Assembly (NCBI RefSeq): GCF_006345805.1 | Contig: NC_043013.1 | Location: 19,034,001-19,098,000, forward strand | Length of the DNA: 64,000 nucleotides | Origin: Octopus sinensis | Lineage: Eukaryota | Direction of reading: 5' to 3' | Shown here: positions 1-64,000 of the stretch, in pieces | Numbering within the stretch: the first letter of the stretch is position 1 | Layout of the letters: each line of letters opens with the position of its first letter | Translations under genes and position numbers: made by a program | The notes under the pieces: model-generated | The model's input: only the letters and a program-made list of their open reading frames with translations | What the model was told of the DNA's origin: nothing | The model's database searches: none

Positions 1-129
1 TTTCCTCTACAACTTTTATTTATCGTCTTTTTAGATTTGAATTTCAGACATATGACGGTGGAGGGTCAAGTAGAAAAAAAAGATGAATACTGCTGTTCTT
101 CAGTTTCACTCAAGAGTCCAAACTTGCTA

Positions 130-722
130 AGTCTCTTGAGACATTTGTACTGTGTACACAAAAAAACGCTTTCACTTAAAATAATGCAATGAAACGATTC
201 TCTCGCTTCAAGGACGGGAAATTCTACCTCACAAACTCTTTGTGTTCCGAAAGGCACGTGCAGTTCCATGGAGATCAATTAAACGAGCTCATCCACGAGG
301 GTCCGCACCAATCTACGTGGGTATTGATCCAGCACGTGGGAGGATTTCCTGATCTTGTCGCCTGTCAGCTTCTGTCGGTGAGTAGGATCCTAAAAGTCGG
401 TGTATGAGTTTCACGCTCTGAATGAAAGAGACAAACTAGAGCACGTCTCTATTGTCGCCAGTTTGCTTGTTCAATAACGGTCAACTCATTAACACAAACA
501 CAGATTTCTTTGCCGCAATGTCACCAGTGATGATAAAATGGCGTTTTTATGTGAATATAAAGTGGAGGAAAGAATGGCTGAATCCTGATAAGAAAGCTAC
601 ATCTCGAGCCAAGTCAGAGCTGCACCCACACAAGATAATAATCAGCATTTGGAGAGATGGGGAAGGGCTACTGCACTACAAAATGCTTGGAAACAACTAC
701 ATGATCAACGTAGGAATCCAGC
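130..722 (+). mobile_element. Decayed mariner (Mos1/SETMAR-like) transposase fragment
   Basis: Frameshifted peptides RFSRFKDGKFYL...LIHEGPHQST (HTH region) and IKWRFYVNIKWRKEWL...KSELHPHKIIISIWRDGEGLLHYKML match the mariner DD34D N-terminal catalytic region. A SINE interrupts it at 723. Confidence 0.8.
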
Positions 723-1054
723 GGTGAGGGCGCGTGGCTTAGTGGTTAGGGCATTCGGCTCATGATCGTAAGGTTGTGAGTTCGATTCCCGGCGACGCGT
801 TGTGTCCTTGAGCAAGACACTTTATTTCACGTTGCTCCAGTCCACTCAGCTGGCAAAAATGAGTAGTACTTGTATTTCAAAGGGTCATCCTTGTCACTCT
901 CTGTGTCACGCTGATTATCCCCGAGAACTACGTTAAGGGTACACATGTCTGTGGAATGCTCAGCCATTTGCACGTTAATTTCACGAGCAAGCTGTTCCGT
1001 TGATCGTATCAGCTGGGACCCTCGTCGTCGTAACCGGCGGAAACTTTTTTTTTT
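723..1054 (+). mobile_element. tRNA-derived SINE (family A), full length with TSD
   Basis: A-box TGGCTTAGTGG, B-box GTTCGATTC and a T-run 3' end. The 12-bp TSD TAGGAATCCAGC is at 711-722 and 1055-1066. The 3' half is shared with 9522-9915. Confidence 0.9.
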
Positions 1055-1139
1055 TAGGAATCCAGCTGAAGCGACCTCACTGGTGGAAGGATGCGCTTCT
1101 TTAGAACGACAACACTCAGTCCTTCGTTGATACAGTTCT

Positions 1140-2000
1140 TTCATTGATGTGGCAGTGTTTGGATCGTATTGGTGAAGAGGTTTTCATCCTGTCGGTAAAA
1201 ACATTCATCAACAGCATATATGACGTCATTACTGCGACACTAGTTCCCAGTCAAGTTTTTTTTCTTATTGGCTAACAGATGATAATCAAATGGGGCCAAA
1301 TCAGGGGAATAGGGAGACTGTGGAACCAGTTCAAAAGTCATAGTCATGCAAGGACTTATATACTGGAGCACTGTTCTGAAAAATCAAAATCCCATTTCAC
1401 AGTTTTCCTGGGCGTTTGGTGTTGATAGCTTTTAATAACTAACTCAGCATTTTGGCAATGTAATATCCACTGAAAATATACAAAATTGATTTTTGCTTCC
1501 CACAAAAACTGAGGCCACTACCTTCGCTTCAGCTGAAACGACCGTGCCCTTCATGGGAGCAGGTGAGTAGGGGTGTTTCGTTGCCGTTGCATATATTGTC
1601 TTTTTTCTCTGGTTCAAAGCATGGAACCCATTTTGATGATGTGTCAGAAGATGTGGCACCTACCGTGCAGAAACATTCATCATGCCAAGTTCTTTGCGCA
1701 GGATATTCTCAACTCTTTCATAGGATATGCAATAGCAATGGCTATTTGATTCATAGTCGATAGCTTGCCATCCATCTGCATATGGTGAACACGAATAATG
1801 TTTTCCTTGCTGGTGGGAGTTGTAGGACATCAAGACTGCAGGTAATTTTCAAGACTTTCTCCTTTGTCTCCTAAATTCAGCTGCTCAGTTTTGCACTGTT
1901 TATGAAGCTGGAATGTCATCCCCAAATATAGCAAGCATATCAGCATGAAAGTGCATTGGGGGGCATAAACCCTTTCTCTGCAGCTACTTGATAACACTAC
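1140..2000 (-). mobile_element. Second decayed mariner transposase
   Basis: The minus strand reads PQSPYSPDLAPFDYHLL (YSPDLAP motif, ~1270-1323) and (W>*)VPHLLT (~1645-1663). Boundaries are approximate. Confidence 0.8.
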
Positions 2001-2197
2001 AATGCTATTTTTTCCCTTTTCAAACGAAGTCGCTACCATTTACATTTGGAATCTTCTTTGAACACTCAGATATCAGTTTACCTGGAAAGAAACAATGCAA
2101 CCATTAATAAGAGGGTTTAAAAATTAATGCATACGACATGTTATGGTACTAGTATAACTTTTTCATAGTCAACCTATGAACTTTTAAGCTCACCTTC

Positions 2198-2229
<32 letters not shown>

Positions 2230-2351
2230 TACACAGGTGCTTATAATTATCAAGTACTCACCCCGAATTTCTATACTCAACTCACCTACGTTGTCACTAG
2301 GATCTGATCCCACGTAACCGCGACAACCTTTAGTACTTGACGAACCCAAGC

Positions 2352-4858
2352 ATGAAGATTCAAAGGATTCACACAAACTTCTCCCCCAAGGACATACCTC
2401 TCCACTCCGACAAAACTTACACGACGACTCTCATCCACCGGACCACAGACTTTATTAGAAGAATCAGGTGGGCGGCCTACCATTTCGATAACCCGGAGAA
2501 AAGCAACCCCAACTCTAACCAAGAAGAAATAGTACACAGGAAGATATTTAAAAGCAGAAGAAACCCACCCTCTAACTACGCACTGGAAAATTTTGAAAGA
2601 GACTTAATCGACCTCATTACCAACATCAACATTAGTAAACATAAGACCATTCCCAACACCCACTTAAGGAGCCTTAAAGATTTCCTGCATTCACTTAGGA
2701 ACGATGATAGTCTTATCATACCCGCCGACAAGACTGGGAACTGGTATAGGCTAGACTACCAAACCTACAAATCGCTCATCATGAGGGAACTTAGCAAAAA
2801 ATATAAAACTACTTCTACGGATAACCTTAAGGAAATTAACTACAAAATCAAGGAAGTTATGAGCAAATTAGACCTCCTAGACAGAACAGAACCTATTAAA
2901 CCACAAGTACCCAAAATTACTATTAAAGACCATAAGAAAGACTTCCCAGATAATGTAGGAGTACGATTAATCTGTCCGACTAAATCGGATATCGGCAGAC
3001 TTAGCAAGACTATCCTGGACAAGGTGATCCCACACATCAAACCCCACATCCCACTCCAACTATGGATTAACACCGACGATGTGCTAGAATGGTTTAACAC
3101 TATCACCAATAGGCCCGACTACTCATTCATCCAATTCGACATAGCTAGCTACTACGCCAGTATATCCCCCATCTTACTTAACAAATCCCTTATATTTGCC
3201 CGCAACCTTTCACTCATAGACAGAGAAAAATTGACATAATACTATTAGCTAGAAAAACCATAATAGAATTCGACGGTAGACTCTGGACCAGATCCGATAC
3301 CCCCGACAATTTTGATGTGGCTATGGGCTCGAGCGATTCAGCTCAGGTGACTGACTTGGTCGGGGCCTACCTGCTCAAGAAGCTTTTCTCCGAGGTACCG
3401 GATCTTCAGGGGGGTCTATACAGAGACGACGCTCTCTTCATATACCCCACCAACAATAGGAGTAAACTAGAAAGAATTAGGAAAAAGATCAGGCTTTTTT
3501 TCAAATCCTTCAATCTTAAACTAGAATTTATGACCAATACTAAAATAGTAAACTTCTTAAATGTTACGTTAGACCTGAATAAGCACCTTCACCACCCATA
3601 TAGGAAACCCGAAGAAACTACCAAATACATCCATACCTCTTCCAACCATCCACCCTGTATAATTAGCACCACGGTCCAAGCCATCTCAGACAGACTGACA
3701 AAACTATCCTCTAATAGAGAAATTTTCAATAATCACGCACAACACTACAACCAGGCTCTCTATAGTGCCGGGTATAACCAGAGAATATCATATGTAGACC
3801 ACCCGGGAGCGTCCGTCTGCCATAAAACTCCCAATTATAATCGAACTCAGCATTCAACTCACTCTAGCGATAATTCTAATTTAAACTCCAAACAACGTAT
3901 AGGAAATAGGCGAACTAATAGAATAGCACACAATAGTAACCCTCCCGACGAGAACAATATAGATCCTATTAGGAGCAATAGAAGGGATAATAGATTACGC
4001 AAATACATATGGTTCAACTTACCTTACAACTTAGCAGTTAGGGGTAAGTTATGTAAGAGAATATTCTCTATCATTTCCAACAACTTCCCACCCACCCACA
4101 AGTATAGAAGTATCTTCTCCAACAAAACCATTAGGATTTCCTACTCTACCCTGCCCAACATGAGCTGCCTCATAGCTAAACATAACTATATTAATATTAG
4201 AACAGCTAGATCAAGAGCAAACCATAGCGACCAACAGAACCCCCCTCATCTAGACAGTAGACAATATAACCAGACTGGCAGCCATACTACCCAAACAGTT
4301 AGTAATAACTCCCGCCAACACAACAGAGGAAATACTACACCCATCAACAACCAGGAGGATATCAACGCCCCCACTCGTATTGCAACACCTCCGCCTGGGA
4401 TTAGCAGCACACGACCGAATAATGCAATGCAATGCAACTGCAGATGTGCATCAGAGTGCCCGCTGCAGGGCGCATGTAGGGCGAAAAACGTAATATATTC
4501 ATGTGAGGTGAGTACCCAGTTTAACACACTCACCTATATTGGTTGCTCAACCTCCTGGAAATCCAGATACTACAACCACCGGTCCTCGCTGAGACACAGA
4601 CATAAGGCTAACAGCACCTCCCTTTCTAAAAGAATTTAGGAATTAAAAGACAAATGTATAGGCTTCAAACTCAGATGGTCCATCATCGGATCAGCTGCAC
4701 CTTATTTAAATAATAGAGCAGGATGCCAACTATGTTGTGTAGAACTCCTGAACATCTTGAAATTCAAAGACAAACACAATCTTATTAACAAAAGGTCAGA
4801 GTTCAAACCATCCTGTATACACAAACTTATTAATACTTTCAAATACTACAAAGCTTAG
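2352..4858 (+). pseudogene. PLE ORF (reverse transcriptase + GIY-YIG endonuclease), ~835 aa when repaired; 1 frameshift and 1 in-frame stop
   Basis: Motifs: IIPADKTGN, RLICP, FDIASYYASI, MGSSDSAQV, GLYRDD, VNFLNVTLDL, YRKP, SNHPP, CNCRCASECPLQGAC, NVIY...YIG...RYYNH, CQLC...E, LINKRSE..CIH. The frameshift is in an A-run at ~3226-3231. TAG at 4637-4639 sits at a usual Trp position, and the frame continues to TAG 4856-4858. Confidence 0.92.
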
Positions 4859-6677
4859 GTTTTATACCAACTCCCCCATGCAATTTCCTCCCACCCGGTG
4901 CAACCTGTCGGCTCCAGCACATCCCGCTTTCCTATATGTGCGTGTATATGCGTATGCGTGTGTGTATGTATATGTATGCGCACATATGTGTACGTATATG
5001 TACATATATATATATATATATATATGTGTGCGTGTGTGTGTGTGTGTGTGTGGGTGTGTGTATGTGCATATATGTTTCCCTGCATTTTCCTCCTATATAT
5101 ACAAATTTTGTCTCTCATACATGACTTCTTTTCCCTAAATATTTCTTCTCCTACACCCATATCCTTCCTATATAGTCTCTTTACTTCCCTATATCTATAC
5201 CCTTTCACATTTCTAACTCGGATGTTGAACGCACACCGCCAAACTCCACTTCCCACCCTTCCAATTTTTCAGTTCCCCCCGCCCGCCCCTACGTGGACAC
5301 TTTTAACACACACCTCTAACTTTCAACCACCTTCATCTCATGTTAAATTATATTTTTATCTTATTTTATTTTATTTTATTTTTACTCTTATTCTACTTCC
5401 ATTTATTCTCATTTTCATTTTCATCCCTTACCTTAACTCTTATAATTTTTATAACTTTTATATTTCATTTCTAACTATTACATTGTATTTCTTATTTTAT
5501 ACTGTATTTCTTACTTTTATTTCTAATTTTTACCCTTACCCTCATTCTTACCCCTAACTTATCGCTTTACATCTCTATATATGTTTATTTACTTACCTAT
5601 AGATCCACTTTTGACTATGCAAGCGTCCGTGTACGTATGTATACGCATACATACATAGACGCGCGCATATATGTACATGCATATTTTGATATCTTATAGC
5701 TATACCCATATGTCTCTGTGTGTGTGTGTAGGTGTATGTGTGCACGCACATACGTACACACAGCCGTGTGTGCGTGCACGCATAGACGTGATTCCTTTAA
5801 TATCTTATATCTAGACCTGGAAGCGTGAGCATATGCGTGTGTGTATGTAGTGATGAGCGCGCGTATGTACATGTGAGTGTGTACACGTATAGTGTCCGTG
5901 TATACATGCGGATATTCTGTTGTATGTATGTATGTGTACGCACGTGCGTGTGGGTGTGTGTGTGTTTATATGCATGTTTACACGCGAGTGCGTGTGTATG
6001 CTTATAGGCTTGGAGGCGTATATGTACGCGTGTATATGGGTGTGTGTATCCATGTTGGTATGTATGTACTAGAAGTCCAAATAATTCAAGGAACCAGATT
6101 AAACGCTCAACAGCTCTGATTTACAACGCATTAGGTCCCCAGACGAAACTGTTGATTTACTGACAATTCTACAACTAAATTTTATCAATCTCCTGACCAC
6201 CATGCTTGGTCCTTAACCTCTATACATCCCTTATCTTTATATTTTTTTATATTTTGTTACATTTTTATCATGTTTTTTTACTTTTATTTTTATTTCTATT
6301 TCTATTTTTACTTTATAACCTTATGCCTTTACATTTATTTATATTCTTTATATTCTTTATATTCTTTATACCCCCTTTACATCTCCTTATATCTCTTTAT
6401 ATCTTTATGCTCTACATTTTTATATTTTTCTATACTTACACTTTTTATACATTTTTATCCCTCGTCCTGAATTCTCGCCCATCTTCACGTATATACATGT
6501 ATTTATTTATTTACATTACTTCAACATCCATTTTTCCTCATCCTACATTGAGAGAAGAAAGAGATGGACGCTTCAATTCTATGCTGCTGCCGCATTATGT
6601 CGTACGCGAATGGGAGGATTTGCATCCCCAACCAAGAATTTCTGATGTAACACATGTCCTTGTGGAAGCTGTTGTGC

Positions 6678-6755
6678 GCGGCTGAAGAAGGCCACAGACA
6701 TACATTATGCATTGTTATAAATCTGTCTAATAAAGGCCCGAAACATATGTACCGC
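6678..6755 (+). ncRNA. Type I hammerhead ribozyme motif (PLE-associated)
   Basis: GCGG-CTGAAGA-a-GGCC[AGACA..TGTCT insert]GGCC-c-GAAA-C-ATAT-G-TA-CCGC. Helix I is GCGG/CCGC and helix III is the palindrome ACATATGT. Predicted cleavage is after GUA (6751). Confidence 0.85.
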
Positions 6756-8269
6756 TGAATCCTTGGCCTCATGTTTTTATTTTGATCAATTTACTCCACC
6801 ACCTACACCACCAAACGGTATACACAGGTGCTTATAATTATCAAGTACTCACCCCGAATTTCTATATATATATATATATATATATGCGTGTGTTTTGAAG
6901 AAAGAATCTTCATTTGTACGTCTCTCTTTTGGTCGAGAAAGCGGAATTCGCATACGTTGTTTCCATACGAATATCTCTCTGAACGTCGGCGATTCGTTTG
7001 CCAAAAGGAATCGCAGATTGTTTTTTCCTTTAAATCTTTAAATAAGTTTTGCATGTTCATATTTGCTACTTTACTTTGGAAAAAATGATATTTTCTACTT
7101 TATTTGTAATTATATTAAATACTATATTTTATGGGGCAGTTTTTCTCACTTTGTCTACAGAGTTTTTTTTTTCGTGTATAAAGTCGTTGAATCTTCCTCC
7201 TAGCAACACAAATTTTTCGACAATCATGTATTGTTTCTTAACATTTGTAATTAAGTATGATGTTTCATATGATATTATTTAGAAGTTTTCTGGAACCAGT
7301 GTATGTTTCTCAAAAAACTGCTTGTTCGACTTTAGAAGACTTAGAAACATTTCGGAAAATCATAAAAGTTTATCTGCGTAAGAGGCAAATCTAAATTCCC
7401 GAGATACCTTCTTAGTTTTTCTAGATTCTTAGTTTATTTTCTTTCGTCAAATATCCGCAATATATTAAGCGGACTGGACAGTGCTCTTTATATCTTGAAG
7501 CAAAAGTAAGTTTGTATTACGAAAAAGAAGAGATTAGTTGTACTTTTTTGCTGGCTTCTTTACAACTTCACACATTAACGAATTGTGTTGTTGCAATCAA
7601 AACCTGAAGGAACTATTAATTCCGCATTGTTTTGTTCCGTTTCTGTATTCTTCATCGATAGATGTAACCACTTTTATTCCACGGGGAAATATTTTCACTT
7701 TTGTATAACACAAAAAAGAAACTATTTCGAATTGTAATTTGAAAAATAACTGTGATAACCTGGCACCAGGTATAGCGGGACACGAAACACTACCAATCAT
7801 TAAACGAAGCATTGACAGTAAAATATAGAAACATTTTACAAATCCTTATGTACACCAACGACAAGGATTTTACGATATTAAGCATCAAGATATGTCGTCG
7901 TTCTCAGTGTAAACTGAAATTATGAAACAAAAAGCGAACAAAAACCAAGTTTAGGCTGTGTTCAATTTTTGTTTAATTTTCCTTGTAAACTTCAATTAAC
8001 AAATCACACAAAGTTTAGTATTCATTGTGAAAGTTCTGCGACTCCGAAGGATCTTAACTCAACTTCAGGAGTCGCTAATAATAGGTTACCAACTAAGGGT
8101 GTCAGAGATGAACATCATAATATGGCGACTGTTAGTATAACGTCAGATATGAGAATCACTGTACGTACATTATGGTATATCATCTATGTGAATCATTACA
8201 ATAAATCAGCATCAGTCTGATATGCTGCCACTGTGCTCTTACTCTATTGTAGCGTCTGATATATCAGTG

Positions 8270-8693
8270 GTTATTTCTTCTGCCGTTACGTTCTGAGTTC
8301 AAATTCTGCCGAGGTCGACTTTGCTCTTCATCCATTCGGGGTCGATAAATTAAGTACCAGTTACGAACTGGGGTCGATATAATCAACTTAATCCCTTTGT
8401 CTGTCCTTGTTTCTCCTCTCTGTGTTTAGCCCCTTGTGGGTAGTAAAGAAATATATATATAAAGGCGGTGGGCTGGTAGAATTGTTAGCACGCCGGGCGA
8501 AATGCTTAGCGGCATTTCGTCTGCCGTTACGTTCTGAGTTCAAATTCCGCCGAGGTTGACTTTGCCTTTCATCCTCTCGGGGTCGATAAAGTAAGTACCA
8601 GTTACGTACTGGGGTCGATGTAATCGACTTAATCTCTTTGTCTGTCCTTGTTTGACCCCTCTATGTTTAGCCCTTTGTGGGTAGTAAAGAAAT
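8270..8693 (+). mobile_element. Two tandem copies of the most abundant SINE (family B)
   Basis: Head GGCGGTGGGCTGGTAGAATTGTTAGC, B-box-like GAGTTCAAATTC and core GTCGACTTTGCCTTTCATCCTTTCGGGGTCGATAAA. There are more than 25 copies in the window. Confidence 0.88.
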
Positions 8694-9521
8694 ATATATC
8701 AGTCGTTATAGCAACACTTTAGCATGGCGTCTGATAGTCAATCACTGTGGTAATACAGTAATAAATCGTATTATATATTAGTCAGTATAGTAATACTGTA
8801 GTATGGCGGCTGGCAGGTGAAACATTGTAGCTATGCGTATCCTAATGTCTGATAGGTGTAATATTATGGCTGTGAAACGGAAGGAAGCGAGGGACTTTAT
8901 AAAAGAATGATTGTATTTGTGTGTTTGGTGTGTAGACATAAGAACAACTTGAAAGAAATTGAGAAACGTTGAAGTGGCAGTAAATGTTGTGTAGACGAAG
9001 ATAGAAAGACTGGTTAGAGCGCGAGTGCTTTCAGTGGTGTGTTTATGGCGTGTGCTTGGATGTGCGCATTTTTAAGCGATCATTTATGCTAGCCCATAGC
9101 TTGTACAGACACTTCAGTTTCTCTATTCCCTCCCTCCCTCCTCTTCTCTCTTTCTGTCTGCTTTTGTCTGTCTGTCTGTCTGTCTCTCGCTCTTTGTGTC
9201 ACTTTTTATCTCTCTGACACTTTCTCTCTCTCTCTCCTTGTGTCGGACGTGAAATCAGGTCACATTCTTGACAATGTATCAAATCTGGCTCCAACAACCC
9301 TCTATATGGAACAGGGGTATATCAATGAGATTATCCGTTAGATAATCCCTGAAATTCCCCTCCTTGTTACAAGAAGTAATTATCAAGAACTATTCATTGT
9401 AAGATTTGTCTTATTTCAAGTGAGTCTGTAATACAGGTTCAAACTCTGAGCTATCCCTTATCATACTTCTCACTCACACGCATCGTTATCAATTGTTTCT
9501 ACAAGAGTTAGTAAGTTTTCA

Positions 9522-9915
9522 GTGGAGGCGCAATGGCCCAGTGCTCAGGGCAGCGGACTCGCGGTCGTAGGATCGCGGTTTTGATTCCCAGGACGGGCGT
9601 TGTGAGTGTTTATTGAGCGAAAACACCTAAAAGCTCCACGAGGCTCCGGCAGGGGATGGTGGTGATCCCTGCTGTACTCTTTCACCACAACTTTCTCTCA
9701 CTCTTACTTCCTGTTTCTGTTGTACCTGTATTTCAAGGGGCCGGCCTTGTCACTCTCTGTGTCACGCTGAATATCCCCGAGAACTACGTTAAGTTTGCAC
9801 GTGTCTGTGGAGTGCTCAGCCACTTACACGTTAATTTCACGAGCAGGCTGTTCCGTTGATTCGGATCAACCAGAACCCTCATCGTCGTTACCGACGGAGT
9901 GCTTCCATCCCATCC
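9522..9915 (+). mobile_element. tRNA-derived SINE (family A variant) with TSD
   Basis: Head GGAGGCGCAATGGCCCAGTG. The TSD AGTAAGTTTTCA is at 9510-9521 and 9916-9927. The 3' half matches 723-1054. Confidence 0.9.
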
Positions 9916-11065
9916 AGTAAGTTTTCAATTCCAAGGCTACTATTCAGCCTCTTAACATTTAATATGCTCTGCAAATAACTTGCTTAGTAACCGCTATGGC
10001 TCATTCAGCCTGTTAACCATAGCAACCAAATTTCTTTCAAAAATAAAGCTACGGCTTTACGCAAAGGACACACCGTTCATTTACAAAATGGAAAGATGAT
10101 CAAGGTAGGCACACCAACAGCAAGAGCAATGAGAACGACGACAGAAAATGGGTAATAACCATTGAACGAGCATCGACATGGACAACCATCCTGCTAGAAA
10201 TAGTAGCCAAATCTCTCTCAAATTGCACTTCAAGACAAACTGAATAACGTGGTTTAGGGTGTATCGTGCCATCAAAGGACGAATGGACATGTCTGGAATG
10301 CTTTGATCATAGGTCTCCTTCAAGAGGGATAACATAGAGCTGAACACGAACAATAACAGGGAGACCTCAGTACGTGAGAGCCCGATTTGTTAGAAATAGC
10401 AGCCATATACTTTCAAATCACGTTCCCTCTAAAAGAAGGGAATGAAACTTTCGACAATGTAGATGATAGTATAGACATGGATGGAACGTCTCCGACCATA
10501 GGTGAGCTCGAACAGGGTTGACTTGAGGTTAAACAACAATAATAGAACTCAGGGAACTGATTCAAATGGAAATCGAACCTATAGTTTAAGCACGCCTACC
10601 TTATCCGTGAGCACAACATTTATACCAATTAACTTTTACATACGTACATTTGGCTGGGGGCTCTACAAATAAATAAATAAGATAAATATTTAAATATATA
10701 AATAAACGTAACTTAGGGGCTTAATTTTTAACTGAGAATATCTGTTTCTGACGTCTTTGGATTGGACTCAAATGTTTCATACATTTTGAAGTGATGATGG
10801 GATAATTGTAAGAGTACAGTAACACGTTCGTATTTTTCCAAGGATCATATGAAGAGAATATTAAAAACTTGGCTACAAACTAATACGCGAGATCACAATG
10901 TTTTAATGTAGCGTCGCAGTTTCTTTCAATGAAGGTGACTGAGTACCAAAGTCGTTAGAGGGTCAATGGAATGGAGAGCGATAATTATTCTGGCTAAAAT
11001 CTGCCCGGGGTCAACTTTGCCATTTTGTCATTAGGAACCAGAGCCAGCACAGCTCCATTTCTCAG

Positions 11066-11280
11066 AACCGTTAGCACGCCGGGCGAAATGCGTAGCCGTA
11101 TTTCGACTGCCGTTACGTTCTGAGTTCAAATTCCGCTGAGGTCGACTTTGCCTTTCATCTTTTCGGGGACGATAAATTAAGTACCAGTTACGCACTGGGG
11201 TTGATGTAATTGACTTCATTCGTTTGTCTGTTCTTGTTTGTTTCCTCTATGTTTAGCCCCTTGTGGGTAATAAAGAAACA
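11066..11280 (+). mobile_element. SINE family B
   Basis: Matches the family B consensus along its length. Confidence 0.85.
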
Positions 11281-11656
11281 TTTCTTTCCGTCACAACCAG
11301 GATGTTTCGCTGGGTCAACACCTCAGTAAATCTGCGTTTACTCGCGACTACAAGGACACCCAAAGCAATTAGCGGAAATATGGTACAGACTAGCATATTA
11401 TCTTCAGTCGGCGATCGTAGTTTGCATTTCACTTCGTCACTACGTCACATGTTTTCTGTTATTTCCTTTTTTGGTATAACACACATTAAAGATTATTATA
11501 TTTCGTTGTTGGATTTGGTTTGCAAGATTCTTTATATGAGTTCGTGTGTTGAAGCATATTCTGTTGTGTCTGGGGAGAGTCATTTTCTTTTTGTGCCTTA
11601 TTATGTAACACACTCACCGGCAAAATTTCCACTTTTTTCTTATTTTTTTTTATTGT

Positions 11657-11694
11657 CCTAAAATTTTCGTTGCGTCTTGCAACCTTTTCAATAG
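11657..11694 (-). ncRNA. Mirror copy of the U3-A8 minimal hammerhead-like motif
   Basis: Reverse complement of 11705-11742 in the left arm of the fold-back, with a 3-bp helix I. Confidence 0.55.
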
Positions 11695-11703
11695 TTTTGA
11701 CTC

Positions 11704-11742
11704 TCTATTGAAAAGGTTGCAAGACGCAACGAAAATTTTAGG
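11704..11742 (+). ncRNA. Minimal hammerhead-like motif, U3-A8 core variant
   Basis: TCTA-TTGAAAA-g-GTTGC-aagac-GCAAC-GAAA-A-T-T-T-TAGG. The geometry is the same as the other minimal HHRs here, with palindromic AATT as helix III. Confidence 0.6.
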
Positions 11743-12428
11743 ACAATAAAAAAATAAGAAAAAAGTGGAAATTTTACCGGTGAGTATGTTAAATAATAAG
11801 GCACAAAAAGAAAATGACTCTCCCCAGACACAACACATTAAAGAAACACATTTAAACTCATATCTTATTCAGTTTGATACCAGAGTCTATAAAATACAGT
11901 AAAGTATTAAATATTCTATTTTCACTCATTTTAGTTCGGCTGCTTCCTGAAACAAAGTAGTCACCTCAATGTTGCCGTCAGAGGGCGCATTCGGTTCGAA
12001 ATAGAATCCACGTTTCCTATAAATCACACTATATATTCTGAAAAGGAAGGATGCTTTGAATATGGTTATCTTAAACTACACTAATCCATGACAAGTTAAC
12101 CAGCGTTTGTTTCAATGTAATAATACTTAAGAGTTAATTTAGAGTAATTAACTTGAAAATTCGTGCTTAATTAAACGATTAATTGTAAACGTCGTTCTCT
12201 TTGTTTTGTTTATAGTGTTTCTTTGTAGACGGAGAATGGTCGGTCTAACCGAATTCAAAGCCTTGAAAATCTCTCCTAGAAATGTGCATCCGTATGTAAC
12301 TGTCTACAATGAGTGTCGTTGTTCTTATAGCTTCTAAAGTTAAAGATCTCACTAAACTTGGGAATCTGGTTTGCATAAATAAGGAATTATTTGCGATTCA
12401 TTCCCTTAATAAATTACAGGTTACACCA

Positions 12429-12502
12429 TGTCCGGATAAATAAAAGTGTCTGGATAAATAAAAGTGTTCGGATAAATAAAAGTGTCTGGATAAATAAAAG
12501 TG
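12429..12502. repeat. 18-bp minisatellite x4
   Basis: TGTYYGGATAAATAAAAG repeated four times in tandem. Confidence 0.92.
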
Positions 12503-12796
12503 CTGTTTCTAGCACTTTTCGATCACGGTAGACCTGGTGTTACTCAACAACGTGAACAACAACACGAACAATAACAATAACAACAAAAACAAGAACGATA
12601 TTTCTACAGCAGACATTTTGGGTCTGCTAACCCAAATGTGTTAGAAAGAACATAGATATTTATATGGGGGAAATAGAGCACAACACTGTTTTAAAACGTA
12701 TTGGAATTATATCTGTCACTAGTCCTTGATTAATTAGTTTTGAAGGAAGAGTAAGTATGTTTAAAATAGGTTACTATAATATAAACTTAGGCTCCG

Positions 12797-13420
12797 GAGG
12801 GTGGCAAGCTTGCACTGTCATTAGCACGTCGGGCAAAAGGCTTAGCGACAAATTGGCCGTCTTTGCGCTCTGAGTTCAAGTTCCACCAAATAACGAAGTT
12901 TCATTTCTTCCTTTCGGGGTCGATAAAATAAAAACCGGTTGAGCACTGGGGTCAATATAATAGACTTACCACCGCTCTCTCCCGAACTTGCTGGCTTTGT
13001 GACAAAATCTGAAACCAATACATAGGCGTAGGCGTGCCGGTGTGGTAAGAAGCTTGCTTCTCAACCACAAGGTTTCGCGTTCAGTTCCATCGAATGGTAC
13101 CTTGATCTGTTTTCTACTATTGGCCCGGGCTGACCAAAGCCTTGTAAATACATTTGGTAGACGGTAAATAAAAGAAGCCTGTCGTACACACACACACACA
13201 CACACACATATTCATGTGTGTGTATGTATGTGCATATCTATGCGTGTGACTTTTCGGATTGGGGTTGTCTCTTACAACCGGTGTTGGTTAGTATACATCC
13301 ACGTAACTTAGCAGGTCAAGAAATTTATCCGATAGAATAAGAGCCAGACTTGAAAAATAAATACTGGGATCGATTTGTTCGACTAAACTCTTTAAAGTGG
13401 TGTCCCATCATGACTGATCA
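12797..13420 (+). mobile_element. Diverged SINE B followed by diverged bipartite SINE C
   Basis: B core at ~12800-13015. The C head at ~13025-13185 is followed by (CA)n and a tail to ~13420. Confidence 0.7.
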
Positions 13421-14308
13421 TACGCTTACTCGCTGAAATGTTTGTCATAATTTGGTCATGTTTCCTTGAAATGGAGCGTAAAAAAAAACTATGTCGCTGA
13501 CAAATAGGTTCTTATAAGAGTTACAAGTCTTTATTTGTTTAACTGTCAGCGTATAATTCATAGCTTTTAAGTTGTGATTTTACCACACCGCTCTGTTAAT
13601 TGTTATATACATTTATTTTATTACCTGTAATCCAGTGGAGCGTCTCATTTTCACATTCTGGTTAACAAAGATACCTTGTTTCCAGGAACTTACAACCTTA
13701 CAATGAAAAGTTTCCTTCTGCTACAAGTAAACAGATTCTAGGGTTGTAAGTATTTACCAAATTGTGGCGGTTTAGCCAAAATACTGACAAGTAGTGGAAC
13801 TGCTAACCCTGTCACATCTCAGGACCTAAGGCGGAAGGAAATAAGTCAGTGCGTGACAGTACGACCTTCTGTGTTAGTCTTTTTACTCTTTTAGTTGTTT
13901 CAGTCATTTGACTGTGGCCATGCTGGTGCACCACCCTTAGTTGAGCAAATTGACCCCAGAGCTTATTCTTTGTAAGCCTATCAATATCTTTTGCCGAACC
14001 ACTAAGTTACGGGGACGTAAACACACAAGCATCGGTTGTCAAGCGATGTTGGGGGGACAAACACAGACACACAAACATATACACGCACTTAATACATACA
14101 TATATATATATCACGTCACGTGATATCACGTGACCGACCAGACTATCAGATGTTGTTACACATCGCTGGTCACAATGCGTTCGCATTGTTTTAGCCTTCG
14201 AATGACGCCACCCCGCTGGCTAAGCGAGCAGGCCAACAGAAGAAAAAGTGGGAGAAAATATATAGAAATATATGCATCTCGAATTAACAAAGGCGTCTCG
14301 CTGATATA

Positions 14309-14342
<34 letters not shown>

Positions 14343-14346
<4 letters not shown>

Positions 14347-14812
14347 CGAGACGCCTTTGTTAATTCGAGATGCACATATTTCTATATGAATAATATTTTG
14401 TCTAATGACTAATTCGTCTTTTGTGCTGGGCCACTGGTAGTAATCTATGTCATTACCCTTTTTTGATTATATTCACATATTACTTGATAGATTTGTTCGT
14501 AATTTTTCTTCCCGGCATGCCCTATATCACCGGGTAGATTTTGCGTCTGCGCAGAAGTTTGAAAAGTTAAGGTTTACAAATTGTTTAGATCAACACATGG
14601 TCTAACGCTCTGTGCATCACGTATTAACAAAGGCGTCTCGCTGATGAAACCGGCCTTAGCAAACATATTCTGTCTGTTTTGCTAGAAAGAGGTAGAAACT
14701 GATCAGTCCGGGATATATCGTTAATGGTAAATGTTTTTGATTTTCACTCTCGATGAATTTATCCCTTTTTTGTGTCCCTAGCACTTGGCATCCTTATTTG
14801 GGAGCCCTTAAT

Positions 14813-14815
<3 letters not shown>
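14343..14815 (+). mobile_element. PLE-type 3' terminal fragment between (TA)n tracts
   Basis: Contains an HHR, has inverted duplications at its 5' end, and ends in (TA)n. Confidence 0.7.
14636..14713 (+). ncRNA. Type I hammerhead ribozyme motif
   Basis: TCTCG-CTGATGA-a-ACC[TAGCAAA..TTTGCTA insert]GGT-a-GAAA-CTGATCAG-TC-CGGGA. Helix III is the palindrome ACTGATCAGT. Predicted cleavage is after GUC (14708). Confidence 0.87.
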
Positions 14816-14857
<42 letters not shown>

Positions 14858-15199
14858 ACAGGTTTCTTCAAGTTTTCGTCTACCAAATCTACTCACAAGG
14901 TTTTGGTCGGCCCGAAGCTATAAAGAAGACACTTGCCCAAGGTGCCATGCAGTGCGACTGAACCTGGGACCATGTGTTTCGTAAGCAAGCTACTTACCAC
15001 ACAGTCACTCCTGCACCTATTGTTGCAGACTACTTGTTTATTATGTGATAATGATGACAATAATATAAAAATAATTCTGTCTTTTATTCCTTTAAATTAT
15101 TTCCATCATCGGACTGCGGCTATGCTGGAGCACCGCCTTAATTTAATCTAATCTTTTTTTTTAGTTTTCTTGTCGGTTTATGATTGAAAGTTGGTCGAT

Positions 15200-15564
15200 G
15201 GTCGCGTTTGTGGCTGCTGACCTCACCTGATTGTATCCTTGAATAGTTTGTTGGTTGGTCTGGTATCGTTAGGAGTTCATCTAATGATGTTTTTGAAAGT
15301 TTCAGTAGAGGTCCCTTTCATAATCGTTTTGGACAAGCAGTTGAACACTTGAGGAATTCTGAATATTAAACTGGTACAGTAGAATGTTTTTGCTCGCGAG
15401 TTTGAAGATGGCATATTTGGAAGTTGACAGTACCTACCAGTTTGAGCATTAAAATTCGATTTAATGCCGATGTTTAGATGTCCCTTCTGGATCTTCCACA
15501 CGTATATAATAGTTTTCGTGTCTGTAGAGTTTAGCTCGAACCGGTAGTGCTCCTTCAGTTGCAT
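15200..15564 (-). mobile_element. CR1-like LINE ORF2 3' remnant
   Basis: IIYVWKI...TGRYC...RIPQVFNCL...FKN resembles the C-terminus of CR1-type ORF2 proteins. Confidence 0.6.
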
Positions 15565-15964
15565 TACCAGGCTGAGGATTTCTGGAAATTATCCATTATA
15601 GAAGCGGCCTGAAAGGCTTCCGAAAGAGACCAGTTACTTCATCCTTATCAATACCTATAGTTTTCTTGAGAAGACCATCACTCTTATGCACCACTAGGAC
15701 TCTGTACGTTGCTAACATGAAACTGCCACCATTTAGATGCTGCAGCACCAGCATCTAACAGGTACTCATTACAGCTGAGTAAACAGGAGAAACATGAAAT
15801 TAAGTACCTTGCTCAAGGGTCACAAAGTGGGATTCTGCTGAGGAATTGATCTGACGACTTAGGATAATTTTATTGCTGTTATTTAGCGCACTAGTTAACG
15901 ATATTAGGTTGAAAGGCTCTCCAGTCGTGCCGCACCACCTTTTTAAGAATTTGCTTTGAAGTCT

Positions 15965-16380
15965 CCGCTCTACAACGTAAAGTATAATAGCCATCTCAAT
16001 ATGGCTAACCACTAAGGGTGGGTGTTACTGTAGCTTTTAGCCCCAGGAGAACATCGTCTCCAGCTGGCTTTAGGCACACTATCTGTGCCCTTATGGTGAC
16101 GGAAGTTACTAGAAAAACCCATAAGTATTTGCAAACAAGTCTTCCTTTTCATCGTAAACCGGTGATTACCGTGCGTTGACAAGAGGCAAATACCTCGAAA
16201 CTGCAGTCCGTGCGTATCACTTAGGTTTACGAGAGAGGGATGACCTCCCTTTGCAAATACCACAAGAGCACAGATAGTGTGCCTAAAGCCAGCTGGAGAT
16301 GATGATCTCCTGGGGCTAAAAGCTACATTAACACCCACCCTTAGTGGTTAGCCATATTGAGATGGCTATTATACTTTACG
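15965..16380. mobile_element. Fold-back element with ~113-bp inverted arms enclosing a hammerhead
   Basis: Arms are 15976-16088 and 16268-16380. The flanking direct repeat GCTTTGAAGTCT is at 15953-15964 and 16380-16391. Confidence 0.82.
16171..16213 (+). ncRNA. Type I hammerhead ribozyme motif, U3-A8 core variant
   Basis: GTGCG-TTGACAA-GAGG-caaata-CCTC-GAAA-CTGCAG-TC-CGTGC, with a GUC cleavage triplet (16208). Helix I is extended by GTGAT/ATCAC and CGTAAACC/GGTTTACG. Confidence 0.8.
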
Positions 16381-19126
16381 CTTTGAAGTCTGTTATTCAA
16401 CAAGTCACGTGATAAGGTACAGTCTCTTTCGTAGATAAGCAGTGACCAATACTCGAGAAAAATAAAATATATTCCAACTCTTGATTACTTTATGGTCGTC
16501 AATTGTTTGATATTTTCTTGTTTTGAAAGCTGACTTATTCTTTAGGGTACAATGTTTACCAATGCTGTCCTGAGATTGTTGCCAAATTGGAATTTGTATC
16601 AATGTCTAAAGTCGCCTTTCGTCAATAACACAGGCAACCTTGAAACATTCAGATATTTTTTTTTTCTCAATCACTTTCATAGAATCTTAATTATTATTGC
16701 ATGGATCTACAAAAAAAAATTGTTCTTGACATTACGTGAATATTTGGAACGTGTCACTGGGAGCTGCAATTGTCCCTTTTGTCAATGTATCATTTATCTT
16801 TGAGAAATAACAGGCCACATCTGATTATAGATGAAAGTGGTGGGATGGTGTGGTGGAAGCGAGGTAGCAGTCCTCTAATCCATTGTGCACTGCTTTAAAA
16901 AGGAAGTACAAAAACTGACAGTAATGACATTGAAAGTCTTAATAAACAAACCACAAGTTTTAATAACAATGCACTTGACAATCAACTTTTGCTGCTTTCT
17001 ATTATTTGACGCCTTCTCCGTTCTTGTCAGCGTTGTATTTATTCTGTTTTTATATCGTCTTTTATACTAATTTGCATTGTATAACGTGTGTGAATTCCCA
17101 AACAAAAAGTAATAAACGATCACATGGAAATAATAGAATAGATATTTCTAAATGTGTTGTTCATATTTACATCTCTTCTTCTTGAGGCTCATCAAATTTA
17201 AAGTATGTATCATATCTTATTTGCGAAAGCGATCAGAATTGTCGTAGACCTAAGTAGAGTTTCAATAAATGACGGAAACCTGTTTGTCTATTTGACCACC
17301 TCGGTCAGTGTTGTAATAACAATACCACTTTTCACTAATGAAATCCAATACTCACGTAAGAGGAACTGTCGTCTGTTACGTTGTTGTTGTGGCGGGGGCT
17401 GTGGTTTAGTTACGTATCTATCCTGTTACAGCAGACATATGACCAGGAGTAATAAGAAAAAACTCGTCTTTTTTTTAAATAAAAACTATATTTTAAGAAA
17501 ACAAAGCTGCGATTTGAGAAAGATTTGGTTGCTAATTCTAACAAGTCAAGTTGCCTAACAGAGGCTCTCTCTTAGTAAACTTTGATTTGCTTGTTGTATC
17601 ATCTCTTGTGTTCTTTCTTCTTTAAAATAACAAAACTTTGATTTGAGGAAGATTTGGTTGCTACTTCTAACAAATAAACTTAATTACTGATACAATACAC
17701 TCAGGGGTATCTACTGCACAATATCGTCAGAGCTTTACTCTGAAGACTCGATATCTACTTGATATCATAAGACAACAAATTATAATAAATCAAAATTATA
17801 ACCTTAAAGATTAGAACAATTTTCATATAGATTTCTAATTCTAATGAAAAAAAAACGCAAAAAAAGAGAACCCTGAAATGTTAATAAATCAAATTAAATT
17901 AAATATGGAGTGTCAGTGAATGGAATAACTTGGGGCATCGTAACCAGTGAGTATAATAACTTGGGAGATTCTACTCTAAATCTATTTTATATCTCTCACC
18001 CAGATCAACAATGCTCGCTTATGCACAGTAAAATATAAGCAATATAAATATTTTGAAAGCATCCTATCAATTGATGCAACTGCAATTGCCAAGGGCCAAG
18101 GCAAAGATGGAAGAGATATCCTCATCAGCTACATAACGGTGTATTTTCTTGATTTTGTAGTCTCTGGCTGGAGCTGGCTCAAACTATTCTGAGTGAACAC
18201 TGACCAAGTTGCATAACACTAACCTCCCACCACTCATACAAACAAAATATCGAAATGGTCAAAAGAAAAACAAAAAAAGAGCGTAGGAAGAAATAGATAT
18301 GTCGAGCACCTATTTGTGAGGCTGACTCCCCACGTGTCATAATTCTGATCATGGCGGGTATGAGATAACCCCCAAAACTCAATTAAAACGCTTTTTCTCT
18401 AATTGAACAAATAAATCCGGTTCTGTAAAAAAAAAAAAGATTTATAAATTCCTTTCAAATGAGAGTGTATACGGTTCTAGTTTTTTTTCTTTATGATATC
18501 ATTCTTCTAATTTCCGGATACTGGCCGAGTTCCCAAGAGCTCTCCTTCATATGAGAATTAGTTCATTTGTAAGCCCTAATTCTTAGCCTGCACCCGACTC
18601 TATGGGTGTGTAAAGTAGAATTACTGATAACATTGTAGGTGTTGAATAACGTCACTGGAATATGTTGAACATTGATTTGCTGTTGATCTAGTGACGTCAT
18701 TGTAATTTTATCATGGAGCTATTGTATTAGTTTTCTTCGAACTATTGACGGGAGTGGTTAATGAAGTGACAGTGGCGAAGGAGGCACGTGGATTTCAGTT
18801 ATTCAAATAAAGCCGTTATCTTTCTTGAAGCGATATAAGTCAAAATTAAATATTTACCTACTACCTATTGAACTGACGGGAAATTTCTGAAGCTTTACAG
18901 AAATAATGAAATGCATTAGTAAAGCCTTCATGCCTTCACAGCAGGATTAGTGATGTGCGGCATGTCAAAATATTCTAGGCATATTTAGCCAAGAATGCCT
19001 ACAGGTGAATATTGAAATACTTAATTCTCTACACGTGTGGAAATTTGGGGGATCATGTAATGTCCGATTGCAATTTACACGATCCAAGCAACTGAAAGAA
19101 ACGTTTTATACTGAAAGAAACGTTTG

Positions 19127-19510
19127 TGTAGCCCCTTGTGGGCAATAAAGAAATAAGAGACGTTAGCACGCCGGGTGAAATGCTTTGCGGTATTTCGTCT
19201 GCCTCTACATGCTGAATTCAAATTCCGCCGAGGTCGACTTTGCCTTTCATCATTTCGGGGTCGATTAAATAAGTAGCAGTTACGCACTGGTGTCGATATA
19301 ATTGACTAACACCCTCCCCCACAATTTCGGGCCTTGTGTCTAGAGTAGAAAAGAATCGTTATCATGCTGGGTGAAATGCTTAGCGGCTTTTCTTCCGAAT
19401 GTACACTCCGAGTTTCAATATCGCCGAGGTCAACTTTGCCTTTCATTGTTTCGGGGTCAACAAAGTAACATTGAAGTCCCGGAGGCGATTGAATCGATTT
19501 TCCTTCACCC
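19127..19510 (+). mobile_element. SINE B cluster
   Basis: Two or three partial family B copies. Confidence 0.8.
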
Positions 19511-20439
19511 ACCGCCGGTGTTGCGCTGAAACTAGAAAAAATTAGAAAGGGTTATTATTTATCCACAGGTCCACTTCAAACGGTTAGGCCCCTGATGAAA
19601 TCTCTGCAACATACTGCAATGTCTATATTGTGCAAATATTTCTATATGAATGTAATACAATGAGGGAACACATGTGATACAGTGGGACACTGTAGACATA
19701 TAGCACATTTTTTTTACTGTTCAGTCTATTTCTGTACAATCATAGATACTGTGCAATTTATTGTTGATAACAATGATAGATTTATAATGAGAGGTAATCC
19801 GTCTCAATCATCTCATCTGCTTCCATTTCTACGACTGCATTGTTCAATTTGACCATCATATCTAAACAAAAAGATGAAATTTTGTACGAAGATTTGGCTG
19901 GCGTTTCTACTATGTGTAGCCATCGCCGAAGTTCTCCCTTACTGGTTGCTCTTATGTTCCTTGGTATTCAGATGTTTTGTTTTCAACTCTTCCGTTGGCC
20001 GATAGATGCGTTACACGTGCTAAACTCAAAACTGGTAAGCCTCAAAGGCATTGTCTGCTCTCTATAGATTCCTTTATAATTCTTCGTAAAACAAAAAATA
20101 TCAAACACTTTTGTCCAACTATTCACCATGTAAAATCGGATAACAATATATGTATGTACGAATACATACACACCCACACTCATAGTGATGGGAATAAAGG
20201 TTTGAAAAATAGATATATTGATAAATTTCTCACGAAATATTCGTTTAATTTGAACTGGGTAGATATCGACATTGAGACAATTCTATGAAACCTTTTCAAA
20301 ACCACAATCACTTTAAACGTTGTTATTGTTGTGCTTATTTTCTTTGCATTTTCTCAGATTTCTTCTGAATTGAAGTTCCAATTCTGTTAAAGTATTGGCA
20401 CAATATATAAATAATACAAAAGTAACTACTCTCATTGTT

Positions 20440-21620
20440 GGCAAAATTGCCTTTATAGGCTGAGTTCAAATTCCTGTAATGTTGACTTTGCCTTTCATCC
20501 TCCTCTGGTTGACAAAATAATTACCCGTCTAGCACCGAATCGACATAATTGGCTTGCCCCTCCCCTCCCGCCAAATTTTCATGCATTGGGCATATAGTAG
20601 AAAAGATTACTTTCTCTTGCAGAAAGGTAGCGAACTTGGCAGAGTGGTAACTGCCTCGGACAAAAGATTGAATACCATATATTCCAATTGGTTACGTTCT
20701 GATTTCAAACCCCGCCAATATTGAAGTTTCTTTTCATCCTTTCGGGGTCGATAACGTAACTTTGAAGTACTGGAGGTGCTATTATCGATTTTCCTTCCCC
20801 CATCCCTCAAACTGAGTCCAAATTCCGTCGATGTCGACTTTCCATTTCGAGGTTGATAAAATAACCTCAAGTTAAAATAAGCACTCTGGGGACGAAGTAA
20901 TTGTCCGAGCCCCAAAATTGCAGGCCTTGTGTCCAGAGTAGAAAGGATCATTATTATTTCTATTTTACTTACTTTCATCCTTTCTGTCTATTCAACGTTG
21001 AAAACTTGTCCTCCAATATGCGTTCACCCATTTCCCGCACTCACCACCTATACCGGAAACCTTGATGTTCAAACTCGTCCCCTCTACATATACCTAATAT
21101 CATTTTTATTGGCTAAAGTTGCAAGCTAGTAGAATCGTTACGACATCGTGTGAAATGCTTAGTAGCATATTTATCATCTTTATGTTCTGAGTTCAAGATC
21201 CACCGTAACTGGTACTTCGCCTTTCATCCTTTCAGTGTCGATAAATTAAGTACCAGTGAAACACTGGGGTCGATGTCATCGGTTAGTCCGCTACCTTAAA
21301 ATTCCAAGCTTTGTGCCTTTAGTAGAAAAGATTATTATTGTGAAGGCGTCGAGCTGGTAAAATAATACTTAGAGACGTTTCGTCCGTCTTTATCTTCTGA
21401 GATCAAATTCTCCGGAGGTCGATTTCGTATGTCATCCTTTTGAGGTCGACAAATTAATTACCAGTGAAACACTGGAGTCATGTAATCGACTAGTCCGCTT
21501 CTCCCAAATTTTAGGCCTTGGACCTTTAGTAGAAAGGATTATTATTATTGATGGTAAGGTGGCTAGCTGGCAGATTCGTCAGTACGCCGTGTGTGATGCT
21601 TCACGTTTTTTCGTCTGTGT
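20440..21620 (+). mobile_element. Cluster of diverged SINE B copies
   Basis: The core TTTGCCTTTCATCC..GTCGA recurs at about 20490, 20735, 20840, 21220 and 21430. Confidence 0.75.
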
Positions 21621-21705
21621 AGGTTGAATGGTTCAAGGTTGTATTTGTTTCCTATAGTTGTTTGGATTTTTGCTGTTCGCAGCGGTGTTTTTTTTTTTTT
21701 GAGAA

Positions 21706-22170
21706 ATGGCAAGGAGGAACAGGTGTTCTGACCTCAGCGAGTCGGACCTGTCGGCTTCGGAGGAGGAACTAGCGAGAGCGGTCAGCAGATTGGATATGGC
21801 GTTGGAAGGAAGAAGGACTTTTGCAGGAGCAATGAAACCAACTAGTAAGAAGGTTAACCTTGCTAAGTTACTGGACGGCCAAAAATAGGTGAAAAAGGTG
21901 GGCTTAAACGGGAAATATGAAGACAACAAGACATTGAATGTCATATTAGAGAAGCAAGATATGAATATAGTTATTTCTTTTAATGGCTTCGTCAGACATG
22001 GAACAGTAGCGGCGTCTACTCTTATCAATGACTTTTCAAATGGTGAAATGAAGGGAAAATGGTCATATGAAACTGTACTAAAATTTACCCGAATTCTTAC
22101 AACAGGGGTGAATCCGTCCCTCAAAAGCGTCCACGGACAAGGTAAAGATGTTAAACAGGGCATCGAGTAA
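21706..22170 (+). pseudogene. Interrupted ORF of unknown identity (possibly a LINE ORF1 5' remnant)
   Basis: ORFs 21706-21888 and 21889-22170 are in one frame separated by a single TAG. The sequence is purine-rich and coding-like, but no motif was recognised. Confidence 0.3.
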
Positions 22171-22654
22171 ATTCTACCACACCAAGAACAGCAATATTCT
22201 TGCAAACGGGCTTCCATACAATTTCTGTTTACCAAATTTTGTACTTGTGGCCTTTGTTGGTTTGAGGTTACATATTTGTCTAATGTGCCGTGTGATAGAA
22301 TCAAACCCGGAACCCCGCTGTTGTGAAGTGATCTTTTCATCACCACACCTACGTCAGTGCGTACTTGCAAGTCAGCACAGCAACTTTATCATAATAACGG
22401 AAGTGTCAATTCTTCTATTTGTAATAAACTTGTCATAAATTCCAAATAAATAAGTTTCTGAATTGTAATTGAGCGGAATCTCTGATTTTCTCAAGGGCAT
22501 TACGGGTGTGAGAGAAATAGAATCTATTGAAAATATGAAAAGCTTAACATTTACCTTGATTTTTCGGTTGTCACGTGAAAAATAGACACGCACACTACTC
22601 AGATCAATATCAGAGGTTTGACGTGTGAAATTTATCTTTGTTGTTAAATACATA

Positions 22655-22997
22655 TTTCTTTACTACCCACAAATAACTGGTACTTAATTTATCGACCCCG
22701 AAAGGACGAAAGGCGAAGTCAACCTCGGCGGAATTTGAACTCAGAACGTAGCGGCAGACAAAATACCTATTTCTTTACTATCCACAAGGGGCTAAACACA
22801 GAGGAGACAAACAAGGACAGACAAACGGATTAAGTCGATTACATCGACCCAGTGCATAACTGGTACTTAATTTATCGACCCCGAAAGGATGAAAGGCAAA
22901 GTCGACCTCGGCGGAATTTGAACTCAGAACGTAGCGGCAGGCGAAATACCGCTAAGCATTTCGCCCGGCGTGCTAACGATTCTGCCAGCTCGCCGCC
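22655..22997 (-). mobile_element. SINE B head-to-tail dimer
   Basis: A full copy followed by a headless second unit. Confidence 0.87.
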
Positions 22998-23477
22998 TTT
23001 TTTGTCGTTAAATACAGGCAATATAAAAGTTCTGTAGGAGAGTCTGTTTTTAAAGTTAGATTCGTTATGAAATGTTTGTCGTGGACTTCCTTTTGTTGTA
23101 CAAATTTCAGTGAATGTAACGGATATGATAAACAGTCGCAGAAATTGTAAAATCAAAGGCTTGCAACTTATTTTTTTCATTCTACTGCCTGTCCCTCGAA
23201 CTTGTATAGAACTTGTTTATGATATCTATTTAGAAACAGCTAGACATTTCTATTCAGCCAATTACCACCAATACTCTTTAGGACGAAAATTCCTTTATTT
23301 ACCAACTCTTATTCTAGATCACACGTGAGAATATGTGGCGTTAAATTATGAGTATAGTTATTGTGTTACTGTAGTATTTCTCGTTAGAATGAAACTCGAT
23401 CGATGTGGAGTTGGTGTGGTGGAATAATGACATCATGGAACGACTTAAATTATTAATATAATGATTTAGCAAATCAA

Positions 23478-24400
23478 AGCAGCAAGTTGGCAGAGTCGTT
23501 AGTACGGTGCGCAAAATGCTTAAAGGAATTTCGTCTGCCGTTACTTTCTGAGTTCAAATTCCGCCGAGGTCGACTTTGGCTTTCATCCTTTCGGGGTCGA
23601 TTAAAAAAGTACCAGTTACGCACTGAGGTCGATATAATCGACTTAATCCGTTTGTCTGTCCTTGTTTGTCTTCTCTGTGTTTAGACCCTTGTGGGTAGTA
23701 AAGAAATAAGTATTTCGTCCCTCATTACGTTCTGATATTAAATTCTGCCCCGATCGATTTTTGATTTCAGGATCGATAAAATAAGCAGCAGTTGAGCACT
23801 AGGACCGATGGAATTGACTTGTCCCCTCACTACAATGCTGGCCTTATGCCAAAATTTGAAACCGCTATATTGATACAGTGACGTCGTGATGAAGTGGCGA
23901 CTCATCTTCCTGGTGTCTTGTCTTAGTAACTGCCTAAGATCTGTGTATGTTACAATGATACTGTCACGGTGAAGAATCAAACCTTCATAATAGTTCTCTT
24001 CTGAACTTTGGAGAGTAATTATTTTCTGGCGTCGCACGGCCATTCTTTGTGATGTATATTTAGTTATGTTGCATGTTAGATCCTCCAAAATAGTGAGAAC
24101 TAACATTTATAATAGACCCTAAGGGTTCTCGCTCTATGTCATTTCATGTTTAGAATGGTGTAGATGATGATGTTTTCTTAATATTGATTTCAAATTTTGG
24201 CACAGGCCCAGCTATTTCGGGGGAGAGGCTAAGTCGATTACATTGGCCCCAGTAATCAACTTGTACTTATTTTATCGACCTCGGAAGGATGAAAGGCAAA
24301 GTCGACCTCGGCGGGATTTGAACTCATAACGTAAATTCGGAAGAAATACTTAGCAGCATTTTCCCGGCGTGCTAACGATTTTGCCAGCTCGTCGCCTTAT
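23478..24400. mobile_element. SINE B copies in both orientations
   Basis: Plus-strand copies at 23478-23860 and a minus-strand copy at 24190-24400. Confidence 0.8.
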
Positions 24401-24499
24401 GTTTCCTTAATATTTGTATTAATTATGTCTGTTTTCCTGTTGTTGTAGATAAGAGCGACCCATTTAGAGTGTCTTGTTTCGATGTGGTTGAAATTAAGG

Positions 24500-25100
24500 T
24501 AAGGAAGATTAGAGAGGACTAGAGGACTATATCAAATGTGTAGGAGTCACTGTTGTTGGCGGTGATGGCAAGCATGTCGGTTGGAAGAAGGAAGTGTATG
24601 AGAGACAAAGTCGAAGTCGAGCACACCCTAGGACTAACAGTGTAAGTCATAGGAAGTTCCTTCAACACTCAACACAAGAGAGTAATCTGGTAGAAACCAC
24701 AGTTCCAAGAGACAAAGTACACATGAATTTCAAAGATAGATCCAGAAATTCTCGATTCAGACATGATCGAAAGTTTTGCTGCTCTGGAAACCAACCTGAA
24801 TTGTAATCTATTTCTTTAGTATTAGAGCTCGCATAAAGGAAGAGGTCTCCTTCGGTCTCATGAAGTGGAAATCTTACTGATGTTCTTGAAAAAGGGGAGA
24901 GATTCGCGATGTTGGCGAAGATTGTTACTGATGGTTGTTTTAAAGTTATTGGGAGGTATCGAGAAGGAGTGTCCTAAGATGGTTGTTGGTAGGGTCATTA
25001 AAGATTATCTTCATCGGAATGGGTACGCTGCAGCATAGTTCTAAAGATCAGGATATGATTACTGAAAGGCGGGAAAGTTAGAAAGAGAGAAAGAGTAGAA
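24500..25100 (-). mobile_element. Highly decayed LINE RT remnant
   Basis: Frameshifted traces resemble the SKAFD and GVPQGS..LFLL..ND..YADD motifs on the minus strand. The match is weak. Confidence 0.35.
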
Positions 25101-27650
25101 GAAAGAACGATTAGAGATCTTTGTGAGGTTTGGACTACCTCTGAATTGTATTGTTTGGAAATGATGGAAGGCACTTTGTAAGGTTGGATAGACTTAATGA
25201 TTCGAATTAATAAATTATGTTCACATACCGAGTATGCATAACATTGGTGGTGAGGCTGGTCAAGTGGAGGGCGTTAGGTGTGGAGGAAATTTAGTATAGT
25301 AAGGAGTTGGGTGAAAATCCAACAAACAATACGTAATTTTTTCTACGGGAGACCTGCTTACAGAACCATTATGGTTGTAAAGTAAAGAATAGGTTTCATA
25401 CACAGAAGGATTGTTTCAAATTTATCTTGGCACCGTTAACAAATTGCAGCATCTTATTTCATCTTCCAGCTGATACATGTAAATTTTAATTATTCGTTTC
25501 AAATTTTGGTACCAGGCCAGAAATTTTGAGGAGGGGATAAGTCGATTACATCAGCCCTAGTGCTCAAATGGTACTTATTTTACCGACCCCGAAAGTACAA
25601 TGGCCAAGTCGACCTCGGTGCAATTTGTACTCAGAACTAAGTATTTTTTCGTCGTGCCAGCTCGCCGCCTTAATTTATTTTCTTTTAATTATTTACATAG
25701 AAACATAAATCTATATTGAAATGAGGTCGTGTAATGCGCATTCGCTTTTTATAAAACAGAAATAGAAGCTATTAGCTTAAAACGCGCGAATTAATCTTTA
25801 GTAGAGATGAGCTGCTGTATTGTGAACACGGCTTCAAAATGATAACCACCATAAGCAACAATTTGATGAAAAAAATACAAACATGATAAATGATATTTTG
25901 TTTCTGCAATTAGTAATTATATTGAAGAATATTATCAATTATTTTACGCTTAATTAATTATTACTATATGCTGTGAAAATCAAATCAATGAACCGGTTTG
26001 TGTTTAGAATGAACATCAATTCAGTTCTCAAACATTTATTACCATAATTTAGTCGGAAGTAAAGGATGCGGTTTCTTGAAAGCTGGTGCTGTTCGTAGAT
26101 TGATGTTCAAATTCGAAAATATGATCGGTTGAAGAGAAATATCTGTGGGGTTCAAAATGGATATCATAAAACATGTCCTAAATAAACTTATAATTATGTT
26201 GTTTGGGGATTTAAAGAATTACTTTCACAAGTAAAACTATATTTATTAGGAAGTATAAACATGTAATATTTTTTTGTCAAACAACAGAAGAAATGAGAGA
26301 TAAGAATTTAAACATGTCATGAGAACAAATTAATAATTAGCTTGTCATTTACTAATTAAATTTTAAATAACTCTTTCACACTCTACTTCATAATAAATAG
26401 TTATTCCCTTGACTAGATCAGTTTGATACGTTTTACTAACACCTTCCTTAGAAGTAGCAGTCTAATCTTCCGTGAACCAGTGTTTCAAATTGGTAAGGAC
26501 ATATTACTAAATATAGACTTCAATGAATTAGGCATGTAAAAACTAGATTATCACAGCTGGAACGCCTAGAGTCCAAGCTCTTCTTAACATCAACATGTGA
26601 GGAACTCGTGAATCTCTATTGTGACAAAAAAAAAACAACATATCACCACGCCAAAAGCACACAACATTGGTAAATTGGTACGTTGTAGAATTATGTAAAA
26701 CAACAAATTGAAATCGGAGCGAGATTGAATGATATTTATTTAATTCTAAAGTTTATTAGCATCATTATTTACATCATTGACGGATATTTGTTCTCATCCG
26801 TCAACTGTAAATAATGTAAATAATGTACATAATTCCCCATCTCTTAAATATAGAACTTTATTAGCATCGTTAGAAGACTTCATTGAATGCCAACCAATAG
26901 GAGTGTGTCTACTCAATCATGTGACTTTTAGCCAGATCTTTCTAATGATGAGTGCTTGGTGAGTCTGACATAAAGATGGTATGGTGGTGACTTGAACGTC
27001 TTTGATCATAGGTCTTGTTGATCGTGGTTAACCTGTGGCTAAAAGCAGCAGCAACAACAGAAATAACAATTACAGCAACAATAAAAATATTAATGGATTC
27101 TATTGTGAGAGATTATCAAATAAATATCAAATAAAAAATTGTTACATACATATATTCTGCTGCCTATTTACAGCTAAGTCGAGCTAGTTAGAATGTGGCA
27201 GACCACAAATAGCGATTGCCGAAACGTTCGATATTTCATCCATATAGTTGTTGTTGTTGTTTACCGTACTAATCTCACAGATTTATAACGAAAGGCATTC
27301 CAGCCAAGACCATCTAGACTATTTCTGTATCTAGGACAACATTGTCCAGTTTTACCAGTCGGTTGTGGTTTAAAGGAGATTAGCTGTTACTTCTACAGTG
27401 TATGACCGCTATATAAAGCCGCCTTCATTGGCTCGCCCCATCTCTCCTGCTATTTAGATCATTCTTGCTTTTTCTTCTTTTTTACTAATTCTTCTGTTAA
27501 CCGATGTTTTACATGTGCAAAACAAAGGACTGTTGAGTTCCTAAGGTTTTATTGTCCTCCATATGAAAATTTTTTCAAAATTCTTCATTGTAGTGCTGAA
27601 ATGATCAAACCATTTTGTCGAATAGTCTGCCATGTAAAATTCATCTAACA

Positions 27651-27800
27651 ATGTATGTATGCATGTATGTATGTATGTATGTATGTATGTATGTATGTAT
27701 GTATGTATGTATGTATGTATGTATGTATGTATGTATGAATGCAGGCATGCATGTATGTATGTGTGTATGTATGTATGTATGTATGTATGTATGTATGTAT
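27651..27800. repeat. (ATGT)n microsatellite
   Basis: Tetranucleotide tract seen directly. Confidence 0.95.
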
Positions 27801-29141
27801 TTTGAGGTAAAGCTTCATGTAGAAAAGCACTCGATCAGGGGAGAAACTAAAGGTGTTATAATAAAAACCAAAAATCTTGTTAAATACAACTACACAGGTT
27901 TTCCTGGTCAAAGTAAGTTATTTCGCCATTTCCGTATATATGTATGTATTCATGCATGCATGTATGTATGTTTGTGTAAATGTGAATGCGCCATCATGAT
28001 GTGGAACCTCCCTTATTGACTCGCCCCATCTTTGCTGTTTCTTAGTTAATTTTTGAATTTTTTTCAACAACTTTTAAGTTGACTTTGTTTCATTTGAATT
28101 CATAAATGTTTGTAACACCAACTTTCACATGTCAGTATGGAAAGCTTTCTTATGAAGACAAAAACAGCTTTTTTAACACTATATATTGAATGCTTTATAT
28201 TTTAATATATTTTTCCTTGTATGGGTTATAGTTTTGTTCTTTTATTGTATATGAAAGATTATGAAAACTGTTTTTCTTTTAACCATTGTGATATGTTCAC
28301 AGCTGTTGATTGCTAGATCCGTATTGAAAATTAACCCATGATTCAACCGTTTATCCGACCTTGACCATTGTGTCTTTTTTCTGGACTACACGTATAAACG
28401 CGATCCTCATTCTTTATGACATACAATAGAGTTGGTGAGAAATTTTCCTACTTCTAGCATAATCTCATAAAAACCTTGTTTCTGTGTTTTGTTTTTTTAG
28501 GTTTCTTTCTTTCTTGTGTCCATAGAGGGAAAGGGGAATGTTTTGTTTCTGTGATGATGTAACCTCTACATTCTTGGCCCTTTCACGAAGGCGATTCGGA
28601 GAGAGAGGGAAAGAAGGAGAGAAAGAAAGAAAGAGTGAGAGATAAACAGTCAAAAATCGAATCCATTACTTGACTGGGTTTTTTTATGTATAGATTCTGG
28701 TGATGAAAAGTAATGTTGAGTTTGAAAAGTAATGTTCTATACCACGCTCAATCGACTCTGCCATTTCGTTTTATGCCCTACAGTGAAATCGAAAACAGAA
28801 CCAAGTTGTTGCAAATTAACCTTTTTTTGTTATCACAGCTATATCACTCCTGACTTGCAAATCAACTCAAAAACTTTCTGCTATTCTGTTATGAACAAAA
28901 TGATTCTTATCAGTGTATCATAATATTCAGATAAAGAAATTTATGAATTGTCATTATGTGGAATATCTGACTTTCTCAAGGGTGTGAGAGAAAAAAAGAG
29001 TTTATTGAAAATATGAATAGCTAAACGGTCACCTTGATTTTTCGGTTGTTATACGAAAAATAAACAAGTAAACAGTCCAGACCATTATCAGAGGTTCGCT
29101 GAGATACTGGATATTTCATTGTGTGAAAATGCTACAATATA

Positions 29142-29522
29142 TATTTCTTTATTGCCCACAGGTGGGCTAAACAAAGAGGGGAAAAACAAGAACAGACAAA
29201 CTAGTATTTATTTAATCGACCCCGAAAGGATGAAAGGCAAAGTTGACCTCGACGAAATTTGAACTCGGAAAGTAACAGCAGACGAAATACCTATTTCTTT
29301 ACTACCCACAAGGGGCTAAACACTGAGAGGACAAACAAGGACAGACAAACGGATTAAGTCGTTTATATCGACCCCAGCGCGTAACTAGTACTTATTTAAT
29401 CGACCCCGAAAGGATGAAAGGCAAAGTCGACCTCGGCGGAATTTGAACTCAGTACGTAGCGGCAGACGAAATACGGCTAAGCATTTCGCCCGGCGTGCTT
29501 AACGATTCTGCCAGCTCGCCTC
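29142..29522 (-). mobile_element. SINE B head-to-tail dimer
   Basis: A full copy followed by a headless, internally deleted second unit. Confidence 0.87.
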
Positions 29523-29980
29523 CCTAATGCAACAATATTGAACAGATTACTACCTTAATAAAAATTATTAATTTTTTGTAATAATAATTTAAAAAATTAT
29601 TTACAGGTTATTTACAGCAGTCTCTGTTTTAAAATTAAGGATAAACTGTATAAGATGTCTGTGGTAATCTTTATTTTATTGTAATACTTCAGCAAATATC
29701 ACTATGAGTATTTTTTAAACCCAGCCAGTCGCAGGCTGGCAAAATCTTTACCACGTTGAGCGAAATGGTTATCAACATTTCATCCGTCTTCACGTTCTGA
29801 GTAGCTCGTGCAGCTCCAATCACATATTTTGACCTTTGGTGACCACATAGGTGCAAGCACTGCTTTGTTGGTTCCCTGTCAACATCTATTGAATCTATTT
29901 ATAGGCTAATGGGGCTTTTCTTCCTCCATAGTTAAGCCAGTAAGCTTAACTTTGTCAGCCCCCAACGACAGCAACATCCG

Positions 29981-30361
29981 TAGTGGAGGCGCAATGGCCC
30001 AGTGGTTAGGGCAGCGGACTCGCGGTCGGAGGATCGCGGTTTCGATTCTCAGACCGGGCGTTGTGTGTGTTTATTGAGCGAAAATACCTAAAGCTCCACG
30101 AGGCTCCGGCAGGGGGTGGTGGTGACCCCTGTTGTACTCTTTCGCCCCAACTTTCTCTCCCTCTTTCTTCCTGTTTCTTGTCCCCGACTTCCTACGCAAC
30201 CGCTGAGCCTAGATGCGCATTCATCCATCCGTCGATATTCTCGGTGTCGGGGGTTGACCTGCCTTCTCTTCTGCGGGTCTTATGAATAGCAAAGGACCAC
30301 GTTTCAGACTTCTCCCATCTTGCGAGCTCTAGGACGAAGACCGTTCGCTCAACAGCCACAG
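29981..30361 (+). mobile_element. SINE A head with an alternative 3' half, flanked by TSD
   Basis: 29983-30175 matches 9522-9718, while the remainder is unrelated. The TSD CAGCAACATCCG is at 29969-29980 and 30362-30373. Confidence 0.8.
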
Positions 30362-31313
30362 CAGCAACATCCGCAACAACTCATAAAAGGACAGTCATAA
30401 CGACTACACTGTTATCATGTCTTCAGAAGATATCCACACGGTGAAAAAACAACAGTAAGAATAATGATCTGCGTTGGTCATAACATTTGCAGTAGTATAA
30501 TAATGGAAATGGTACTGGCAATAATAATGATGGTAATAATAATGGTAGAGAAAACGGTGAGATGGCAGAAATGTTAGCACGCTGGGCAAAATTTGGGGTT
30601 GATTAAATAAATACGAGTTTGTCTGTCCTTGTTTGTCCCCCCTATGTTTAGCTCCCAGTCCTGTGGGAAAAAAAGACATAAATTTTGTAGCATTTTCAAA
30701 CAATAAATTATTATCCAGTATTTCGGCGAACCTCTGATATTGATCTGGACGGTTTACGTCCATCTTTACGTTCTGAGTTCAAATACTGCCGGGGTCGACT
30801 TTTGTTGAGCACTGGGGCCGAAGTAATCGGCTTAACTGCTTCCCTGAAATTGCTGGCCTTATGCCAACATTTGAAATCAATATTTTAACTCAGTCACAAA
30901 CTTGTAAAAACAAAAATATTAATGCATATTCTCCCTCAAAGATATCTCATTCTGCTGTCTGTTCCATGAGATCAGATTTGGATCTTGTGAGATTTATCTT
31001 CTGAAGGACATTAATTGTGTCAGTGACGTGACTTGACTTCCATCGGAATAGGAAACCACTTTCTTCATATGATTCTATATCGTTTCTTTTACTTGTTTCA
31101 GTCATTTAATTGCGGCCATGCTAGAGCATCGCCTTGAATTTTTAGTCGAATGAATCGATCCCAGTACTAAATTTTTAATCTTCGTACTTATTCTGTCGGT
31201 TCTTTTGCCGAACTGCTAGGTTACTGGGACTCAAAAACACCAACACCGGTTGTCAAGTGTTAAATAGGTACGTAGACACAAAAACACCCATACTTAGATA
31301 TACGTACATACAT

Positions 31314-31396
<83 letters not shown>

Positions 31397-31749
31397 TTTC
31401 AGTGGGGATGCCCCTGTATTGCCGCAGTCCAATCACTGAGATAAATAAACCTTAAAAGCTCGAGAGTAGGCATCAACATTTAATACGTTCACGTATTCTA
31501 GTTTTAAAAACTAAACGTATTTCTGTACAAAACACTGTTCTTATACAACTTGTATGTATGTGTGTATGATTTTCTGTTTTGTTTGTGTGTATTGTGCATT
31601 TATTATTAATTCAATGTATACACCATGTCATTTCATTCAGTGCCCAGCAGCCTCCTTTAATAAATGAAGTTTGTAAACACTTCACCAAGATTTACACGGT
31701 TTGGAAAGAGCGTGTGAAGTCGAAATATTAATGTCATCGAGAGAATGGG

Positions 31750-31977
31750 TTACTCTTTTACTCTTTTACTTGTTTCAGTCATTTGAGTGTGGCCATGCTG
31801 GAGCACATCGACCCCAGGACTTACTTTTTGTAAGCCTAGTACTTATTCTTTAGGTCTGTTTTGCTGGACCACTAAGTTACGGGGATGCAAACACAGCAGC
31901 ACTGGTTGTCAAGCGATTTTGGGGGGACAAACACAGACACACAAACATATACACATCACACACACACACACACACAC

Positions 31978-32046
<69 letters not shown>

Positions 32047-32212
32047 TACGACGGGCTTCTTTCAGTTACCGTCTACCAAATCCACTCACAAGGCTTTGGT
32101 CGGTCCGAGGCTATAGTGGAAAACACTTATCCAAGGCGCCATGCAGTGGAAATGAATCCGAAACCATGTGGTTCGGTTCGTAACCAAGCTACTTACCACA
32201 CAGCCACTCCTA
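31750..32212 (-). mobile_element. Bipartite SINE C with internal (CA)(TA) microsatellite
   Basis: Head 32050-32212, microsatellite 31957-32048, tail 31750-31950 ending in (AGTAAAAG) repeats. Other tails occur at 31085, 33005 and 61695. Confidence 0.82.
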
Positions 32213-32545
32213 CTTTGTTTTTGTTTTTTTAACGGGGATCTAAACGAACCAAACAAGTTTATAGTGGCGCCCCGTCATGAGAATTAGTTTATCAAATTTT
32301 CTTTGAAAAGCAGAAACATTCAAAATATGAAACTTTTACAGGTGTGACGAAATATACATTCATACCAAGTAGGCGGACGAGATTCTACGTCATTGATTTA
32401 CCTGAAAATAATAGCGGCAAGATCTACCTAAAGTCACATAAAAATACAAATACACACACTCACAAAGACACACATACACACACTCAAACCACACACACTC
32501 ACACACACATACACATACGCGCACACACATATGCCTATATATATA

Positions 32546-32612
<67 letters not shown>

Positions 32613-32616
<4 letters not shown>

Positions 32617-32806
32617 AGAATTCACAAAAAGAAAAACAAAAGACGAAGACAAGTGATGTAGACAACAAACAGATGTATCGGTTTAACGCTCGGGAAGTGA
32701 AAAGTCTTGAGCGTTTCGAGCCTACGCTCTTCCACAAAAAGGAACACAGAAAGAAACAAAGAGAGAAAATAAAGAATGTGTAGTGGCTAGCGATCTATCA
32801 TGGCGA
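32613..32806 (-). mobile_element. PLE-type terminal fragment with decayed minimal HHR (32706-32742)
   Basis: Homologous to 38450-38625. The minus strand reads CTTT-TTGTGGA-a-GAGC-gtag-GCTC-GAAAC-GCT. It abuts (TA)n. Confidence 0.7.
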
Positions 32807-33160
32807 AAAAATAATATATATAGTTAGCTTATATTCTGTTAAGAACGTAGTAGAGTACAGTATAAACATCACAACCTTCAAATTTCAGTCATTGCTATCC
32901 AGCTGTAGTATTATACGTACTGCCAGATTTCCGTTGGTGCTTCTGTAGTGTGTGAATGGATATATATGTATGCATGTATGCAGTGCCGAATTTAGAACAG
33001 GGGAACCGCCTTTAGTCGAACAAATCGACCCCAGGACTTATTCTTTGTAATCCTAGTACTTATTATATAGGACTCTTTCGCCGAACCGCTAAGTTACGAG
33101 GACATAAACACACCCGCATCGGTTGTCAAGCGATGTTGGGGGATAAACACAGACACACAG

Positions 33161-33192
<32 letters not shown>

Positions 33193-33366
33193 GTATTTAT
33201 GTATATATATGTATATGTATATATGTATATATATTTGCATATATGTATTTATGTATATTTTATATATATATATGCAATATATATATATATATTATATATA
33301 TGCAATATATCTATTGTATATATTATATATATTGTGTGTATGTATATATATATATTATATATATAT

Positions 33367-33401
<35 letters not shown>

Positions 33402-33415
33402 TATATTATATATAC

Positions 33416-33469
<54 letters not shown>

Positions 33470-33667
33470 CATATATATATTTATATATTATATATATTGT
33501 GTATATATATATTGTATATTGGAGCCATCTCAAGATTAATCAGCCGAAATTGCGAGGATGATCTGGTTCTCGACTGAAGATTGAAGCCTTCGAATGTCCC
33601 GTCCGTGTTTTTTGTATCATCTCCTAAATGTTTTGCGTTCTTGTCTCAGATTGTATTTTTATACATG

Positions 33668-36114
<2,447 letters not shown>

Positions 36115-36329
36115 ATATATATCATAAATGACTCAAGTGACCGTACAGGACACACCAAAGTCTTCAAATTAAGCAATTGTAAAAGAAGAATGATAAATGC
36201 ATTAACTAACCAAATTCCGAAGTCATTATTAGAAAACAACATTCATAAATTTCTTGATAACTCTCATACAAGGCATGTGGAAAATTAAGTCTGTATATAT
36301 ATGTGTGTATCCTAGAATGTACGTTATGT

Positions 36330-36402
<73 letters not shown>

Positions 36403-37040
36403 ATTGGAAAAATTGGAGTCAACAAGAAGAGGTACAGACATTTATTTTTTAATCACGTAGTTCTCCAGGAGTGTAGGTCTTAATTATACAACTGTTTCTC
36501 TGCATTATGAGGTGTAGTTGTTTTTCGTCAGGTGATATGTAAATATTGCCTCTGTAAGTTTAAAATCCTCGGCTTCGGGAACATCTTCTTTGCCTGTAGT
36601 GGCCTGAATTTAGTATTAGTCACTGAGCTTATCAGGGCGTGTTGTTTTTGAAGGGCTGTTGGCACATTGCTTCAAAAGTGTAGAGGTAGTGGGGTGGGGA
36701 TTCTGGTACTGATAAGGTAGTTGCTGTTTTAAAGGCACTGGCATTTTATTTCTTTGTATTACTGATTTGTTTTTCATGGCTGGTTACACATGTGATTTTC
36801 CTTAGCTGATGTTTAAGATTCAACGCTCGGACACATACACACTCTCTCCCACACACAAACACACACACTCTTTCCCCCCTCTCTCTCACACACACACACA
36901 TATATTCACATACACATACATATATACATATATGTACATAGGCGCAGGAGTGTTATTGTGGTAAAGGGCTTGCTTACCAACCATATGATTCTAGGTTCAG
37001 TCCCATTGCGTGGCACCTTGGGCAAGTGTCTTGTACTAGA

Positions 37041-37176
37041 GCCTTGGGCCGACCAAAGCCTTGGGCCGACCAAAGCCTTGGGCCGACCAAAGCCTTGGGC
37101 CGACCAAAGCCTTGGGCCGACCAAAGCCTTGGGCCGACCAAAGCCTTGGGCCGACCAAAGCCTTGGGCCGACCAAA
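37041..37176. repeat. Perfect 17-bp minisatellite x8 inside a SINE C head
   Basis: GCCTTGGGCCGACCAAA occurs eight times with no mismatches, within a SINE C head at 36938-37190. Confidence 0.97.
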
Positions 37177-37830
37177 GACTTGTGAGTGAATATGCCTACT
37201 TTTCCTCCCTGCCTGTCTCTCTCCCTCTCTTATTCTTCATCCTTTCTGGTTTTCTCTTCCACCCTTCCCTATTCTTCTCTTCCTTTCACCGTTCCCTCTT
37301 CCTTACTCCTCCTTCTCCCCCTCGTCGCTGATACGTGACGAGAGGGTAACTTTCTTTCTGACTACTGCCTTCAAAAAGTTTACAATACGTTCAAAATAAT
37401 TTTTCCATCGTCTTTAATAAACAGAAATAGGATTTGTAGCAGGCCCCAAAACAAGCTTAACATTTCTGCCCAGGATTCACAACAGTTTCTGGGTGCTGTA
37501 CCAATCCCTGTGAGTAGAATATTAGAAATAGTGAAAATAACCAAAACAAATATACATAAACAAGTACTGTCGTGGCCGAGTAGAACCATGCTTGGTTCCC
37601 AGTCACACGGTTGTAGGTTAAGTTAACACTATGTGACACCTTGGGCAATATTCTTCTAGTATAGTTGATGATCGACCAAAGCTTTATGAGTGGATTTGGT
37701 TCACGGAAACTGAAAGTCCGTCTTCTCTCTCTCTCTGGTAAGATAACAAAAGAATGAAAGAGACCGCGATATTATGTAAATAGAGGAATTTATCTGTAAA
37801 TGTAATATGTGACAATTATTCGGTAGCCAT

Positions 37831-37891
37831 GATAAAACTTCGAGTTTCGGATGCCGAGGTGGAAAACCAAGCCGCCATCTCTTCAGTTATC
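37831..37891 (-). ncRNA. Type I hammerhead ribozyme motif
   Basis: The minus strand reads GATAA-CTGAAGA-GATG[22 nt]CATC-c-GAAA-CT-cga-AG-TT-TTATC. The GUU triplet lies ~100 nt from the (CT)n tract at 37725-37736. Confidence 0.78.
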
Positions 37892-38496
37892 TGGCCATCG
37901 GAAAAATGCTATGAAAAATGACCGTTATCCAAAGGGTAATTACTGTGTGATTGACCGTTATTAAGACAAAAGAGTTATTTGAAAGACCGCTAAGTAAGGG
38001 GAGGGAGTAAAGTATTGTGTGCGTGTGTGGGTGTGGGTTTGTATGTATGTACATATACATTTGGCGAAGGAGTGAGGATGTGTACGTTTTCAAGTTTGGG
38101 TGGATGAATGTATACTTTCAGGCGGACGCACGTGGGTGTGCGGTCTCACATGTGTAGGTATGGACAAGCACGCTTACGCAAATACTATGAACTTTTTACC
38201 CCCTTATATGTACATGGGGGTCCTGAAATATTCTTGGCTTTGGCTAAGAGTAAATAGAGGTGAATCAGTTAACTATGCTTTTATTCCTCTCCCAGATGCA
38301 CAAACTCATTTCAGCGGTCCTTCAGTCCTTCTAAGCCCTGTTAAAGGACTCGTTACTTTTTGCTTCCAGCCAGGCCCTTCGTGTTAACTTTAAAGTCGGG
38401 AACATTTCAGTACTCTCTTTTTTTCTCTCCTTTTCTTCTCTCCTTTTTTTCTCTTTTTTTCCCCTCCTTGTTTCTCTTCTTGTTTTTTCTGTGTCC

Positions 38497-38532
38497 CTTT
38501 CTGTAGAAGAGCGTAGGCTCGAAACGTAAAAG
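38497..38532 (+). ncRNA. Minimal hammerhead motif with CUGUAGA (A6U) core
   Basis: CTTT-CTGTAGA-a-GAGC-gtag-GCTC-GAAA-CG-TA-AAAG. The element ends at (TA)n at 38626. Confidence 0.7.
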
Positions 38533-38625
38533 ACTTTTTCTATTCCTGAGCGTTATACTAATACATCTGTTTTTTTTGTACACCACCTGTCTTCGTCTTT
38601 TGTTTTTTTTTTCGTAAACTCTCCC

Positions 38626-38674
<49 letters not shown>

Positions 38675-39354
38675 ATAATATATATATATATATGTATATA
38701 CTTGCACACATAGATACACCAACTCTGAAAGGATAAAAGACAAAGTCGACCTCGGTGGCATTTGAACTCAGAATGATAAGCGCGGAGAAATGATGTCACT
38801 TTGCGATTTGTCTGTGTGTGTTAACGAATATATCTTAAGAAAATTATAAACGATACCGTGCAGATGTTGGCACGAAAACCCTTTCGATGGAAAACTTCGT
38901 AGTTCGTTCGTTTAAAATTATTTAACTTATCAGTTTTGTTGATATATGTTTTAACGTGCAGGTATGTCCTGCATGGGTGCAGTGCAATAATTTAAGTAAG
39001 TAAAAGAATAAATGACTGATATAATAGAAGAATACATTCTTGAAATATTAGTTGTTATCGTTTGATAATATTAGCTGTTCTTTTTTTGTTTTTGTTTTTG
39101 CAATTGTTTTCAGTATCCGGTAACAGCATTAGCATTTGATGAATCACCTTGGTTTAGGGTAGGACTGATTTGATAATGTTCGAGTGGAATTTATCGCGTA
39201 CGCCACTATGATTGGAATATAAATAATCAATCATTAACAGTGACCGTTATCACAATGACATAGTTTTATGCACATACTTGTTTGGGTAAAAAAAGGAAGT
39301 GATGAAGAGAACCATCACCTTCGGTAAATGAGTTAACTCTTTGTACAGTCAGAA

Positions 39355-39768
39355 GCGGCGAGCTGACAGAGTCGTTACGACGTCAGGCGAAATGCTTAGC
39401 AGTGTTTCGTCTGGCGCTACGTTCTGAGTTCAAATTCCGCCGAGGTCAACTTTGCCTTTCATCCTTTCGAGGTCGACTGAATAAGTACCAGTTACGCACT
39501 AGAGTCGATGTAATCGACTACCCACCTTGTGCTTTCAGTACAATGGATTTGCATATTTGTAATTAAAGCGGCGAGCTGGCAGAAACGTTAGCACGCCGGG
39601 CGAAATGCTAAGCGGTATTTCGTCTGCTGCTACGTTCTGAGTTCAAATTCCGCCGAGGTCGACTTTGCCTTTCATCCTTTCGGGGTCGATAAATTAAGTA
39701 CCAGTTACGCAATGGGGTCGATGTAATCGACTTAATACCTATGTCTGTCCTTGTTTGTCCTCTCTGTT
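39355..39768 (+). mobile_element. SINE B pair, duplicated at 41057-41470
   Basis: Two copies plus a unique spacer shared with 41057-41470. Confidence 0.87.
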
Positions 39769-41056
39769 ACGCTGATAGTTATTGCGGTAAGATCAATTTA
39801 GAGAGAAATTATGTTTCAATAAGAGTGGTTTAATGTTATATGCCTTCAGGTTTAATCACATGAAGAAATGCGACGTCCATAACCGTTTGGCAGAAACTCT
39901 GGGATTGTTTGTATGAAGGGAAGAAATATCCTAAAACCAGATTACCTGCGACAGAAAGGTGTGTGATGAAAGCACCCACAGATTAGATGGCCGTGTTGAA
40001 TAAGGAAGGAATTGTACGATAAAAAAAAATTAAAAGACCCCATTACATGTCATTTAACAGTTTTCCATAGATTCCAGTCTACCAAATTTTATACTCAATG
40101 TTTTGGTTGACAAGAAACTATAGCAGAAAATACTCACCAAAGATGCACCGTAACAGAATCAGACTTAGGCAAACGCTACTCGGAAGTGGCCCTTTTTTTC
40201 AACTACTTCAACAGAATGGTAAACAGACTAAAAATGTTCCGCAGTATATATATTTTTCACCCTCTCTCACTTATTATTATAAAAATAATTATTAGTTTTG
40301 GAACATTGACCCTCAAATTGTACTTTTGCGACTAAATTCCCGGGTACCCCACTTTTCCCATTTCACTTGATTACAGAAACCAATTTCATTTCGCTCAATA
40401 AACACTCACAACGCCCGGTTTGGGAATCGAAACCGCCATCCTACGACCGATTTCATTTCCCATCTACTGGAAATCTTTTCATTTTTACGACTTCCATTGT
40501 ATGTATGTGTGTGAATCAAGTAAAAAATATCAATGTCTATGCATCTATGTACGTACCTGTGTATGTAAATATACATGTGTGTATGTATTTTTATGTGTGT
40601 ACACGGCGCGCACGTGTATGTGTGTCTATTTGAGTGTGTCAGCTAGAAAGTAAGGAATTGTCAACTCTCATTGGTCAGTTTTCAAGGTTAACTATAAAGT
40701 TGTTTTGTCAAGAGTATAGTTGTGCATTATTTTATAAGAGCCAGCAATCTCATGAACTGAAGGTCAACGAAACAAGGAAAACATTTGTAAATGATAATAA
40801 CAATAATAAAACAAATATAATCAGGTATGAAAGGAAAAACCAACCATTCAGCTCCTTACATATCTTCAGCTTCAACAATAAAACAAGATTTATTTATTTA
40901 TTAAACAGTTAAACTAACTTCCTTACTGAGGGTTGTTGGAGTAAAAGGCATCTTGTTTAAGAACTCATTGTATTTGAATTTCCCTCACGCTTACGTAACT
41001 CATATTACTATAATATATAGATAAAGAAATCATTAATAATATAATATATATTTGTA

Positions 41057-41853
41057 AGGTGGTGAGCTGGCAGAGTCGTTACGACGTCGGGAGAAATGCT
41101 TAGCAGTGTTTCGTCTGGCGCTACGTTCCGAGTTCAAATTCCGCCGAGGTCAACTTTGCCTTTCATCCTTTCGAGGTCGACTGAATAAGTACCAGTTACG
41201 CACTAGAGTCGATTTAATCGACTACCCACCTTATGCTTTCAGTACAATGGAGTTGTATATTTGTAATTAAAGCGGCGAGCTGGCAGAAACCTTAGCTCGC
41301 CGGGCGAAATGCTAAGCGATATTTCGTCTGCCGCTACGTTCTGAGTTCAAATTCCGCCGAGGTCGACTTTGCCTTTCATCCTTTCGGGTTCGATAAATTA
41401 AGTACCAGTTACGCTCTGGGGTCGATGTAATCGACTTAATCTGTGTGTCTGTCCTTGTTTGTCCTCTCTGGGTTTAGCCCCTTGTGGGTAGTAAAGAAAT
41501 AGGTATTTCGTCTGCCGCTACGTTCTGATTTCAAATTCCGCCGAGGTCGGCTTTGGCTTTCATCCTTTCGGGGTCGATTAAATAAGTACCAGTTACGCAC
41601 TGGGGTCGATATAATCGTCTTAATCCGTGTGTCTGTCCTTGTTTGTCCTCTCTGTGTTTAGCCCCTTGTGAGTAGTAAAGAAATAGGTATTTCGTCTGCC
41701 GCTACGTTCTGAGTTCAAATTCCGCCGAGGTCGACTTTGCCTTTCATCCTTTCGGGGTCGATTAAATAAGTACCAGTTACGGACTGGTTTCGATATAATC
41801 GTCTTAATCCGTTTGTCTGTCCTTGTTTGTCCCCTCTGTGTTTAGCCCCTTGT
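41057..41853 (+). mobile_element. SINE B tandem array (four units)
   Basis: Units restart at GTATTTCGTCTGCCGCTACG at about 41320, 41503 and 41687. Confidence 0.9.
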
Positions 41854-41879
41854 TCTGATTTAGCAATTTATAGAGGATA

Positions 41880-42618
41880 AGTGGCGGAGAAGTGCTACGA
41901 CGTTCTCTGGGTCAGTCTGTTCCGGGGGATATTTTGGTCGAGAATTATTATGGATGGGAGCGCTACCGGTTCGAGGTAAACTTTACAGGCACGGATACGC
42001 TGTCAGACAGGTTTGTCCGCGATGCGCACAGAGTAACGAAACCATCTTGCACGCACTCGTTAAGTGTCCGAGCATCGCTGACATGTGGGATTGTGTCGAA
42101 CATGTGGGACAGATCCGTCTATTGACCGAGTCCATAATGATGATTGCCTTGCCGCCCTCCTTCAACAGGGCAGGCAAAGCTGTTTTCCTTTGTCTGGTGT
42201 CTGTGTCGAAAGAGTTTGTCTGGTGGACGAGATTGAAAGACATGATGAGAGATACAGTCCTCTTTCCACAGGCCTCATCGACTTTCTCAAGTTTTACTTG
42301 AAAAGGAAATTGAGAGTGGAGAGAGAAGTGCTGTCCTCGAGTGAGTTTATTGAAAGGTGTAAGCTGCAAAAATGGCAAGTATGGATGTTAACTCTCTAAG
42401 TATAGACATCTGAGTAGAAGAAAGATAGGGGGAGAGGGTACTCCCCCATCTTTTCAAACTTTGTATACTATGTATATTTCCCTTCCTTTTCATTGTACAC
42501 CGTGCATACTTATTCTTTTTCTCTATATATTTAATTTATCATTTCATTATACGTAAAGTCCCACACTTTGTCTTTGTATCGTCTCTCTCACTCCTGCGTC
42601 CTGGTGGCAAATAAATAA
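41880..42618 (+). mobile_element. L1/Tx1-clade LINE 3' end (zf-RVT)
   Basis: ALPVRGKL...CPRCAQSNETILHALVKC..W is a CCHC zf-RVT motif. The 3' UTR ends AATAAATAAC followed by (ATC)n. Confidence 0.8.
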
Positions 42619-42630
42619 CATCATCATCAC

Positions 42631-42669
<39 letters not shown>

Positions 42670-42721
42670 CCTCCTCCTCCTCCTCATCATCATCATTTAT
42701 ATTATTATTATTATTATTATT

Positions 42722-43077
42722 TTATATTTGACTGTTGCTTTATATTTGTACAAGTTGGCTCCAAGTCTCACCCAGAGACCTCAAGAGACAACAACTTAGA
42801 ATTTCATGTTGGTATTGTGCCTAAGGTGCCATATATTTGGTTTTATACATAGTGTTGTTCTAGAGAATGTTTAATAAACCATAAGAAAATTATGTGTTTG
42901 TTTTAAAACTTGAGATTACATGGAAAGTATTTTGCGTTGAATATGGACAGTTCCCATGAGCACTATCTTTTGAATTTCTGCCATTTTGGGGTTTCCTGGT
43001 ATCTGAGTTAGGTAGCAATCAACTACTTTTGCTATCATTCCCAGGGCACCTATGACAACAGGTATTGTTTTAGTCTT

Positions 43078-43108
<31 letters not shown>

Positions 43109-43242
43109 GGATAATAATTATTATTATTATTATTATCATTCAGTAGTTTTATTTTTATAGCGCAGCTCTGTGTGCCTTAGGTATGTGCTGTGATTTGTTG
43201 TGATGCTCTGATGGTTATTGTATGGAAAGTGTTCTGCGTAGG

Positions 43243-43287
<45 letters not shown>

Positions 43288-44385
43288 GAAGACGTCGTAC
43301 AGTAACCAATTCCGTGATGTTGTTGATTGAAGATATTATGTTTACCGGGTGTTTGTCACAACAAGAACCTCAGACAGATAGTACTCAGCGCAATATGCAT
43401 GAAATGTCAAGTAATGCCGATTTCTGCAATACACATAGATTGTAGGGTATTTCTAAAATTTCCAGATGTTACTTCAGGTTGGGAGGTATTGAACACAATG
43501 TTCTAATGACAACAGGGACGACCTTTATATTTGACTCTGGTAGCTGCTACATCTTAGCCATCTCAATTCTTAGGTCTCCGATGTTTTTCTTTCTTTCATA
43601 ACATGTTGGTCTACTCGCACGTCCACCATTAGTTACTCTTGTTTGTCTCTCCTAAAGTTTATTATATCCGGCCTTCGGTTCTCTAATACCTTGTCTGTCA
43701 GGAAGTCAAAGTCTCAGTCGTCCATTACCTTTTAATATTATTTCTTTTTTCCTTCTTTCTTCAAATTTTCTTCCGTTTCTGGCCGGGTGTTTTCCGTACA
43801 CCTAGGGCAGAAAAGCTCATTGTATACTTTCCCAGATTACACACGCAAATTCACAGGTGAACTATGTATTAAAAACAAATTAATAAGCAAAATTTCATGA
43901 ATGGATGTTGTTTTCATAGCGATAATGCTTTTCTCAGTACATGAGTCGTTCCAGTTAACACCATGTTTTGCACTTCCTGTAGGGATGGTAAGCCTGGTAT
44001 CATTTTCAAATAGGTTTCAGTACCTTTTTTTTTATCATTCCTAGAGATCCTACAATCACTGTTACTGTAGTCGCCTTGAGATGCCACATTTTTTCAATCT
44101 CTATCAGCAAGTCTTTATATTTACTAATCTTGTCAAATTCTTTCGCCGCTATATTGTGATTGCAAGGAATACTCATGTCAATTAATAAACACACCTTTTT
44201 TGTCTGATCTTTTATAATAATATCCGGTTTATTAGCTTTTATAGTTTTGTCGGTATGTACGGAGAAGTCCCAGAGAATCGACCCATTTCAGTCACAGCTT
44301 CAGGATGGTGTTTATACCATTTGTCAGCGGTTTTGATTTTATAATGCCAACATATTGTCCAGTGTAAATACTGGCCGACTCTGTC
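42722..44385 (-). mobile_element. Stack of R4/Dong-like (RLE endonuclease) LINE 3' fragments in (TAA)/(CAT) repeats
   Basis: NKPDII...CLLIDMSIP...KISKYKDL..EIEKMW...VIVGSLG (43950-44385), KTIPVVIGALGMI...IQKIVLMGT (42930-43077), ILRRTLSIQ* (43195-43223), and a frameshifted fourth copy at 43370-43740. Confidence 0.85.
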
Positions 44386-44389
44386 ATGT

Positions 44390-45103
44390 CTTGCTTTATA
44401 TTCAACAGGTACAAAGACTGTACGATTTTCCTACTCATTTAGCCCCCTTTACACTTTCTACGTTCTTTCTACTTCTCTTTTTCTCACTCCCTCTCTCTCA
44501 CATTTATGGGCCTTCCCTTCATTTTCAACTACCCTCCTCTTTTACCTCACTCTGTCCCTTTCTTTTCTTTTTCTCTCTTTCTCGTCCCTACCTAATTTTT
44601 CAATCCCACTGCCCCTATCTCTCTCCTCTCCTTCCACGTGACCTGTGTTCCGCCAAGCCTGCCCTTTCTTTCTTGGTTTGACTACGATCCGTGTAGCATC
44701 TCTTATATTCCTTCCCATGACTTTCATCTCATATGTTCCACACACGCCAATTTAATTTAATTCCTCCTTAATCGAAGGCACCTGTCGTTAATGTACTGTT
44801 TTATGTATTTGTAATTGTGTTTCCTTCTCCGTTTTTTTTTTCGTGCTTCTTTTTTTCGTATACATTCGTTTGCTTTCTTCCAAGGTGTCTAGTGCGCTTA
44901 GCTTAGATTTTGTGGGGCCGGCCAGACTGGAGCAGTCTGGAGTTTAACCGGCCGAAACTGCAAAGATGATCTGAAACTCGACTGAGGATAGGAAGTTCCG
45001 AATGACCCATCCTTGTTTTTTCCTGTCCTTTTTGTATCGTCTAACTGTCCGGATGTTTTTTTTTTGTCGCCTGTTACATTCTTGTTCCTTTTTTGTTTTC
45101 TTG
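44390..45103 (+). mobile_element. Probable PLE 3' fragment with hammerhead-shaped but non-canonical motif
   Basis: A pyrimidine-rich block followed by a structured motif at 44905-45008, ending at (TA)n. Homologous to 33520-33660. Confidence 0.5.
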
Positions 45104-45105
45104 AT

Positions 45106-45175
<70 letters not shown>

Positions 45176-45521
45176 CATATATATACATGTACATATAATG
45201 CATACATACATACATACATACATACATACATACATACGACGGCGAAGGTTTGGTGGTCAGGGTGTTGCGCTCACGATCTGGCAGTCGTGATTTCAATTTC
45301 TAGAACAAGTGGTGAGTTGTGTTCCTGAGCAAAATACTTCATCTCACACTGCTCTGTGATCCCTTCGACACTCGATGTGTTGATCTATTTATACAACATC
45401 GATTTCATGGAGGGAGCGAGCTAATGTGCGGCATGAACATTCGATCACTATAAACGAATCATTCGTGCAGGTCGAACTTGCATACCGTGTCTTCAACGGG
45501 AGAATCCATCATGTATATATA

Positions 45522-45605
<84 letters not shown>

Positions 45606-45787
45606 ATGTGTATGTGTGTGTGTGTGCATGTGTGTATGTGTATGCATTTATTTATATATATATAGAGAACATGATATAAAATAGTAATAATATATATATA
45701 TGTATACACTCATGCATACATCTATGTGTGTGAGTGTGCGTGCGTGCGTGTGCGTGCGTGCGTGTGCATGTGTGTGTATGTGTGCGC

Positions 45788-45848
<61 letters not shown>

Positions 45849-45950
45849 GTTAATCCAGACATGAAAACACAAAGAGAAAACACAACACGAGGACGTGGAA
45901 CAAGTATAGTGTTATTGGACGCTCAGGAAAGGAAAGAAAGAAGGAGGAGG

Positions 45951-45985
45951 ACTTAACGTTTCAAGCAGAGCTCTTCGTCAGAAAC
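45951..45985 (-). ncRNA. Minimal hammerhead motif in a PLE-type terminal fragment (45846-46055)
   Basis: The minus strand reads GTTT-CTGACGA-a-GAGC-tct-GCTT-GAAA-CG-TT-AAGT. The flanks are homologous to 35930-36114. Confidence 0.78.
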
Positions 45986-46637
45986 ATAGGAGAAGGAAAG
46001 ATCCAAGGAAGGGAAGACGGAGGGCAAAAAATAGCCAACGGTACACACGCGGTCTGCCTTTCTTAAGGACGCAATGGCACTCCAGCCCACTAATCGAATT
46101 CACGACCTTTCCATTTAGGGAGTGAGAGAGAGTGAGAGAATGAGAGAAAGAGAGAGTAAGAGAGGGGTAAGGAGAGAGTAAAGAAAGAAAGATAAAGATA
46201 GAGGGCTAGAGACAAAAGAAGGTTGAGTAAAGGATGAGGTAACTGTAAAATACGTCATGTAATTGTATTTTATTTTCTCTGTCCTATTTAAGTTGTACAT
46301 GTTTAATGTTATCTTATTGTTTTATTTTTACACTATGTTACGAACCAAACCAATCCCCTGACTACGTTACGTTGAGCATTTGTAGTACAGCACATATCTA
46401 ACATAATAAATTTACATACGCTAATTTGTTACGTACTTAACAAAGAGCTTCCACACTTTAACATTGAATTATGACTAGGTAATCTACTGGTAACGATGTG
46501 TTAGCATCAATCATCGACTGATGACGTGACTGAGCTGTACAGCTTGTTTGAATATATGCATATGTGTATGTATGTCTGTGTCTGTGTCTGTGGTTATGCG
46601 TGTGTGTTTGCGTAGGTAAGTGCATACCTGTATATGC

Positions 46638-46938
46638 ATATGAGTATTATGTTCATACGTATGGATATATATGTAAAAATGTATATGCACATGTATGTAT
46701 CTATGTATTTATGTGTATGTGTCTACGTGTGTATGTTGGCTGATATATATGTGTGCGTGTATATGTGTGTGTATATATACGTATATGTATATGAGTATTA
46801 TGTTCATACGTATGGATATATATGTAAAAATGTATATGCACATGTATGTATCTATGTATTTATGTGTATGTGTCTACGTGTGTATGTTGGCTGATATATA
46901 TATGTGCGTGTATATGTGTGTGTATATATACGTATATG
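46638..46938. repeat. 151-bp tandem duplication of degenerate TG/TA sequence
   Basis: GAGTATTATGTTCATACG starts at 46642 and 46793, and the two copies are nearly identical. Confidence 0.9.
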
Positions 46939-47323
46939 CATGCGTAAATACATAGATATGCACTAGCATATTATAATGGCGCACTCCTTTGGACGGTTTA
47001 ATTTGAATTAGCCCGCAGTTAGAAGTCGTTTCAAGTTGATAAACGTAAAATGTATAATTAACAACTTTGTTAGCAGTTTATTATATGGTATGAAGCAAAC
47101 TAAGTAATGAATAAAGTTTTTTTTTTTAACACAAATTTGGCAGTTAGTAATAAATGAAAGTCCATGAAATACGATCGCAGTTGCAGTAGATATTAGGAAT
47201 TCTATATCTTACTTGAATCGTTTTGTAGCATGTAGTTATGTTACAAGTAATGCCTGACCGCATTGAAGCTTTTTTCAATGAAAGTCATGTATGATAAAAG
47301 GCCCACCGACTGAACAATGGTTT

Positions 47324-47960
47324 TCATGTTCTCCTACGCAGAGCCTTCAAGTTCGCATTGGTCTGAAGTCGCATTGTCATTTGTTCATCCGTTTCTGAAG
47401 CCCTTGCATTGGTCATTAAAGCAGCAGTCAAAGCCTGACGATTTCTGCGCTGTACTGGTGATTCTGCGGCCTTTGCAGTATTTGTAGTATCAGCATTACG
47501 CTTCCTTCGAGTGATGCGCTGTGCTGGTGACTCTGACGCCCGTGCAGTTGCAGTAGTTTTAGCATTACGTGCCCTCCGGGCTGTGCGTTGTTGCGCTGAC
47601 TGTGAAGCCCTTGCAGCAGCAGCAGTTACAGCATTACGCTTCCTTAGGGTTCTATGCTCTTGTGGAGTGTCTGCAGCTGAGACATTTTTGGCAAGACGCA
47701 CCAAACGGATTGTCCGTTGTTGAGCTGACTCGGTAGCCCTTGCAGCTGAAGCCTTTTTGAAAAGACGCGCCAACAGGATAGTCCGTTGTCGAGGTGACTC
47801 GGTAGCATTTCGAATCCCTTGCTGATCTGTTGCTATTTGCCGTCATCATTTCATCTGTCCGATTGAGATTCTCTTGCTCATGCCCCTCGGCTATCTCTTG
47901 AGTTCTTTCTGCTTAAGACTAATCACACCTTTCTCCGGTTCCTTCCTAACATAAGTTATC
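47324..47960 (-). pseudogene. STPR-like 23-aa repeat ORF remnant, probably a Helitron Rep/Hel N-terminus
   Basis: Repeats ARATESAQQRTIRL, ARASQSAQQRTARR, ARASESPAQRITRR and ARASETDEQMTMRL with ~23-aa spacing. It is frameshifted upstream. Confidence 0.6.
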
Positions 47961-48746
47961 ATATTGGACTCATTGCTTCATTGCCGTCTCTCTAGGATAA
48001 CCTTCGAGCAGAAAGTATAAGTATGGCAGTAACTAGTTGAACGCATTTTCCACAAAGTACATCTAAGTATGTTTTCTTCAACACACTAAAGCACTTTCGT
48101 TCCGGCGCACGGTAAGAAATATGGTATCCGGCAAACATTTCTGTAAAATATATTTCTCCGACGCCCTGTACAGTATAGTGTGTCTTCACAAACAATACAG
48201 TATTGTTTGTCTGATACAGAGTACAGTATAGAATATAACCTTAGTTGTTTCATAATTATCTGACGCAGGGTACAGTACAGATTAGATAACACAATTCAGA
48301 ACATCATTATTCGGTACAATGTGCAGTCATTAATTTCCGACACAGTGCAGTAGATTTATACGTCCAAAACGTACTATTTTCAAGTGAAAATAATGATAAT
48401 AATCCTTTCTACTAGAGGCACAAGGCCTGAAATTTAGGGAAGAGGAATAGTCGATTACATCGATCCCAGTGTGTAAATGGTACTTAATTTTTCGACTCCG
48501 AAACGATGAAAGGCAAAGTTGACCTTAGCGGAATTTGAACCCAGAACGTAGCCTCGCACGAAATATGGCTAAGCATTTGTCCAGCTTGCTAACGATTCTG
48601 CCAGCTCGCCGCCTTCATTATAATTCTTTCTACTATAGGCAGACGACGTTTATGCTGATATACCCTCCTGCCTTCATTAGTTGTCTTGGGGAAATTTCGA
48701 ACCCAGGTTCTCATTCCTAAGGTATTTTTCGATGTTGTTGTTGTTG

Positions 48747-48794
<48 letters not shown>

Positions 48795-48796
<2 letters not shown>

Positions 48797-48965
48797 TAAT
48801 TTTCTTATGGTTTCTTAAACATTCTCTAGAACAACACTGTAAAAAACCAAATATATTGAAGCCTAGGCACAATACCAACATGAACTTCTAAGTTGTTGTC
48901 TTTTGAGGTCTCTGGGTGAGACTTGGAGCCAACTTGTACAAATATAAAGCAAAAGTCAAACATAA
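48795..48965 (+). mobile_element. R4/Dong-like 3' UTR fragment between (TAA)n tracts
   Basis: Reverse-complement homolog of 42722-42895. Confidence 0.8.
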
Positions 48966-48987
48966 AATAATAATAATAATAATGATG

Positions 48988-49032
<45 letters not shown>

Positions 49033-49117
49033 TAATAATAATAATAATAATAGTAATAATGATAATAAGATAGAAAAATACTTTAGGGATGAGAACCCAG
49101 GTTCGAAATTTCTGAAA

Positions 49118-49163
49118 GACATCTGAAGAAGGCTGAAGGGTATATCAGCCGAAACGTTGTGTT
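49118..49163 (+). ncRNA. Minimal hammerhead ribozyme motif
   Basis: GACAT-CTGAAGA-a-GGCTGA-agggtata-TCAGCC-GAAA-CG-TT-GTGTT. A decayed inverted homolog lies at 48642-48690. Confidence 0.85.
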
Positions 49164-50588
49164 AACAACAAACAAGATGAGGACAAATATTCATCAAATG
49201 TAAATGATATAAACAATGTAAATAATGTATCATAGCCATGTGTAGAGAGGAATTCTTTGGGATTTGGATATATTCACCTCTGGAAACGTGGGCGTTTTGT
49301 TCATCATCTTTAAACAGCCTTTATTCAGGGACCTTTTGAGTGGGATAGGCTACTAAACCTGAAGAAAATTCTAACTGGGCACCTCCTGTAAGATCATGGG
49401 ATCTTTATCTTGATATGAGATCACCATGTCGCGTACATATGGTTGTGATGCATTTGCCTGGTGTACCCTTATCAGATGGGTAGCTATGATGGGTATATGG
49501 AGCTTCGTATATTTTATTCCATTGTCACTTTGATGGCTGCACTGCTCTCTAACTCAACAACAACAATAATGATAATAATAATAATATTATTAATAGCGAT
49601 AACATAAAGAGAATTCACCATAAATCCCTGATTCAATTTCTCCAAGACAGCATCTTAGATTTGTCTATAGAACATTCATCATTATAAAGAATACAGACTC
49701 CAATATCCAACCAAACACTCACCCACAAAGCTTTATGTTAACTGCAATTTGAGCTCTGAATGTATAAAAAAAAAATAAATAACAGAAAATGTCAGAAATA
49801 TTTTTCTTTCAATCAGAATGAGAAGAAGCCATTACAAGTGGAAGACTGTTTTAAACCAACCATACTTGTAAGATCGTGTCAATGAAAAAACGTGATTTTC
49901 TAAAAGTTACATATACGTGTGTATGTGTGTGTGTGTGTGTCTGTGTGCATATATGTACACTTTTGTACACGCATGTATAGGTCTTATGCATGCACGTATG
50001 TATAAGTCATATCTATTGCAAGTATTTGATAAGTTAACAAAGTAGTTGAATTCTTTTTGACAAACTTTCATCTAATTTTTTCTTTGCATTTCATGTTAAT
50101 GGAGTCTCGAAGGTGGCTTAGCTTAAAAAGAAAATTAACGCATTAAAAATGTTTTTGACAGAAAATATAATTATTAAAATGGTGCAAAATAAAATATGAT
50201 AAATTAGATATTTTCTAGACGTTTCCTGAAAATATGGTCGTATTAAAACATTTTTTACCACTTCTTTAGAAGTTAGCAGTAACAGTTGAACTTAGCAGAT
50301 GCTCACAGTTCTGCAGAAATGTCACTCATTTGAAGTTCCAAAAGCATGGTACATACGAAGGAAATATTTCAATTAGCTTAATTAAATGGAAATGATAAAG
50401 ACGAATGGTATTTCCTCGAATTACTGGATCCTTAAATGCGCAAAAGTAACAGAATTCGGTTAAAGCAACACTGAAAAGTAATCGAATATAAACAAAAGAT
50501 CATATATATATATATATATATGAATGGATGCATGTATATATGTATGTATATATGCGTATATATATACGTGTGTGTGTGTGTGTATATA

Positions 50589-51963
50589 CAGGGTGTTTCA
50601 TCAAATTTGATGTCATTTGAGATGTAAATATCACAGAAACTACATACTCGAAGCAAATGAAACTAAACAGGCTTAATGTTGAGTAACGTAAGATTTATGC
50701 CTCCAAATTTGAATGAGAATTTCAAAGGTATATTGATTCCATGAGCGATTTCACAAATGTTCAATATGCGCACCGCCTGAGACACAGCACACGTCTAGTC
50801 GGTCGTCCAGCTCCTCCCGAACACGCTGCAGCATGTCTTGGGTAACAGTCTACAATGCGATAGTGATTCTCTGCTCGACTTCTGCTAGGTTTGCAGGAAG
50901 AGGCGGGACATAGCCCTTCACATAGCCCCATGTGCAGCTTGTACGATTTTATTAGCAAGCAGTTCCTCAGGACGCGCCAAACTGTCGTGGGAAGAATCTG
51001 GGTTTCAAAAATTGTTCTTCTTATGGACTTCTTGGTGCTTCGCAAGAGTTTTTGGCAAACCCGCTCGACCGTCTCTTCTGATGTAAGTGGTCGTCCAGAT
51101 CTTTTTGCTCTGCACAGACAGCGTTCCTCTTTAAATTCCTTCTACCAAGTCCAAATCTTCATTGCCATTGGTGACTTTCTAGAGAAATTTCTGATAACTG
51201 CACAATTGTGTTCGAGCATACTCCAACACACGAAACGCCTTTTCTCTTCAAAAGAATGCTATTTCTATACCTGATGACAAACATATCAATGATTAAACAA
51301 AATATTGACCTGTTTCTACACATGCTGTTAAAATTTGAAGTCATTTGAACAAGAACACACACATATACATACATATATATGACGTTGGTAGAGCAGTTGG
51401 TGTCTTTCTCAACCGCTCCCCACACATAGTAATCCACAGGCTTACAATCAGGGAATTTAGGGTCTAAAAACTTGGGCTGGTAAAGTCGTAGAAATTCTCT
51501 GACAACCACTTCTTACTTCTGAGACCATATATATGGCCTCTCAGCAGCAATTCTCTCCAGGTAGGGATTGATTATAATCTGTACCAGCTTCATGTAGCAG
51601 TCTGTATTGAGGCGAAGATCCTGTTCATTAGTTGTGGGATAAAGTCCTGCGTAAAGTAAGAATGTCTGCTGCGTTCCCTCTCGCTGGGCAAAGTTCCGTT
51701 GCTGCTGCCTATGTCGTATTTTACAGTCTTTAGCATGTTCATACAGCATTAGGCAGCAATCATGATGCCAGTCTTTTGATACCCGGATCAAATTCTCTTC
51801 CAATATTCAGATGGATTTCTGTTCTCCATGTCAGTTAACTTTTTTCTAAACTTCAAATCTAGTCTTTACGCTTACCAAGGCCATTGACTGTTCACCGATA
51901 TATCAAGCTGTCCCTGAAAAAAAGGAGGCATAAAATATCGTCAAATTTAGTCTGAACACCCTG
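50589..51963 (-). mobile_element. Tc1/mariner superfamily (maT/rosa-like) remnants
   Basis: Termini TA|CAGGGTGTT...AACACCCTG|TA. Peptides RSTKKSIRR..PTTVWRVLRNCL..KSYKL and PDCKPVDYYVWGAVEKDTN. Probably two adjacent elements. Confidence 0.72.
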
Positions 51964-52060
51964 TATACAATCTATCATACTAATATCCGTAGATGTAGCT
52001 CTGAAAACATCTCTCTCAAAAACACTCCATCCACTACGAATACACAGATATATTTATTAA

Positions 52061-52097
<37 letters not shown>

Positions 52098-52417
52098 ATC
52101 TCTCTCTCTCTCTTTCTCTCTCTTTCAAACACAGTCCTTTCATTCCCGACACACTTCGATATCAAAACGCTTCACTCATTCTCTCCTGGAAAGTGCTTCA
52201 ATGCTTATTTCCAGAGTAAATCGAAAACGAAAACATTCCCTCTTACACGAACATAGAAGCAGGCAATCACTCAGCCATCAAGGCGTACACACATAATTTA
52301 TATGTAACAATCCACTATCATATTCTTAAGCATCTGTGTTTTGTTCTTAGAAACACGCGCGCGCATGTGCTAGCGAAACCACGAACGCACAAGGCTACTC
52401 AAAGACAAATGCCTGTA

Positions 52418-52498
<81 letters not shown>

Positions 52499-52578
52499 CA
52501 TATGTTTTTAAATCATTTTACTCATATATATGATTGATTCTAGTTTCAGCTTATGAGCTGTGGCCATGCTGGGGCACC

Positions 52579-52625
<47 letters not shown>

Positions 52626-52756
52626 TTTATGATTTTATGCATACATAAGTACACGCATTCATACATATATGTATAATCCCCACCCCATATATATATATAT
52701 ATATATATACATATATACATATATATATGTATATATGTATATATATACATATATAT

Positions 52757-52806
<50 letters not shown>

Positions 52807-53078
52807 GTATGAATTTATGTATGTATGTATGTATGTATGTATGTATGTATGTATGTATATATGTATGTTTGTATATATGTATATATATATGTATGTATTC
52901 ACACACAATAGAAATATAACCTACTTCATATCCAAGTCATACCAATGTCATACCAATTCATAAGCGTCTGGCAATGTATTTGCATGGTGTGAACCGTTAG
53001 CTATTTGACAGAATCATCATATTAAAGTGTACATTGAATATGTTGTTTAAAGGAAAATGTAGAGTCGCATTTCTTCAT

Positions 53079-53142
<64 letters not shown>

Positions 53143-54849
53143 ATAAATAAATAAATCGACAGAGAAGAAAAAAAAAGCAAACGTTGCTGTTGATAAAACA
53201 TGGCTGAATTTCGACACAACATAAGAAGAGTAACAGACCAGTTTTATTTGAAATCTATTTCCAACACCATCTCTATGTGTTCAGAAAATGTGAAGATATC
53301 TCACATTCTGTCAATAGCTATATCTACAGGCAAAATATATTTTCAATATAACATTTTCAAAGGAAACCACTTGTAAAGACGCCATTTTGTAGTTTTCAGT
53401 GAAAACACAACTTGCTGCGTATTTTTCTTTCAAATTTATTTGATAGTTTCAATGTTGAATTTGTTGTAATTTAGTATTTTTTAAGAAATATTTATGTTAA
53501 GCTTTTTGACTTTACCTGCGCTGTTCTTTTTCTTCTTTTTTTTTTTGCATTTCTAAAACCGTTTGCATATATTTTTTTTTGTTTTTATCTGACTGTTGTT
53601 CATTTTGTCGTATCTGTTTTTTCTGCTATTTTTCTTTGTGTGTGTGCTTGACAGATTAAAATAAAAAAAATATGAATCTCTTATTGCTTTTTATTTGGAG
53701 TTCTTAATTTTTTCAGTTTTGCAAATATTTTGTTGCTTTTCTTTTTCGAGTTTGTTGATGTTATCACTGAAGCTGTTGATAATATTCTTGTAAATTTTAA
53801 TATTGCTACTTTCCTGATTTCATGCATTTCAAATGTCTTCAATTTATTCTTTTAATGAAATCTTCATATAAATTTAATATATTTTAAGCATTTTCAAGTT
53901 TGTTTATTTATAATTCCGATTCTTGAAAAAAAAACAAACAAAAAAAAACAGTGAAACGAAATTGCAAAAGTGAATAAAAATAAAAATAAGAGAAATTTGA
54001 TAGAATGTATTTCAATAGAACTTTTAAAAAAAATTTCTGAACCAACTTATCTACATATATCTGGAGTGCCTTTCTTTTTGCTAGCATAATCATTCTCCGA
54101 TTCTGCATGTTCTTCAAGAATAAGAAGATTGCAAATTAATTGAATTCTAACGACGAAAAGGAGGATTCTTTCGTCTCTCTGAAATGAAACTTCATTTCTT
54201 ATCGTGATCAGTGTTGTGTTCTAATTTTGAGGTCGATAAATAAAATACTAACCAACAACCGACAACGATATTTTCTCCTCTATCTCTTACCCCCCCCCCC
54301 TCTGTATTGTACAGGAATCACGGAGGTCCCGGCTTCGATGGTTGAATATTGCTTCATACTGATTTGGACTGAAAATTACATTAATCCTACATACATCTAC
54401 GAAAAAGGGACCAGCACTAATTATGGGCCAATTCCACAAGTAGGAATTCAGTCTGTCACACAGGGAAAAGTTCATTGTCGTCACCGACAAGAAATCACTT
54501 TGAGAGTAAAAACAAAAAAAAAACAAACAAACAAACAAAACAGCACAAAAAATTTGAGATATTTTATTTATAAAAGATTTTTATTTATTCCTAGATTTTA
54601 ACATTACTTTTCATTTACACTTCTCCTTTTTACAAATCGCATTTAAGGTATCAGAACAAAATAATAGTAATAAATAAAAAAAAATATTACAATACAAGAT
54701 AAAAGCATATCAATCAATTTCAAAATAAATAATAATAAACATGATAATATTTTCTCTTAAAATAAAATATAATCTAAGGAAAAAATAATATATATATAAA
54801 CGTAAATGTATTCAGAGTTTAAAAAGCGTGTGGAACGTTACTCGCACAC

Positions 54850-54866
54850 AGACACACACACACATA

Positions 54867-54936
<70 letters not shown>

Positions 54937-54945
54937 CGTGTATGC

Positions 54946-54994
<49 letters not shown>

Positions 54995-55071
54995 TATAAA
55001 TACATACATACATATATATATATATATGTATGTGTATAAATATATGTGTGGATGTGTGATTATGTGTATAC

Positions 55072-55120
<49 letters not shown>

Positions 55121-55180
55121 ATATATTATATTATATATATATATATTATATATATATATATATATTATATATATATATAA

Positions 55181-55222
<42 letters not shown>

Positions 55223-55237
55223 ATATAATATATATAT

Positions 55238-55268
<31 letters not shown>

Positions 55269-55965
55269 ACACATATATATGCATACAAATATACATACAT
55301 ACTTGCATGCATACATACATACATAATTCGGGTTGTATATTTTTACCAATTCCTTTTCTGTGAGCCGGAGACTGTAACATTTCCAATTTTGAAAAAATAA
55401 CAACTGCATTGGATTAGCCAGTATCAATGAAAATAGGCTCCGAAAATCTTGGCACAAGGCCAGCAATTTTCATGTGTAGAGAAACTCAGTTACTTCGATC
55501 CCAGTGCTTTGTTGGTAATCGATAACAAAAAAAATAAATGGAATGCAAATTCGATCTCGGTGGGATATGAACGCAAAACGAAAAGCCGAAAGAAATTACG
55601 TTAAAAATTTTATCCGACGCATTAACGAATCTGTCACTTTGGGACCTTATTATTGATAATAATTAATAATAATATTAATAATAATAATAACAAATATGTT
55701 TATTATCATCATTAATACTACGATGTTAAGCTTTTCAAAGATAAGATATTTTTGTAGTTTTGATTCAAAACGAAGAAAATACTAAGCTTATTTTTGAAAA
55801 TTTATGTGAGTTTCTTCCTTTTTCTTGATTTAAAAAATCGAGCTTGCGTAGAATATTTTCTTAAACTCAAATGACGAAATGAAAAGGCGGTTGACCCCGA
55901 ATTCTGCGCATATGCATATGTATGTATACATACATACATATATATATATTATATATATATATATA

Positions 55966-56055
<90 letters not shown>

Positions 56056-56249
56056 ATGTGTGTATATATATGTATGTAAGTATGTAGGTAAGCATGTAAA
56101 TATAAAGCTGTCAATACGCTTAATAATATAATGTTAGTGTTCAGAAAATATCGAAAAAAAATATTTTAAAAACAATCATGTTTTTCTTCAGGCACGATAG
56201 AAAATAAATATCTATATAGGGAACTGGGATTTGTCAAACACATGTAGCA

Positions 56250-56324
<75 letters not shown>

Positions 56325-56770
56325 TATATATAAATATATGTATATTTATACATATATATATATATTATATATGTATAAATATATGTATATTTATACATGC
56401 ATATATAGACATAAATATGTGTATATATGCATCTGTATTTCTCCCCCTCTCTGTCTCTCTCTCTGTGTATATATATATATGCATTGTGTATGTATAAATA
56501 TATCTATATTTAGACATATATATTATCTATGTATAAATTTATGTATATTTATACATTATACATATATATATCATATAGTTATAAATTTATGTATATATAT
56601 ATATATATATAGGCATATATATATATATATATAGGCATATATATATATATTAACCTATATATTTTGTATATATATATATATATATATATGCATATATATG
56701 TATGTATATATATGCATGTATATATATATATATGTATATATGTGTGTGTGTGTGTGTGTGTCTGTGTGTA
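54850..56770. repeat. Compound (TA)/(TG) microsatellite region
   Basis: Long degenerate dinucleotide tracts at 54850-55320, 55905-56090 and 56251-56770. Confidence 0.9.
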
Positions 56771-56986
56771 AAATTACTTTTAACGGGGACTTCAAGTTCA
56801 CCTGGCGGAACATGAAGTTCACTTTAGCCGTTGAATTGCTTGAGACACCGGCTAGCTTGCACTTGCCACCCTAATCAAAATTTCAGTTTACTTTAAGTAA
56901 TGAATCCTACTCCCAGTGGTAGTGGTAAATATACTGTTGTTATTCTTAACATTCCTTCAAAATCACAACAAAATAACAACTGTGTG

Positions 56987-57032
<46 letters not shown>

Positions 57033-58408
57033 GTTTGTGTGTATGCATATGTATGTGCGTGTGCGTGAGTTCGTGTGACGTGAACAGTGAAGTTCGATTT
57101 CCAAGATATGATATGAATGAGATATGGTGTCCAAGCGTAGTGGATTCGATGTCTATGATCACATATGCTTCTCAAGGCTGACTTTCATTATTCAAGGGAG
57201 GGGTACGTCTACTCATGATTTTGCCTTTTAGTACAAAATATTGGTTGATTTTGTTTGTTTGTCGTGTTCGTCGCAAATGGCATTTTAAAACCTTTCACGT
57301 AACTATTCTCATGAACACATGGTATCAGAGCTAAAAAAAAAAAGGTGAGAATTTCAACTTCTGGCAAAATCTGCAAGTCACTCTGACATCAAAATTAATC
57401 ACAGATTTCGTTGTCTTGTCGTTGTCTAAGTCATTAGTGTGTGCGTGTGTGTGAGTGTGTGTGAGTGTGTGTGTTTGCGTTTATGTTTGTGTGTATGAAA
57501 ATACATAATGTATATGTGAATATATCTGTATGCATATTCATACAAACTTACGGAGATTTCTTCCGATTCTACAAAGGGTAGTTAGACGCTGGCCGTCAGC
57601 CCATGTGTCAAAAGTTGTTCGTATAGTATGTCCCTCGATTGCAGGTATCGGGAATTCAATGTCTAGTCCGTTTCTATTTGATTTAATGAAAATATCACAT
57701 GATGTAGACGGTGCACCAAAGTGCAATTGCAAACTTCACCAACTTTTGAAGTCATGAAATATTTACGTCAAGTAGAAATTGAAAATATTTTCATCAGTTA
57801 TCTTTTTCGCCAACGAAATTACCATTCGTAATGTAAATCTAAGATAGAAGGCTTGATATTTTAACAGTTTCTGATTTTTAGATTTGATGGTATTTTCAAT
57901 CTTCGAAGGACTTGACAAAAACGCTCAATTACTGACTTGGTTGGTATTAAGATCTTACAAATCTTCACTTCAAGTTTCTCATCTGTTACAAAAGAATGAA
58001 AGAGAAGATGAAAGAAAATAGTATGCCTTCCGGATGAGAAAACTTCAGATACACAGATACACGCACTCACGCGCGCAGAACGAATGTATACACACACACA
58101 CACACACACATAAACAGTAACACTTCACTTTACGAGGACCCGCTTTACGAGACATCAGGTTTACGAGTTTTCATTGTTCAAGCACAAGATCCAAATTTTG
58201 AACCAAATGCAAAATTTTCTACTACCATAACAAATGCCTTTCCCCAGAAATTTATAGAGCAAAAAAAGGCTTCTTCTAAGCAAGCAACTCAAGATTTATT
58301 TTTGGAAAACGTCTACAAGTCTGTGTACGAGTGCTTGTGAATTGGCGATCGCGTCTACTTGTGATCGTGCGCGCGAGTCTAGTGCGAGTGAAAGTGATTC
58401 AGAAAATG

Positions 58409-58443
<35 letters not shown>

Positions 58444-58468
58444 TATTATTATTATTATTATTATTATA

Positions 58469-58501
<33 letters not shown>

Positions 58502-61500
58502 TTATATATATAATTAATAATTAATAAATATCAGGGTAAGAAAAGAATTTAGAAATGTTTGGCCTAGTATGTAGAAAACTAGTCAATAGACTATATATTA
58601 TTCATATAAATACAGTGTACATTTAAACACGTAAGAGGTGACCATCATAGGACACCTAGCACGCTAAAAGGAATAGCCAAAATCCAAACCACTATTAGGG
58701 ATAAATTTCGAAGGAAATGAAAAATAAAAACATTTACCATCTATCTCGTGGACCATGGTTTCTAGCTCTATATTAGCAAATAAAAGAATTTTTATTTGGT
58801 AATAAATAAATATGGACATTTTCACTACCACTGTGATCTTCAGGTTAAACGTTCCTATCCTCTACTTTTGCCGCTCACTCTTTGTTCAACTTTCACACCC
58901 AGTGAGTTTTGAATATCTTCAACAGTGTTTACTATGCTGTAAATATGAAAGCCCTGTCTCTTGCCTAAGGATAATCTACAGGTTATAGTTCTTTCTTCCG
59001 TGGCCCACTTCCATTTGTGTCAGTGTTTCAGTGGAAAGGTATCATAGGCACTACCGCTCTCCACCTCTATCTACTCTTTAAAACAGTACTACTAGATATT
59101 TTATTTTGTGTTCCATTACTTCCGCAAACCAACAACCGAATCTCTGGAAAGTTACATAACATTGGTTTAAAATTTTGACACAAGTATAGCAGACACAAGG
59201 AAGGGGCTGAGTCAGTTACATCAACCTCAGGTCTCGATTGGTACTTATTTTATCGATCCCGACGGGATTTGAGTTCAAACGCAAAGACGGATGAACTGCT
59301 GCCTAGCGTCCTACTCGGAGTGCTAACGAATCTGCTTGCTCGCCACCTTCGAAAGTTACATAATATTAAAATGTTATATTTACCAATTTTTTTCTGCGCC
59401 TGTGTGTTATTCTTTAGATGATCCATTTGGTTTTTGGTAAATCATGATAACTATCAGTTGTTATAGCATTGTTCTTCATGATTATTGCAATTTCTGTTAC
59501 TTATTCCTGTCCATTATATTGTGATCAGGTATTCAAAGGAAGTAACAAAGGTGATATGAGATAGCAAATGTCAAATCTGAGTAATTTTTTTTCTCTTTTT
59601 CATAATTTTTAAAGTGTTTACCATCTTTAACATTACATGACGGACCACTCGATGGCAGTTTCGTAGTAAAAGTACAGATATACAGAAAATGAAGTTGTTT
59701 TTTTTTTGTCTAGTCACTTTAGTTGTTACAGTAAAGAACTGGCCGACCTCAGAACGTTATAATATTCGTTACATATATAAACTCTTATTATATACATAAA
59801 CTCAAATAAATAACAGTTCTTAATATAGACAATACTTTCAGTACCGACAAAGAATACGTGCCGTTATATTGTAAACAGTTAGAGCGTTACAGGCATGATG
59901 ATTTGAATTTACAATTGTAGACGATTTTCCTCTTATAATCTAAACAAATGTGGACGAAGAACGAAAACATTATTCACAGCGGGACATTTGAGCTTCCAAT
60001 CAGAAGTTCAAATGTTTAGTGCACCATTATTTTGTGGTAATTCTCGGTTGTTTGGCTTCTATGGCGATGTGAACTCAGCATCGTTAATTTGAGAAGCAAT
60101 TGTCAATACTGTAGAGTGTTTGATCCAGCTCGAAACAATGTACGATTCCATTTGCTGCTACTTACATTTAGTTAGGGGTATTTAGCCGGTGAATGTTTGG
60201 TGCCTCGATTATAGGCACAGTATAGTGCCCATGACCAGAGGGGAAACCACTGATCTCCAGGATGCTTGTCCAATAACCATCCAGTCATTCATCGCTTTCC
60301 TATTGGAGGCCAGCAGAATGATGTTTCAGTATCTGTACCGGATCTTTGTTCCATATTCATTGGAGATTCTGTTGGGTGAATCAGCAGTTTGGGTTTCTAA
60401 TTGTAGGAGACAGTTTAGTCTTTAACTCCATATCAAGGTATATGTAGTCTGGTTACCAGGACGGAAACATTTTTTCTCTCCAACTCGATCTGTATTGATT
60501 GGTTGGAGTAATCAATAGTTCTTATTTCTCCTTTACGTACCATATTCTTTAGAATAAAACTCTGTTTTTATTCTATGAAGTTTCATTTCAACTATCTGGA
60601 AATCTGTAAAGAACTGAGATACGGTTCTTGTTTTACTCTTTAATGCGGGAAAATAATTCCAAAGTAAACAAAGATTTCAAAATCTGTCACAGACATGACA
60701 GTGCAAATAAATGACAACAATGATAGTCATTTCTATTATAGGTGCAAGACCTGCTTTTTTTTGTGAGGGGCTGGTCGATAACGTCGACCCGACTGCGCGA
60801 CTGGTACTTATTTCATCAGCCTTAAGAGGATGAAAGGCAAAGTCGATCTCGGAGGAATTTGAACTCAGAACATAAGGACAGGCGAAATGCCAGTAAACAG
60901 TTTGTGCAATGTGGTAATGATTTTACCAGCTCACCGTCTAAATGGCAGTCAATACATCGATAACTGCTGTTTAATACGGAATGTTCCAAACTAGACTTCG
61001 GGAAATTTCTTTAAGCTGTCATTTTCCTGTCTGTTTCTTCAACCGAGCGTCGACTTCATTGTAGAATTTGTTTAAAAGAATGGATATAAGAAATTTCTTC
61101 AAAGTGTTTCTTTTTCTATTTTTCATATTTTCTTTTCTTATCCTCAGTCTTTTTCATTTATTTTCAATAAGTAACCCCTTACTCGGTTCTCATGATGACC
61201 CGGAAGCAACGTGGGGCTCTATTCCTGGACTGCAAATAACATCGAGCCCGAACGTTGAATCGGAAGCAACTACCAGCTTTTCCTGGACTCGAAGTAACGA
61301 GCAATTGCAGACTGGAAGGAACGACGAGTTCCAGTGTTGGGCCGGATGCGACTTCAAGCTATCCCTCGACCGGAAGCAACGAGCAGCTCCGTCAGGATCA
61401 GCTCCGTCTTTGGAAGACATGAAAAGCTTTTGCAATTTTCTCTTGAGACGAGGGTTTTTTTTGGCATTTGAACCAATTATCAATAACCCAATCGTGGAAC

Positions 61501-62398
61501 TCAAAGCGAAGTGGCAAATGGCTTTTGATGGAGTATACATGAAAGCAGTAAATTTTCTTTTACCAAATACATGAAATTCAGAAAGTATAGTCCCAAGAAA
61601 TGTTCGGTGTTTGGTCTGGTTCATGATTTGCTCGTTCTGAAAAAGAAAGGAAAATAAAATATTAGATGTTCAATGAGAATGCATCTTTTATCTTTGATCT
61701 TTTACTTGTTTCAGTCATTTGACTGTGGCCATACTGGGGCACCGCTCCGCCTTGAATGGTGCTTAGTCAAAGACATCGGGCCAGGAGATTTTTCATAGGC
61801 CTAGACCTTATTCTATCGATCTCTTTTGAACGAAACAACGAAGAGAACACACACACACGCACATATATACACATGTAGGCATGAGTGTATAGACACATGC
61901 ACACAAACGCAGACACTTGCACGCATGCACACATACACGTTCATATACATATACATGACTGCTTACTACATCCACATTAATTCTGTACCTCCCGTAAGGT
62001 GCGTGTTTATGAAACAGTAAACGAAACCGCGTGGTCGCATTGTACCATAGAATTGCGAAAAGAATAATAAAATGAAGACGAAAAAAGCCCCGAAAAATAC
62101 ACATCAATATAAAAGGAAGAAGAATGGTCAGAATGTCTTACTTGATTTGCGTGGAATAAAAATATAATCGCCTTCATCAGAGAATATTTCTTGGCTGACA
62201 CGTCTGATGCTGTCGTTATTGATTTTCTGCCAGTTCCGTTTGTACTTCAGAGGTAGGTGTTTATTGCTATAGTTACTGGAACAGGTACTCTTGGAGATGG
62301 AGGTATCATTACTTGCGACCGAAACTGCACAGCTCCTATTGTTAAAGAAATAGATCAAATGTTGCAATAATGTGTGCGCGTGCTTGTGTCAGTGTGTG

Positions 62399-62463
<65 letters not shown>

Positions 62464-62621
62464 TTGTATGTTTGTTTGTGTGAGTGTGTGTAAATGTTTA
62501 ATTAATGATATTTAAAACGTACAATGCAACACTTATTGATAGGGTGACTCAATCTTCAAAGTCAAATGTATTGCAAAGATCCGATGAAGAAATCCTTCAC
62601 GACACACACACACACACACAT

Positions 62622-62667
<46 letters not shown>

Positions 62668-62739
62668 ACACACAAACAAACACACACAAACACATGCATG
62701 CGCGCATTAGCGCAAGGACAGTAATTTCGTGGAGACGCG

Positions 62740-63102
62740 GCCTAAGTCAATTAAATCGACGCCAATGCTAAACTGGTACTTATTTTATCGATACCGAAAA
62801 GATGAAAGGCAAAGTCGGTCCAGGCCGCATTTGAGTCCAGAGCGCAAAGACGGACGAAATGCCGCTAAGTATTTTTCCCGGCGTGCTAACGATTCTGCCA
62901 GCTTGTCACTTTTATAATACTACTAATAACAATAATCTTTTCTACGATAGGCACAGGGTTTGAAATTGGAGTTAGCGGGTGGGGGTGGGGGTAATCCGAT
63001 CACACCGACACCAGTGCTGAGCTGGTACTTATTTTATCGACTTTCAAGTCGATGAAAGGCAAAGTGGTCCTCTGCGAAATTCGAACTCACAGCTCGCCGC
63101 CT
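62740..63102 (-). mobile_element. Diverged SINE B copies
   Basis: The GATGAAAGGCAAAGT core occurs twice. Similar copies lie at 25500, 48400, 55440, 59165 and 60730. Confidence 0.75.
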
Positions 63103-63390
63103 TTGTAATAATAATAGTTTGCGATATTCAAAGTTTTATAGTGCATACATGCGTTTCACCATAATGCCGAAATAATTAGATAACATTAGTAGAAACATCA
63201 TGCAATCATGCATTTCACGTCATCAATCTACTCTCGTGGGAAAACAAAATTCCGCGGGCCAGTGAGCAATGATGCCGTCGAGAGGTAGGCCCCGAAACGG
63301 CGCGCATTTTCTCCTGATAACCTTATATACTTGCTGGCTTCAGCATGTGGAGCTTTTCACTGGCAGCACTTGCATGTACCAATTGTTTGC

Positions 63391-63444
<54 letters not shown>

Positions 63445-64000
63445 CACATACATATAAACATACACACACACACACGCACGCACACACACTCACACACTGA
63501 TATATATTGATGTTTGGTTTTAAGTTAATCTTAAACTGAAGGATTACTGAATACATTTTAGTAGAGTAATTGTTTATTGAAGTTCTACGAGGAACAAGTT
63601 GAAAGTGACTTCAAAATTTCGGTCTACGCAACTTCATAGGACAGTCTAATGGAGGCCGAGCAAGACGAAAATTCGAAATTACTGCCAAACTTTTTCCTTG
63701 TAAAAGTTAATAAATGTACGCTCGCGCGTGCACACGCGCATCCAAAGCACACACACACACAAAACACATACACATGCATACACATACACGCAACACAGCA
63801 CACACATACACACACACAACACAACACACACACACACACACACAGATACACACACACACATACACAACCCCATACACATGCACTATAAAGATTACGATGG
63901 GCTCACCCAATGTTCTAGTGGTTTGTACAATTATAAATAAATTAAATCCATTAATGAAATTTATTTGATACATGAAACAATTACAAATGGTCTATTTATT

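What the first reader, a model, noticed from the sequence alone, without database searches (positions are those of the whole stretch)
11481..11844. Long palindrome carrying two back-to-back minimal U3-A8 hammerheads
Seen: ~130-bp near-perfect inverted arms with a 10-nt spacer. Each arm begins at the centre with CTA-TTGAAAA-g-GTTGC/GCAAC-GAAA-ATTT-TAG, the same geometry as the GAAA-CGTT minimal HHRs but with an AATT palindrome and a UUU triplet. The sequence is unrelated to the 16171 element, yet it has the same U3-A8 change and a similar ~170-nt distance from the cleavage site to the element end. Inference: a second independent variant-core family. Transcription in either direction would meet one ribozyme, and the hairpin is also a strong dsRNA (ADAR/Dicer) substrate.
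Basis: partly seen in the sequence, partly recalled or inferred. Interest (0 to 1): 0.72.

Follow-up and report, generated by a model that had tools for sequence, protein, structure and literature searches.

The report
Head-to-head Penelope stub with hammerheads
This DNA palindrome is one of more than a thousand copies of the end piece of a Penelope-like jumping gene, set down as two mirror-image halves that each carry a small hammerhead-type RNA motif which is predicted, but not shown, to cut itself; it is an ordinary repeat of a known kind.

Summary
Two ~130-nt inverted arms (11563-11694, 11705-11834) with 10 nt between them sit inside a 10-12 bp target duplication. Each arm carries CUA-UUGAAAA-G-GUUGC/GCAAC-GAAA-AUU-U|UAG.

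This is not a free-standing device. It is one copy of a repeat with at least 1,296 exact motif copies in a 2.7-Gb animal genome. The ~206-nt unit (minus strand, 11705 to 11500) is the 3' end of an abundant Penelope-like element (PLE). In 19 of 20 loci encoding that element's GIY-YIG endonuclease, the unit lies 420-835 nt downstream on the same strand.

Several features match the published PLE insertion footprint:
- a 58-nt tail on one arm only
- two alternative 3' ends across the family
- variable target duplications
- variable joints at the centre
- both arms of a copy sharing variants

The motif meets the published criteria for minimal hammerheads of PLEs, including the known U3-A8 variant, and is far from chance. 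Self-cleavage is untested. I found no compensatory changes, and no insertion starts at the predicted cut.

This is a new member of a known kind. The scan has noted the same layout before for other families in this genome.

The parts
11483..11492 (.). Left copy of the target-site duplication, ACATTAAAGA (12 nt if AC at 11481-11482 is counted).
   Evidence: A flanking direct repeat of 8 bp or more is found in 20 of 24 palindromic copies, against 4.3% of control flank pairs.
11493..11499 (.). 7-nt A/T filler (TTATTAT) between the duplication and the element's 3' end.
   Evidence: Other copies abut (TA)n or A/T-rich DNA at this end.
11500..11557 (-). 'Tail': unit positions 149-206, present on this arm only. 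It ends in ...CGAAAT.
   Evidence: Among 28 long copies, 14 have the tail and 14 end near position 143-150.
11558..11704 (-). Body of the tail-bearing arm, unit positions 2-148 (sense strand of the retroelement).
   Evidence: This stretch is 81-92% identical to the sequence downstream of the PLE endonuclease ORF.
11658..11694 (-). min-HHR motif of the tailed arm (unit positions 12-48). The predicted cut lies between 11661 and 11660.
11695..11704 (-). The '10-nt spacer'. It is unit positions 2-11 (AGAGTCAAAA), the 5' leader of the tailed arm, which the other arm lacks.
   Evidence: the window copy L096 has its tailed arm starting at position 2 and its inverted arm starting at position 12.
11500..11583 (-). 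Open frame from ATG (11583) through the tail (MTLPRHNRICFNTRTHIKNLANQIQQRN). This is a possible start of the PLE ORF and is inferred only.
   Evidence: By analogy with the Anolis PLE, in which reverse transcription starts inside the beginning of the ORF (PMC11167929, passages).
11705..11834 (+). Inverted arm without tail (unit positions 12-143), head to head with the first arm.
   Evidence: 96% identity over 133 nt to the unit.
11705..11741 (+). min-HHR motif of the inverted arm. The predicted cut lies between 11738 and 11739.
   Evidence: The exact 37-mer occurs 628 + 668 times in the genome, and its reversed control 0 times.
11835..11844 (.). Right copy of the target-site duplication, ACATTAAAGA.

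Best explanation
The palindrome is one insertion of the last ~200 nt of an abundant Penelope-like retroelement (PLE), and its two mirror-image arms were likely made during that one insertion, when the element's enzyme primed DNA copies of the same RNA on both cut strands of the target.

Shown here:
- The unit (minus strand, 11705 to 11500) is the sequence that follows the RT/GIY-YIG ORF of a PLE family.
- The family has two alternative 3' ends about 58 nt apart, at unit position ~143-150 and at 206. In this copy one arm uses each end, which gives a tail on one side only.
- Copies are flanked by target duplications of 7-15 bp in A/T-rich DNA.
- The joint at the centre differs from copy to copy.
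- The two arms of a copy share variants more often than arms of different copies do.

Inferred:
- The two 3' ends are two start sites of reverse transcription, and both target strands are extended, as shown in vitro for the Anolis PLE (PMC11167929).
- The arms run to the 5' end of a short template RNA that begins about 10 nt upstream of the hammerhead motif.

Each arm carries the family's minimal type I hammerhead motif: a U3-A8 core, one unpaired G before a 5-bp helix II, an AAUU stand-in for helix III, a UUU cut triplet and a 3-bp helix I. It is predicted to cut after U17, at best weakly and only when two RNA molecules pair through AAUU. In a transcript that spans both arms, the motif would be locked into a -214 kcal/mol hairpin. 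Cutting is probably not what sets the ends of the inserted copies.
For: Repeat family. The palindrome query gives 2,151 first-look candidates, with copies 89-93% identical. The tailed 147 nt gives 985 candidates. The exact 37-nt motif occurs 1,296 times, and its reversed control 0 times.

Link to a PLE. The GIY-YIG ORF scores E 7.6e-8, 33 bits against a cut-off of 22.6. Searched as a protein, it gives 8,019 first-look candidates. In 19 of the 20 loci fetched, the unit starts 421-835 nt after the endonuclease match, on the same strand, at 81-92% identity to the window's unit; L089 has none. Upstream ORFs in L127 read the RT motifs SLYPSI, QGAAIG and YVDD, a CX4CX2C linker, and VVYSIRC...YIGET. 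BLASTP of that ORF hits ORFs L047 (E 2e-8) and L037 (E 1.5e-7), and both carry Pfam RVT_1 plus GIY-YIG above cut-off.

Footprint. Among 28 long copies, the tail is present in 14 and absent in 14. A target duplication of 8 bp or more flanks 20 of 24 palindromic copies, against 4.3% of controls. The arm majorities are exact reverse complements over 129 nt. Within copies there are 36 symmetric variants (1.5 per copy) against 0.34 for arms taken from different copies, plus 164 one-arm variants. In a sample of 30 tailed copies not chosen for the palindrome, an inverted arm is present in 19 and absent in 11. Arm 5' ends fall at unit position 2-3 in 15 of 49 arms and at position 2-7 in 22 of 49. Published match: an inverted copy at the 5' end plus a one-sided tail and (TA)n targets (PMC8557442, passages); both strands cleaved and extended, two RT start sites with the tail between them, and A/T-rich cleavage sites (PMC11167929, passages).

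Motif. The descriptor gives 5 hits in the window against 0.005 per shuffled window, and 0 of 20,000 shuffled arms. The features named by Cervera and de la Pena as not built into their descriptor are all present here: a nucleotide between 9 and 10.1, G10.1-C11.1, and a palindromic 15.2-16.2; U3-A8 is also reported there. A single 60-nt arm folds as its minimum-energy structure into helices I and II (-8.2 kcal/mol; 4 of 200 shuffles fold as well). Three lineages of the family differ at 1 of 37 motif sites (in loop 2), against 9 of 72 sites just downstream. Contigs of four runs show no variant at 10% or more inside either motif, against 13 such sites in the rest of the arms.
Against: - No cleavage data exist for this motif.
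- Rfam finds no hammerhead, either at gathering score or at E up to 10.
- Helix I has only 3 bp. The helix III substitute is AAUU, all A-U. The UUU triplet is, from my recollection of the NUH literature, a poor one.
- No helix pair shows a compensatory change.
- Across 79 copies the motif varies as much as its flanks (0.055 against 0.060). The 1/37 against 9/72 lineage contrast is not significant on its own.
- 0 of 49 arm 5' ends lie at the predicted cut product's first base (position 46), and 2 lie within 2 nt of it. Published min-HHRs cleave poorly in vitro (PMC4209133), and hammerhead mutants do not impair PLE insertion in vitro (PMC11167929).
- Pfam RVT_1 does not hit this family's own upstream ORFs at E up to 0.1. 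A PDB sequence search gives nothing relevant. I found no intact full-length copy of the young lineage: L121/L126 is truncated about 500 nt upstream.
- The tail is 58 nt, against the published 30-40 bp.
- The dual-strand priming step is taken from another species' enzyme.
Confidence: 0.8

Rival explanations
1. The short palindromic copies are a self-sustaining non-autonomous lineage, a 'PLE-SINE'. Under this reading, stubs are themselves transcribed from about 10 nt upstream of the motif and are copied in trans by PLE enzymes. They would not be by-products of full-length PLE transcripts.
For: Short copies are 97-98% identical to each other over the tailed 147 nt, but only 81-92% identical to the units behind endonuclease ORFs. 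They carry their own diagnostic bases, for example A rather than G at unit position 10, and GGACAAT rather than GAAAAT. Only 2 of 30 sampled tailed copies run more than about 37 nt upstream of the unit. Symmetric variants show lineage evolution before insertion.
Against: No promoter or transcription start was shown. A young autonomous master with the same diagnostic bases may simply not have been sampled, since only the best 40 candidates are scored per search. Arm 5' ends are spread over positions -12 to 53, not fixed.
Confidence: 0.35
2. The motif descends from a hammerhead but no longer cuts. Under this reading it is kept, or merely not yet lost, as part of the structured RNA end that the PLE enzyme recognises.
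For: It has a 3-bp helix I, an AAUU helix III substitute, a UUU triplet and no compensatory changes. No insertion ends lie at the cut site (0 of 49). Hammerhead-dead mutants insert normally in vitro, and no RNA-seq reads ended at the cut site in Anolis (PMC11167929). PLE clades without a hammerhead still proliferate (PMC8557442).
Against: The core, G10.1-C11.1 and helix II are unchanged in three lineages, whereas neighbouring sequence changed at 9 of 72 sites. U3-A8 keeps the 3-8 pair (PMC4209133). Other PLE families here keep the same architecture with stronger helix III palindromes: ACGU, ACAUGU and ACUGCAGU.
Confidence: 0.45
3. The element is a miniature inverted-repeat or foldback DNA transposon that happens to contain a hammerhead-like string.
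For: It is a long near-perfect palindrome flanked by a direct repeat, present in high copy number.
Against: It is asymmetric: a 58-nt tail sits on one arm only. Target duplications vary from 7 to 15 bp. 11 of 30 sampled copies have a single arm. The centre varies from copy to copy. The unit is continuous with the 3' region of an RT/GIY-YIG ORF in 19 of 20 loci. The motif is not expected by chance.
Confidence: 0.02

Closest known systems
Minimal type I hammerheads (min-HHR) in the pseudo-LTRs of metazoan Penelope-like elements (Cervera and de la Pena 2014, PMC4209133; I read parts 1-2 of 4 of the text)
   Same: Core boxes with the reported U3-A8 covariant. [quoted passage not shown] A G10.1-C11.1 pair. 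No real helix III, but a palindromic 15.1-16.1 stretch suited to pairing between two molecules. A short helix I. Thousands of dispersed copies. Pairs on opposite strands 100-700 bp apart are also mentioned there.
   Different: Helix II has 5 bp, against the 6-8 reported. Helix I has 3 bp, against 4-5 (2 in D. virilis). The palindrome is all A-U (AAUU) and the cut triplet is UUU. The host is a different animal group; I saw no cephalopod or mollusc example in the parts I read, and I did not open the supplements.
Insertions of endonuclease-bearing PLEs with an inverted copy at the 5' end and a one-sided tail (Craig et al. 2021, PMC8557442; Frangieh et al. 2024, PMC11167929; passages read)
   Same: Head-to-head arms, a tail at one end only, two alternative 3' ends across the family, target duplications, A/T-rich or (TA)n targets, and a hammerhead lying within a few hundred nt of the 3' end, downstream of the RT/GIY-YIG ORF.
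   Different: The tail is 58 nt rather than 30-40 bp. Most copies are only 150-200 nt per arm, and many arms end at one preferred point (unit position 2-3), so the family looks like a short dedicated unit rather than randomly truncated long copies.
Metazoan non-LTR retrozymes (PMC7229834, search listing only; bioRxiv 10.64898/2026.07.22.740005, abstract only)
   Same: Short, non-coding, hammerhead-bearing repeats thought to derive from PLE pseudo-LTRs.
   Different: Retrozymes are head-to-tail tandem arrays that give circular RNAs. In this family the copies are single or head to head. Among the 100 listed places of the exact motif, I saw no tandem array at unit spacing, and no circular RNA evidence was obtainable.
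MITEs / foldback transposons
   Same: A palindrome with flanking direct repeats, in high copy number.
   Different: See the rival explanation: asymmetry, variable duplications, single-arm copies, and continuity with a retroelement ORF.

Membership tests
PLE min-HHR (Cervera and de la Pena 2014) | Core boxes CUGANGA ... GAAA, or the U3-A8 covariant | tested here: met
   UUGAAAA ... GAAA is present on both strands.
PLE min-HHR (Cervera and de la Pena 2014) | [quoted passage not shown] | tested here: met
   G + GUUGC-AAGAC-GCAAC, giving 5 bp. The published range is 6-8 bp.
PLE min-HHR (Cervera and de la Pena 2014) | No stable helix III; a palindromic 15.2-16.2 that allows pairing between two molecules | tested here: met
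   A15.1-A-U-U16.1 forms AAUU. Dimer formation itself was not tested.
PLE min-HHR (Cervera and de la Pena 2014) | Cut site U16.1-H17 (H not G), followed by a strand that pairs with the 5' strand of helix I (4-5 bp; 2 bp in D. virilis) | tested here: inconclusive
   H17 is U. Helix I is CUA/UAG, only 3 bp. In this copy a further GUC/GAC stem follows a 4-nt bulge, but the family majority lacks one of those pairs.
PLE min-HHR (Cervera and de la Pena 2014) | Located in the terminal repeat region of an element encoding RT plus a GIY-YIG endonuclease | tested here: met
   19 of 20 endonuclease loci carry the unit downstream on the same strand. RT motifs and GIY-YIG were read or scored.
PLE min-HHR (Cervera and de la Pena 2014) | Covariation in helices within or between consensus families | tested here: not met
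   Within this family the helix pairs never vary between lineages, and copies show only breaking changes. Other families in this genome have different helices with the same architecture, but my descriptor selected them, so that comparison is circular.
Hammerhead ribozyme (any type) | Site-specific self-cleavage | not testable with these tools
   Only contigs, not raw reads, were served.
Rfam hammerhead families (e.g. Hammerhead_1) | Match to a covariance model | tested here: not met
   No hit at gathering score in the window, and none at E up to 10 in 11300-12000. This is expected for a motif without helix III.
EN+ PLE insertion footprint | An inverted copy adjacent to the 5' end, a tail at one end only, and a target-site duplication | tested here: met
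   The tail is 58 nt rather than 30-40 bp.
Metazoan non-LTR retrozyme | Head-to-tail tandem repeats, each with a hammerhead, expressed as circular RNA | tested here: not met
   Copies are single or head to head. Circular RNA is not testable with contigs.

The most novel reading that the evidence does not exclude
The ~150-200-nt stubs are the smallest unit that Penelope-type enzymes mobilise. Under this reading, a capped leader RNA runs from its own start, 10 nt upstream of the hammerhead, to the two reverse-transcription start sites. It propagates as an independent lineage of over a thousand head-to-head copies. The hammerhead is kept although it never sets an end, so its job in these elements would be recruiting or positioning the enzyme on the RNA rather than cutting it.
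Probability: 0.2. Interest if true: 0.55.

Novelty: new member of a known kind. Interest (0 to 1): 0.3.

Why it matters
The finding explains a striking palindrome as a routine by-product of Penelope-type retrotransposition, so it should not be counted as a new ribozyme device.

It has modest positive value in three ways:
- It gives a large natural sample (over a thousand copies) in which the in-vitro model of PLE insertion can be read from genomic copies. That model has two internal start sites, priming on both strands, and a tail.
- It adds a further animal lineage, and a further family, to the U3-A8 variant of the minimal hammerhead.
- It adds indirect evidence that hammerhead cutting does not define the ends of inserted PLE copies. 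This bears on the open question of what these motifs are for.

Tried and rejected
- Rfam: no family reaches gathering score in the window. At E up to 10 on 11300-12000 there are 45 matches, all below their gathering scores; most are long-hairpin microRNA families, which any palindrome would match, and none is a hammerhead.
- Window ORFs: 12 of the 26 ORFs of 130 aa or more were scanned against Pfam. None showed RT or endonuclease.
- First attempt at a PLE link: the unit was BLASTed against 30 GIY-YIG loci found with PF01541. The only hit was L048, which could have been chance. It became the lead to the right family.
- tblastn with ORFs of another PLE family against the first long loci gave only weak low-complexity hits.
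- Pfam on the upstream ORFs of L127/L128 gave no RVT_1. PDB phmmer gave nothing relevant. The ESM Atlas gave DUF8422 / 'reverse transcriptase' clusters at score 0.95, which I treat as a lead only.
- L121/L126, the one long copy close to the young lineage, is cut off about 500 nt upstream and has no ORF.
- RNA evidence: no RNA holder is listed. All runs are Logan contigs labelled 'RNA?' by guess. Laying four of them showed no starts or ends (contigs cannot show these). There is no sign of A-to-G editing: the two A>G sites have the same share in the DNA-like runs. No usable joints for circles appeared. None of this counts for or against expression, cleavage or editing.
- Per-site conservation across 79 copies shows no contrast between the motif and its flanks.
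- A spliced-leader reading of the preferred 5' end (ACAG|AGUC) was rejected, because arms reach 1-2 nt beyond the would-be exon start and no upstream exon is attached.
- A snap-back reading that uses the 8-nt complementarity between the 5' end and the ATG region was rejected, because it predicts a different product.
- One search failed on a size limit and was resent with shorter stretches.
- Earlier notes of this scan had no entry for this sequence.

Full report
**What is in the window**

Between 11481 and 11844 lies a palindrome. The repeat finder gives arms 11557-11649/11748-11840 (93 nt, 95% complementary) and 11635-11694/11705-11764 (60 nt, 93%), with 10 nt between the inner arms. Folded as RNA, the stretch is one hairpin of -213.7 kcal/mol, against -59.5 +/- 4.8 for 100 shuffles (z -32).

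**It is a repeat, and it is asymmetric**

- The palindrome has 2,151 first-look candidates in the window's own 2.72-Gb genome, and the scored copies are 89-93% identical. The exact 37-nt motif occurs 628 + 668 times, and its reversed control 0 times.
- Aligning 25 distinct loci showed that one arm always carries an extra ~58 nt ending in ...CGAAAT, while the other arm stops near ...CAGACACAAC(AGAAT). In the window the extra piece is 11500-11557.
- The element's sense strand is therefore the window's minus strand. I number the unit from the centre, so that position p corresponds to window base 11706 - p.
- Flanking direct repeats of 8 bp or more (range 7-15 bp) surround 20 of 24 oriented copies. 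The control, flanks of different copies, gives 4.3%. In the window the duplication is ACATTAAAGA at 11483-11492 and 11835-11844.
- Targets are A/T-rich, often (TA)n (and loose ends).

**The unit is the 3' end of a Penelope-like element**

- A diverged single-arm copy (L048) lay downstream of a GIY-YIG ORF. Its upstream sequence proved to be repeated itself (76 candidates).
- The ORF scores E 7.6e-8 for Pfam GIY-YIG, 33 bits against a cut-off of 22.6.
- Searched as a protein, it has 8,019 first-look candidates, and 150 were scored at 68-100% identity.
- In 19 of the 20 loci fetched, the unit begins 421-835 nt after the endonuclease match, on the same strand, at 81-92% identity to the window's unit. 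One locus (L089) has none.
- In L127 the ORF pieces upstream (405 and 428 aa) read SLYPSI, QGAAIG and YVDD, then a CX4CX2C linker, then VVYSIRC...YIGET.
- BLASTP links the 428-aa piece (E 2e-8 and 1.5e-7) to ORFs of another family. Pfam scores those ORFs as RVT_1 plus GIY-YIG, both above cut-off.
- Against this: Pfam RVT_1 does not hit this family's own ORFs, a PDB sequence search is empty, and the Atlas match to DUF8422 / 'reverse transcriptase' clusters is only a lead.

**The footprint matches published PLE insertions**

- Among 28 long copies, 14 end with the tail at position 206 and 14 end near position 143-150. The family therefore has two 3' ends about 58 nt apart. In the window's copy one arm uses each.
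- Craig et al. describe an inverted copy at the 5' end, a tail at one end only, and (TA)n targets (PMC8557442, passages).
- Frangieh et al. show that an Anolis PLE cleaves and extends both target strands. It starts reverse transcription at two internal sites, the tail is the stretch between them, and it prefers A/T-rich sites (PMC11167929, passages).
- I infer the same mechanism here. It was not tested.

**The arms are made at insertion**

- The majority sequences of the two arms are exact reverse complements over 129 nt.
- Within copies, 36 variants are present in both arms (1.5 per copy), against 0.34 for arms of different copies. A further 164 variants are in one arm only.
- The centre differs by small insertions, deletions and fillers in nearly every copy.
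- I sampled 30 tailed copies using only the outer 147 nt as the query, so the sample is blind to the centre. An inverted arm is present in 19 (two of them 154 and 216 nt away) and absent in 11.
- Arm 5' ends lie at unit position 2-3 in 15 of 49 arms and at position 2-7 in 22 of 49. The rest are spread from -12 to 95, and two copies run further upstream. These ends come from local alignments and may be off by a few nt.
- In the window's copy the tailed arm starts at position 2 and the other arm at position 12. The '10-nt spacer' is therefore simply positions 2-11.
- I read the preferred end as the 5' end of the template RNA. This is inferred.

**Is the motif a hammerhead?**

Evidence in favour:
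- My descriptor allows a C3-G8 or U3-A8 core, 0-1 extra nucleotide, a helix II of 4 bp or more, GAAA, a palindromic insert, U, H, and a helix I of 3 bp or more.
- It gives 5 hits in the window: the two here, plus 16176, 49123 and 45981. Dinucleotide-shuffled windows give 0.005 per window (200 shuffles), and 20,000 shuffles of the arm give 0 hits.
- I designed the descriptor after seeing the candidate. However, the candidate also shows the features that Cervera and de la Pena list as not built into their own search: a nucleotide between 9 and 10.1, G10.1-C11.1, and a palindromic 15.2-16.2. They also report the U3-A8 covariant, with ~1,300 hits in Schistosoma (PMC4209133, parts 1-2 of 4 read).
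- A single 60-nt arm folds into helices I and II as its minimum-energy structure.
- The majorities of three lineages differ at 1 of 37 motif sites (in loop 2), against 9 of 72 sites downstream.
- Contigs of four runs show no variant at 10% or more inside either motif, against 13 such sites in the rest of the arms.

Evidence against activity:
- Helix I has 3 bp. The helix III stand-in is AAUU. The triplet is UUU, which I recall as poor from the NUH literature, not from any call.
- No pair shows a compensatory change.
- Variability across 79 copies is the same in the motif and its flanks (0.055 against 0.060).
- Rfam finds no hammerhead.
- None of 49 arm ends lies at position 46.
- Published min-HHRs cut poorly in vitro. 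Hammerhead-dead PLE RNA inserts normally.

One copy (L123) has a deletion running from the core to exactly the predicted cut. That is an anecdote only.

- The two motifs sit on opposite strands. Any transcript across the palindrome therefore holds one motif plus its complement, and would form the hairpin. They cannot act as the dimer that such motifs are thought to need.
- U3-A8 is common in this genome's PLEs. The unrelated palindrome at 15976-16380 has it. So does the RVT_1/GIY-YIG family of L037/L038/L047, where 6 of 30 endonuclease loci have a descriptor hit, all with the U-A core.
- Expression, cutting and editing could not be tested, because only contigs were served.

**Comparison and verdict**

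The element works like, and is a member of, the endonuclease-bearing PLE insertions that carry a min-HHR. It is not a retrozyme, because copies are not in tandem. It is not a DNA transposon.

I found no paper on this family. Repbase/Dfam could not be searched. Earlier notes of this scan call the genome an octopus and report the same head-to-head layout for other families. They have no entry for this sequence. I did not verify the organism name.

Overall this is a new member of a known kind, of modest interest.

Noticed in passing
window 15976-16380: A second palindrome with 122-nt arms (96% complementary) and 161 nt between them. My descriptor finds a U3-A8 min-HHR at 16176 (+), with a CUGCAG palindrome. 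It has no sequence similarity to the element studied here (best BLAST E 1.2).
   Followed up: partly
window 49123 (+) and 45981 (-): Two descriptor hits with the canonical C3-G8 core, an unpaired nucleotide before helix II, and an ACGU palindrome. They are probably the ends of other PLE families.
   Followed up: no
L038:2362, L047:2365, L053:2363, L060:2550 (+); L050:681, L052:657 (-): Another abundant PLE family, whose ORFs carry Pfam RVT_1 and GIY-YIG, has a U3-A8 min-HHR (UUGAUAA ... GAAA-CAUG-U) downstream of the endonuclease. U3-A8 is therefore widespread among this genome's PLEs.
   Followed up: partly
window 11697-11705 with 11576-11583 (minus strand; unit positions 1-8 and 123-130): The unit's 5' end, GAGAGUCA, is complementary to UGACUCUC at the putative ATG. 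In the 146-nt fold, this 8-bp helix encloses the hammerhead domain.
   Followed up: no
L123 (G000:C9:95934896-95938042), centre of the copy: This copy has an internal deletion, CTATTGAA|TAGGAC, which removes the core and helix II. Its 3' edge lies exactly at the predicted cut site. It is a single case.
   Followed up: no
L127 (G000:C2:60364000-60371500), sense coordinates 1401-1541 and ~2050-6028: A ~4-kb copy with about 1,000 aa of ORF in four pieces has a short untailed inverted arm about 500 nt upstream. This is the published 'inverted copy at the 5' end' layout on a long element.
   Followed up: partly
window 11808-12000: Contigs from runs labelled as two other organisms bridge the element's right end into the flank, with 0 and 4 differences in 193 nt. 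This very insertion therefore seems to be shared by close relatives, or by the same species under other labels.
   Followed up: no
window 12429-12500: A tandem array of an 18-nt unit, TGTC(C/T)GGATAAATAAAAG.
   Followed up: no
window 47327-47842 (-): An open frame with a Pfam STPRs repeat match (E 3.3e-14).
   Followed up: no

Follow-up and report, generated by a model that had tools for sequence, protein, structure and literature searches.

A truncated, inverted insertion of a hammerhead-bearing tandem repeat in Octopus sinensis, probably a retrozyme copied by a Penelope-like element

Introduction

A 415-bp element in the genome of Octopus sinensis has long inverted arms, lies between two copies of a 12-bp direct repeat and encloses what a sequence-only reading took to be a functional hammerhead ribozyme (HHR) with an altered core, TTGACAA. 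The locus raises two questions, i.e. whether the element is the MITE that its arms suggest, and whether a ribozyme in which the C3-G8 pair of the core has become U3-A8 still cleaves. We analyzed it within a window of 64,000 nucleotides, by which we mean the whole stretch of DNA studied, and compared it with its relatives across the 2.7 Gb host genome. The element is an inserted copy, truncated and inverted head to head, of a tandem repeat of ~355 nt that carries a type I hammerhead. It is likely a non-LTR retrozyme that the RT and endonuclease of a Penelope-like element (PLE) copied, and its U3-A8 ribozyme likely cleaved in dimeric form while part of the source RNA.

U3-A8 hammerheads have been published before, including in PLEs. 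Several natural ribozymes show C3-G8 to U3-A8 covariation, with U3-A8 reported to be active in vitro in earlier work, and variants with U4C or with a mismatch at 10.1-11.1 are known as well (Perreault et al. 2011, PMC3088659). In Schistosoma, Cercyon PLEs are reported to carry U3-A8 ribozymes (~1,300 hits), with ribozymes on opposite strands and low activity in vitro (Cervera and de la Pena 2014, PMC4209133). Metazoan non-LTR retrozymes form circles, and PLEs have been proposed as their candidate mobilizers (Cervera and de la Pena 2020, PMC7229834); the word "inverted" is absent from the main text of that paper. Retrozymes have also been argued, from co-occurrence and pLTR homology, to be non-autonomous PLE derivatives, in a report where 1 of 9 Xenopus retrozyme dimers was cleaved and 8 of 9 gave no cleavage (Li et al. 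2026, 10.64898/2026.07.22.740005). For a PLE, the account of Frangieh et al. (2024, PMC11167929) includes two internal RT start sites that give rise to a tail, extension of both strands, a protein predicted to be dimeric, and insertion in vitro that is independent of HHR cleavage; AT-rich targets and a one-sided tail have been described as well (PMC11167929; Craig et al. 2021, PMC8557442). Within the literature searched, which took in few subscription papers and no repeat databases, we found no earlier report of the present repeat family or of a rule of one start site per arm in retrozymes.

Results

The element in the window

The element and its flanks resolve into the following parts (coordinates are positions in the window):

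15953..15964, plus strand: left copy of the 12-bp target-site duplication, GCTTTGAAGTCT
15965..16097, minus strand: inverted, 5'-truncated second monomer copy, monomer positions ~223-355
15965..15976, minus strand: 12-nt extension found in this arm only, a short form of the one-sided tail, whose usual end lies ~37 nt further
16096..16097, no strand: inversion junction, where the two copies overlap by 2 nt (GT)
16096..16379, plus strand: main 5'-truncated monomer, monomer positions 60-343, stopping at preferred 3' end A
16380..16391, plus strand: right copy of the 12-bp target-site duplication, GCTTTGAAGTCT

The sequence confirms a 415-bp element (15965-16379) flanked by the 12-bp direct repeat, as first proposed. 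The inverted arms (15977-16097 and 16259-16379) are also real but measure 121 bp with 5 mismatches; the 113 bp originally given for them omits the last two mismatches, while an alternative count of 122 nt (96%) takes in one base of the duplication. At the left end, 12 surplus bases (15965-15976) are unpaired. In monomer numbering the element reads 355..223 inverted and then 60..343 forward, with the GT overlap between the two, and its left end (355) corresponds to neither of the two preferred ends, A and B, described below. A tblastn search with 20 PLE frames found no RT plus GIY-YIG frame within the window, and among the 150 of 173 Rfam matches listed for the whole window there were only microsatellite-driven ones under gathering scores.

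A type I hammerhead with a U3-A8 core

The center of the element contains these features:

16125..16260, plus strand: long predicted stem prolonging helix I, 16125-16175 with 16209-16260
16162..16220, plus strand: type I hammerhead, with helix I at 16170-16175/16209-16214, an internal loop and a distal helix at 16162-16166/16216-16220
16176..16182, plus strand: variant core U3-U4-G5-A6-C7-A8-A9 (TTGACAA), with U3 at 16176 and A8 at 16181
16183..16196, plus strand: helix II, 4 bp (GAGG/CCTC), with G10.1-C11.1 and loop CAAATA
16200..16207, plus strand: helix III, a palindrome (A15.1-CTGCAG-U16.1) that is predicted to join two ribozymes by pairing; CTGCAG starts at 16201
16208..16208, plus strand: C17 by hammerhead numbering, with predicted cleavage 3' of the base

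Sequence and fold together bear out the proposed hammerhead with its TTGACAA core, palindromic CTGCAG and long extended helix I. The window copy has what a type I hammerhead requires (U4, G5, A6 and A9; G12, A13 and A14; the A15.1-U16.1 pair; H17; three helices, with the ends in helix I), its 3-8 pair is Watson-Crick (U-A), and the loop of helix II is the same as in the RF00163 consensus. Helix II and helix I with its long extension fold at z = -6.4, a value equalled by 0 of 200 shuffles, and this fold persists when the whole element is folded. Within one molecule, helix III amounts to 2 bp and a 4-nt loop at +2.9 kcal/mol, i.e. it is unstable as a monomer; between molecules it becomes an 8-bp duplex of -11.1 kcal/mol. 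When two window ribozymes are cofolded, the optimum is the dimeric hammerhead (-53.9 vs 2 x -22.1, or -44.2, kcal/mol). Judging from these models, the U3-A8 ribozyme likely cleaves only as a dimer. The window copy has a single ribozyme, where at least two consecutive HHR units make a copy "active" in the sense of Li et al., and is probably inert; the word functional, as used in the sequence-only reading, would thus hold by inference for the source RNA of the subfamily only, and not for the copy in the window.

The variant escapes standard searches, as had been anticipated. Rfam returns no match at E <= 10 over 16050-16300, vs a canonical sister copy (C3-G8, G10.1-C11.1) that matches RF00163 Hammerhead_1 at 32.2 bits (E = 1.6e-6), which is under the gathering score of 34. 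Rfam likewise fails to detect a C3-G8 copy that has the mismatch C10.1-A11.1.

A repeat family with two main core classes

The monomer, taken from a natural partial tandem, is non-coding and 355 nt long, and in the best 30 loci the unit runs round into itself. This length, the type I HHR and the tandem copies agree with non-LTR retrozymes, whose monomers span 150-450 nt. In the genome, 545 exact matches were found for a 24-mer located 3' of the core, and 647 matches for a core pattern that fixes the CTGCAG palindrome and leaves positions 3, 4, 7, 8, 10.1 and 11.1 free (reversed control, 0). The latter comprise 174 U3-A8, 442 C3-G8 and 31 other cores, i.e. a Watson-Crick 3-8 pair (U-A or C-G) is present in 616 of 647; a hand count of the first 100 gave 24 U3-A8, 69 C3-G8, 6 U3-G8 and 1 C3-A8. 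With 442 of the 647 matches being C3-G8, the genome-wide check that had been suggested shows that TTGACAA is a trait of a subfamily, not the family consensus. The compensatory double change nevertheless stands, as U3-A8 is fixed and paired in that amplified subfamily. Decay after insertion was rejected as its origin, given that both changes co-occur in 174 copies.

A pattern for other helix III words has 2052 matches, with CTCGAG predominating among the 100 listed and tandems of ~353 nt, and the sister subfamily includes an array of six ribozymes. With helix III left free, the U3-A8 pattern has 249 matches, and full U3-A8 dimers occur at two loci (L187 and L075). By hand count, ribozyme-to-ribozyme direct pairs number 1 in the first 100 of these U3-A8 matches and 2 in the U3-A8 listing with CTGCAG fixed, vs 11 in the first 100 matches listed for the canonical sister. 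A search for CCGCGG with strict 3' context returned 11 matches and no CCGCGG among them; the CCGCGG subfamily has an extra G and was found with the helix III-free pattern. At one further locus, two ribozymes 2 kb apart represent a copy split by a LINE fragment (L061).

Origin and maintenance of the U3-A8 ribozyme

In a tree of 90 units, which includes the core columns, 52 rows, nearly all of them U3-A8, form one group (96/94) nested among C3-G8, with a single locus (L079) elsewhere. A second tree of 123 rows, limited to the region 3' of the cleavage site, likewise nests U3-A8 in C3-G8; there it is unseparated from 4 C3-G8 neighbors, and L079, itself U3-A8, again lies apart. These trees suggest that the swap was probably about one event, and the 174 copies are therefore not 174 independent covariations. 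Among 140 parsed ribozymes, a sample enriched for U3-A8 by the choice of loci, G10.1-C11.1 is found in 53 of 55 U3-A8 cores, while C10.1-A11.1 is found in 42 of 81 C3-G8 cores and C4 in 14. The U3-A8 copies are a median of 4.3% off the column majority (3.5% for the window copy, with no difference within the core), and the canonical CTGACGA/CTCGAG sister, with near-zero branches, looks younger. Folded as circles, the U3-A8 monomer of L187 reaches z = -7.0 and the sister z = -5.2; that of L075 (z = -0.7) does no better than shuffles, and we interpret L075 as a copy in decay.

Of the 140 ribozymes, 127 have a helix III that can pair with itself and 121 a perfectly palindromic one, with five different perfect palindromes represented. 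In a hand count of the first 100 of the 249 U3-A8 matches, the words were CTGCAG (62), CTGCGG (20, with a G-U wobble), CCGCGG (7), CTATAG (6) and others (5). The CCGCGG copies cluster inside the U3-A8 copies (95/90) and the CTATAG copies are likewise U3-A8; the palindrome thus underwent two further changes after the swap with its self-complementarity kept, a pattern suggesting that selection acted on a ribozyme dimer.

Pairing in the named structure reaches 95.6% in an alignment of 36 hand-picked rows (35 distinct) chosen by their GAAA..TC part, compared with 24-53% in slid controls. Two-sided changes affect 7 of the 20 pairs, with examples in each helix and also at 3-8. The number of two-sided pairs is no better than in shuffles (204/500 reach it), and the covariation cells and score beat shuffles (0/500), with the relatedness of the rows inflating both. 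All 36 rows share G5, A6, A9, GAAA, U16.1 and C17, of which GAAA..TC had been used in picking them.

These invariant positions, the rarity of mismatched 3-8 forms (at most 31 of 647), the pairing kept through two changes of the palindrome and the in vitro activity reported for U3-A8 (PMC3088659) all speak against the view that the same PLE-mobilized repeat carries a ribozyme that is weak or dispensable, with a structure that serves RNA folding or protein binding and copies made from uncleaved transcripts. We consider this view unlikely, even if several observations sit well with it. Of 122 pieces, 97 span the cleavage site and 37 are longer than one unit, and no enrichment of 5' ends is seen at the site (1 vs 3.8 expected); such pieces fit a circular template and, equally, an uncleaved one. 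The scarcity of ribozyme-to-ribozyme pairs in the U3-A8 listings relative to the canonical sister, the odd cores (C4, C10.1-A11.1) of the ancestral forms and the HHR mutants reported to be without effect on PLE insertion in vitro (PMC11167929) point the same way. On balance, cleavage by a ribozyme dimer in the source RNA is the reading that we retain.

Insertion anatomy

We compared 74 distinct insertions, of which 46 are head-to-head inverted and 28 have a single orientation, a share of inverted copies that is inflated because the first 30 loci were chosen by likeness to an inverted query. Junction pairs are distinct in 44 of 45 two-piece copies. The inversion breakpoints, on which a check had been proposed, are accordingly variable as in PLEs, unlike those of MITEs, and the fold-back, presented at first as the element's own structure, is a by-product of insertion, 28 of 74 insertions having no inversion at their ends.

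Counting microsatellites, 34 of 74 insertions are flanked by duplications of >= 10 bp, compared with 18 of 300 controls in which flanks were mismatched. Outside microsatellites they number 21 of 74, measure 10-16 bp (mode 12) and are 83% AT; like the 12 bp of the window copy, such lengths agree with the > 4 bp of non-LTR retrozymes. A TA run marks an end in 29 of 74 insertions vs a background of 7%. Two 3' ends are preferred, i.e. A at monomer position ~343 and B at ~37 of the next unit, ~50 nt apart. Where both ends of an inverted copy lie at A or B, they are split one per arm in 31 of 32 cases; the remaining 14 of the 46 inverted copies, the window copy included, have an end elsewhere. Among 62 further insertions, scored with class windows 2 nt wider, 24 are inverted and 14 of these are informative; all 14 show the same split, giving 45 of 46 overall. 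The family thus combines 5' truncation, partial tandems, inverted copies, a one-sided tail and AT/TA targets, as PLE-mobilized sequences do.

L1 twin priming inverts a 5' part without overlap, and duplications of 10-16 bp at AT-rich targets also fit APE-type LINEs. Movement of the retrozyme by a LINE rather than a PLE, with inversions through twin priming, would be compatible with those duplications and targets, with the LINE pieces seen in some copies and with the lack of a PLE partner among the 7 PLE stretches compared; yet each arm contains the 3' part of the repeat and the two stop at distinct fixed sites, where twin priming would invert a non-overlapping 5' part, no poly(A) or shared LINE tail was found at the insertion ends, and the LINEs seen had inserted into the repeat. 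We regard this route as improbable. A MITE or fold-back DNA transposon with a chance hammerhead-like sequence, to which the long inverted arms and direct repeat of the window copy lend some resemblance, is most improbable and was rejected, as fixed TIRs, a uniform size and a set duplication length are all lacking (44/45 distinct junction pairs, arm lengths that differ in nearly every copy, asymmetric ends, 28/74 copies not inverted, tandems, duplications of 10-16 bp).

Penelope-like elements in the same genome

Copying by a PLE, the mechanism that we favor, would draw on elements that the genome possesses. GIY-YIG PLEs gave at least 147 matches with 150 of 5029 candidates scored and 50 loci examined, and intact RT plus GIY-YIG frames are present, those of one family being ~99% identical to each other. 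Several PLEs carry minimal ribozymes of their own with U3-A8 cores (L094, L117, L118, L120, L125 and L128). The monomer has no similarity to 7 PLE stretches and no pLTR homology was found within the same sample (150 of 5029 candidates, 50 loci). Tblastn with the 20 PLE frames gave one flank match among the family loci searched.

In one copy of the sister subfamily (L174), the repeat runs straight into a PLE RT fragment, and the other arm is the inverted 3' end of the PLE. The missing middle part is absent from 9.5 kb, and a duplication is not callable because of the TA flanks; this fusion (1 of 137 loci) may be a nested insertion with a deletion. Other candidates for a PLE link were set aside. 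At L107 and L116, microsatellites separate the repeat copies from PLE frames and these were taken as independent insertions, and the copy at L180 lies in tail-to-tail orientation against the end of an old PLE and lacks a duplication.

Discussion

The hypothesis that PLEs mobilize animal retrozymes, put forward in PMC7229834, is supported by the insertion anatomy of this family, which adds evidence at the level of individual insertions on the mobilizing enzyme. In the sequence of events we propose, a tandem source copy would be transcribed, and two ribozymes would pair via the 8-nt palindrome and cleave after C17. The monomer may then be circularized, and the template would be either this circle or an uncleaved multimer bound by the PLE protein. 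That protein would introduce nicks 10-16 bp apart into the two strands of an AT-rich target and prime one cDNA per strand, one from start site A (~343) and the other from start site B, which lies ~50 nt downstream at ~37 of the next unit. Two truncated cDNAs would then join head to head and leave a fold-back. The change from C3-G8 to U3-A8 would have occurred once in a source copy, with the core pair kept and amplification continuing. Contigs from three runs guessed to be RNA and from one run of another organism cover the stretch and are uninformative on transcription, strand, cleavage and circles.

We tentatively go one step further, and suggest that the insertions might record the Penelope mechanism in vivo, i.e. 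that a PLE enzyme acting as a dimer starts a cDNA on each target strand, using a different one of the two fixed RNA start sites for each and circular ribozyme RNA as template, and that the core exchanged C3-G8 for an active U3-A8 pair while its dimer palindrome went on swapping. If true, this would be direct genomic evidence for the mobilization of animal retrozymes by PLEs, together with a natural series of core evolution.

The family resembles metazoan non-LTR retrozymes in its non-coding monomer of 150-450 nt, type I hammerhead, tandems, duplications of > 4 bp, coexisting PLEs and a circle that is predicted to be strongly self-paired (z = -7.0 for L187), and its 355 nt are similar to the 330-390 nt of mussel and axolotl retrozyme monomers. 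It differs from them in its U3-A8 core and in copies that are mostly dispersed, truncated and often inverted, and from Xenopus retrozymes in that no pLTR homology was found here, vs 24 of 57 Xenopus families. With the hammerheads of PLE pLTRs it shares U3-A8, a palindromic helix III and opposite-strand ribozymes 100-700 bp apart; its geometry, by contrast, is canonical (6-bp helix I, 4-bp helix II, CAAAUA loop), unlike that of the minimal PLE ribozyme. Partial tandems, an inverted 5'-truncated copy, a one-sided tail from two RT start sites and TA-rich targets are further PLE-like traits, although the element has no RT/GIY-YIG frame and its tail is ~50 nt vs the 30-40 nt described for a PLE. 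The likeness to MITEs is confined to the window copy being short and non-coding with inverted arms and a direct repeat, as the ends, inner junction and duplication length are all variable in the family.

As for the core, the C3-G8 to U3-A8 covariation is that of known natural variants (PMC3088659). Unlike those, the swap can be placed here in a subfamily series of one genome, along with the change from C10.1-A11.1 to G-C and the palindrome swaps. What this family adds is a U3-A8 origin that is traceable to the canonical ribozyme of a retrozyme, in combination with a PLE-type anatomy of two start sites. It offers a natural mutational series of hammerhead cores that Rfam misses, comprising C3-G8 with C10.1-A11.1, C4, and then U3-A8 with G-C. 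For the enzyme it yields exact predictions, namely a start at monomer position ~343 on one strand and at ~37 on the other, and the same genome possesses intact PLE frames.

LINE-like ends joined to retrozyme copies

Among loci fetched from the same genome, the 3' ends of LINE-like sequences, made up of AATAAAG with a few additional bases, abut the retrozyme repeat in six (L052, L061, L164, L167, L170, and L189), with the junctions falling at almost one position, immediately 5' of helix I at monomer ~110-135. Both sides are visible in L189, with a duplication of ~14 nt. L167 carries a C-terminal open frame of 400 aa in which zf-RVT is present. A Tx1/L1-type LINE possibly targets the retrozyme of the focal family, and a limited literature search found no report of a LINE targeting such a retrozyme.

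Retrozyme variants and Penelope-like elements

Direct ribozyme-to-ribozyme pairs spaced ~350 nt apart were counted by hand, giving 11 among the first 100 matches listed for the canonical C3-G8 sister with the CTCGAG palindrome, and 1-2 among the matches listed for U3-A8. The majority subfamilies of the C3-G8 CTGCAG type have a C10.1-A11.1 mismatch (e.g. L046 and L054, the latter copy also missed by Rfam), and many also have C4 (CCGANGA). At L063:994-1081, U3-A8 is combined with the older C10.1-A11.1, and this copy is possibly an intermediate or a recombinant.

U3-A8 also seems common among the Penelope-like elements (PLEs) of the Octopus sinensis genome, where minimal hammerheads with this core lie close to the 3' ends of copies from several families (L094, L117, L118, L120, L125, and L128). 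In L116, the PLE hammerhead carries C4 in its core. The minus strand of L120 holds, at ~5000, another hammerhead-like motif with U3-A8 (4-bp helix II, CATG palindrome), which is separate and shows no similarity to the focal retrozyme family. At L174:62-1567 (L186:~1800-3567), a canonical sister retrozyme is directly fused to a PLE RT fragment, the other arm being the inverted 3' end of the PLE; this may be a chimera from a single event.

Repeats sharing or neighboring the family

A 62-nt monomer piece (282-343, stopping at site A, the preferred 3' end of copies) lies inside a different high-copy element, at L015:873-1000 and in loose ends of the sequencing-run contigs. The end of the element, a hairpin followed by CTAG, resembles that of a Helitron. 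Its 62-nt piece probably raises the count of 3604 candidates in the genome search for the family, and the same element probably raises contig depth over monomer 282-343.

Other repeats in the window (interspersed repeats have 44-59 hits among the fetched loci)
12797-13416, interspersed repeat
13874-14257, interspersed repeat
14280-14367, perfect inverted repeat centered on a (TA)n core
14816-15025, interspersed repeat
19155-19510, interspersed repeat
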